A stretch of DNA of 64,000 bases from Eledone cirrhosa (Eukaryota): the NCBI GenBank assembly GCA_964016885.1, contig OZ024742.1:304544001-304608000 (forward strand), given 5' to 3'. A program made the translations under genes and the position numbers. Shown piece by piece: positions 1 through 64,000 of the stretch (positions within the stretch are counted from its first letter, which is position 1; each line of letters opens with the position of its first letter). The notes under the pieces were generated by a model, which worked only from the letters and a program-made list of their open reading frames with translations, searched no databases and was not told the origin of the DNA.

Positions 1-184
1 AAAGCGTACCAAAGTTTTTTTGGTTCCCTTGAAATAGATATAATAGAATAAATATGGTTTTATAAATATAGTTTCCATTTATTTAATATCATTGAATATT
101 TATTCCAGAAAGTTGTCGAGTGCTCTGAATCAGTTATAAACGTTTATATTTGTTGGATTTCCAACAAATTAAATATCCCTTCTA

Positions 185-586
<402 letters not shown>

Positions 587-775
587 GGAACCAGTAAGAC
601 CCCGACGGCTGAGCTCAAGCCGTTTCGACGGCTAATTCTGGACAGAATTAGCCGTCGATACGGCTTGAGTTCAGCCGTCGGGGTCTTACTGGTTCCTATT
701 ACCCACTCTACTACCCCAAGTATTGAGTACTTTGGTGCGTTATGGTCCACCTGGTTCCTTACCACATTTCCTTCG

Positions 776-777
<2 letters not shown>
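587..777 (+). mobile_element. Short (TA)n-embedded fold-back element, family A (probable PLE terminal fragment) carrying the 3' half of a hammerhead
   Basis: 54-bp inverted arms 587-640/643-696, then an ~80-bp tail shared with 41457-41615 and, inverted, with 8491-8648; flanked by (TA)n on both sides. Confidence 0.7.
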
Positions 778-860
<83 letters not shown>

Positions 861-957
861 AATACATATATATACACACATATATATATATATATACACA
901 TATATGTATATATACATAAATATATATCTACATATGTATTTATGTACATATATATAC

Positions 958-988
<31 letters not shown>

Positions 989-989
989 A

Positions 990-1074
<85 letters not shown>

Positions 1075-1125
1075 CAATATAAATATATATATATATATAT
1101 ATACAATATATATATATACATATAT

Positions 1126-1164
<39 letters not shown>

Positions 1165-1188
1165 TGTATATATATATACATATATATA

Positions 1189-1355
1189 CACTTCTTCATA
1201 CTATATTATTTTATCTGAAGTGTATATTTGTGAAAACACGTAAATACAGACGAAGCAACCGTTATAAATAGACACACATATATGTATGTATACATGCTTG
1301 CATGCATATATATTATGCATATATGCATATATATATATGCATGCATATATATATA

Positions 1356-1439
<84 letters not shown>

Positions 1440-1549
1440 TGCAAGCATGCATACATACATGTGTGTCTATTTATAACGCTTGCTTCGTCTGTATTTACGT
1501 GTTTTCACAAATATACACTTCAGATAAAAAAATATAGTATGAAGAAGTG
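1189..1549. repeat. Inverted duplication (~115-bp arms) around a (TA)n spacer
   Basis: cacttcttcatactata...gacgaagca (from 1189) is the reverse complement of tgcttcgtc...tatagtatgaagaagtg (to 1549). Confidence 0.9.
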
Positions 1550-1994
1550 AACTTATATTTGGAAGAAAATATATCTACAAAGATCCTCGAGAACAGCAAT
1601 TCAAAGCCGAAAGGTTAATCTTCGAATTCTAAAGACTTTTATTGGATTTCGAATTTAAAGATTTAACCTTTATTTATTTATTCTTTGTAATAACAATTAT
1701 TCCTTTCCTTCCTCACTCTCGCATTCTTTCTTCTGCTTTTTCTTCTGTACTTATTTTCACCCTGAAATCGATTTTTACTGAAGAGAATCTGCGTTTTTTT
1801 AAAAATGAAAAACACCCCAGGTCTGCTTAATAATTCCAAACCATCGGCTTAAATTTTATCGTCTCGAGGGATTATGAAGTTATTAACAACATTTCTCTCT
1901 TCCTTTCGCTTTAGCAAATCTCCGCCATACTGAATTTAACAAATGTCGCTGTCTTTTATTTAGTCATATATTTATTATCGCACTCTTGTTGTTG

Positions 1995-1998
<4 letters not shown>

Positions 1999-2030
<32 letters not shown>

Positions 2031-2036
2031 GTATTA

Positions 2037-2121
<85 letters not shown>

Positions 2122-2190
2122 CATTATTATTATTATTACGTTTATTATTACTATCATCATCATCATTATCATCATCATCATCATTATTTT
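1999..2190. repeat. (ATT)n/(ATC)n microsatellite
   Basis: Direct trinucleotide run. Confidence 0.95.
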
Positions 2191-2315
2191 CATTTTGTTA
2201 CTTCATCATCGTTCATCATCCACTTCAGTTAACCTTATTTAAAATATACTTCTAAATCTTGATGTCTTTCTTTCCTTCTCTTTCCCTCACGATTTGCCTA
2301 TTTCATATATGTATA

Positions 2316-2409
2316 TACTTGTATGTGCATGCGTGCATGCATGTATTTATATATATATATATATATATATATAAATACATGCATGCATGCACGCATGCAC
2401 ATACAAGTA
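2316..2409. repeat. Small inverted duplication centred on (TA)n
   Basis: tacttgtatgtgcatgcgtgcatgcatgtattt ... aaatacatgcatgc(atgc)acgcatgcacatacaagta. Confidence 0.85.
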
Positions 2410-2415
2410 AATACA

Positions 2416-2479
<64 letters not shown>

Positions 2480-4179
2480 TGTATGTATGTATGTATGTGT
2501 GTATGTATGTATAAATATATATTTATATTTATATATATACATGTAGGTTCTATTCTATATCAACCCTTTTCCCTTTCCTGTTTCCTTCGTAGCTACATTT
2601 TATCAACTCTGTAGTCTATATGTGACATTTTGGCAAATATCAAATAAATAAGCTTTCTATAGATTTTCAGACGTAAGATATAATATTAATCTGATGTGAT
2701 GTCCGCTCCTTTCATATTTGACAAAATTTTGTCTTAAGAAAAGACCACAATTTCTAAATTCGTATTTGTATTTATATTATTGCTCACGTACGTCTTATTC
2801 TCGCTTACTCAGTGTAAGGAGTTAAGCGGCCATGACATTTCTCAAGGCCTCTCAGATTGTTGGCTACAAACAAAGAAGTATTAATCCCTAAAACGAGTGC
2901 TGTCGCTATCGTTTTTGCATCTGAATGGACTCTGTTAAAGGTACGTAACAACAGGTTAGGGTGTTAAATGTACAATAACAGGTACATTTAATTTGTTTGG
3001 AAACTCCACGTTTTGATCTATCAAAACTAGATTCGGAGATCTGTTTAAAAAGGCAAAAAAATACATTTTCCCAAGTTGACCTACCTTAGGCTTGAACATG
3101 GAACTACATAAATACGACGAGAAATCTTAACTATGCATGCGATCAAATTTGCAGTAAATAATTTTGGAGCATCAGAGTCAGATTGGATTGAATATCTTTA
3201 TACATGAGAAGTAACAGATGGTGGGGCATTCATACGTTACCCAAAGTGTTGTGCTACATGGTAAAATGACCGAATTCTCATTAACACTCACACACTCGCA
3301 TACATACCTGCATACGCATATATACATATATGCATCTATCAATACATAGCTCACTCGGTAAATACTTACAAATTAATATATTAATTATGCTCTACCACGC
3401 GTATTGAATACTTTATCTACCATTTCTTACCAAAAACGTACACACGCAGATGAGTATATGTGTATAATGTGTGTCCACATAAGACGGAAAGGAAAAGAGA
3501 GAATCGGTTATGTTATTGTGGTTTACTTTTCTAATGAACTTCGCATGGTAGTATATATTCTGTAACATAAACATTTGAACATTTATTTTCCGAATTGTTA
3601 AACATTCATTGTCATGTTATCATGCAAACATATAATACGTTCATTCGTTTCTCAATAAGAAAATGAATTTGAAAAATAGAAGATTCAGTAAAACAGAATA
3701 TGGCGTAATATCTCAGTAGGAAATGCTGCTCGAGAGATATAAACATTTGACAAGACTTATAGGGATGAATTTACTGTAAAATTATTTTGAGTAAATACAT
3801 TTTAGAGAATAATTCAATCATGGTTTTATAACAATTTTACATATTTAATACTGTAACAACTTACCTATTTTACCGTGGGAGCTGATAATGTATTCACTGA
3901 ATCTGAAACTAATATAGAAATTATACAAACATCTTACAATAATTAAGTAATAATATATTGCTGTTTACGTTCACTATATATTTTCACTTTTGAATAGGCT
4001 TCACTGTAAATGTGTGTGCATACAGTGATTGGAGAAGTTTGGTTACGTAAATAGAGGCTTTATAATATTGTATATTTGTCTGTATCTCACTCTCTCTCAC
4101 ACACATACACACACATATAATAATAATAATAAAAATAATATATATATGTATATATATATATATATGGAATATATGGAAC

Positions 4180-4213
<34 letters not shown>

Positions 4214-5469
4214 ATATGGAATGTAGGGAATATATATATATATAATTCAGTAAAAGTGTGTGGGCGTGTGCATGTGTTTGTATGAATATGAAGGTGTCTG
4301 TGTCTTTCATTGTGAATATGTTTACTCTACTGTGAACGCGATGTTATATATGATGTTTCTCATAGTGTATAACAGTAAATTAATGATTGGAACTATCATT
4401 AACAGTCTGAAAAAGTAATGGATTTGATACTTTTTTTACTATAACCAATGAAGTGGATTTCCCAACATGGCTACATATATATATATATATATATATATGC
4501 TCACTGTATATAATGTATGACCGGGAAGACGTAATAGACATTCTAAACTGGCCATCCATCCGTTTTTATGTATATTGTAATTAGAAGTACATAGACGGTT
4601 GTTTCCATTTTTAAGGCTAAAAGGTATCATTCTCGGTATATTATCACTACATGTTATTTTGGGCTTATTTAGTAAAGTTAATTTTGTTTCGAGTAGTCGG
4701 AATAGCTCTGTTGTCTGACCACAAAATCATTTCTTCTTCCCACTAGTCCCAAAGTTTCGGAAAATATTCATGACCTCTGCTCTTACTTCACTGTATAATT
4801 CTTGAAGAAATTGAAAATTCAGGTTTTGTAATCTGCAAGTTATTGAACATCCTCTGTCTTACTTTCGTATACATATAATATATGGACTAATCGTTAAGGC
4901 TTCTTTTTTCGCAATAATTAGCCCCGTGGTAAGATTCCCCTGTGTGGTATTATAGAAATATTATTTACAATATCCCATGGTCGTCCCATGATCATGTGAG
5001 TGAAATTAAATAGACGGAAAATAGTTTGCGGCCCAGCAGAACGGTTGTGGCTGTAATACAAAAGCCAAGTTTATTACAATAATACCAAATACTAAATTTC
5101 TGAGTATTATATTAAGAATATGCGTATCTGGGAAATGAACACAACCACTAAAATGCTAATACCTTGAACAGACTGTTCTGCTGCTCAACAACTAGAATTC
5201 TTATCGTCAAAATGAACGTGAGTCCATTCTCTCAAGCGATCTAACATCACAATAAGCTCATTGTACAAAGAACATTCTCTTATTCTGGGTGAAAGTAGGG
5301 ATTCTCATCATACGAAATCTTATTTACTCCCAGCAAAAAGAAAAATGCATTTTATATCAAAATCGTTATATTTGCATGTATATCATATATTTATCTGCCT
5401 ATATGTATCACAATCCTTTTGTCTGTAGAGATATATATTTATTTATACACAAACTCATACGCTGGTGTG

Positions 5470-5530
<61 letters not shown>

Positions 5531-6588
5531 CATGAGAATAAAGAAGAATACTGCGTGGTTTGCACATGGGTTACATATGATAAAAATAGTCCTTCGTCAG
5601 TGATTTTCTAACCATCATTGGTATTTCATCGCATTAAAAATCAGAGACCTCAGGTTGGTGCGAGCAATAACTAAAAAAGTTATTGGGAGAAGTAATTCGC
5701 GTAAAGCGAGGGGGACAAGTAAACAACATAGAAGGATAAAAGCAAACCGAAGATAGGAAAATAAACAAGCAACATGGTTGTCCTGTCAGCATAAGCTGGG
5801 TGGATTTCATGAGCGAGAGAGGTACAGACCGTGTCGATGTGTGTGAGATGTAAGCAAGAAGAGACCCATACAAGCGTGATACACTATTTGATAAGTTTGG
5901 TCATTTGAATTAGAGATACAGTCCATTCAACGGCTTTTCAAACAGTTTCAGTCTAACCAATTTTCCTTCACAAGGCATTGGTGAACCTGTATATATAGTA
6001 AATGGCATGTACTGAGATTGGACGCAAGATATATTAAACAGGCATTCATTAGAGCCACTCGGTGGAATGAACGAAGCGGTTTGTTCTAATTCTCTCACCA
6101 CTGAGTCTATATCTTGCAACGGTCAAATTCGAATTGCAGCCTTTCTGGCTCTATAAAGAACATGCTTAATGTTAGAATGGTTCCATTCAACCCCAGCCAA
6201 ACCAGACATTATATCGCCTTCTCCTTCAGCTCTGCAACCGCAAACACTCTCTCACCCTACCCTACAGCTGCTCCACCATCACAAACAAACATTCGTTCAC
6301 ACTCTCCTTCAGTTGTCCATCCCAATCTGTGCCCCACTCTCTTCTAGCTGTCTCACATCATGGATGATCCGATGATTCATGTGAGGTATCAGTGTTGGGA
6401 AGATTTCAACTCGTAAGTACACGAGCATCTAAAACATTTCATGAAAGTGCAGTATAAACTAATACACAAGTATCTTATATAGCGAGTGTAAACCATATAT
6501 AATTCTCATGGCACTTGTTAATCCGACCATATAGTAGAATAAACCGCCCACTGGAACCGAACCACAAAACTCGTCGTTAAGAACCACT

Positions 6589-6777
<189 letters not shown>

Positions 6778-7401
6778 GTATATATAAATATACATATATA
6801 TATATATGGGTGTATGTGTGTATGTGTGGTTGTGTGTTTGAGTGTGTTTTTGAGCGCGTCCATGCGTGTATGTGCCCGCGCTTGTGTATGCGTATATGTA
6901 CATATATTATTGCGTTAGAAGTTCACAAAACCATAGTTATCGCTTCATAAGTCTAGATTCGTCAATTCTCTTGGTTTAAAATAATGTTTTTATTATTTTT
7001 CCTTTCGAAATTATCGTTACCAATTCTATAATTAATGTTTGGCAACCAATCCCCTGGGTTTAAAAATCTCAATAATTTCGTTTGCTAAGCTGGTTCACAA
7101 ATACTTCTGCATTACCAGCGTGTCCAAATGAATCATTGATTTGATGTGCCCTAGTGGAGGCGTGATCCAAACCTCCGCTATCCAGTCTTTAATGTCAGCA
7201 CTGAATATTTAATAAGAGTGAAGTGCAAAGAATATAGGTTCAGTCACAATATACAGCAGAGATTTTTACTTCTCTCTCTTGTCCGGTTCCGGTTGGTGAA
7301 TACAGCTGAAATGGTCCCCAAATGTATCACATTAAATCAAGCATTAGGCCTTTGTTTAGGTTGAATATTACCATAAAAAGAAACCTGGTAACTCACAGGG
7401 A

Positions 7402-7486
<85 letters not shown>

Positions 7487-7558
7487 TATATATATATGTA
7501 TATATGTATATATATATATGTATATATATATGTATATATATATGTATGTATATATATT

Positions 7559-7631
<73 letters not shown>

Positions 7632-7712
7632 GTATATATATATTTATATATATATATATATATATATATGAATATATATATATGTAGATATATATGTAGA
7701 TATATGTATATA

Positions 7713-7812
<100 letters not shown>

Positions 7813-8079
7813 TATATATATATACGAGTGTGTTCCTGTGTATACATGCCAGTGTGATGGCCCTTGTGTGTTTGTATATTTATAATGCTTAATGGTTTCA
7901 CTGTATAAATATTGTTTTTTATATATTTGTATTTCATACAAATATATGTATGAGTAAGCTCAGATCCATATACATATTAGTGGAATTGTGTAAATATATG
8001 TGTACCTAACTGTGTATGTGGAATTCATCAACAATTAGGTTATACAGTGTCATGCTATATATATTTCTCTCTCTCACTT

Positions 8080-8235
<156 letters not shown>

Positions 8236-8490
8236 ATGGCAAACGTGGAAAATGGCAAACTGTCTGCTACGAAGGTATAACAAATTTTGAAACATCTTTT
8301 TTCCGTTCCATCTTCGAGATCTAAGATCTCATACCAAGTGTCGATCAAATTGTCCATCCTGCTACGCTCAAATCTGCATTATATACTGACTGATGTGTAA
8401 ATCAACAGCTTAACGAAAGTGCGACTTAAGACAAAACCATAATCAATGAGCGGAGAAATACGACGTGAAAATCCATCATATATATATATA

Positions 8491-8648
8491 TAACACAGAC
8501 GGTGTGGTAAGATACCAGGGAGACCATAATGCACCAGAGTTATCAATACTTAGGGTAGTAGAGCGGGTAATACGAAAAGAGTCAGGGCCCCGACGGATCT
8601 AGCTATCGAAACGGCCGGAGTTCAGCCGTCAAGATCCTGCCTCCTTTC
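8491..8648 (-). mobile_element. Diverged copy of fold-back family A
   Basis: Reverse complement aligns by eye with the 587-777 tail (tgtggtaag-accagg-gaccataa-gcacca-tcaatactt-gggtagtagag-gggtaata); carries GAAAC-GGC..GCC-GTC at 8608-8630. Confidence 0.65.
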
Positions 8649-8673
8649 ATATATATATATATATATATATATA

Positions 8674-8751
8674 CAGTGTGTCACGGAAAATGTAAACAAT
8701 CTTCAACAGCATTCTAATAAAACTATGTATACATCTTCTGGGAACACCGTG
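8674..8751. mobile_element. Tc1/mariner-type MITE (degenerate)
   Basis: TA-cagtgtgtc...aaaatgtaaaca / tgtatacat...gggaacaccgtg imperfect TIRs; internal cttcaacagcattctaat is the reverse complement of the interior of 39259-39355. Confidence 0.55.
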
Positions 8752-9329
8752 GCCTTTTCATCTTTCGAATCTATAAATGGATGTGTTGTCAATAAAAAAT
8801 TGAATACGTCAAGACTTGTTCTATGAAACTGAATATCTCTGTGAAACTGAAAATACCAAAGAACATGTGTTATTGTCATATCAACGATATCTTACAAGAA
8901 GTGTTATGAATGTCCAATGTGATTCTGATCTCAGTAGACGGTCAAATGTTTCAGATTATTGTCTTATATTGACACAATCGTATATCAGTCCACGTAATTT
9001 CAAAGATTTTAAATGTTGTCTTTTTTAGCATAGAGATCGCAACGTATCACGGTTATTTATATAGCCTTAATTTACTGGAATTACAAAACTCCACATTGAA
9101 GTTGACGGTAGTACGTCCGAAGGTAAATTCATATATATTATTGATATTTATTTTAAACTGAGTAGATTGAAGCAACGTGAAATGAGGTACCACTCAGTTA
9201 GGCGCTTAATCCAACCAACGTACGGCCGTGGGATTAGTACCCTTTAATGATTAATATTCTTTTGCTTTGAAATCAAACCGCACCACAAAAAATAAAAGTA
9301 CATTCTAGCTATAGAACATAGAAGATTGT

Positions 9330-9510
9330 TCCAAGCCTGGAGGAGAATACAGGACTCGTTGCGGGATAACACTCCAGTTCACCACCAGCTTAATCCCCAG
9401 GTGTTGCTTGTACTCATTTTCATTGATGTTCATCCCGCGCTATTCGCACCAAGAATCAAACCTTCAACATTAAGTCCATAGGTCCAAAACGTTAACCTAT
9501 AAACTATGTA
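9330..9510 (-). mobile_element. Degenerate tRNA-derived SINE (CORE-like family)
   Basis: Similar to 17324-17530 and 34440-34690 (gcttgtactcattttca...aagaatcaaacc..acatta); boundaries approximate. Confidence 0.45.
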
Positions 9511-10489
9511 ACCTCAAATTGAATGTAGTTAGTTGTAAATTGCCAAGGAATATGATTGGCGTAGTTCTTTAATTAGTTGGTCTATACTCAATCCTTTTAT
9601 CTCTCATTAAAGGTGGAATTAAATCAACTTCATTATTTAATGTGGACAACTTTTGTCTCTGTTACGAATATTCTTACTTATAATTCATTGAAAGAAGAAA
9701 CAGAACGATATCAAAAAGAAACATAAAGACATTTTTAGTAGCGTCATGAGAGATCCATGCTAGTAAGACTAACAAGATGTAAAGTGTGTACAAATTCAAT
9801 TTGATGCTCAAACATGAGTAGAAAAATTTAATCGTTTCAATCTAAAACAGGAAAAAGAATTTCGCAAGTTCAACATGACAGAGCTATGAATATATCAGCC
9901 TCACTAAGAAATGTGTATTAAATTTTCACTTGAACGAAACAAAGCAAAACTATACAAACACACAGTTGATTACTAGCAGAATATATTTGCATTCTTTTTA
10001 ATATGAATAAATACATAAAATACAGAAATATTAAAATGCATCAAGATTAAATTGACAAAATCCACCTTATTATGATTTGCAAATGTTTATGAATAGTCAA
10101 ATGCTGAGAGTAGTCTAAAATAATTTTAACACATCAGATATTTTAACACTTTCAGAATTTGGGAGTTAATTTAGCAAACGAAATTGCAGAGATGTTTGAA
10201 CCCAGGGGATTGGTATCAAACATTAATTATAGTATTGCTAACTATTTCATTTATTTTTGTTGCATTTTTTCTAAATTATTTATTTTGATTTATGTTTTTG
10301 TGTTAGTATTTTCATTTTAATTATACAGACAAGTAATTTCAAATGTCGATAGCATCGGATAACATTCTTGTATTATAGTTTCTTTGTTCTATCACAGAGA
10401 AAGCAGCAACGATGTTGTGATTGACGATGATGATATTTATGAAGGAAGTAATGGTTATCAATAGAAGTGGTGGTCATGGTAGGGGAGAG

Positions 10490-10640
10490 CAAGGTCAAAG
10501 TTTTAAGACTAGCTTTGCAATCATTAGGTCCCAGGTTCGATCCTATTGCGTTTCATATCAGACAAGTGTCATTTATCGCATCCTTGAGTCGACCCATGTC
10601 TTGTGAGTGAAATTAGATAGAGGGAAACTGTTTAGATATT
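10490..10640 (+). mobile_element. Degenerate tRNA-derived SINE
   Basis: B-box-like ggttcgatcc, then gacaagtgtc...ttgtgagtgaaattagatagagggaaactg; related piece at ~4880-5035. Confidence 0.5.
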
Positions 10641-12212
10641 TGGCTGATGGACTGTATCAGTGAAACGTTTTCGGTAATAACTGCTATCAAATCTGGCTGA
10701 TTTATATCTTCTCGATACTCATCATTAAACTTTTTGATAATATGAGCTATGTGCTTGGGGTGGCCAATACCAAATTTATTTGACGGGAGGAAATGATAGG
10801 GCTTATAGCAATAATGATAGTGATATTTGTTATAGTAATAACGAGTGTGATAATGCTTATAGTAATAATGGTGTGATAGTGTATATAGCAATAATGATAG
10901 TGATATCCGTATTAATAATGATAACGACAGTGTTTATAGTAACAGCTATAGTGATAACATTGTTCACACTGATGATCATTATATCGACTGAAGAAATGTT
11001 TAAGATAGTATTCTTAGTACTAGCGGGGAACGTAATGCTAGAACGACGAATGTGTGATTAGCAATGGTGTTAAGATGACTAGCGGTTTGTTGTCGATTTG
11101 CTTAGCCCCATATCATCCCTAATCAAGTTAACGTCTGATAAATGGGGTTCCAGTCATGAAGATTGTGAATTTTAATCTTATATGTGAATATGTTTTCCAA
11201 ATAGTCATTACTTGTTTCATAAGTGTACGGTATGATGTTATTTGGTTGATAATTCTAATAGATCAACTAACTTGGTAGACGTTACACTAAACTCATAGAT
11301 TTTATACTCTGGTGATAATAATTTTGATACATCGGTTGATTATTATAAGTTATTATTGTCGAAATAGTTGTGGCATAATGATTGTAGGCTGCGGGTGATT
11401 TTCCTTTCCTATTAATAGTGTGGACTTAAGTATGAGTCAAAAACAGGTGTCTATATATATATATACATACTTTGGAGGATATTAGTTATACTGTGCCTGA
11501 AGAACAAACCATTATTGATAGCAGTCGTGTAGGTTGTGATAATTTGGAAAAATGCCCATCACTCCTATAGTGCTACCGATAGAGGGAGAGAGAGGGGGGA
11601 GCCAGACAGATGCAGAGAGACAACGAAACAGAGAGATATAGAGACACAGAGTCCATGAAATGATGTGGAAAATCTTTATGGATTTATAATTGAATATTTT
11701 GTGGAAAGATTTATGCTGTTGGCGGTCATAGGTAAAAATGTTATCTCATGGTTGACGCTTATTCCCAAGATATTTATGATATAAATCTCCACGATATAAT
11801 TGAAAAGAATGATTTTGAAGATTATCACAAAAGTGGCGATAAACCATAGCCAGATCGAAATTGCATTGTTGTGTTTATTCCACCCGAGTTAGAGAGGCAG
11901 TCCGTTGTTACCATATTCTGCAGAAATGCAATGAACCAGAGATGCGTCCGTTGATACATATTAACTGCAATGCTATTGTTTACAAAATACAATAATATAT
12001 AGACACACACTATACACACATTATATATATATATTTATATATATATATATATATATAACAATTTCACCTCAGGGTGTCCAACTAATATACGCAAATTCGT
12101 AAATATGTTTGTGCATATGTGTATGTATAGGAATACATGCAGGAATATATTCTTCCAAACATATTCTGGTGTTTGGTTGTGTAAATGCTAGCTGCTTATT
12201 CTTTTGTTATAT

Positions 12213-12408
12213 GTATATGCACCATTAGGTGTGTATGATTATGTATGCTTGTATTAGTGAATGTCTATATATGCATGTACACATACGTATTTCGTTTTCG
12301 TTTTTCATATGTATGCAGCAAACATTATATGTCAAACCTTTCAAATATTGGCGAACAATAGTTAAATAAGGAATTCTTCCCGAATATTCAGCCGCGTGCA
12401 ATCAACGT
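12213..12408 (+). repeat. ~195-bp dispersed direct repeat, copy 1 (copy 2 at 14914-15108)
   Basis: gtatatgcaccattaggtgtgt...cagccgcgtgcaatca occurs twice with scattered substitutions. Confidence 0.92.
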
Positions 12409-12558
12409 CGTTTGCAGAGCTGAAAGAAATCTTCTCCGATGTTTCAATGTATAACACAACAGACATCGGGCTTCCAACAAAAATTGTGCAGGGATAATGG
12501 GAAGGAAATGCAAGGATGTTATTCAAATCAGAATATACAGGCTTTCAAATCAATAACT

Positions 12559-12638
12559 GGTGTTGTTGGCACTGCCAGAATGGATAGATCGGATCACTGA
12601 ATCGATCTACCGTGCGGTGCAGTGTCACAGGAGATACC
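12559..12638 (+). ncRNA. Candidate pre-miRNA-like hairpin
   Basis: TGGCACTGC/GCAGTGTCA, ATGG/CCGT and TAGATCG/CGATCTA stems, 11-nt loop, lower stem GGTGTT/GATACC; G-U pairs favour the + strand; no known miRNA recognised. Confidence 0.35.
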
Positions 12639-12656
12639 TTTAAGCAAAATGGAGGA

Positions 12657-12710
12657 GAAGAAGAAGAAGAAGAAGTAGAAGAAGAAGAAGAAGAAGAAGA
12701 AGAAGAAGAA
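12657..12710. repeat. (GAA)n microsatellite
   Basis: Direct run. Confidence 0.95.
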
Positions 12711-13022
12711 ATGGAAAGGAATGGAAAGGAATGGAAAGGAGAAAGGAAGAAAAAATAGAAGATGATGGAGAAAGACAGGATAACTTTCACATATAGTCAT
12801 GTGGAAATACTAATAGATACACAGAGCCTTTTAATTCCTAGAAATCTGCCATTTACACGAAATTCACTTGGGCTTTTATATAACATTCAGATTTTACATT
12901 CTGATTTTGGTTTGATGAATGCTTCCGTCTCTGTATGTATATATATATATATATATATATATTTATACATACAGACCCACACACATATATACATGCACAC
13001 ATACATATATATGTATATATAT

Positions 13023-13203
13023 ATATTTAATATAGAAATGGCTTCTACAGAACTAGAACTGTTTCATTCGATGGAAATCATAAGGAAATGATTTCCTTCG
13101 AATGAAACAGTTATAGTCCTGTAGAAACCATTTCTATATTAAATATTTATTCTAAGCTATGTATTGAGTACCTTATTTACTGTGGTTGCCCCCGATTGAA
13201 CCC

Positions 13204-13205
<2 letters not shown>
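13023..13205 (+). mobile_element. Fold-back element, family B, with a truncated hammerhead
   Basis: ~59-bp inverted arms 13023-13081/13088-13146; right arm reads ATGA-t-TTC cttc GAA-t-GAAAC-AG..CT-GTA; tail shares gtattgagtac with family A. Confidence 0.65.
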
Positions 13206-13276
<71 letters not shown>

Positions 13277-14079
13277 CTATATGTATATATATATACTCAG
13301 TGGAAGCCAGCAATTTTTATGGGATACACAATAGTGGTATTTTCATGAGTATGATGGCTACTATAGTTAGTGAGACGTGCAATTGACATACATACATGCC
13401 CACATAAGTCACAGGTAAGATTATGTTTCAAAACTAATTCTGGGGGTGGACTAATATTCCCCATACATCTAGCTGGTCCTTTCACTTCAGCATATATCCT
13501 CATCTTCTACCATCACTCAAGACACGTCCCGAGATACTTGAAATTGTCGATCTGCTTCAGTGGAAATCTATTCACATGTAGAATGCACTGAGCATACAAA
13601 GAATTATTCATTAATTACGATGTTTGCTCAATGAGATTCCTCAGAGCGTTATAAGTTGAAAATTGGGATAAGTGATTGAGATAAACAAATGTACACTTAC
13701 TTTCAATAAATCCTTACCAATGGTAGCATATGAAAAGGCAATTTTCGTAGAATAACGAAAATTAGGAAAATACGAAATCATCATGGGACATTCGCAATAC
13801 AGAAGATAAATTCAAATGGCCACTAGAAGTGAATTTCTTCCAAAAGAAGAAATGTCTAGTGGTAGACAGTCACCTTGAAGGGTGTAATATATATGGACAG
13901 TCAAACAGTATGAAAGATTGGTAGATATAGCTCACTTTTCACTCTATTTTAGTCAACCACAAGGGAAGTTTAAACAAATTATCAAAGATAACCACGTATA
14001 TATATATACATACAAATACACACACATACACACACACACATATATATATATATATACACATATATATACACATATATAT

Positions 14080-14147
<68 letters not shown>

Positions 14148-14148
14148 G

Positions 14149-14273
<125 letters not shown>

Positions 14274-14329
14274 AGATAGATAGAAAGATATACATGCAAA
14301 GAATTATCCAACAATTCAAATCGCAGCTA

Positions 14330-14846
14330 TAACGAACAGCATATATGACGCCATCATCACTGCGATGCTGGTTCCATGCTGGAAAATAGATGATAGGCAG
14401 ATGGAGCCACATCCAGAGAATAGGGATGGTGATCAATTATTTCAAAGCTATAGTCATGCTCAGCAGCCATCGAACCCAGATTTCCTGGGTGTTTGCTTTT
14501 GTTAAACTTCATAACTCTCAGAAAGTTAGTAAAGTACTCTCCGTTGATTGTGTGGCTCTTTTAAAGATAGTCAATAAACAATGCGTTTTGCATTCCAAAA
14601 TACTGAGGTCAATCACCTTCCTTGTAAATGAGATGACCTTTTCTTGGAGCAGGTGAAGAGGGGTGTTCCCATTGCATGGATTATTTCTTTGTCTCAAGCT
14701 CAAAAGGATGAACCCAACTCTTACCCTGGGTCAAGAAACTTTCAAAGAATGCAGCTCCATATGCCTCAAATATCATTTCCGGTGTTGTTGTCCGCTCTAG
14801 CGTCACTCCTTCATAGTCTGCCTAAGAACATTTCAGCCCACCCTCG
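14330..14846 (-). pseudogene. Internally deleted mariner transposase relic with one TIR
   Basis: Minus-strand fragments SWVHPFELETKK*SMQWEHPSSPAPRK, SVFWNAK, IDYL*KSHTINGEYF and FEIIDHHPYSLDVAPSAYHLF (YSPDLAPSD motif); terminus TA-CGAGGGTGGGCTGAAA at 14848-14831. Confidence 0.85.
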
Positions 14847-14848
14847 TA

Positions 14849-14900
<52 letters not shown>

Positions 14901-14913
14901 CGCGGGGGGGGGG

Positions 14914-15104
14914 GTATATGCACCATTAGGTGTGTTTGATTATGTATGCTTGTGTTACTGAATGTCTATATATGCATGTACACATATGTATTTCGTTTTC
15001 GTTTTATATATGTATGCAGCAAACATTATATTCAGACCTTTCAAATGTTGGCGAACAATAGTTAAATAAGGAATTTTTCCATAATATCCAGCCGCGTGCA
15101 ATCA

Positions 15105-15108
<4 letters not shown>
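14914..15108 (+). repeat. ~195-bp dispersed direct repeat, copy 2
   Basis: Matches 12213-12408. Confidence 0.92.
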
Positions 15109-15186
<78 letters not shown>

Positions 15187-16255
15187 CTGTGTGTGAAATG
15201 TTTGTGCTTATTAATTTTAACTCTGCTTATTAATAACTCCATTGTTACGTATATATATATATTATATATACATACGTGGATATTTACTAGAAATTTACAG
15301 ATATACATAGATCTATTGTTAAATTGTTTAAAAATGTATTTTTTCTGTAGATATAGAAAGGTATTATTTTTGTATTCCTGTTGTTTTTGAAAATGATTCT
15401 CTCTTCGGAAACTAGACACATTCACTTCATAGTTGCAGATACATACTTATATATCACATCTCACCGACACACACATAAACACAACCGCACTCACAAACAG
15501 CTATACACTCGTTCGAATTAACATACACACACTATAATATGCATCTATAATGCGAGTATTGAATATGGGTGTTTTGAATGTATATAGATACAGTGCGATA
15601 TACGAAATGGATAGTTATTCGTACGTTTAAATGCATATATTTACAAAGTTACATAAACACTTACATCGTATATCAATATATAGTTGTGCTTGAATAAGAA
15701 CCCATTGATAATTAAATAATTGCGATGTGAATATAACGGACCCTAGTTAGTTCACACTGTTGAAGCTCAATGAGGTAGAAACAAGAAATTGTATGCGAAC
15801 ATTAAAGGATTAGATATTAGGAGGATAAATATCAGGGCTGGAACGTAACAAACTTTTAATAAATATTTAATAAATAAACTTTTAATAAATATTAAGTGAA
15901 AAACTAATATGTCATTTTTTAATTGTAAATGAGAAAATAGACCTTCCAGCAAGTTTTTTTCCCGTGCAAGAGAGACACAAACAACTAATCAAATTTCAGC
16001 AAACGATGTTTTTTGATAAGTATTCTTATATAAGATATATAATTCATTTCTATATTTGCTATTTAATCCAATCGAGAGAAAGTATGTCACGTTTTATTTC
16101 CCTAAAGAGTTCACCTTTTAGTATTCTTAATAAGTGGCGAAAACAAATGAAAGATATCTGCTTAGAATTTCACTCAATGTTATCAAAGTGTTCTTTAATT
16201 AATTTGTTCCTCATGTATATCCCCAATGCACCGAAATATATATATTAACACATGC

Positions 16256-16347
<92 letters not shown>

Positions 16348-17093
16348 GTATATTGCGTATTATTGGAGTGAATTAAGACTTGTGAAAATTGTTATTTACC
16401 ACAATCAATTGATCAGGAAAGCGAAAATACGGTATTAATTACACAAACAGAATTATTTCTTTCTATAAAAAATGTGAAAGAACGAAAACAAGTACATTAA
16501 TACATGGCAAAAAATAAAATACAACATCAACAATATAGAAATAAAATCAACAACATGAAAATTAAACACCATCATGTAGATTTTTAAAAGCGATTACTTG
16601 TGTCAAGATTAGCATTTTAGTTCATATAAAAATGTCGTCAAGTCCGCCAGCCCATACAATATGGCAGCTGTCCCATTCAACAAACCTCTGATTATTTGAG
16701 TTAAAAAAGAGAAAAACCTATTCGCACGCAAACACTACTTGCCTAATAAGGTGAGTAAATATTTCGTGTAAGTAGAAGGTGTTAGTAGTTCGATTTGCAT
16801 TATCGAATTGAACGGAACAGCATGTTTATCCAAATAAAATATTTTTTAATTATCTTCTTGAAAATAAATTTTTATACAATGAAATACATTACCACACGTG
16901 CGAAAGTTCAAAGTAAAGGACTTTATTTTTGTTATATTCTGATATTTGTAGGGTAGAAAACTAATATATGTCAATTAGACTGATGCAAATTGGAAATAGT
17001 TTCATCTAACAGACTGTAAACGTGAGAAAATAGTTATCGTCCTCATTCTCTCCAGCTTAGCCTTAGTATATATATATATATATATCTATCTAT

Positions 17094-17324
17094 CTAAGGC
17101 GGGTAAAATTCCCGAGATCCGTGGACGAGTTCTCTCCAGCGGTCTCTGTCCCTCATTATCGCTGCCATGTCCTGCGTCTCCAACAGACCAGTGTCTGTCC
17201 TTAGGGCATCAACATACGTTAACCTTGGTCTTCCTCTTCTAGTGTGTCCATGTAGGGGCTCCCAAAGGAGCACTGAGTGCAATGTCAGCTCTGGATGTCG
17301 GTGAGCATATCCAGCTAACCTCAG
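17094..17324 (-). mobile_element. 3' end of an RTE-clade LINE ORF
   Basis: LRLAGYAHRHPE...LLWEPLHGHTRRGRPRLTYVDALRTDTGL...MRDRDRWRELV is a typical RTE C-terminus; (TAGA)n tail follows the stop. Confidence 0.88.
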
Positions 17325-17530
17325 CGACTGAGAGTACAAGAGTAAACCCCTGGACTGGACGTCAGTCTATCGCACGGTTAGGCCCTCATCTATTGTTGGT
17401 ACTCATTTTCAGCTGAGTATATTGAAGCATCGTGAAATGAAGTGTTTTGCTCAAGAACACAACAAGCAACCCAGGAATTGAACCCACCACATTATGATCC
17501 TAGAGCCAACACCTTTACCAGGACGCATTC
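17324..17530 (-). mobile_element. tRNA-derived SINE with CORE-like domain
   Basis: Minus strand: B-box ggttcaattcc, then tgtgttcttgagcaaaacactt (CORE-like); homologous to 34440-34690. Confidence 0.75.
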
Positions 17531-18061
17531 ATTCTGCATAAAGGTAAAGGTCATAGTTATGTCACTTTTTCATAGATTTGTATTTTTTTTTTAATTTATA
17601 CTCGAAAACTAAGAATATTGTATACCCTTAGGCTCGGTAATACACATTGTAAAAAGTTACTGATTAGAAAAATAATTCATTTAGTGTAATTATGTAAATT
17701 AGTATATTTCTGAAAAAATAGTATACATTTAAAAGAAAAATTATTTAGAATTATATTTTATATTTTCTAATTTTCATATTAGTTTGGGTGACTTAGTTGA
17801 ATTAAGTTTGAGTAAATCAACATTCACAAACCATCTATAGATAGGCGACAACTTTCTAAAGCTATTTATTAAAAAAGATATGGTGAATACATATGATTTT
17901 ATTTATTTGAGACGTTCTAAAACCCGAGAACTGCTTGTGTAATTATATATCGTTACATTTTCCCTACTGCTACTGCTATATGCATATATGTGGTGGTCAT
18001 ATCACAGCAGATTTGATATTCCATATAACAATAGGACCACACACACACACACACACACACA

Positions 18062-18102
<41 letters not shown>

Positions 18103-18103
<1 letters not shown>

Positions 18104-18424
18104 CGGCGATGAATTAGTTATATAAACAGACTAAATAAAAATGGCGTAGAAAATACAATGCAACGGGAGGAAACAGTAGCACCACTGACGACGTTGCAGA
18201 TGTGCAACGAAAGAACTTTGATAAACTATATATATATGTGTTTGTGTCTATATTGTATCTGTATAATTTTGACCGTTGGTCAGTCAATGGCAACATTGAG
18301 GATCGAATAAATTAGATTACCGATATAAAAGACACAGAAGCGAAAAGCCAAAACCAACCAAACAGTGAGTGTGTTCTGTTATTAATTCTGGCAATATTAC
18401 ACAAATATGACCCTCTCCAAGTAT

Positions 18425-18430
<6 letters not shown>
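18103..18430 (+). mobile_element. Solo 3' region (pseudo-LTR) of the PLE at 31933-33230, with an inverted terminal piece
   Basis: ~18120-18430 aligns with ~32870-33173; cggcgatgaattagtt (18104-18119) is the reverse complement of the PLE terminus 33214-33229; lies between (TA)n tracts. Confidence 0.88.
18180..18223 (+). ncRNA. Degenerate minimal hammerhead motif
   Basis: CTGACGA-c-GTTGCA gatg TGCAAC-GAAA-GaaCT-T; stem I weak (cacca/tgata). Confidence 0.5.
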
Positions 18431-18471
<41 letters not shown>

Positions 18472-18504
18472 GTAGAACGATATTTTATGTCTGTCCTTGT
18501 TAGA

Positions 18505-18915
18505 ACACCAAAGTTGCGAAGACTGAAACACTCGTCGTATCCGAGCAGCCTGCCCTGTGCACTATACATTTGAGTGAAGCTCCCTGTTGCATGAGCAGAA
18601 GTTCAAGTATCTCGGTGCCATGTTCACCAGTGATGGATGGCAGTAATGCTATCTTCAATTCGGTATTTGTGACATGCCTTAGCTATAGTGATGAATTTGT
18701 CTAATCACAGACAGAATACGATCGCAAATACAAGCACACGAAATGGTTGCTTCGAAGGCTTTTGGAATAACGTTACTCGATAAAGTGCATTGTTCGAATA
18801 TCACTGAGTAGAATATCACTATGTAGAGCCACTACCTCTCCGAATTGAGAGACCAGAGCTCCGATATTACGGACTTGTGTTTAGGATGTCTCAGGAAAGA
18901 ATCGCAGGACAGAAT
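18505..18915 (+). pseudogene. RTE (Expander/Rex3-like) LINE reverse transcriptase relic
   Basis: Fragments AKTETLVVS, KFKYLGAMFTSDG, TDRIRSQIQAHEM, GITLLDKV and VEPLPLRIERPELRYYGLVFRMSQERIA across frameshifts. Confidence 0.8.
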
Positions 18916-21900
18916 CAACGAGGCCATCAAACACAACTGAATAGCATGAAATATTCCTCAAATTATACTAACATGTGTTTTGTAATGGCCTAGCTCCCGG
19001 AGGAATAACGGTGGAATAACGGCGTGTTCCTTTCCACAAGCGTGGAATCTTGTTAGAGGGGGGGGGGATGTTTATGCGCAGACAACCAATGAACACTGCG
19101 AAAGATATCTGAAACCTTGTCGTGGGTTTAAACCAGATGACGAATTAAGATAGAAAAATGAGGCATTGCATATTGTTATCTTAGACTTACTATGTGGATA
19201 TTCGCGGATGGACGCTCTTTGGTCATGCAAAAGATTAGGCTTGATGTAGTGCTAAATATTTACAACAAAGATGTTGATTCATTTTCTATGATGCATGTAT
19301 ATTTCGCACCTACGTTCGCCTGATTTAATCTGGCTGGAGCCCAAGAACAGCAAGCGTATTGCATATACTTTCAGATGACTGATTAAACATTTGGAGAGAA
19401 GGTTTGGATAGCTTACCAATATGTTTGTTTAACTAAAATCGGTATCTTTAATTTATACCGATACATTTAGAAATTTCATTAGTTCAGTTGGTTCTTTCAT
19501 TATTAGTTTTTACTATTATCCCTGGTTATATTACTTTGTGTCTTAAAGTTTGTTTGTCCGTTTTAAGTACGAGCGTCTGTTTCTTACGTTATCATTCTAT
19601 TGATATATGAATACGCAAGTGCATTTTTCTAACATATTTCTGTATGGAGACATGTATGCTGAATCTGAGCAATGAAGAAGGAAATGAGTGGTGGAATATT
19701 TAAGACAACAATTACAATTACAATGACAAAGGAAGAACCATAATTACGATGTCAATCACAACGATGACGACTGTATGGTGGATCCGATAATATTGGAAAT
19801 AAACATTATAAAACCATGAATCCTGAAATATATGACATGTTGGTGACGTTTTCATAGCCTCGACTTTAGTCACATGACCGCAGTGTCAGAAAGATGATGG
19901 AATCCAGCGTTGATATAATAACGGTTTGGAGTAATTAAACCTCCTTTTCACAATAGAATCTATTTAGTAAGAGTGAAAATAGTATGTGGTTAGAGATAAA
20001 TAGGTGCGTGTGTGTGTGTGTGTATATGTGTTAATGTGCGTGCATTTGTAGGCGGTGCTATGTCTGAAGTGAAGAGAATGCATATCTACATAAAGCACCC
20101 AATAAAAACAGCTGCCATGAAAACTCTATTGTATAAGTGTGAATAGATTCAACGTTATTAAAAAGTTGATTACAAAAGGTTTACTTAAAGGATCTATCCT
20201 TTGTCTACTGCTACAACACACAAGATAAAGTTACAGTTCGCAATTTGCGATCGTGTTGATGGGGTGAGGGACTTCGACGGAAAAATATCGATTTCCTTGT
20301 TGTTAATGAACCAATTTACTAGAGTGCTAAATTACTGCTGTCGTAATATGATAATATATGTTGGTTTTATATGGTTTTATTAATTCTGTCTATGTCACCA
20401 GACATGCTGATTACCACAGTAGATACCGAACTCAAAGGAGAGAACTGGGAACTCAAGACGTTCATTATGAAATATATATTCCTTTCAGCAGTATGTATAT
20501 AAGACCAGACTAAATAACTATGTTTTCACAATGTCATTAGTAACAATTATCAAATCCTTACCAGCTTCCAACCATATAACCTGCAATCACTTTTAGAAAG
20601 GACTGTTGGAGTGTTTACCCTTCTATTGCCCTTTAAAAAATTCGATATATTAGAGCTTCGTTGCCTGTATAAGTTTTCAAACTGATTAACTACACGTTCC
20701 ATTATATCGTAGTAGGATTTGGTTATCTATAATTTAGATGAGAACTTTACGAAAACATTAAAAGTGATATATATATATCTGCCCTGATGTGTATGTACGT
20801 ACCTAAATATGTACGTTCGTTTGTGCGCGTGTATGTATATATACGTTTGTGTATATGTATATTTTTATGTATGTATATCCGTATGTCCGGATATGTTTCT
20901 AATCATAGTAGTATGTAGGTTTACTTGTATATTCGTATGTATGTATGTATGTATGTTTGTATGGTTATATATCTAACTGTATGAATATATCTTCGTTTGT
21001 ATGCATATGCATTATGACATCACAGATGCAATATTAGAATCCATGTTTCCTGCCTCCAGAATTCGAATGTATGAATAAATGTCATAGAATATGTATTCAA
21101 ACACTTCACTTGATAACACAATGTACAAGAATTTCTCACAAATAATTAAATTCATTGATCATTCATTAAAACATAAATGTGATCATGGCAGATGAAGAAA
21201 TTTGCATAAGTAATGCATTTGTCTCTGAGCTTATATACTTATATATATATATCGGTGACATGAGATGTATGTCAGGTAAGTTCCTCAATGCGAAACATTT
21301 CTTGTTATTACGTTATATGATCTACTTGAAGAAGGTTTAAGGTGTTACATCTCTATGAAGAGATGTGTAAACATCAGGCAGTGGATTTATTTATATCAGG
21401 CGTGGATTCATACGCTTGCTCAGCCTACTAAAAAATGCAGCCTAATTTCCCTATACGTCAACATCTTATTGGATATTGTAATTACTAATATCATGAAGAT
21501 AGTGTGGTCAATGCTGACAGAACCGACAACAACTACGTAGAAATATATATTGGTTCACGTGTCTATTTCATTTCTAAGATCGTTTTGGCTAGAAAGTTTT
21601 GATCTTCCTATATTCAGCTAATAGGCTATCAACTAATTGGCTATAATCATAGTTTCTAAATGCTTAAAAGCTTTTAGCTGTATATTCAACATTTTTGAGT
21701 TTGCCTTTCGAAACTTCATAACTAGCATATGGAGAAATACGCTTTTAATCATATAGATTAGATTTTAATCTGAAGTAGCGAGAAGGGTTGTAAGCCTATA
21801 TATCCAAATTATAAACAAATGCTAGATGCTGAACATACTAAACTGCGGGTTTAATCAGTAAGTTAAACTTAAATGACTTCTGTAAAAACAGCAGAATTTT

Positions 21901-22472
21901 CAGTGAATATTTAAAGATATACATACTACATTATGTGCGCAGATTTTCTTTGTATTCAGGAGTTTAAAACAATATTCGGCGCTTGATTTGCTACCAAGGA
22001 TAACTATAAAACTAAAATAAGTATAAAATCTGTATATGTATATCCACTCTACTTGAAATGAATTAATTTTAAGCAACATTGAAGTAATTAGAAATGTATC
22101 ATACCGATTAGTAGACGGGAAAGCTGGACCAGCTAGGATAGGCCAATAATTTCGAGGAATCCGTTCGTTTATTCTATTATGTATCTTTTGAGTATATACT
22201 GTATACTACATATACATGTAAATATCCGTAAATCACATGTATGTAGCTCTGATTACGAAAATATCCAATGAAAGTATGAAATAGGACCACCATTTCACAC
22301 CAAACTTGGCCAAAAACCATATATCACAAAATATTAATATAGTGACCCCATAATATTTGGGTCTTTGAATTAGAGCAAGAGCTAGAAGCTTGAGAGAGAT
22401 AAAGAGATTTTTTTTAGGGGGGGTTTAATTATTATCGATTTAGATACATGGATGTGTTGTGTAGTAACGAAT

Positions 22473-22560
22473 GTGAGTGCCCCAGAGTACAAACGTCTGA
22501 AGTGAGTGCCCCAGAGTACAAACGTCTGAAGTGAGTGCCCCAGAGTACAAACGACTGAAG
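22473..22560. repeat. 3 x 29-bp tandem repeat
   Basis: gtgagtgccccagagtacaaacgtctgaa at 22473, 22502 and 22531. Confidence 0.95.
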
Positions 22561-22801
22561 GCCAGTGGTGGTGCTCAGATGAAGATATGAGGAAAGAAAT
22601 TTTGAATAGGTATCAAATAGATAGGAGTAAGTTAAGAATATGATATGTACACACATACATACATTTTTCTATATTTGAGACAATCTAATTTGAACATAAA
22701 GAGTTTGAGAGAGAGTATAAACTGTATATATAAACACATAAATATACATGTATGTGTGTTTGTGTGTGTGTCATAAGTATATATAAATATCTATATATCT
22801 C

Positions 22802-22836
<35 letters not shown>

Positions 22837-23484
22837 CGAGAGAGAGAGAGACAGAGAGAGAGAACGAATTGTATTCGAAATTCGTGTGTGTATAATCACA
22901 TTTCAATCAATTTTCTGCTCATTAGATCAGATATTACTTCGGGAATAGTTTTGTATCAGGCTTCTGTCAAATATGTTAGTGTTAGTCATTTTCATCCGCA
23001 CGTCAAAATGTACATTTTTTTCTTTTCAAACATTTGTATATAAGGAAGCATGCACGCACGTATTATATATACTCGACGAAAACTGCCTGCAGGGCGGCAC
23101 TTCTTCTAGTGTTATTAAATACCAGATAGTAAACTTTACACAACAAACATCCGTATCTCAAATAACAAACATATATATGTATAACACATTTATTAATAAA
23201 AATAGCTACACTTGCACAAAGCTTGCATAATTCATAAGGTATCATATACATGTGCATTTTCTGTCCTCTCTAAATATCTTGGAGAGGCCATAATCTTGTC
23301 ACGTGTGTGCCAGTGTCTGTTCAGAATATCCTGTTTCTCAGTAATAGGTTCTGAAGAAAGAGGCTATTTCATTACAAAGATTGCTAGTCTCACCTCTAAT
23401 GGTGCAGTCGTCAATATATTTTTTTCTAGCACGATAGTCATTGAGTGGAGTGTTCGAGAGTATTTCATTATACGCATCTAAAGT

Positions 23485-23748
23485 CTAAAGTCTCCCTCGG
23501 GCCCGGAGTCTCATTAGGTCGGTGCTTCAGCAACTGAAATTAGAGGACCCAGCCGCCTGGACACGACGCCAGTTTAACACACCGTTAAACCTCTAGTTAC
23601 TGCTGGTTCTCATTTTCAGCTGAGTATAGTAGAGCAGCGTGAAATAAAATATTTTGATCAAGAACACAACACAAAGCCCAGTCCAGGAATCGGACCCATG
23701 ACATTGTGTTCATAAGTCCTAGAAACTTACCACTAAGCCAAAACATTC
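23485..23748 (-). mobile_element. CORE-like SINE
   Basis: ctcattttcagctgagtat...caagaacacaac...ccaggaatcggaccc matches 17324-17530. Confidence 0.7.
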
Positions 23749-24054
23749 AGTTTAACAGTTTAACTACTGGTTACAGTTGTAGAAATGGAGGAATCCTGCA
23801 ATACTGAGATATTATAATCGAATATGCTATCTCCAAACATAGAAATCAGTATTCCTCGTGTCCTAGGGTGGTAAACTTGCATAATTTGTATTATTCAATA
23901 AATTGTATAGTGATATGTAGTTACGGATGCCTACGATATCCGTTCAAATCTCGCCAGTAAAAGTACAAAAAAAAAAAAATTGACATTAATCATTCAGCGA
24001 TTCGATATGATAAGTAATACTAATTTATTGGGTTTTTTTAAAAACAAAGTTGGT

Positions 24055-24280
24055 CCCAATCCCGGACGATCATCAAATCAACGCATATCCCGGTTCTATA
24101 GGGCATGAGCGAGATTATAAGGCGGGACACCAGCTTACATTGGCACGCTTTTCAACCGACAGTAATAGAACGTAAAATGATGTTTTTGCTTAAGAATACA
24201 GTGTGCCACTATGTCCAAGAATTGAACTTATAACATTATATTCCTGGGAGCTATACCCAAGCTACAAGTCCATACACCTT
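24055..24280 (-). mobile_element. Degenerate CORE-like SINE
   Basis: gcatatcccggttcta...tgtttttgcttaagaatac...ccaagaattgaac. Confidence 0.5.
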
Positions 24281-25367
24281 AAATCTATAACTCTCAACGT
24301 GAGGTCTTGTGTCTATGTTATCAATCAATATTAATGATGACATTCACATCAGTATTATAGGGAATGATTTTAACCCGGAGTGAATAGGAAACCGGCTTTC
24401 CAACCGACATCCTAATATATCCGTCAGCCATAACTCTGATATTTACATTTGCACATGTTTGTTTGTTTCATTATTTCATTTATTTATTTATTTATACAGA
24501 AACATTGATTTCTCTTTCTACCGGCCTTTTACAAATACAGTTCCTCTCGTTCAAATCGTATTCGCGTACATATAAAAAAAAAGCCGTAAACGTTCGCACA
24601 GGCACGCACATAGAGATTGCACCATAGAAACACATGCACATACCTTAATCTTCCTTTCTCTCTCTATCCTTCTGACATTCTCTCCCCCTTCTCTCGTTCT
24701 CTCTCTTCCCCATTTTTTCTATGCTCATTTAAATATTTATTCCTTTCAAACACGCAGAAATCCACGTTCTCCTTTATCACAAACACAGATTCAATAAAAG
24801 ACACGCTCACATATGCACACATTCATACACACCTACGTACACTCAAACACGCATGCACACACGTGCATTTCATCCCCCTTTCTTTGTTCCTGTCCTGTCC
24901 CGTTGTGACCTTTGGCATTCACTCTCTACTTTTATAGTGTTCAAACACGCATAAATTCTTTTCCCCTAAACCCTTTCGTTTTAAAATATCCGTATTATCT
25001 CCCCCACCCTCTCATTCCCCACTTTTCCTCCTCTCAGTGTGATCTACCTATCAATATGCCATTCCCCCGCTTTCTCTCTCATTAAAATACTTTTGCACTC
25101 GTACTTCCTTTTCAAAATGTAATTTTCAACTCTCGCTCCATGTCTAGCCAACACATCAATACATTTGCACAGACACACACAAGCTCACACTCATATGTGT
25201 AGCAAGGCAAGAAAAAATTCAAACTAAAATAATGGGAGTGTTGTGTATGTGTACCTAGGCAAACACGTCCACACACACACACTCTCTCACACATACACAC
25301 ACACACATATATATATATTTTATAACATGTTATCCATGTGCAACCTTCAGTATTCTTCTCCCCATTT

Positions 25368-25404
<37 letters not shown>

Positions 25405-26737
25405 AATATATATGTATATGTATACGTGCAGCTATATATTGTTTTAGTTAGAATTTAACTTGCTTTCAGTGGTTCTAGTTTTTAAACATTCTATAACTCT
25501 TTTAACTATCACACTTACACACGCATATTTCTCCTTTTTCCACAACGTTTTATTCTCTCTATATACCACCAATCCATATCTCTATTCCTCTCTCTATTTA
25601 TATGTTACCCTCTGAGGCCAAACTTTTACTACATCTGCATGCACCCTAACATTCTAACCCTTATCAGTTATGCTTTGCCAGGCATGCGCCCACTCACTCC
25701 CACACGTTTTATTACCATCTCCTTTTTCCCCTTACTCCAGCTTTCCATCTCTCATCTCACCTCCTGCTCTCCCTGTCTTTCTCATTGTTAGCACTCTTCC
25801 TCTCTCCACTCACTCGCTGTATTACACGCACACATTTACATCATGTACATACACGCACAAACACACATTTAAAGTTATACATCGATGAGCATATGCATAC
25901 ATATTTATTATTATGTTATTTTTTGTTAGTTTTTGCCTTACAGTTGTCTTCTCTTCAACTTTCAAATTCTCATATATTTTCGTCGATTCAATCAATTATA
26001 GTCGTTTATGAGATTTCTTTCAAGCAATAATATCAGGATGGAAAAATAAAATTAATAAATAAGGAAGAAAATAATCATTTAATCCTGAACAAATATTCAT
26101 GGTGTCCCATTTAAAAAGCTATAAGCTTCTGAAAAATCTCTTTGGTTCTGGACCTCCATCGCCTTTTGCGATGAGTGCACCAGTTGATCAAGCAACGGAA
26201 GCGTCTACTTATGAAATAAATTTGCAAGTGGCTGAGTATTCCACAGACAAGCGTAACGTTAACTATTCTCAGGGAGAATTAAATGTATCGACCATCTTAC
26301 GGGTTTCGAAATAATTTATATCTACCCAGTTTCACTCACTTGGCAGTGGTCTTCTGAACGCTACGGTACATGACACTATTTGAAGATGCCTTGAAGTGGG
26401 GACGAACAAGTGAACTAATGATTGCGAACCTCTTAGATTCTTAGCTATTCTGCGTCCATTCTATCAGCATCTAGAAGGAAAATGAATGAATATGTTATTG
26501 ATAATGTTAAAATAGATATTATAGAGAAAGAAAACATCAAACATGCAGTATTTATTCCATGTTCTTAAGTTTAGAATTCAAATCTCACTGAAGTGAATTT
26601 TGTCTTGCATTAATTGTTCCGGGTTACCATAGCTATGTATCCATTGGGTGCCTTTTCCGTAGAGTGTCCTTAAACGTCAACTATTTGAAATGTATGAATG
26701 TTGTGGTTATGTTAATCTTTGTGTTAGGATTAGGGAT

Positions 26738-26857
<120 letters not shown>

Positions 26858-27002
26858 ACGTCTCGTAGTTTAGCGGTTCGACAAAACAGCAATCGATATC
26901 AGGAGGTAAATACATGGTAAAAAAATAAATCTTAACGTTATAATAGGTAAAAATCATTGCGGCGCACCAGGACTACCACAGATTTCTGACGGACCCATGC
27001 AG

Positions 27003-27064
<62 letters not shown>

Positions 27065-27065
27065 A

Positions 27066-27096
<31 letters not shown>

Positions 27097-27114
27097 GTGT
27101 GTGTATGTGTGTGT

Positions 27115-27174
<60 letters not shown>

Positions 27175-27329
27175 GTTATAATAAGAGTAAAAGCGTCTGT
27201 TACTCAGATGTCTCCGTTTTGTGAGATGAGAATTATACAATAGTTCTTTCAGGCTAAATTGATATGTTTGTGCGTACACATATAAAAAAGCAATATCAAA
27301 TTTAGATAAATTCTATAAGTCTTAAGTTG

Positions 27330-27572
27330 TCCCAAGCCCGGAGGACACTACACCGGTGCTTACACCGGTTTGCTCGACTCTAAGCGACTGAGAGTTGAAG
27401 ATGTCCCCTTGAAATGATGTTACTCCATTACTGGTTTAAACCCACAACTGAGTATGCTGGAGCACTGTGAAATGGAATGTTTTGCTCAGGAACATGAAAT
27501 ACAACCAGGTCCGGGAATGTAACCCACGACATCATGATTATAAGTCCAACACTGTAACTATCGGGACACGCA
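27330..27572 (-). mobile_element. CORE-like SINE
   Basis: aagcgactgagagt...tgttttgctcaggaaca...ccgggaatgtaacccacgacatcatgat. Confidence 0.65.
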
Positions 27573-29085
27573 TCTTCAAATATAGATACATTGCGCATGT
27601 TTTTTCTTCTGTATAATTCATACATAAGACAGCTATGCTTTGAAATATTTTCTATTCGGTCTAATTTAAGTATTATTTGTTGGATTAATTTTATTTCATT
27701 TTACTCTACACATCCTTTTAAACACTCTTATTTATTTAGCAAGCTTTTCGCTATGAGAATATATGAATGCATATGTATATAACATCTCCATCGTTACACG
27801 CATACGTATATATCTAAGTGTATACTCTTTAGAGAAAACGCTGATAATGGAATCTTAAATATATTTATCGACTGATCAAGAAAGCATTGGATATGTAAAA
27901 AACACATTTCTTCAAAATACTTAGATTTTAATAGGACGTTGTAATCAATGCTGATAGAAATGGCGTCCAATCGTGTTCCATTGTTCGAGAGATTCTGAAA
28001 TCGCCCATGCATTAGGCAAGTACTTATATCGCATCTAGTGTGTTGGAAAGAGTATAGTATTTTCACATTAAAGAATTATGCGTTAAATAATCTGAATTTG
28101 GAAAAGCTTCTGCGATAGTTTTCTCATGGAATGTGTCTTTAGAAAAAGTTTGACAAAGAGATCAAATAATGTGTACGATATTATTTTCAATGATTGCGAA
28201 TATGGGCTGTGGGGATGGCTGTAGTTTTGTTTACTGGCTATGTTTGGGGTGGATATTGATTTAGGTGCTGTTGTAGGTGGTGGGAGCATTAATGGTGCCA
28301 CCATTAGTGAGAAGGATGACTGAGGCAAGGTATTTGTGACAGTATTTTTAGTAAAACTAGTATATATGTATGTGAGTTTTTACAATATTATCCTAATATC
28401 CATTTTATTTATACCCATTCAGCACTCCATAGAACATATAGTAATATTATTATCTATTAGAGTGAGTGGTTGTGCTAATAGTTGTGATAATTCTGTTGAT
28501 ATTTGTAATGGTTATGTTTGTGATACTGTTAGAAATTAGAGCATTTGTGATTGCCGAGGACTGGAAATTGTAATAGTGGTTATTGTGATGGAAACCATAT
28601 TTTATTCGAAGTATATTTAGTAGTAGTAGAATTGGAGGTGATGGGCATAGTAGTGGTTCTAGTTGCAGTAATGTAGTTATAGTAGTAACAGCAGCAGTAG
28701 GAGGCGTTGTTCAATTGTTGTTCAAATAGATAGTATAAAGCAAATATTGGTATGGTTGATGTTAATATGCATAATATAAGTTAGGAATTTTTAATCAGTT
28801 AAAATGACACTGTAGGGAGAAGAAAAAAAAACGAGTTAATTTTCAATGGATTGCCTCTTCCTTATCTAATATATCCCAGCCCCGCTGTTTTCTCTCGTCC
28901 TTTTTATTAGTTTACTCCTTTTCTTAAAAAAGAATTATTTTTACCATTGTATACCTCTGTTCAAAATTCAGACAAAGCATTGTGTAAAATGAATAATTTC
29001 AAAAAATAACTGAAATTTAAAAACAGCGTTATTTTATAATGGTAATGAAGTCCTGTGGTACGTAACAGTAGTAATCTTGTAATAA

Positions 29086-29300
29086 ATAATTGTTTCTATT
29101 TTAGTCACAATGTCAGCAATTTGGGGGGAAGAGAAAATCGATTAAATCGACCCCAGTACATTACTGGGTCATTATTTATCGACCCTGTACGGATTAAATG
29201 TAAAGCTAACCTCAGCGAGATTTGACTTCAGAAAGTGAAGGGCGGTAACTGAATACTATAAAGCATTTTGTCCGACGCTCTACTGATTTTGCCAATCCAC
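29086..29300 (-). mobile_element. tRNA-derived SINE (Deu/Nin-like central domain)
   Basis: aataattgtttcta...tttatcgaccctgtacggat...gatttgacttcaga; same family as 36991-37170. Confidence 0.7.
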
Positions 29301-29618
29301 GAAGTGTTATGCGAATTTAGACAAGCCACGTACTTTCATACTTCTCTGTAATAACACTCTTTAAATTCTATATAATCTGTCTTATTCGTAATATTAGTGA
29401 AATAAATGGTCATAATTAGTGATCAGCTAAAGATGAGTCGAGAATCACTAGTTTAACTTGATGTATTCTCAGTGTGATTCGAACTTTCTCAAAATGTCAG
29501 AGATCTATGTGTGCTGCTTTGGTCTAAATGAAAACATTAAAAGCGGGATTTTAGAAAAATAAATATTTGGCGATCCTTTAACTAAGTGAATCATTGCTGT
29601 ATTTTCGCTAATGATTCT

Positions 29619-29812
29619 GTTGTTTGGCCGCAGGTCAGCTACAATTGAGCATCCGTTTCAACAATATTCCAGCCGTGATCATTCTATATTTCTATATATC
29701 AGGCATACTAGGTTTCAAAGTATCTTTATTAGGGATTATATAGACTGATTTGAGCTAGATTTAGCTGCTATATCTAGCAAGTTGTTTAATCATATGCATG
29801 CTTTCCCATTGC
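29619..29812 (-). mobile_element. Degenerate SINE of a further family (related pieces at ~11085-11160, ~35432-35575, ~36528-36703; opposite strand ~57850-58015)
   Basis: Shared gttgttt-gcc-caggtcag...ttccagccgtga...gatttagctgcta-atctagc motifs. Confidence 0.55.
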
Positions 29813-31021
29813 CGGTAAGACGTGAAGGACTAGATTCTAATGTTTTTCAATATTATACGCACATATACATATATAGGCTGTTTTGGCAGGGAAATCAATG
29901 TCCGAAAGTTAATCCTTATTGGGAATAGCGTTGGTAAAGCTTTTGATAAAAGGCAATATATAAATTGGAGACTGTTTATGAAGAGGATAGATTAGGAACA
30001 CTTCAAAAGACACCTTATTATGTAGATTGTGCACGTTATTTGAAGAGAATAACATGTTGACTGCCGATAGCATATAATCTGAATAATATGTAGAATGGAA
30101 ACACAGGGGAGACGCACGGACATTATGCAAAATAGAACAGCCTCGTAAAGATAATATTACGTAAATTCTAAGTCAGATTGGAGAACGTAAATGTGACCTG
30201 ATACTCGTCTTGTATCCTCCGCTTGTTCATTTTCAAAGATTATACATTTATAAATTTGTCAATTGCCTGGCAGGAATAGCGTTGTAAATGTTAGAATTCT
30301 TCTATTGCTACTCAATTGCTGAAGATGTTGACTACTACATACAGATGGCTTAGAACAGGCTATGTTTCACAGTTTCATGCCTGACTTCACAATTGACCAA
30401 CTCGTACTGATTGAGTTGTTAAAATAGGCATCGGTTGAAAACTTTTGAATGAGACGTTGTTTTCGCTAAGGGGGTCTTTAAACAAAATGAAGTTTGTCTG
30501 CAGCACGAGCTTGTTAACCTGGTCAACGGCTGTACATAATCCTAGGTTTTCTATAAACAGCGAAGCTATACATCCGCGAATGATATAATGGACATAAAAC
30601 TCAAAGAGAGCTCTTTTATATTATTGTCCTATCTGTTTAAGGCATATATGAATAGGAAGCGTATAAAAGGTTCAAGCTATCCGCTGAAAATAGTCCTGAT
30701 TACACATACACACAATTGCACAGTCGCATACACACGCTCACATAAATATGCTAATACCTTCAAAGTGCAATATATTTATAGATCCACCTCATTTCCATTG
30801 CTCATAACAATTTCATTTCGGATGAAAGTATTAGAGAGGTGAATGAATGAATATTCCCGGACTGATAAACACGGAGCAACATTACTACCTCGCCTTTGAA
30901 TCCATGGAGGATGGCTCCGTGACTTCAGATGTTTTAATAGCGCTACAACCGCTATAGACACACAGTATGTTGCTGCACAGATATATGTTTATACATTACA
31001 CTATCACACTCACATACTTGT

Positions 31022-31025
<4 letters not shown>

Positions 31026-31060
<35 letters not shown>

Positions 31061-31089
31061 TGTGTGTGTGGGGAGGGGGGGGGGGGGCT

Positions 31090-31142
<53 letters not shown>

Positions 31143-31145
31143 TGT

Positions 31146-31196
<51 letters not shown>

Positions 31197-31220
31197 TGTA
31201 TGTGTGTGTGTGTGTGTGTG
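31026..31220. repeat. (GT)n microsatellite with a poly-G insert
   Basis: Direct run; other (CA/GT)n tracts at 13206-13272, 14081-14215, 15107-15183, 34275-34383. Confidence 0.95.
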
Positions 31221-31269
31221 CGCGCGAGAACGTACACACACACACAGACACATATAAATAGATAAATAA

Positions 31270-31314
<45 letters not shown>

Positions 31315-31465
31315 GAAACAGAGAGAGAAAGAGACTGATTGAAATACATTTGCATGTTCTAGCAGCAAGATCAGTAGACATTCATTTATATATGCATACA
31401 TAGGTATACGTATTTCGTTGCCTTTGCACTTTTAACTTATCTTACGCGCACGTGCACACATACAG

Positions 31466-31519
<54 letters not shown>

Positions 31520-31932
31520 TTATATATGTATGTATAAAGATGTGTTTATGTATGAGTTTTCTTATACATTTTTGGGTGATATTATGCAATTATTAGATAA
31601 ATAAATTAAATAAATCATTGTTATTATTATTACCATTGCATCATACTTAGATATAAAGTTGTCAACGCAAATGCTAATAAGAACATTGCAAAAAGTTGGT
31701 TGTATGTAATACAATGTTGCAGAATTTTGAAGATTAGTTATAATCCTTAGCTTCTTATATGTCTCCGATGTACGTAGCTTTATATTCAGACGGAATTCAC
31801 TCAAATATTGTTAAATGTATGTGTGTGGGGGTGCGCGTTCGTGTGTGCAAGTGAATGTGTATACATGTAGATATGTATGTATTCAGGTCTACATGTAACC
31901 TTTAGCAAATTTAGAGCTGTCTGTATATATGC

Positions 31933-32690
31933 ATGCAGTTATCTGGCTACAACCAAAGAGACAGAGTCAGAGTATACGAAGGAGCCATGGAAAAGTATAA
32001 GATCCTCATAGAACTGGACATGAAAGGAATTTGCCCATTATACAGGAGCAAATCATGGAATAGCTTAGATAGGGCTAGACATAAGATAGGGAAAGCCACC
32101 TCATGGTACGACAACCAGAGATACCAGAGTGTCATATTTGTGGACGCCACCCCTGGAGGGAAATTAGCTAACCAGTGTAGAAAGGCCCTGAGAAAGACCC
32201 ACTTAAAAAAAATAAAGGCGGTAGAAAAGCCAGGAACCACCATAAAATCCCTGATCAGCAAAACCTACCCTTGTAAGAAAACCCACTGTACCAATAGGAA
32301 ATGTATCATATGTAAGGTGAACCCCGGATAAACTGTAAAACTAGAAACGTAGTCTATAGCATAAGATGTACAGAGGGTACTTGCAGAAACATGACAACAA
32401 CATACATAGGTGATACAACTCGTAGCATAGGTGAAAGGATGGACCAACACTGGGGGGAACTAAAAGGACGAAAAAACGGGTCAGTACTATACGAACATGC
32501 TAGACAACAACATGATGGTAACATAGACAACATAGAAATTAGAATAATATCTAAACATAGAAATGACCCAGCAGATAGGCAAATCAGAGAGGCCAGTGAA
32601 ATAGAAATTAGAAGACCAAAGTTAAACAGAAAGAATGAATGGAATAACAACAACACCCAAACAAACAACACTTACCTAAGAGAAGTATAA
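31933..32690 (+). pseudogene. PLE ORF C-terminus (RT thumb/linker plus GIY-YIG endonuclease), one frameshift at ~32328
   Basis: ORFs 31933-32331 and 32391-32690 join with a 1-nt correction: ...CKKTHCTNRKCIICKVNPG/INCKTRNVVYSIRCTEGTCRNMTTTYIGDTTRSIGERMDQH...LYEHARQQHDG...RQIREA...PKLNRKNEW (VVY...YIG, R, E, N and HxxxxH motifs). Confidence 0.9.
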
Positions 32691-32928
32691 ATAAGTAAAT
32701 AAAATAAGATAAATAAATAAATACATACACAAGCACAATAACAACAAGCACATAAACACACACTAGTCACCCATCACACAGCAAACATAACACTATACAC
32801 ACACGCAAACACATGCGCAAAGGAGACGAAATAAAATAAACAAACAAACAAGCAAATAAATAAATAAATATATAGACAGACTGAATAAAAATGGCGTAGA
32901 CATACACCACAACAGGAGGAAAATATAA

Positions 32929-32972
32929 CACCACTGACGATGTTGCAGATGTGCAACGAAAGATTTATGATA
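32929..32972 (+). ncRNA. Degenerate minimal hammerhead motif in the PLE 3' region
   Basis: CTGACGA (32934-32940), stem II GTTGCA/TGCAAC, GAAA (32958-32961), GatTT-A; stem I weak. Confidence 0.55.
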
Positions 32973-34270
32973 AACTATATATATGTGTTTGTGTCTATAT
33001 TGTATCTGTATTATTTTTGACCGTCGGTCAGTCAATGGCAACATTGAGGACCGAGTAAGTTAGATTACCCATATAAAAGACAGCGAGAAGCGAAAACCAA
33101 CCAAACAGTGAGTGTGTTCTGTTATTAATTCTGGCAATATTACACAAATATGACCCTCTCCAAGTATAACAATATTTGTTTCGACACACGATTTCATATA
33201 AAAAACCTCGCAAAACTAATTCATCGCCGCTATATATATATATATATATAAAGCTAGTTACTGAGTAAGAAGTAAATCTTTGAATCTATTTGAGTATCAA
33301 ATGTGATACATTGTTAAATTTGGGATAACTTACGTCTCATCCTTATTTCGTTTCTTCATTGATCGGGGTATTCCTCCCTTCTCACCACTCGATAATTAAC
33401 TTTTCAACCGTAATCCGTTCTTTCCTTGAATCTCATTAAATATTCTGTAATGTTAAGCAAAATAATATAATTCGTATCATTTGAAACAATATGATATATA
33501 TCTATATAACAGTATGATATATATCTATGCGTTATTAAAATACATTTTTGTGTTTGATAATATCAATCCTCAGTTATATTGTAGAGAGCACGATAACTTT
33601 AATTCATCAAATGATACCCTATTGCCTTTTTGGTTAAATGTTGGTGTCAGATAACACATTTGTGGGTTTGATCAGTTGTAGGTGGAGTGTTTTTTTATTT
33701 GATCAAATATATATAATTTCTATTGAACTCAGCAGTATAGAGTTAAACATTGCTTAATTCCTGGGTCCATTTTCCCGCTAATATTCATAGTTAACAACGA
33801 CAGACTTTGAGAAAATACTCCCATTGAAAATAGGTAAATACCATACAACATTGGTAACTCAGCCAAACGGCGACAAGGATTACAATTGAAAATCAAAATC
33901 ACATATTTTTCAAAGGAATTGATGCAATAAAGTCCCTATTGACTAGAACTATATATATAGTTTTACGAACTGAGGTACACCACACAGCAAATGAGCTTTG
34001 CTCTCCAATAAACGGCTCGGTGGCATTTCCTTACCAGCAAAAACATTTTTTCGTCTTGTAAATATTAACTTATGAAATTTCTCAAAATAATAGCACACGG
34101 CGATGGACCGTATTCCACAAAACGTTTATTGTGCTCTCCCATATCACACATTATATATAAATTTCTATATCTCTTCTCCCTTTAGATATTTTCTCACTTC
34201 TCTTTTTCACTAAATTTTGAATTGGGTGCTTCACCATTTGCAGTTTTGAGTGCTTATAGGAAGATGGAAA

Positions 34271-34386
<116 letters not shown>

Positions 34387-34439
34387 TTATATACATATAT
34401 ATATATATTTATCTAAAGACTAAAGTCAGTCTTAAGCCA

Positions 34440-34690
34440 GAAGGCAAATTTGTCCGGTGCATATCCCGGTTTCATGGCATGAAGTGACTGAGAGTACAAG
34501 ACTCACTCCTGGACAGGACGCCAGTCCATCGCAAGATTAAATCTCCAGCTATTGCTGGTACTCCTTTTCGGCTGAGTTTATGTACACCAACGTAAAATGA
34601 AGTGTGATGAAGTATTTTGCTCAAAAACACAACATGCAACCCATGACATTATGATCGTAAGTTGAACACCCTTACCACTAGGCCACGTGG
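34440..34690 (-). mobile_element. CORE-like SINE, near full length
   Basis: Minus-strand head cacgtggcctagtggtaagggtg (A-box-like) and tgtgtttttgagcaaaatactt core. Confidence 0.75.
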
Positions 34691-34717
34691 CTCCATACAT
34701 ACACACACCCACACACC

Positions 34718-34771
<54 letters not shown>

Positions 34772-34811
34772 CATATATATACATATATATACATACATAT
34801 AAATATATACT

Positions 34812-34901
<90 letters not shown>

Positions 34902-36990
34902 TATATATACATACATATAAATACATACTCACACACACACACACAAACACACACACATATATATATATTGCACGTTGAAGATATACGAAACGTAATAGTG
35001 GCCCTCTGTAGCCATGATATAATTCAAAAACAACACCTCAGCCAAACAGAGCTAATATTCAAATGAGTAACCAGACCATTCGCAGAAATCATTTATAAAA
35101 TGCGTTGGTTGGCAGTAAAATGCACGTTTCTCTAAATTGTGCAGTAGTGTCTGTTTTATAGCCCCAAGTGATACTGACGACATTGCATTTGTCTTTAGAA
35201 TTCCCAGGAAACAAGTGCATGTTTCATGGCGAGCACTAATTCGGACTTGAAGATAGCCGGCGGCTTCATGAATATGCAAGAGGGGAATTGATGATGAAGA
35301 ATTTTATAACATTGGCAATAAAGTTTTTTTTTTTATATATTATAAGTGTTATTGATGTGATTGATGATAGTGGTGATGATTGTATAGCTGTTTTAGTCCT
35401 AGCAAATGATATTGAATGTAATCTTATTTTCAGTTGTCATTTAGCCTCAGGTCAGTTCTAATTGAGTAGACCTATGATCAAAAACTTTCCAGCAGTGACT
35501 CTCGGTCTTTTATTCTGGACGGGTACGATTTGATGGAAATTTCGTTGCTATTTCGTATAGATCGGATCACGTCGTTTCAGTTATTGCTTCTGTTAATGGT
35601 GGTTTGGATTTACTTTTGAATATAGAAGCATAATCTATATTTCTCTCATCATAGCATTAGTATAGTAGTTTTCATCGCTATAGTTAATCTCTACTGGCAG
35701 CAGAAATAGTACTCATGGTTGTAAAAAATAACATCTGTAGGGGTATATATTGCACAGTATTAGCCGTTAGTGAAAACTGATAATACATCATACTAGTGAG
35801 TTATAGTAGTATTTATTTTATTAATATTGTTCTAAGAAAGAAATTTTTCTGGATACAGAGTTTAAATATCTGTCGAATTGGATTTAGCCATACTAGGGTG
35901 GATAAAATAAATACCACTCACATATGGAAGTCAATTTGATAGACTTTTCCCTTATCTTACAGAATTATTGGCTTTGTTCCTAAATGAACCATCACCACCA
36001 CCACCACTCTCATTATTCAGAACTTCATCATTATTAACGACAACACCATCAGTAGTAGTAGTAACAGCAATATTAGTATTAATATTTGTAGTAGGATTAG
36101 TATTAGTTGTAGCAGCAGCATTAGTAATGGTAGAAGTAGTTGTAGCAGCAGGCGCAGTATTAATAGAAGTATAAGAGTTTCTTTTATTGATATTTTTTCT
36201 CTTGTTGTTTGCACTCATTTTACGAGTGATGTGAATATAAATAGTCTACACTTTTGCTATGATAATTGTCTCCATAATATTGTTCTTGTAGATTGTGTTG
36301 TTGGTGAAGTTTGTCAAGGAATGATATATTGGTGGCCTCTTTCATAAGCAGATGCTACTTACTCATGATGATCCCCTTCAGATGTTTCTGATAGTCTTAT
36401 TTGTAGCAGTGATCATAATTACGTTTGTGTCGGAGGTATATTTGTAACGATGCTTATGTTGATGGTGGCTGAAGCATTTTATATTGTCTTTGTTGTGATA
36501 GTGGTGGTGGTGGTGGTGGGGTTCTCCTTTAGCCCCAAGTCAGTCCTAATCTAGCAGAGCAATGATCAAACATATTACAGCTGTGTATATCCCTTCTTTC
36601 TTTTTCAAACCTAGTTTCTCAATGACTACATTATAAACCATGTCCCTTGTTTTTATAAAGTCAGAAGATTGTGATTACGTAGGGATTTGACTGCTGTTTC
36701 TAAAAGACTAGTGGTTTGAGTTATGGTTCTTCAGTCCGTTTGTGGCATTATAGGTTGATACATGACAGCTTTCAGAAGAGTTTGTATGGAAGAACTGGAT
36801 GTGGTGGTGGTGATTGAGATAATATTCGTGGGAATGAATGCAGAGTTTGTGGAGTCTGTTGTCATGGCGACGGTGTAAGGTTGGATTTAGCCATAGATTC
36901 AATGATTATGCTGGTTGTGGAAAGTTTTGAAAGAGATAGATTTAGATTTGATATTGGAGGAGAGGTTGATAATAATAACAATAATAATAA

Positions 36991-37170
36991 TAATTGTTTC
37001 TACTTTAGGCACAAGGCCAGCAATTAACCAGTGCATTACTGGTACTTTATTTTATCGACCCCGTAAGGATGAAAGGCAAAGTCAACCTCGGCCGGATTTG
37101 AACTCAGATCGTAAAGGGACGTAACTATGCTGGAAAGCATGTCCGACCCTCTACCGATACTACCAAATAA
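36991..37170 (-). mobile_element. tRNA-derived SINE (Deu/Nin-like domain), young copy
   Basis: Minus strand: gagttcaaatcc B-box, then gactttgcctttcatccttacggggtcgataaaataaagtacc; near-identical to 56360-56540. Confidence 0.85.
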
Positions 37171-37971
37171 TGGTACTTGCTCATGCGTTATTATATTTAT
37201 CGAGGTATGAGGAAATGGTGTTGGTATTTGAAGTACCGGTGGTCGTGTGCGTGGTGAAATGGAATGGTTAGTTATGTCTTTTTCCTTATTCAGTTGAATC
37301 ACAAATGGGTCAATATAAATTTTCATCTTTTGTGGGATCAGTTAAATATATACCAGTCATGCAATGGTGTAGATTAAATACACTATATTCCATCCCGTAA
37401 AGTTGATGTCTTTAATCTGCGTTAGATATTATGTGAACTATTTGAAATATTGTAAGATGTGGGATCTGCTTGTGTTGTTACTATTGTGTTTAAGTTATTA
37501 GTAGTTGTGATTGCAATAGTAGTACATGTAACTGACTGGGAGAAAGCATAAGGTTAAGTAAGACAAGCCTGAGTGAAATAACAGTTATTCATTCTATGTG
37601 ATGGGAAAGATTTTCTTGCATACATCGACAAGAAGTTTGTCAAAGCCGATTAAGCCAGTCTGTGTCCGGGTCCGGTGGTCTTCAACAGAAGGCAAGCAAG
37701 CGTGATGTAGGAGCGACATCAATAAAATGCAAGAAATAGTATTAAAAAAAAAAGAATCAAGAAGTATTTCAGTTTGCATGCACGTTCATGTCTGTGCGTG
37801 TGTGCTTGTTTTTCGCCTCTGGCATACTGAATCGTCACCAGAAACTTGTGCAGCCAACATTAGGTGACGGAGGAGGGTGATTAAATTGTATATTGGTGCT
37901 TCGAAATCACTGACGCAGATGTATCTGCCACATGTCACATGGTGTAAGTACGTGTGACTGCGTGTACTCAC

Positions 37972-38042
37972 ACATTCATGTATTTCCCTATTCGTTACTA
38001 TGTATATATAGATATACATATATATATATATATACACACACA

Positions 38043-38103
<61 letters not shown>

Positions 38104-38172
38104 TACATCCGAACATTTGAACAAATACATATATATATATATATACATAGTAACGAATACAGAAATACATGA

Positions 38173-38176
<4 letters not shown>
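37972..38176. repeat. Inverted duplication (~40-bp arms) around (TA)n
   Basis: acattcatgtatttccctattcgttactatgta / tacatagtaacgaatacagaaatacatgaatgt. Confidence 0.85.
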
Positions 38177-38209
<33 letters not shown>

Positions 38210-39184
38210 GGCATAGTTTATGACGGTTTATATATGTATATAATTATTCATCGCAGGAGGCATATTTCTGCAAATATAGATATTTAAGAATCAAGAAATT
38301 AGCTATAACATAATATATATGTATAGAAATAAATTGGTTGTTGCTTCTTATCTTAACATCATAGGCATAACCTGATTGTTACGAACCACTTCATAATATG
38401 CAGCAACTATTAGAAAACACAGATACTTTTTCATCTAAGCGTGTCTTTCAAAACTACTATAGCCCTGTCTGTATCACCTCACAAAAAATCTCAGTTTATA
38501 TGTATAACATCACACGTAACAAAGAAAATATGGTAAAGGAACGATGGAAACTTTGTTTTCTTTTTCTTTCCATTTCCAATATTATATGCTGTCCGTAACA
38601 CAAGACAATGAATCACGACTTCTATGGAGAAAAGAAGCGAGATCTGAACTCAAAATGCATTTAGCTTGAACAGATACTGCAAAAAATCCAATCCTAATAA
38701 TTCTACTAATTAACCACAACCGCAGCTAATTTCAGTGACACTTAGCTTACTTCAAAATTAAGTTGAAGTTCTCCATATACTTTCTATGACTGCGAGCTCC
38801 TCCAAAAACATAAGCCGTCTTGGTGAATTCTACATATTGTTGTTCTTGTTTTGACAACACCTATGTCAGCACCTCTCTCTGGCAACATGAACATTTCCAG
38901 TAGAATGTATCTTCAACCGCTGTTATACAACGTTATATGGCATCCCGTTAAGAACTATTATACTGAAATTATCAATTAGAACGATATTTCCGAGAAATCA
39001 TTTTTTACTGAATAGTACAAAAACGGTAGGTGTATATTTGCACACGATGTACGTATATACAGATTATTTCAGAAGATATGTATAGGTGTAGATATATATA
39101 GGCAGATAAAATGATTGTATGATTTATTGCATATATTTTATAGACACCACTATATATATATATACGTGTGTGTGTGTTCATGTG

Positions 39185-39256
<72 letters not shown>

Positions 39257-39258
39257 CA

Positions 39259-39351
39259 CAGGGTGTCCCCAAAATATACACATTTTGATTACATGTGCAG
39301 GCAATATTCATTAGAATGCTGTTGAAGTGGGTATACATTGTTTTGAAACAT

Positions 39352-39355
<4 letters not shown>
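39259..39355. mobile_element. Tc1/mariner-type MITE
   Basis: cagggtgtccccaaaa-tatacac...gggtatacattgttttgaaacatccta imperfect TIRs; relative at 8674-8751. Confidence 0.6.
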
Positions 39356-39402
<47 letters not shown>

Positions 39403-39654
39403 AATAGAATGAAACGAAATTTCATTTCTCACTCTAATACGGCAGTTACTTAAATGTAAGTATGTATGTACATATATGTATACAGACGTACAGTAGTATG
39501 TATATATATACATACATGCACACATATATATATATGCACGTATCGGTTTACCGAACATTTATTATAATGCTCGGTTTGTAAACAAACAAACAGCCCGAAT
39601 TACGCCGTACAGTGTTTAGGCAACCACGTCACCTTTTTGTTCAACACTGACACA

Positions 39655-39709
39655 GGAACGATGTACTAGTTTCAAGCTTATTAGCTATCGTCAGCATCGT
39701 ATACCTTCC
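39655..39709 (-). ncRNA. Type I hammerhead ribozyme, copy 1
   Basis: Minus strand: GGA agguau ACGAUG-CUGACGA-u AGCU aaua AGCU u-GAAAC-UA-GUA^-CAUCGU UCC; complete core; predicted cleavage between 39664 and 39663. Confidence 0.92.
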
Positions 39710-39832
39710 TGCCAGATGGTTGAACGTCTGAAAGTATATACTTTCCTCATGCATATTAATGGCTGAGCAGCCTAATGTGCATATCGAGTGAGTTTAGTCG
39801 GCCGGGCGCAACGAAAACGATAAATGAAATAA

Positions 39833-39884
<52 letters not shown>

Positions 39885-39935
39885 GTCGTACAGTGTTTCG
39901 GCAACCACGTCACCTTTTTGTTCAACACTGACACA

Positions 39936-39990
39936 GGAACGATGTACTAGTTTCAAGCTTATTAGCTATCGTCAGCATCGTATACCTTCC
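39936..39990 (-). ncRNA. Type I hammerhead ribozyme, copy 2
   Basis: Identical to copy 1. Confidence 0.92.
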
Positions 39991-40113
39991 TGCCAGATGG
40001 TTGAACGTCTGAAAGTATATACTTTCCTTATGCATATTAATGGCTGAGCAGCCTAATGTGCATATCGAGTGAGTTTAGTCGGCCGGGCGCAACGAAAACG
40101 ATAAATGAAATAA

Positions 40114-40173
<60 letters not shown>

Positions 40174-40224
40174 GTCGTACAGTGTTTCGGCAACCACGTC
40201 ACCTTTTTGTTCAACACTGACACA

Positions 40225-40279
40225 GGAACGATGTACTAGTTTCAAGCTTATTAGCTATCGTCAGCATCGTATACCTTCC
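40225..40279 (-). ncRNA. Type I hammerhead ribozyme, copy 3
   Basis: Identical to copy 1. Confidence 0.92.
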
Positions 40280-40402
40280 TGCCAGATGGTTGAACGTCTG
40301 AAAGTATATACTTTCCTTATGCATATTAATGGCTGAGCAGCCTAATGTGCATATCGAGTGAGTTTAGTCGGCCGGGCGCAACGAAAACGATAAATGAAAT
40401 AA

Positions 40403-40458
<56 letters not shown>

Positions 40459-40509
40459 GTCGTACAGTGTTTCGGCAACCACGTCACCTTTTTGTTCAAC
40501 ACTGACACA

Positions 40510-40564
40510 GGAACGATGTACTAGTTTCAAGCTTATTAGCTATCGTCAGCATCGTATACCTTCC
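40510..40564 (-). ncRNA. Type I hammerhead ribozyme, copy 4
   Basis: Identical to copy 1. Confidence 0.92.
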
Positions 40565-40687
40565 TGCCAGATGGTTGAATGTCTGAAAGTATATACTTTC
40601 CCTATGCATATTAATGGCTGAGCAGCCTAATTTGCATATCGAGTGAGTTTAGTCGGCCGGGCGCAACGAAAACGATAAATGAAATAA

Positions 40688-40744
<57 letters not shown>

Positions 40745-40988
40745 AATATATAAACGGAGAAAGCCATTAGCGATACTTCGACCAATTTCCAACTCACTCA
40801 ACAAACATTAGGAAATACCGGAGTATATTCCCAATTAAACGTTTGGGGCGCTAACTATATTGTATTGTGTGGATAATTGGCTGTATTATTTTATATGAGA
40901 TATGTTAAAGATCTCATTCCCCAAACGAATCGTTTCATTATAAGATTTCTACATGGTGGGTGAAATTATACCAAGTTATGTAGGAGCT

Positions 40989-41076
<88 letters not shown>

Positions 41077-41077
41077 C

Positions 41078-41109
<32 letters not shown>

Positions 41110-41456
41110 ATATATATATATATATGAATATCTATAAAATACACCATCATTCCAGGGCAGTGAACTGGCAGGACTTCAGACAAGATACATTGCGACATTT
41201 GTTCCAGCACTCTGCGTTCAAAGTTTAATCTCCTCTTATGGACTACGTAATCCGTCGTTTTTGTTTTAAACCACTGTCTAGTCATTTGATGTCTTTCTTG
41301 ATGCAGAATCATTTGTTAGCATTCGGGCCTGGTCTCTGGTTTCAAGAGAGCTTCCTCCCTTCTTTTGTCATTCTCTTTTTCATATCCCAAGAGATTAAAA
41401 TGCTTGTGTTGCACTGCTCTTCTCTCCCTAACTATATATATATATATATATATATA

Positions 41457-41613
41457 GGAACCAGCTGAGCTCAAGATGTTTCGTCGAAACGGCTTGAGCT
41501 CAGCTGTCGGGGTCTTACTGGTCTTACTGGTTCCTATTACCCACTCTACTACCCCAAGTATTGAGTACTTTGGTGCGTTATGGTCCACCTGGTTCCTTAC
41601 CACATTTCCTTCG

Positions 41614-41615
<2 letters not shown>
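41457..41615 (+). mobile_element. Fold-back family A, second copy
   Basis: Tail identical to 697-777; shorter fold-back turning at tttcg-t-cgaaa; GAAAC at 41486-41490, GTC at 41506-41508; in (TA)n. Confidence 0.75.
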
Positions 41616-41659
<44 letters not shown>

Positions 41660-42444
41660 AAGTTGTTCAAAGAAAACCTTTAAAAGTGGACATTCGTTAA
41701 TGTTACTTCGTTGGGTATAAAATGCATAAGAATATTCTTATCGATGTAAGAAATTGAATTTCATTCATATTTACTGTTTGATATAAAATATTTTGTCAGT
41801 AGCAAATTCAAAATGGAAAAAGAATTTACACACATGTTTTAGAAATACATCTGGTATTGATTCAGCCAATATTTCAGTGAAACCGTTCTTTCTGGAGGCA
41901 CTTAGTACTACGAACTGAGCCAGCAATTACTCCTCATCGTAATGAGTTAACTGCTCTTGTTGACGTGATAGAATTCGAGGTTTGTACTTTCATATACAGC
42001 TCGTTTCGAATTTCCCTGAACTTCTAATGTGATTCTACCCACAACTACAATATGCTAAAAATGTTGCTTAAATTTCTCAATTGAATTTGATAACTTAATG
42101 GTGAATTGTTGATAGTGAAGGGAAGAGAACAAGGAGAGAAAGAATCTAAACTGAATTACTTCTAACCCACGAATTCTACGACGTTATCAATATATGCTGG
42201 CACACAAACTGTGATGTAAATATTAACTGCTGAACTTTCCAAAATACTGTCATTTCAACTCACACGATGAAGAAGAAAATTTAGGTTGATAGTACTAATA
42301 TATTTGCCTGAAAATATCTAAACGAACTAATGAATTTCTGAGTTTTATTCTAACTAATGGTAACTCAGTTTCGTAAAGGGCTCTTCCGCTTAAATATTCG
42401 CTGCACCAAAATACTTTATATATATATATACATATATATATATA

Positions 42445-43471
42445 CTAGCATTAAAGCCCGGCGTTGCTCGGGGTCATTAAGTTACCAACGTTAGGTTGCA
42501 CCACCCATTTTATGGCAGCACTTTTTTGTCTGCCAGGCACTGGGTGAATGAATTGCAGACCTGGAAGCGGGAGCTGCGCCAGCAGTGACAATTGTAGTTT
42601 CGCCTATGGATATTATCTCTGTGCAAAAAAGTGTTGAAATTTATTGTTTCACAGTACTTGCGCAACACGCGCGTAGACGATGCCAGCCGAACAACAGAGC
42701 TGCGATGGAGTTGTTCTGCATGGTTGTCTGTGTGTTTCCTAAATTTAAGACAGTAGGAAGTAGTGTGATATGGAGGAGAGTTAGCTGCTGTTTCTAGCCG
42801 GTTTAGTGACCTCATAGAAGATATGATTTCTAAATTTAAGACAGTAGGGATGGGTGTGATATGGGGGAGAGTTAGCTGCTGTTTCTAGCAGGTTTAGTAA
42901 CCTCATAGAGGATATGTGTTTTCTAAATTTAAGACAGTAGGGTGTGGTGTGATATGGGGGAGAGTTAGCTGCTGTTTCTAGCAGGTTTAGTGACCTCATA
43001 GACGATATGTTTACTAAATTTAAGACAGTAGAGAGGGGTGTGGTATGGGGGAGAGTTAGCTGCTGTTTCTAGCAGGTTTAGTGACCTGATAGAGGATATT
43101 ATTGTTTATCATCATCTATAAAAGGGAGATTGTTGTTGTTGTTGTTGAAGTGAGTGTGTGTTTGTATGCAGTAAAACGGACAGTATCACCATCAAGCTTG
43201 GAAAGAGAAAGTAGCAGAAAGTATGAAGTTGTATAGATTTTGAATGGTAGTGGAAAGAGTTTAGCAGTTTAAATGACAGAGAAAAATCGTAAAATATTGA
43301 GTTTTATCTATTTTTTGCGTAATTGTAGGTGAAATTGAAAAAATGAGATGTGCCAAGACGCAATCGAAACTATTTCGAATACTGAATTGTAAATTTCAAT
43401 TGAAGAAATTCTATATCGTAGATTTCTATAAGAAAGGAGCATGACAACACACTGAGCTTTATAGATTATGA
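42445..43471 (-). mobile_element. Non-autonomous Helitron
   Basis: Minus strand starts A|TCATAATCTATAAAG (43471) and ends with hairpin CCCGAGCAACGCCGGG, 8 nt, then CTAG|T (42445): canonical Helitron termini with an AT target. Confidence 0.8.
42733..43100. repeat. 4 x ~91-93-bp tandem repeat inside the Helitron
   Basis: aaatttaagacagtag recurs at 42741, 42832, 42925 and 43016. Confidence 0.95.
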
Positions 43472-43488
43472 TATACAAATAAATATAC

Positions 43489-43544
<56 letters not shown>

Positions 43545-44391
43545 ATATATAAATATTGCACCGTTAAGTGATTACAGAGAATTATTTCAATACGTTTACC
43601 ACTGAAAACTATGTGTTCTACATATACTTCATGGTATAGTAGGGGGCTGTTATTAAAGCAATAGCATATTACATTTATTCTACTCGAACAGAATTAGAAA
43701 AACCAGAGAACGACTGTTTTCGTTGTAGAAAATAAGATATAAAACGAGATAAAGTCAAACGAAATTTAAACTACAGCTGAATGAAACTAAACTAATTTTA
43801 TTCATTATATTCATTTATTTAGTTAGGCCGCTTTGCATTTTTTGTAAAAAATAGATTCTAAAGTAATTTCTTTTTTTTAACTAAGTTACCAAATGTGAGT
43901 TATAAATTAACTAAATCAGGATTGTAAAATAAAATAAATCTCTATTTTTAAATTGATTTACTCTTCCTGCTTATCATTCTTAGGAAAATACATAAAATCT
44001 GTATATGTTTATAAACATTTGTCAGGTTTTGTATGTATATGTGTGTGTATTGTTTCAAACATTTTCTTTCTTTTCATAATTCCTTATCTCTATATGTGTG
44101 CCTTATGCGTGTATGTCGTTTCCCACCTCTCGCTCCCCATAACTTTTTTCTAGGATTTTGGCGTTCATTAGCTAGCGTATGGTATGATTCCTTGTGTGTT
44201 TATATCGCCCCTCTATCTTTCCTTTTGTTTCTGTTTCAATTTTATTTATTTCTCGCCTACTCCAATGTATCTGAAAATTTATTTATTTCTGTGTGTTTGT
44301 GTTTATGTATGTATATAATTATACTACAGACTTACATTACACATACACTTACACACACACACATATATATATATTTATATTTGTGTGTGTG

Positions 44392-44488
<97 letters not shown>

Positions 44489-44509
44489 ATGTGTGTGTGT
44501 GTGTGTGTA

Positions 44510-44544
<35 letters not shown>

Positions 44545-46125
44545 ATGTTGTATGTGTGCATTTTGTTTTCTTTACGGTATGTTCTAAATTTGTTTAAGAT
44601 TTTTCTCTTGTCAATAAATTACATCTCCCGCTCCGCGCAAAACGGTTTGTAATTATGTCAACAACGTCTGGTTTGTTAGATAGTGAGGAATGGGAAGGGA
44701 AGCACATTTTCTTTCCTCCAGTGCCTCAACAATATTCAATTATCTCACTCAAGATATCTAGTCATTTTCAAACAGCAAATAAGTAATCAATGAAATATTA
44801 CTGTCCTTCTGTAATCCCTCAATCTGCCATCCATCATAGTTCGGTTGGTCAATCTCTATATATCCGGTTACTGTTTAACATCGTTCCCCTACCGACACTC
44901 GACACCTTAGATTACCCTGCAATATCACTATAGACACATACTTCATTGCCTTGCCTTTTGACTTCATTTATTCACTAAATCTACATGACTGCATTTTTTT
45001 CTCATTTCTTTGTTTTTTCCTTTTCTTATGCTGTTGGCAAAATAAGGATATCTAAAGTATTCTTTCCAGAACCACAATATTGCCTGTAAACTGCCGTCTG
45101 TATAACTAAATAAATACATGAAGAAATAAACACGTATTTAAAATTAATTGAATAATCAAACAAAAGCTTTCTGGTAATTTAATAACCATTAGAAAAAGGA
45201 GAATCGGAGGATGGTTAGGAGGTCAACGTAGACAACGACGGCGAACGAAGAGCTTAATTGCAATATCAAGATCCTGGTGTATAATGAATTAGAATTAGTT
45301 AGGCCGTGGTCAAGATATCATAAGATATGCAAGTTGTTTACTATCATTAAACTCATTAAAAGATTTAAGAAGTTCAACTCTTAAGGTTTCGACATTTCTT
45401 GGTTTTTATGCAACATGAAAGGAAGCAGATATTAAGAAACTATTCATGGTTTACACGGCTGGGATAAATCAGACTGAAAGATCGAAATACATATTTACCA
45501 GTAATATAATTGAGGAAACCATGAAGTTCGCAATCTATCAATATCTTCTACACTATTTCAATCAAAAGAACTACCAAGGACAGCATGTTATCACCCAGTG
45601 TCAAAATATTTTATAGCAATTATGTTTTAAGATATTGCATTAACACTATCAGTGAAGTCCTTCCAATATATTCATAGTAATTCCACATGTTTCATTGTAT
45701 ACTAGCCCCTATACTGTATTTATCTTCATTTGTAATTTATTTCGCAAATTCATTTTTTTTTTATAAAGGCAGAACAGAATAAAAGAGGTAGCATAAAGGA
45801 TTAGATTTATAATGCTTACAACCAAAGTTACCTGATATGTTGGCCTACTGTACCTTCAAATGATAAACCAGCACACATGGTAATTTAGCACAAATGATAA
45901 ACCAGCCACATATATATTGTGGCTAGGATAGCATTTGCAAGATTTAAAAGGCCTTGAGAGGATATCTGCCGTGTGCAACTTTGCATAAAGACGACATAAA
46001 TGCTATAACTAGTGTGTCAGAAAGCTACTAATGTAGTGTATAGGCGCCGTGATAGTTATCGCTGGCAGCAATGGATTCTGCTTACAAATAGTCATGTTCA
46101 TGTGCATACATATGTATGTATGAAA

Positions 46126-46181
<56 letters not shown>

Positions 46182-46609
46182 TTGTGTGTATGCACACAAG
46201 TACAAACATTGTAAACTTGCAGAGGCATATTATGAAATTGTTTGCACACGCGTGTTTGTGTGTGTGATTATGCACATTGTTTTTGTAGCAATGGATCTAG
46301 CAATTGTAGTAGTATTAGTACCAGCAATAGTAGTATTATATCTGTGGAACCAATAAGTACAAATGAAATTAAATACAGTGCATTTATTTCTTCATCTTTA
46401 AACTCTTAATTTAATCCTATGTATGCATGGTGAAATCGTAGGTGTGTTGTAATGTTATAAAGCATTCATTGCAGATCTGCACTCGGAATATTTCTTCTAG
46501 AAAATGATGAGAGAGTAATAGAGAAAAGAGAACAAGTGGTATAGAGGAAAGAAATTCTGTTATTGGACTGGTAACGACCTTGTATTGGCAGTAACTTTAA
46601 AGAGTTGGA

Positions 46610-46792
46610 CAACATGCATTGCAGCAATATAGTTACGGCCCTTTACGTTAGGATTTCAAATCGCGCCAATGTTAGCTTTCTCTTTCATCCTTACGGCATC
46701 GATAAAATAAAGTACCAATCATGCACTTGGATCGATTTAATCAACTTTCCCCTCCCCCAAAATTGCTGGCCTTGTGCCTAAATCAGAAACCA
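46610..46792 (+). mobile_element. SINE (Deu/Nin-like domain)
   Basis: ctttcatccttacggcatcgataaaataaagtacc...aaattgctggccttgtgcctaaatcagaaac. Confidence 0.75.
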
Positions 46793-47635
46793 TGATAAAA
46801 GCAAAGTTGACCTCGGCGTGATTTGAACTCAGGAGAGCTGGTAAGAGTTTAAATTAATTAGGAATAAAATGTATCTTTATCCTTCAAAGAATTATAACAC
46901 TAGTCATGTAGTTGGAAAATAATTAATTACCTGGGTTGAATTCATACTTTTCCGAGTTTGATCTTGTCTATTTAAGAAAAATCTACGCCGAGTTGGGATG
47001 TCTCGGGGACGGTGTGGCTGTTATTTCTAGCTGATCCATCGGCCACGTTCAGGATTCCTGATTTGCTCTATATTTATGTATTTTTTCTCTAATACCAACA
47101 TCCATATTCTGCTTATGTATTTGAGACAAGGGGGTGATGAAGGAGAGAATAGTACCCTGTTTCACACAACGAAGCAAGAATTGAAAAAATAAATATAATA
47201 TTTAAGCTGCACGAGAAAGAGAGAGAGAGAGAGAGAAGTAAGTACTGAAAGGTGAGATATTTTACCATGTAGAGTTTATTTCACAGTCTTCACAAACCAC
47301 TCGTTGTATATAGTTGCATCTTGTGAATAGATTCAAAGACTATCAATGCATGAAATTGGCCATACTGGTATTAAGTATATGAATGTCCAGGAAACTTTCA
47401 TTTCAATACAATAGTTATATTTGATGTTGAACACTTAAGAGTTGCGACGAAATTTGTAAGTCAAGAGGAGACGAAAAAAAAAGCAATATAGTAGCACAAC
47501 TAGAGAGAACGCAAGTAAAAAATTCATTCAAACTCTTCCAAATGCAATTAATTTCAGGATGAAATATTGCAAAACCCATCTCTGTATTCCTTCTTCCATG
47601 TTCATCTCTTAAAAATGTCACTTCTCTACACCTTC

Positions 47636-47689
<54 letters not shown>

Positions 47690-47693
<4 letters not shown>

Positions 47694-47775
47694 ATAAAAA
47701 TAAATTTGAAGACTAAATTTATTATTTAGGTTAAGGGTGAAAGCACCGATTCTTTGTTTAAACTTTAATCTGTTA

Positions 47776-47782
<7 letters not shown>
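47690..47782. mobile_element. Deleted copy of fold-back family C (see 61971-62408)
   Basis: Inverted tail end gtaata..aaatttgaagactaaa joined to gttaagggtgaaagca-cgattctttg-ttaaactttaatctgttattttaat; lies between (TA)n tracts. Confidence 0.75.
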
Positions 47783-47846
<64 letters not shown>

Positions 47847-48281
47847 CTTGTTCAAATAGTTGATGTTTGCCGAATACATGTTCATAAAAGCCCACGCTTT
47901 GAATATAAACGGAAGATAACTCAGTGAGTTATCAAAAAGCCTTGTCTTATACTAATATATTTATTTATGAAACTCATATTTTCATAAAGGTGCTGTCTTG
48001 AAATTATAAGCCGCGAAGTTCTTAGCTCGGCTAACATAAATTAAAACAAAACTCACAAAAATGCTACTTTCTTTTTTGTATACTCATATATTTAATACAT
48101 ATTTTAAAATTAAAATGTAAATACATGCAAAATAGATTACACACAACACACACCCATTTACACGAAATCAGTAAACGCGCAACGGCATATATTTTCACAA
48201 TGACGCTCACGTATACGTATATTTCATAGTATATATGAATTTGTTAGACGGCTATATATATATATATAGATATAGATATAC

Positions 48282-48342
<61 letters not shown>

Positions 48343-48547
48343 ATGTGCCGTCGGTTATTTTTTCTTAATATTGGTGACTCACAAATAAAATATTACTATT
48401 CCACCTCCAAGACTGCCCCAGAGCAACATGACTGGCTTTACTGCTACTCTCTTCCTACCTTGCTTAGACGTCTACCCACTAACAACCAATGATGGATTTC
48501 TTCAGAAGCCCCGAGCTGTTTCTTCTTCCCCAACAGCAATCATTCCA

Positions 48548-48608
48548 TTCTTCTTCTTCTTCTTCTTCTTCTTCTTCTTCTTCTTCTTCTTCTTCTTCTT
48601 CTTCTTCT
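48548..48608. repeat. (TTC)n microsatellite
   Basis: Direct run. Confidence 0.95.
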
Positions 48609-49228
48609 TTTTTCCGCCTCCTCTTTCTTCTTCTCTTCCGTCTCCTTTTTCTCTTTCCTTCCTTTTCGTATCTATTTTTCTTTTTTCATTCCCTTTTTAT
48701 TGGTCTTTTTCCTCATTTTTTTCACTTCTTTATCTCTTTTTTCCTTCTTTTTCATCATTTTCTACTTTGTAACAATACCAACAATATATATAACGTACCT
48801 AGCTGTCCAAGATCTAGGTTGTGAATGTGTCTACACTGCCTTAATTCAGTCAATTTCAAATTATATTTTACACTAATGCATTTATTTAATATTAGTTGTT
48901 TTATTTTTCATTGTTTTACGTTGAGTAACATTTTAAAAGATTAATTTTTAGTTTATGGTGAGTAGGAAATACATATATATATATTGGCATCAGAATCATA
49001 AAGGTCCCGTTCCATTAGCTTAAGGTTTTTAATCCAGGAGATATATATTATTAGTAAATGAATTAACTGCACAACCAGATCATATAAAATAATTCTTCTC
49101 GATTCTGCACCAATTCATTTTCATTTAAACATTATGAATCACAACTTCAATGATTATAAAGATATAATTGTAATATGCATTGATTATTATATTTTCAACA
49201 CACACGCCCACACATATATATACATACA

Positions 49229-49302
<74 letters not shown>

Positions 49303-49789
49303 CAGTTGTCTCTAATTTCTACTAGTTTGTAATATTATTTTGTTGGTGGGATATTTTTCTACTGAAATAGATTTTTAGCAAATTCACTCTAATAACAGAA
49401 AAATTTCAATTCATGAATAATGATATACTTAATACTTTATGGCGGGTTAAATGGTGTGGAATTATGGAACAAACATTAGGCTAACATACAAGACTAGTTA
49501 TTGATGGTGTAATGGTAGGGATGGTGGAGTTGATAGTGGAGAATGTATTAAAGAGTGAAGTGCATTTCTTTTAAAATGAAATTAAATATAAAACACAAAA
49601 TTGTTTCCTACTTAGAGAGTATTTATAAGAATATTGTGAAGCTTGTCTATTCAGCTAAACATATACGGATGTATGTATGTATGTGGGTCTGTGTGTGTGT
49701 GTGGGGGGGGGGGGGGGTATATGAGTGTATATGTATGCATGTATATTTTAAATATTTGTATGTATGAATATATAATGTACGTCATGTAC

Positions 49790-49826
<37 letters not shown>

Positions 49827-49954
49827 AGTGTCTAGTGAGAGTGTGAATGTGTTAGACATAAACAAAATAATTTGCCTTACTGTGTGCCTCTCTAAGTGTG
49901 CACACATTTATGTACCAATTTTCCTTTCAAGTTATTTCCTTTCAAGAATTTTAC

Positions 49955-49998
<44 letters not shown>

Positions 49999-50376
49999 TC
50001 AATAATACAATACGAAAGCGAGATTTAATAACTTTAATAATAATTACGCACTAGCGATAATACGTATTTCTGTGGTGAAATGGTTACGTTATTATTGAAT
50101 GAGGCAATGCACAACACGCCGGTATCAAATTCTCTACTAGGTAAGTCATTTGTATGGCTCTGTATTGTATTGATATGGAGGCAGACCTGCATTTAATGTT
50201 TTTATTCCAAAGGCCTATCTACGTCCCGCGCAAAACATGCAATACCAAGCGACATTCGTAGAAAACACATGACGGCGAGTGCTTTTTATGTATAAAACCA
50301 TGGTCTTACTGACTAGAGCGACATATTTATAGCTCAGACTACCTATTAAGAAACACTCTATTACACAGGTATGAAG

Positions 50377-50412
<36 letters not shown>

Positions 50413-53400
50413 GCATATATATATGACAATATATATATGTATGTCAATTATAGTGTCCGTAAAAGAAAATATTGTATATGTTGTAGATGAAGGATAACCA
50501 ATCCCATTCCACCAGTTCATCTGACAAAGAAATTAAGAAAATAGATATAAATAGAAGAAATAAAAGCTTTTAATTCACGTTGTCTATGTGCATATAAGTA
50601 CAATTAATTACCAACTAGAACTATGAAATATTCAGTTCTGAAGAGATACAATTACATCGGTTTTCCGTATAATGTGACAACGATTAACTTCTACCTGCTT
50701 TTCTTATCTTTGTTATTATTTGTTTATAGTCTCTATAATTAATTTGACTGTAGGCAAAACAATTAATGAATTCATCTTAATGTATTGTCCAATATTCCGT
50801 CAGTTTCGATGATGAATATCCCAGTTATTGGTCAACGACCCCACATGCTCAGGAATTTTTGCGTGTATGTGACTGAGTTTTTCTCTGGCATGTATACGCT
50901 TAATAATGGGAGATTAAGTGTGACATCATGAGGGTTAAGGCCGAGACCTGGTGTTTTTTTTTTTTTTTTGGTACGGCTTCCAAACAGTTTCCCTCTGCGC
51001 AATTTTCCTCTCAAAGCATATGTCGACCCATAGCGATTGGAAATGAAACTCGCCCAAGAAACCATGCAGCAGAAATGAAGAGGGAACCAAATAATTGTGC
51101 AACAAACTCCTTAACCATTAGAATATGCTGCATTCATAAAATTGTATTGTATAAACTTTAAAAAAAAGAAATAAATAAATGTTTTTAAAACTTAAAAATA
51201 GCCAACGTTAAAAATATTGTAACCCTATACAGGGAATCTCTCTTGCAGGCTATGACATAATTTTGATCGTTTAATTTAGTGTTTTCCTTGTATTCTTCTT
51301 ACATTACTCAATTATATCGTACTTCTATATGTCATATCTTCCAAATTACTTACCATGATGTGTTGTTCGATGAAGAATATAAATATTTATAAAAAAACGT
51401 ATTTTCTTTACGTAGTGTCTTTTTGTGTGGTATATAGATATAATAGCATCACGTAATTTATGTACATTTGAGACTATCCTTTTATGACTGGGAGAGGCGG
51501 AAGACAGAGCCAGAGAGAGAAGGGGAAGTGAATCACTGCTGTTTCTATAAGATTTGTAAGAAGTTATTTAAATTTGTGTGTTATGATATATTTTGTGAGG
51601 ATGTTTATCAGCTAAGGTGTATGAAGTACAGACAATTCTGAGACAATGGTGATTATGTATATATTAACATTTTCGAAACGTTGTGTATACGATGCATTGT
51701 CAAAACACTATAGATTTAATTGTACATACTGAAATAGCGATAGAAGAATTCTTTTGAACATACTGTACAATATTTGGAATTAAACTCGTTCTTTCTATAA
51801 CTATTTCTGCAAGTACAATGAACTCTGTTTCATTTGGGATGCCTAATAAGATCACGATTTGCCAGCAGTTGATCCTGTGCATGTCGAATAGTTTAAATGA
51901 ATTATACGTTCAACTAATGGTTTATTTTAATTTCTGCATTATTTTCAATCAGTTTACTTTTAATGTTCAATTCATTGAATATGTCAACAATTACTTCTTT
52001 GGGTATTTATTTTCCCAATACAATTAGCTAGTGTGGACGTCTGGACGAGTGAGGTATAAATGTAAAGTTTTCTAAATATTTCTATTTAGGTGTTTTGCTT
52101 CGATTTTATCTGTTTCTCTGTTATTTCAGTCAGGAATATTCATGGTATTTTTTCCTCGAAATATCCTTTCCTTGATTCCTGTGTTTTTTTTCTCTTTCTC
52201 GTAATGTTTGTCTGTCTACCCCTCTCTCCAACCCTCTTTCCATCATTCCATCCCTCTCCAATCATCTATCTTTAACCCTCCCTCGCCAACCCTCTCTCTC
52301 AATCTCCAGCCTTCTCTCTCCGACCCTCTCTCTCTCCAATACTCTCCCTCTCCAATTCTCTCTCTATATCCATCCCCTCTCCAAACCCTCTATCCACCAC
52401 CTCTCTTTCCAACACCTCTCCATCACTCAATCTCTCCATCCCTCTCATTCCACTCCTCTCTTTCCACTCCTCTCTTAATTTCTCTCTCACATACACACAC
52501 ACACTCTCTCTCTCTCTCTCTATCTATCTATCTGTATGACTTTCCTCCTCCTCCTCCTCCTCCTCTCTCGTACGTTCTATCAACCTCTTCTCTCGTCATA
52601 GAGATGTTGTCAAGATTTCAAGATATCAAGATAATAGTTATCGTGGTCCATGATGACAAGTCAGTTTTCTGTACATTTCTCTAGTTGTTGATGCTCATTT
52701 CGTAGAAGCTTACCTTATCAGAGATAATCTTATTGTCTTGTCGCTGGTTATTGCTGTTTTAGTTACTATTTTTGGAGCATCTCTTTGGTATACGTTGTCA
52801 TTTTCTAATGTTATCACATTTGTTATGTTAGCGCTCTCTGACAGAACATGTCTTATAGTAATCAAGATCAAGTAGTGTCCCATCTATTTTCTTTTACAAC
52901 TCCTTCCTCATCTTCATTTTACTGCTCTTACATTTAATTACAATTATTTCCAACAGAACCAATGCAATATTTCCACAATTATACATCTCAATTATACCCG
53001 TTTTGTTATTATTTTTGATGAAAGGTTTTGAGTATAATCAAGAATTTGGAGGAATTTAGTCATATAAGTAACTTTCACAGGCTGAAGTTTGTGAAATAAC
53101 ATAACATAGCTTGCTATGTTAAACTATAATTGAAGGCTTTTCGATAAAAATATGCACTTTAAAATAAATTGCTTTGAATCATAGCAAAACGGCGAGAAAG
53201 GGTTAAAATATGCTGCAAATACAATTGCTATTTTTGCTCAGTTCATCAGTATTTAAACTGCAATAAATGCATCATCAGAATTATTATAATCATCTTCTTT
53301 CTTCTCCTTAACCTCTTCCTTAAACTTATCCTAACTCTTCTCATCTCCTCCTCTGTTTTTTTTTTGTTTTTTTTTCTTATTATATCTTTATATTCTTTTG

Positions 53401-56179
53401 TGTTATTTTATAAATTTCTCATTCTTGTTTCCTTTTATTTTGTTTTTTCTTCCACTTTTCGTTTCTTCTTTACCGTAATACACTTATCTTTGTCATACAC
53501 AGCTATCAACATTACACCCAGTCACTACCACTACTACCACCTTTATCGTAATGCTTTTAATCACCATACGTTAAATCACATTTTATATCATTCCGATCAA
53601 CCATGTCATCTACAACATTAACTTCAACAATAACATGTCTGATCAGATTCATCATCATAATCATCTACCATCTCGTGGAATTTGGTCATTAACATCACCA
53701 TCATTCCCATCATCATCATCATCATAATGTTTACCAACATCTCGACTAAATAATAATCGCCTCCTACTATCTTAACCTGTAACTCCTACGTATTCAGTAT
53801 CTCCAATACTAACTTTAGCTAAGATTATTGTCATCTTTGATTATAATGGTTGCTAGAGTAACGACTAAGAGAAATACATATTTGCCACCACAATCACTAC
53901 TGAGCTTACTACAAACACAGCTATTAATATGATCACTACCATTACGATCTAGACATGATCCAAAATACAGTCGTCGACTTAATCAGTATTTATTTTATTT
54001 ATCTATTTATTTCTGCGGTGTTTCTTATGTCAGTGTAATACGATCGTCTATCATTTTCTCGTATTTAGAAACACTTCAATAAGAAATACAATCACTGCAA
54101 CAATATAGAATAGCCCTACCATACTATATATACCACATCGGGCTGTGTTGCCCTTTATAAAAAATATTCTATCACACATGGAAACTATTCGCCGACGTTG
54201 CGTTTACTTGTATCAACAAACATCACATTAGATGACTCCTTAGCAAAGACAGGTGTCTTAGTAGTTAGGGTGCACAGTTAACAATAGTTAAGTTGTGAAT
54301 TCGATTAAAGGAGATGCATTTCCTTCTTGAGACAGATATTTTATTTCGTATTGACTCAGCCTTCTAAGCTGGCAAACATGATTTGAACCTGTAATTCCAA
54401 CGGCCAGCCGTGTCACGTTGAACTCTCCTACCTAAACGTGTGTATATTCATGCACATATATTAATATAAATAATATATGTATGTTTATATGTATAATGAT
54501 GTTTCAATATTCTGTACAGTGTTAGCAATTATTGTCATGCTGATTTCTTCCCGTTTGTCAGTGTCTACGGATAATCACACACACACACGCACACATATAT
54601 TGGCAACTCTGTGATATATTCACTGATAGAAAGACAGAAAAATAAATATTTTCATTACAGAAAATATAATTGTCTTTGAATTTTCATTGTATATAAACTT
54701 ATAGTATATGTTTCTATGTTTTCATATACAACATATCCGCGTAACACTGTCTTAGTGCTGCTGCTAAGTAATTATAAACTGTTTGACATCCTGAACCGGA
54801 ATAGTAACTCTGTGACGTTTTATATTTATAGACGGACAGGAGCTGCTATAACATTGCTCAAATTTGGTGGCAGTCGTTCAACACGACTCTTGTAGCGCAA
54901 TGAGCAGATTCAGAGAAACCTAAGGACAGAATGTTTGAGGGGTGGAGTAGAGGCGTTAGTAATGGTTGAAAAATATGTGAACCATTCATCTACGGAGAAA
55001 GTAAATTTGACCTCGTTGGATTAGAAGTTATAGCGTAAAGCACCGAAACAAATAATGCAATGACCTGTCGATTCAGCGTATTCCCGGTATTTGTTAGGAG
55101 AGCACATATACAGAATTAGTTACAAAGCATAACCGAGTTTTGTAGCGTACAGTATTCTCTACAGTATTTGCCACAGAAATAGGAATAATATGTAAATAGA
55201 AAAATAAAACGTGTAATAAATTAAGTAAATGAAAACAGAACAATGAGAAGCAAAGCGGTTTCGAAAAATAACGAAACATTAAGACAAGTAATGAATAAGA
55301 TTGTCTTTACTGCGGTATGAAAGGTACTTGATTATGAATTTAAAAATGAATTAGGAAGAGGGGGAAATGAATTTTCCCGATTCAAAATTATTCTGACTCT
55401 CTGGGGATAGTGCAGATTTTACGCAAATATCAAAGATTATATTCAAAAATGCAGTAGATGAAATTCTGGTCATATTCGTAATGATTAACACAAGCAGGCA
55501 TCTTTGAGTAAGGGATTGAAAATGTATGTGTATGAGTTTTTATGTGTATTGTTGTGCTTTCAGATCATATTAGTATATTTACGAGAACATTTGTATATGC
55601 TGTGCAAATATAAAATGCATATGAATTGTGTGTTTTTCTGTGCCTGTGTACATACACCAATACACTCCTCCAAACACAATCATTTACATGTGTGCATATG
55701 TCTTTTTATACATGTGTGCGTCTGATTGAATGTATGGACCATGTGAGACTTCCCATATATTGCACTTTTTATATACATTTTATTTTGTTTGCTTATTTCC
55801 TTACATTCTACATAATATTACCCCCTTTCACGCGCATTAAACCAAACCCACATTACATTTATGTGAGTCTCCTTTGTTCTTATGCTCGTCTTCGGTTCAC
55901 TGTCCACTCTCTATTTGCCTGTTTTTAAACAACGGCTAATTTAGTTTCAAGTGGGTCAAAAGAGGCTCTCGGCTCTGATTTGGCTCTGCGTTCGGTACCA
56001 TTTCCGTTTCCGCTGGAGCGCTATTATCTTTTTGGCTTCCTGTCTCAGATAGCAGGTTAAAAATATAACTAAGTCATAGGCCCAGAGCGTAAGAATAAAT
56101 TACACAAACACATGCAAGCAATCTTTAGGTTCAGGGAAGTATTTTCAATGGATAAGAGTATTAAAGAATTCTTATAAAC

Positions 56180-56243
<64 letters not shown>

Positions 56244-56311
56244 TACATAATAATCAAAGCTATGTTCAAATCATGTTATTGCTGACAATATATATATATA
56301 TATATATATAC

Positions 56312-56351
<40 letters not shown>

Positions 56352-56359
56352 ATATATAT

Positions 56360-56540
56360 AATTGTTTCTACTTTAGGCACAAGGGCAGCAATTACCCAGT
56401 GCATTACTGGTACTTTTATTTTATCGACCCCGTAAGGATGAAAGGCAAAGTCAATCTCGGCGGGATTTGAACTCAGATCGTAAAGGGACGTAACTATGCT
56501 GGAAAGCATGGCGTCCGACCCTCTACCGATACTGCCAAAT
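56360..56540 (-). mobile_element. SINE (Deu/Nin-like domain), young copy
   Basis: Near-identical to 36991-37170. Confidence 0.85.
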
Positions 56541-57419
56541 GCCTGGGTGCTTGTGTGTGTGTGTGTGTGTGTGTGTATGTATCTGTATCTTTGAAAACTA
56601 CAGTAGCATCGCTCTTCTTATGGAAGCTTGGCAAATGATTTAAAAATGATTAGTGGATCCGTGTTTATATAACGGTGATGAATGTGTATAAATAATTGAT
56701 AATAAAGAAAAGGGAATAGGAAAGCTATGCTAATATAACCTTTTTTTAATCTTCAACATATTAGTGAAAAGATCAATAAAGTGTCTGCAAATAGTTTGGC
56801 TTATTTTTCAGCTTCCTCAGACATATTTTCAGGCAGGCTAACAAAATGGCCGACATGCTGACGGAAAAATTGAAAATCAGATGGTTCGAATGCAGAACGG
56901 TTCAAAACCATAGATAGATGGTTGTGGAATTTGAATATTGTTGCAAAATACAAATAGTGAAATAGTTCCTTCTCTCCTCACACTCTCATCCTCGTCCAAT
57001 TCTCTGAAATATAGAAATAAGTAAATTAAAGCATGAGAGGGTATGAAAGGATAATTATACATTGATACACAATACCTAGTCACAAATTATATTGGATACA
57101 TGTATCTAGATTATCAGAGATGAAATGGAAAGTGGAACATGTTATCCTACTTTGGACGACATATTAAATATAGTGCATTAAATAGAAAATGTAGTTGTGT
57201 TTTAACGTCCTCTAGTAGTTGCACTATTTTATTGTTACTTAGTTTTCGACTCAGAACGATGGGTAGGGGAAAGGTCATCTATATGGGATTTAATCTAAAT
57301 TAATGTTGACGGATTTTAAGAGACATTAGCACGTGAGAAGTATTTATTTCTGGTATTTCTTCTGGATGTCGGGGTATGACTTTCAAATACTCAGATAAGT
57401 TTAATCTTTCATCATTTTT

Positions 57420-57663
57420 GCGTCGTTAAGATAAAGTATCTCTCCACTCCAGTGTAGATTGACACAATTGTTAAATCCTTTGACGAGATGTCTTATATTT
57501 TGTCCGAATTCAAACCTTATCGTAGACTCCTTGGCTGGTAGTTTAACAACGCACCCTGATCTTTGGGAGGTTTTAGCAGAATCCACTCTATTGCAAATAG
57601 AATACCTCCCTCTAACAATACTTAGAGGTCCTGTGAAATGTCATGAGACTCCGATGTCTCGTT
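57420..57663 (-). pseudogene. Possible Tc1-like transposase N-terminal relic
   Basis: Minus-strand RDIGVS*...NRVDSAKTSQRSGCVVKL loosely resembles the HTH-RSGRP region; weak. Confidence 0.3.
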
Positions 57664-58434
57664 AAATAGTAATCAGTAATACATTGTTCTATACTCTCTC
57701 ATCTTTACCATCATTGAATATTGAAAGACTAACATATTCTAAATGAAGGAATTATTTTACGAAAGAAACAGCATATTCTCTATCATATAGATACTTAGCA
57801 TTTTTATTCAACGAGCAAATATGTGGGCTTTTGCGTACTTTATAATGACGTTAGAAATAGCAGAGTAATATGTCCCAAATCAATTATCTTACCGTCTTAA
57901 ACACCGCAGAACACATTGGATAATATATTGCTAGATATACATAAAAATACTGGATGATAATGGTCGGAATATTTTGGATTCTATGTCTACTCTATCAAAA
58001 CTGACCTTTGGCCAAATATCAAGTTTATTCAAGTCTATATCTACCAAATCAAATTTGAAGACAAAAATATGTATATTTACAGAAAACGAAGAGATTTGCT
58101 TATTTTAGTCTTAGATTTGCTTATTTTTGTCTTTATTCATTACTATATATATATAATGTTACAGCGAAATTCGCGAGTATAGCAAGTAAGCGACACGCAA
58201 GAGTATCTTTAAATCCTATTTCTACTTTGAAATCCCATTTGAAATGTCTTTTACATCTTTCTGTTCAACACTATTACAGCACAATATAATATTGAAACTA
58301 TTAAAATTATAGGAACTTGAATTCATATATTCAATCCATTTAAACATCTGCATATGGTAGTATGTGATAAAAAATTAGGAATGCATCTAATACTCCTTAC
58401 AGAACAAAAACCAAGAGGTACTGCGAGAACAGGG

Positions 58435-58476
<42 letters not shown>

Positions 58477-59799
58477 AGAAGTGAGTGAAACATAAATAAG
58501 AAAATGATGAAAGTCAAGGGCAAATATAAAGCAATAATATATTGATGGAGAAGGCTCCACCAAACTCCAACATGTTCAATACACCCCACACCATTATACC
58601 ACCATTCGATTCTCTACTTTTCACTTTCTCTATATGTATTCTTTCACATGACTATCTCCCCCACTCTCTCTATTTACCTCAAACTTCTATTCTTCTACTT
58701 AGTTCTTAGTCGTATTTTTAACATAAGTATTTCTCTATCATTCACACAGTTATTTGATATCCTATATACATACATTTATGTATCTTATGAGTCTGAATGC
58801 ATGTATTTATATGCACTTATACATATATGTGCGTAGAAGACTTATAAACAGCATATAATTAATGTCTCTATTTCAGTACATTTTCTTTCCAATTAGAAAA
58901 AAAGCATTTAATTTTAACAGTTTACTTTACTGCAATCTCCAATCCGACCTATTTAGCTGTATATTAAACCCACCTCGACATTTCTCCTGAATATTGACAT
59001 TTTTTTATTTTTTATCCTCTCCGATTAAAGCTCATTCTCCATTCTAACTTATTTTTCTATATAATCCTCGTGTATTCCGCCATCTCCCTCTCCCTCTTCC
59101 TCTATTCTTCTTTTATCATGTACTCCGTCTCGCCCGGAATTTTAATACTTCTTCCTTCTCTTTTACATTTTCTTAAACACTCCACTCTCACTTTCTTTCT
59201 TTCTTTCATACACACGCACGCATACGCCCTCTTTCTCTCTTTTCGTCTCTTTCCAATCCTGTTCATTCAGCCATTGCTTTCCTGCTTCATGACCTCCAAC
59301 AGTGAACACTAATCTACAGAAATCACGACGCTACGTATTCCCACCTCCATCTCTAAAATACACCCACCACCATTTCCTGCACCATCTATTCGCAGGATGA
59401 CGCGTGACCTCTGCTAAATCAAAAGTGCCGCGATGAGCTCAACTTCATGAAGATAGCAGAAAAAAATTGATTAAAACGATTTTTTTCATTAGATATTTAT
59501 CAGAATCTCTACCAATTTTCGAAACTCCTGCATATAGCCACATGTATTATTGTAAAATATAAAGATTTGTAGGTGAATAGATAAAGCGATAGTTTACGAC
59601 TGGATAGATGGTATATATATATATATATATATATATACATGGTGATCCTCTGCATTTTCCTTCTACTATTTTCAACTACAATTATTAATCAACCCGAGAT
59701 TATAGTTGACACATACCCAAATTTCAGCACCGGGGGAAAATGCAGAAACACGTAGTTTCGTGGGGAGCTTATTAAGCACATTGATATGTTTGCAGGCTG

Positions 59800-60109
59800 T
59801 AATAATTGTTTCTACTTTTGGCACAAGGCCAGCAAATACCCAGTGTATTACTGGTACTTTATTTTATCGACCCCGTAAGGATGAAAGGCAAAGTTAACCT
59901 CAGCGGTAATAATTGTTTCTACTTTTGGCACAAGGCCAGCAATTACCCAGTGCATTACTGGTACTTTATTTTATCGACCCCGTAAGGATGAAAGGCAAAG
60001 TCAACCTCGGCGGGATTGACTTTGCCTTTCATCCTTACGGGGTCGATAAAATAAAGTACCAGTAATGCACTGGGTAATTGCTGGCCTTGTTAACCTCGGC
60101 GGTAATAAT
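59800..60109. mobile_element. Rearranged SINE cluster: tandem copies plus a perfect 75-bp inverted repeat
   Basis: Copies at ~59800-59905 and ~59907-60015; arms 59930-60004/60016-60090. Confidence 0.9.
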
Positions 60110-60111
60110 GA

Positions 60112-60490
60112 TCGTTAATATTGCGGGTCTGCGCGCGCCCTATGTTTATCAGGAGGACCCCGAAAGTCATATAGTGAGGAGCTCACTCGAGTAATAGAGC
60201 ACAAAGACGAACTCATCATCGGTTCGGAAACAAAGGCAAATGGACATAAACATGAATATCTAGCGGGTGGGGATATTATGACTGATTTCCTTCTTGGGAG
60301 GCTGCAACTAGACAAGGATTCAAAAAAGGGAAGACAATATGATCTCCTTCTAAAGAAACGAAGAAAAATCAATTGCAGGACAAGACTGGCAGTCAATGCC
60401 TGCAAATACAGTCACTGCAGACAGGGCTCTCTCTTCTATGTGTGTTTCGATATCCACAGCAGTGTTTTCCGAAGAAAGTATTAGATCGAA
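60112..60490 (+). pseudogene. RTE (BovB-like) LINE 3' relic
   Basis: Across frames: TPKVI, ELTR, NRAQRRTHHRF, MDINMNI, SWEAATRQGFKKG, KKRRK and CKYSHCRQ...H, matching the RTE C-terminal order ending in a C2HC-like finger. Confidence 0.6.
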
Positions 60491-61019
60491 GAATGTATTT
60501 CCAAGTCCATGATTAAAGGATGTTAAATATTTAACAAGACAAAACTATGCGAACAAAAATATAGACAAATACAACATTAAATTTGTTCTTCTCCTCCACA
60601 TGAAATGACGAAATTAGTAAACCTACAACAGATCTACCAAATATGAAACGCTTTCTTTAGAAAATTCAAGGTACAAAACACTTTCCCTCATAAACATATA
60701 AACACACGTACACAAAAATGCATAAAACTTGAGGGCATGTCTATAAATAGACACATAATATATTATGTGGATTGGTAAGAATATAGGTATGAAGGCAGTA
60801 AGTAAACATATTGGCAACTAAGTAGCTGTGTACAATGAATTGAATAATTGTGGATGTGTAGGTGTTACATAAAGAATATTACGCATGGGTGTATTAAGTA
60901 TTTACATGTAGACATGTCATATAAGTGGATATAATTTTAAATTTACTTGAACAAAAGAGCATTAAGTCTTGAATATTGCGTTACATAGTCAACACACGAA
61001 ATCACTATTATTATTTGGA

Positions 61020-61557
61020 TTGGGCGGTGAATTGGCAGTATCAGTAGAGGGTCGGACACCATACATTTCAGCATAGAGTTACACCCCTTTACGGTCTGAG
61101 TTGAAATGCCGCCGAGGTTAACTTTGCCTTTCATCCTTATGGGGTCGATAAATAAAGTACCAGTTATGCACTGGGATAATTGCTGGCCTTGTGCCAAAAG
61201 TTGAAACAATTATTTGAGTTGGAAGTTTCGGGAGGGCGCCAGACAATATGCGTTGCCGCATAGTTACGATTCTGAGTTCGAATCCGGCCGAGGCTAGCTT
61301 TACCTTTAATCGTTACTGTGTCGATAAAATAAGGTACCAATGACACGCTGGGGTCGATTTAATCAACTTTTCCCTCCCCACATTGTGCCTGAAGTAGAAG
61401 CAATTTTTATCAGAGAAGTTCAAATTCTTTAGGGGTTAATTTTGCCTTCCATCCTTCAGGGGTCGATCAAATGAAGTACCGTTCAGTTACTAGGGTTGTG
61501 GTAAACAAATTTCCCCCTTCTCAGAAATTACTAATCTTGTGCATGAATTAGAAATCC
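61020..61557 (+). mobile_element. Three adjacent SINE copies (Deu/Nin-like domain)
   Basis: tttgcctttcatcctt-ggggtcgat-aaa motif or a variant at ~61122, ~61298 and ~61441. Confidence 0.8.
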
Positions 61558-61614
61558 GTACACACACACACACACACACACATACACAAACACACGCACA
61601 CATATATATATAAT

Positions 61615-61848
61615 GTGAGCCTAGAAATCTATCAGGACGGAGTTTATCTGTACCCGGTGTGTAATGGACTCTTAGTTGGGACACCAACTTGCCCACGTTT
61701 AATCTCATACTACTTCTGATGCTCAGTTGACAATGTGTTGGAGAAGCGAAGAAGTTAATACCTTGATGAAGTAGAGAATACGCCGCACGATTAGGTAATG
61801 AAATTATATGATCACGAGGTAAGCTCCACACCCACTAGGCCATCTTCA
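61615..61848 (-). mobile_element. Highly degenerate CORE-like SINE
   Basis: Layout parallels 34440-34690 (cccggt...gaaattatatgatcacgag...cccactaggcca). Confidence 0.45.
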
Positions 61849-61934
61849 CATATATACCTGTATAAAATTTTTCAACCGATTAGGCAGTTAACGTAATGTT
61901 TATCTTTATAAACTAAAGAACGTACACACCTGTG

Positions 61935-61970
<36 letters not shown>

Positions 61971-61977
<7 letters not shown>

Positions 61978-62407
61978 TAACAGATTGAAGTTTAAGCAAA
62001 TAATCGCTGCTTTCACCCTTATAGGGATCTTCTGAAACTAACAAAGTCAATCTGTGAACGCAGAAGTGAATATTTCAAAAAACGTATTTTCTTTGTAGAA
62101 ATATTTAAATGTTGTTTCTGCATGATGAATATAAGTCAATAGAGTGCTCAACCGAGCATATTCATTATGCAGAAACATCTGAATATTTCTACAGAGAACA
62201 TACGTTTTTTCAATATTCACTTCTGCGTTCACAGATTGACTTTGTTAGTTTCAGAAGATCCCGTTAAGGGTGAAAGCAGCGATTCTTTGCTTAAACTTTA
62301 ATCTATTATTTCAATAAATATTTGCTCTACGGTTCTTATATATTTGATATATATTTATCCTTATCGAGCCCTCTTTGGATTTTAGTCTTCAAATTTATTA
62401 TTATTAC

Positions 62408-62408
<1 letters not shown>
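61971..62408 (+). mobile_element. Fold-back element, family C (~160-bp inverted arms plus ~90-bp tail) in (TA)n
   Basis: Arms 61971-62132/62158-62315; tail 62316-62408 recurs inverted at 63397-63519 and 47690-47718. Confidence 0.85.
62231..62305 (+). ncRNA. Variant type I hammerhead-like motif
   Basis: AGAUUGA-bulge-AGUUU / CAGAAGA / u CCC guuaa GGG u / GAAAGCA..UGCU-U / AAACU-UUAAUCU; all three stems present, but the core has U4A and U17. Confidence 0.55.
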
Positions 62409-62472
<64 letters not shown>

Positions 62473-62473
62473 C

Positions 62474-62522
<49 letters not shown>

Positions 62523-62528
<6 letters not shown>

Positions 62529-63231
62529 TATGAAGAGAGAAGAAACATTTAGATATAATTAGTAATAAAATGTATCATACCTAAACTGTTCCTAAATTCC
62601 TCGACTACGTAGTTTCGTGGCATAAACAAAAACAATATATCAAAGATATAGAGTCCTTGCGAGGTCTGCCGACTTATCAAGAGGATACCTCATTTTACTA
62701 GTCTCAAGAACGCGTCTACACGACGTGAGAAAGAATCCCAAAAGGCGGAGGGGGAGATAGTCACGCGATATAACGGTCGAGAAACAGAGCTAAGCCTCCT
62801 ATAACCACGAAAAAAATACCACGGAGGCGGAAGGGGCATTCATATCGAGGCCGTAGAAGAGGTAGTGAAGAAGGCGAGAAGTATGAGTAATGGAAGCTTT
62901 CCAGTTGTCCCCACACTTCAAAGATTGCTCGACCAGAGGGAGTTATTAATACATTTAGAAACACACAGATACATGCGGACACACACATATATACATGAAT
63001 GCATCCGCACCCAACTGTGAGTTAAGGGTGCCAACTTCACCGATGTTGCTCAATGAATGACTGGGACAGACCAATTCAGTTTGAACCAGACTGAACCAGT
63101 ATCAGAGTTAAAAATACATTATGAAGAGAGAAGAAACATTTAGATATAATTAGTAATAAAATGTATCATACCTAAACTGTTCCTAAATTCCTCGACTACG
63201 TAGTTTCGTGGCATAAACAAAAACAATATAT
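62523..63231 (+). mobile_element. Degenerate PLE insertion with ~118-bp terminal direct repeats
   Basis: 62523-62640 identical to 63114-63231; interior has GIY-YIG-like relics (CEVC, KNASTRREKE, YNHEK../HGG, VMEAF) with stops and frameshifts; (TA)n on both sides. Confidence 0.55.
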
Positions 63232-63234
63232 ATA

Positions 63235-63281
<47 letters not shown>

Positions 63282-63286
63282 ATATA

Positions 63287-63519
<233 letters not shown>

Positions 63520-63909
63520 TCTTGATAATTTCAATGATGCCGCCCCACTGTTATACTAAATCACTCAATGTAAATAATTAAGAACTCTTCCATCGAAATG
63601 TGAACTAAAAAAGATGACTTAACAGTTTACAAAATATTCATTGTAATACTTTTATATTTTAAATAATAATTGTTACTATTTAACTAGTTATGTCAAGAAC
63701 ATTAGCAATGATATCAGAGATGCATATGAAGTAGACAATGATGATGGTAAGTATTATAAAGATTAAGATATCATAATGGTCAAGACGGTGACAAAGACGA
63801 TGCGTAATCATATTTCTAATGCTTACTTTTATAATAATCAGACGACGATAATAAATAAGATACTTATGATAATGTTAAGAATAGTCAGTATAATCAATCA
63901 TAGGGATAT

Positions 63910-63943
<34 letters not shown>

Positions 63944-64000
63944 AGGAAGGCGTGGGGAATTTGGTGAAACATAATGAGGATGGATGATGACACCTGCTAA

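What the first reader, a model, noticed from the sequence alone, without database searches (positions are those of the whole stretch)
39655..39709. Hammerhead appears to be an obligate dimer, with an unusual U.U at the base of stem II
Seen: stem III is only AC/GU with a 2-nt loop, but ACUAGU is self-complementary. Stem I has a 6-nt bulge AGGUAU, and stem II is capped by AAUA and opened by U.U. Established: such mini stem IIIs work as double hammerheads (ASBVd, newt satellite 2), and bulge/loop-2 contacts activate type I ribozymes such as SMalpha. Inference: adjacent units would pair to form a 6-bp stem III, so cleavage would be switched on in multimers and off in monomers. The same U.U flanks stem II in the unrelated motifs at 13092-13103 and 62259-62271, suggesting a recurring structural variant.
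Basis: partly seen in the sequence, partly recalled or inferred. Interest (0 to 1): 0.75.

Follow-up and report, generated by a model that had tools for sequence, protein, structure and literature searches.

The report
Dimer-favoured hammerhead in an animal retrozyme
This is a real hammerhead (self-cutting RNA) motif, carried by a small non-coding jumping repeat with about 29,000 copies in this animal genome; it likely cuts best when two copies pair up, but both that pairing trick and its odd U·U mismatch are already published for other animals, so it is a new example of a known kind.

Summary
The hammerhead is real: minus strand, four copies in the window, with the stems, bulge, U10.1·U11.1 and ACUAGU palindrome as described. 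It belongs to a non-coding retrozyme family (monomer about 420-540 bp; 28,773 motif copies). The window's 285-bp units are a local, shortened derivative.

The dimer idea has comparative support. Of 44,478 U·U motifs, 43,527 have a palindromic helix III, and an unrelated family swaps ACUAGU for ACGCGU. "Obligate" is too strong: axolotl analogues cut 6-22% as monomers, 54 of 100 copies lack a tandem neighbour, and one two-armed insertion carries a broken palindrome in both arms.

U·U is the majority state here but interchangeable: sister lineages have G-C, A-U or C·A. It is published (axolotl HHR_Amex2; Perreault 2011), as is the monomer-off/multimer-on model. The 13092 motif comes from a true U·U hammerhead family but has lost its core; 62259 is not a hammerhead.

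Insertions bear Penelope-type marks (head-to-head arms, two fixed ends, TA targets), a pattern this scan already noted for other families in this genome. Cleavage and expression are untested. New member of a known kind; interest 0.3.

The parts
39664..39694 (-). Type I hammerhead core of unit 4 (CUGACGA, U10.1, stem II with AAUA loop, U11.1, GAAA, ACUAGU palindrome, GUA cleavage triplet; predicted cut between 39664 and 39663)
39640..39725 (-). Extended stem I (about 22 bp, with the AGGUAU bulge at 39706-39701) that carries the core at its tip
   Evidence: covariation
39945..39975 (-). Hammerhead core of unit 3 (identical)
40234..40264 (-). Hammerhead core of unit 2 (identical)
40519..40549 (-). 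Hammerhead core of unit 1 (identical)
39401..39837 (-). Unit 4: the only complete retrozyme monomer (about 425 bp per turn); its 3' end is the family's 'long' fixed end, joined to (TA)n
   Evidence: (joint 39825 to 39401)
39885..40692 (-). Units 1-3: shortened copies (234 bp plus a TA run; period 281-289) that lack about 190 bp of the monomer; their 3' junction occurs only at this locus
39354..39400 (.). (TA)n run at the 3' end of the insertion; further runs at 39838-39883, 40119-40172, 40408-40457, 40695-40752
40630..40637 (-). Octamer ATGCAAAT, 119 nt upstream of the cut; intact in unit 1, mutated in units 2-4
13040..13140 (.). Head-to-head junction of two truncated copies of an unrelated U·U hammerhead family (4-bp helix III); core C3-U4-G5 missing in both arms
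62252..62275 (+). U·U-flanked hairpin in another repeat family; fails the hammerhead core and has no stem I

Best explanation
The motif is a type I hammerhead in a non-coding tandem retroelement (a non-LTR retrozyme) with about 29,000 motif copies, and it likely cuts its RNA mainly as a double hammerhead, with weak leak as a monomer. Shown: the fold, the copy number, the 420-540-bp repeat unit, palindromic helix III in 98% of U·U motifs, and insertion as head-to-head arms with two fixed 3' ends in TA runs. Inferred: in a multimer transcript two units pair their ACUAGU hexamers into a 6-bp helix III and swap stem I strands, which forms two active sites and releases a unit-length RNA. A lone unit is predicted to hide C3-U4-G5 by pairing it with the UAG of helix III, which would slow re-cutting of a ligated circle. 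A Penelope-type reverse transcriptase would then copy the circle from two fixed internal start sites. U10.1·U11.1 is a tolerated weakening, not a required feature. The window's four-unit array is a local duplication of one insertion.
For: Core and three stems present; covariation in stems I and II across hand-picked lineage representatives (88.5% of cells paired, 0 of 500 shuffles as high; relatedness inflates this). Helix III: 28,773 UA + 14,754 GC = 43,527 of 44,478 U·U motifs are palindromic. Family B barely aligns with family A (score 45 against 28 +/- 5 shuffled) yet has ACGCGU, a double change that pairs only between two molecules; L147 has ACAUGU with an 8-bp stem I. Folding model: the double hammerhead costs less than one active monomer in 12 of 12 tandem pairs (window 4.4-5.3 against 7.6-7.7 kcal/mol), and non-palindromic loops add 6.5-10 kcal/mol. 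The monomer and circle folds sequester the core. Published analogues: axolotl HHR_Amex1 (one pair plus a palindromic tetraloop) and HHR_Amex2 (U·U) cut 6% and 22% as monomers and much better as dimers (PMC7229834). Insertions: 22 of 22 inverted clusters are head-to-head; 39 of 44 family A arm ends fall at two sites; 13 of 16 two-armed insertions have one long and one short end, matching the PLE 'tail' (PMC8557442, PMC11167929). L140 holds 16 near-identical units, as copying round one circle would give.
Against: No cleavage or expression data. The folding result depends on the boundaries: with longer 5' flanks the window's double hammerhead cost 10.0-10.9 kcal/mol, more than one monomer, and the model ignores core and tertiary contacts. 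The 98% figure comes from two expanded lineages, so it reflects about 2-3 independent changes, not thousands. 54 of the first 100 family A copies have no same-strand neighbour within 800 bp. Both arms of L143 have a non-palindromic AA loop, and L142 (2 of 11 units) and L144 (4 of 15) hold broken palindromes inside arrays. Apparent 5' ends do not pile up at the cut site (38 there, 56 at -1, 66 at +6). No autonomous partner was identified. In vitro, a Penelope element inserted uncleaved RNA, and 8 of 9 Xenopus retrozyme dimers did not cleave (PMC11167929; 10.64898/2026.07.22.740005).
Confidence: 0.62

Rival explanations
1. The motif works well as a monomer: the C(UA)G mini-loop, the bulge/loop-2 contact and bound proteins stabilise helix III, and the palindrome is a by-product of needing C15.2-G16.2 with a short loop.
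For: Most invertebrate retrozyme hammerheads cut efficiently as single units (coral 0.8/min, mussel 0.1/min; PMC7229834). 38 of 58 family A clusters are solo. L143 suggests a template with a broken palindrome was still copied. The Anolis PLE hammerhead is protein-assisted (PMC11167929).
Against: Every well-formed multi-copy lineage seen keeps a palindromic loop (UA, GC, AU), though only 4 of 16 dinucleotides are palindromic. The active monomer fold costs about 7.6 kcal/mol in the model. The closest structural analogue leaks only 6% in 1 h (PMC7229834).
Confidence: 0.18
2. Strictly obligate dimer: no monomer cleavage, with U·U as a selected part of the off-switch.
For: Helix III (2-nt loop) and the base of helix II are both weak, combining the defects of the two axolotl motifs. 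U·U is the majority state among the patterns counted: 44,478 + 26,985 against 16,938 without U10.1.
Against: Position 10.1-11.1 varies among successful lineages (G-C in family C, A-U in a family B lineage, C-G or C·A in D). The 13092-type family has U·U with a 4-bp helix III, so U·U is not tied to the mini helix. Axolotl monomers leak. U·U is reported as the most active mispair at this site (PMC3088659).
Confidence: 0.12
3. The ribozyme is nearly inactive or dispensable; uncleaved read-through multimers are the template and the motif is kept mainly as a structure.
For: PLE insertion in vitro did not need hammerhead cleavage (PMC11167929); 8 of 9 Xenopus dimers did not cleave (10.64898/2026.07.22.740005); no pile-up of 5' ends at the cut site.
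Against: All catalytic-core positions and an NUH triplet are invariant across families that share little else (partly by construction of the search). Arrays of near-identical units that differ between loci fit single-circle templates.
Confidence: 0.08

Closest known systems
Axolotl non-LTR retrozyme hammerheads HHR_Amex1 and HHR_Amex2 (Cervera and de la Pena 2020, PMC7229834; parts 1-4 of 6 read, supplement unreadable)
   Same: Type I hammerhead in short, low-GC tandem repeats at tens of thousands of copies. Amex1 has a single-pair helix III capped by a palindromic tetraloop; Amex2 has U·U at the base of helix II; both cut better as dimers.
   Different: Here both weaknesses sit in one motif, in an invertebrate-like genome, whereas the paper reports efficient monomer cleavage for most invertebrate retrozymes. 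The monomer is longer (420-540 bp). Head-to-head arms and fixed ends are not described in the parts read.
Canonical and minimal type I hammerheads of metazoans and Penelope-like elements (Cervera and de la Pena 2014, PMC4209133; parts 1-2 of 4 read)
   Same: Helix III of 1-2 bp with a 2-4-nt palindromic loop; dimer folding; the on-in-multimer, off-in-circle model is stated there.
   Different: That paper describes G10.1-C11.1 as highly conserved. This motif is canonical in size (6-bp stem I, 4-bp stem II), not minimal, and has no adjacent ORF.
U10.1-U11.1 hammerhead variant and palindromic stems III (Perreault et al. 2011, PMC3088659; passages and section 8 read)
   Same: Natural U·U at the base of stem II, described as the most active mispair; palindromic stem III in repeat-type ribozymes (Fig. 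S8 legend).
   Different: A rare variant there; the majority state in this genome.
Non-autonomous Penelope-like elements (Li et al. 2026, 10.64898/2026.07.22.740005, parts 1-3 of 5 read; Craig et al. 2021, PMC8557442, passages; Frangieh et al. 2024, PMC11167929, main text read)
   Same: Tandem and inverted insertions, TA-microsatellite targets, a one-sided tail between two RT start sites; retrozymes proposed as PLE derivatives.
   Different: No homology to an autonomous element was shown here. The tail is about 50 nt in family A, 25 in B and 70 in C, against 30-40 reported.

Membership tests
Type I hammerhead ribozyme | Core CUGANGA, GAAA, A15.1-U16.1 and NUH triplet in type I order | tested here: met
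Type I hammerhead ribozyme | Stems I and II supported by compensatory changes | tested here: met
   6 of 6 stem I pairs and 3 of 4 stem II pairs change on both sides (18 hand-picked rows)
Type I hammerhead ribozyme | Consensus G10.1-C11.1 pair | tested here: not met
   U·U in the window; a published tolerated variant (PMC3088659, PMC7229834)
Type I hammerhead ribozyme | Loop 1 / loop 2 tertiary contact | tested here: inconclusive
   U-A-A at the end of stem II and start of loop 2 is invariant and the bulge is G-rich across families; no contact was modelled
Type I hammerhead ribozyme | Rfam gathering score | tested here: not met
   best match HH9 17.6 bits (cut-off 52, E 0.054); no Hammerhead_1 match listed
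Type I hammerhead ribozyme | Site-specific self-cleavage | not testable with these tools
   needs an assay
Double (dimeric) hammerheads | Helix III too short to fold alone and self-complementary | tested here: met
Double (dimeric) hammerheads | Dimer cleaves much faster than monomer | not testable with these tools
   models favour the dimer in 12 of 12 pairs but not with longer flanks
Non-LTR (animal) retrozyme | Short tandem units, each with a canonical type I hammerhead, GC under 50% | tested here: met
   units 420-538 bp, GC 0.35-0.38; somewhat above the 150-450 bp range in PMC7229834
Non-LTR (animal) retrozyme | No coding capacity | tested here: met
   longest stop-to-stop frame inside the array is 95 aa and runs through TA repeats
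Non-LTR (animal) retrozyme | Expressed as linear and circular unit-length RNA | not testable with these tools
   no RNA holder listed
Penelope-mobilised non-autonomous element | Inverted 5' copy, TA-microsatellite target, one-sided tail | tested here: met
Penelope-mobilised non-autonomous element | Homology to the pLTR of an autonomous PLE | not tested
   the one profile search tried was not in the library

The most novel reading that the evidence does not exclude
The doubly weakened hammerhead is a like-with-like recognition switch. Cutting needs a partner with the same helix III palindrome and the same stem I, so co-resident retrozyme families (ACUAGU with two different stem I sequences, ACGCGU, ACAUGU) are processed as separate channels. 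Mismatched neighbours would be skipped and give dimer-length circles, which locus L141 (alternating ACAUGU/ACUAGU units with period-2 linked variants) may record. The circles are then copied by a Penelope RT from two fixed start sites.
Probability: 0.2. Interest if true: 0.6.

Novelty: new member of a known kind. Interest (0 to 1): 0.3.

Why it matters
The two features that drew attention are both in print, so the finding itself is modest. What it adds: a large natural series (more than 60,000 mini-helix-III motifs in at least three families) in which the palindrome and the 10.1-11.1 pair vary independently. That gives ready-made natural variants to test how much dimerisation and U·U each matter. 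It also shows an amphibian-like, dimer-type motif in an invertebrate-like genome, and Rfam misses the window's copy, so standard annotation probably undercounts these motifs. The insertion marks are direct genomic support for Penelope-type mobilisation of retrozymes, which a 2026 preprint argues from homology and co-occurrence only.

Tried and rejected
Expression: no RNA holder listed; only DNA-type contigs could be laid. Rfam over the whole window listed only microsatellite-driven miRNA-type matches among the 150 best of 165; the local scan gave one sub-threshold hammerhead match. Test for 5' ends at the cut site (lead from e1-9585305 and e1-8664355): 38 at the site, 56 at -1, 66 at +6, all lists including small deletions, so no enrichment; this is neutral for circular templates. 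The idea that the 285-bp unit is its own family was rejected: its 3' junction occurs 3 times in the genome, all in this array. The 62259 motif was rejected as a hammerhead. Rows E_L145, E_L148, E_L155 and the ACCGGU family (L074, L075, L078, L083) have poor stem I pairing and are not counted as lineages. The 18 of 18 palindrome pairing is by construction, because non-palindromic variants were left out of that alignment; it is not used as a frequency. The binomial line used a wrong count and is not used. A profile search for an autonomous PLE failed. Forster 1988 and Lunse 2016 were seen only as references; papers on newt satellite 2 (promoter, cleavage modes) could not be found or read. Searches 'hammerhead'+'octopus' (25 of 51 listed), 'ribozyme'+'hammerhead'+'cephalopod' (4 of 7) and 'retrozyme' (40 of 55) showed no title or abstract on a cephalopod retrozyme; the unread supplement of PMC7229834 (Fig. 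S6, invertebrate retrozymes) may hold one.

Full report
1. Observation. The motif is on the minus strand. It has stem I ACGAUG/CAUCGU, core CUGACGA at 39694-39688, U10.1, stem II AGCU/AGCU capped by AAUA, U11.1, GAAA, C-UA-G-U and A17, with the cut predicted between 39664 and 39663. The AGGUAU bulge is one valid register, and stem I runs on to about 22 bp. Four identical cores sit in a 285-bp tandem array. A full descriptor finds these 4 sites and none in 100 shuffles. Rfam scores the motif at only 17.6 bits (HH9, cut-off 52).

2. The element. The window lies in a 3.0-Gb, AT-rich, microsatellite-rich animal genome; an octopod is my recalled guess, shared by note e1-9596482 and not tested. The unit is a dispersed repeat: copies elsewhere are 96-97% identical, and their flanks repeat the same sequence on both sides, so the true monomer is a circular permutation of about 425 bp (joint 39825 to 39401). 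Only unit 4 (39401-39837) is complete. Units 1-3 lack about 190 bp, and their 3' junction is found only here (3 hits). All four share a 5' junction, and units 2 and 3 are identical outside the TA runs. I read the array as local duplication of one insertion (inference). There is no coding frame.

3. Families. The pattern with U·U and a 2-nt loop gives 44,478 hits (control 21): 28,773 with ACUAGU (family A) and 14,754 with ACGCGU (family B, 310-bp monomer), together 97.9%. The pattern without U10.1 gives 16,938 (control 358). It includes family C (G10.1-C11.1, ACUAGU, 466 bp, 290 of 410 aligned positions identical to A), a B lineage with A-U, and an A sub-lineage with C-G or C·A. On 18 hand-picked rows, stems I and II covary, while 10.1-11.1 is a standard pair in only 7 of 18. 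Non-palindromic variants were left out of that alignment, and 3 of the rows have poor stem I.

4. The dimer claim. For: family B barely aligns with A yet changes both loop bases and stays palindromic, and L147 has a third palindrome with an 8-bp stem I. That is about 2-3 independent events. Nearest-neighbour models favour the double hammerhead over one active monomer in 12 of 12 tandem pairs, and broken palindromes cost 6.5-10 kcal/mol more. The lone unit pairs C3-U4-G5 with the UAG of helix III, an inactive fold. The double form needs stem I strands to swap between units; it is nested and has no knot. Against: with longer flanks the window's double form cost more than one monomer (10.0-10.9 against 7.6 kcal/mol). 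Of the first 100 family A copies, 54 have no tandem neighbour (family B: 10 of 100). L143 has AA loops in both arms, and L142 and L144 hold broken palindromes inside arrays. In print, the matching axolotl motifs cut 6% and 22% in an hour as monomers and much better as dimers. The monomer-off, multimer-on model is stated in PMC4209133. 'Dimer-favoured and leaky' fits; 'obligate' is not shown.

5. The U·U claim. It recurs. The 13092 motif belongs to an unrelated family with an intact core at 26,985 places. That family has a 4-bp helix III, so U·U is not tied to the mini helix, and the window copy has lost its CUG at an inversion junction. The 62259 motif fails the core in 20 of 20 loci and has no stem I. 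U10.1·U11.1 is published as a natural variant and as the most active mispair, and it defines axolotl HHR_Amex2 with about 60,000 copies. Since G-C, A-U and C·A lineages also spread, it is tolerated rather than required (inference).

6. How it moves. Among the first 100 listed copies each of A and B, 22 of 22 inverted clusters are head-to-head and none tail-to-tail. In family A, 39 of 44 arm ends fall at two sites about 50 nt apart, mostly running into TA repeats by eye (some short-site calls may reflect the monomer's own TA-rich stretch). One long and one short end is seen in 7 of 10 A, 4 of 4 B and 2 of 2 C two-armed insertions. These are the marks of Penelope-like elements: inverted 5' copy, TA target and a tail between two RT start sites. 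I saw this before the look-up, which showed the scan had noted the same rule for other families in this genome (e1-8664019, e1-10313605, e1-9595527); a look-up by sequence found no note on this family. A 2026 preprint proposes a PLE origin from homology and co-occurrence. Arrays of near-identical units fit copying round a circle (L140). 5' ends are not enriched at the cut site, which is expected for circles but gives no proof of cleavage. No partner element was identified.

7. Verdict. A real type I hammerhead of a non-LTR retrozyme, likely dimer-favoured, likely moved by Penelope-type enzymes. Shown: structure, copy number, palindrome conservation, interchangeable 10.1-11.1 pair, insertion marks. 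Inferred: cleavage, dimer dependence, circles, the partner. Both highlighted features are published; only their combination in one invertebrate-type motif and the U·U majority were not seen in the papers read (searches; the supplement of PMC7229834 and those of the preprint were not seen and may bear on this). New member of a known kind; interest 0.3.

Noticed in passing
L141 (G000:C1:319891900-319898500): Array with period 2: units with ACAUGU alternate with ACUAGU units, linked to several other substitutions. It may record a dimer-length template, but period-2 patches also occur without palindrome differences (L117, L144).
   Followed up: partly
window 40630-40637 (-); families A and C: Octamer ATGCAAAT 119 nt (A) or 131 nt (C) upstream of the cut, absent in family B and in the L123 unit examined, mutated in window units 2-4. 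I recall an snRNA-type promoter for newt satellite 2 but could not retrieve the paper.
   Followed up: partly
window 13040-13140; loci L084-L092: A second very large U·U hammerhead family (26,985 pattern hits) with a 3-bp stem II, a 4-bp helix III and an 8-nt loop holding CUAG; often in head-to-head pairs; no tandem monomers in the loci seen.
   Followed up: partly
window 18185-18225 and 32934-32970 (+): Two related hammerhead-like motifs (CUGACGA, long stem II, GAAA) followed by TA runs; weak stems I and III; similar motifs in L077.
   Followed up: no
window 62150-62410: Repeat family (991 candidates) that ends in TA runs and has a fixed CAGAAGA...GAAAG hairpin; it also abuts a family A copy in L125.
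   Followed up: partly
L149, L150, L151, L061: Family A sub-lineage with C10.1·A11.1 or C-G and a GUU cleavage triplet.
   Followed up: no
G000:C1:5738326-5752444 (L152, L153): Family C insertion with about 31 tandem 466-bp units in one arm and one in the other.
   Followed up: partly
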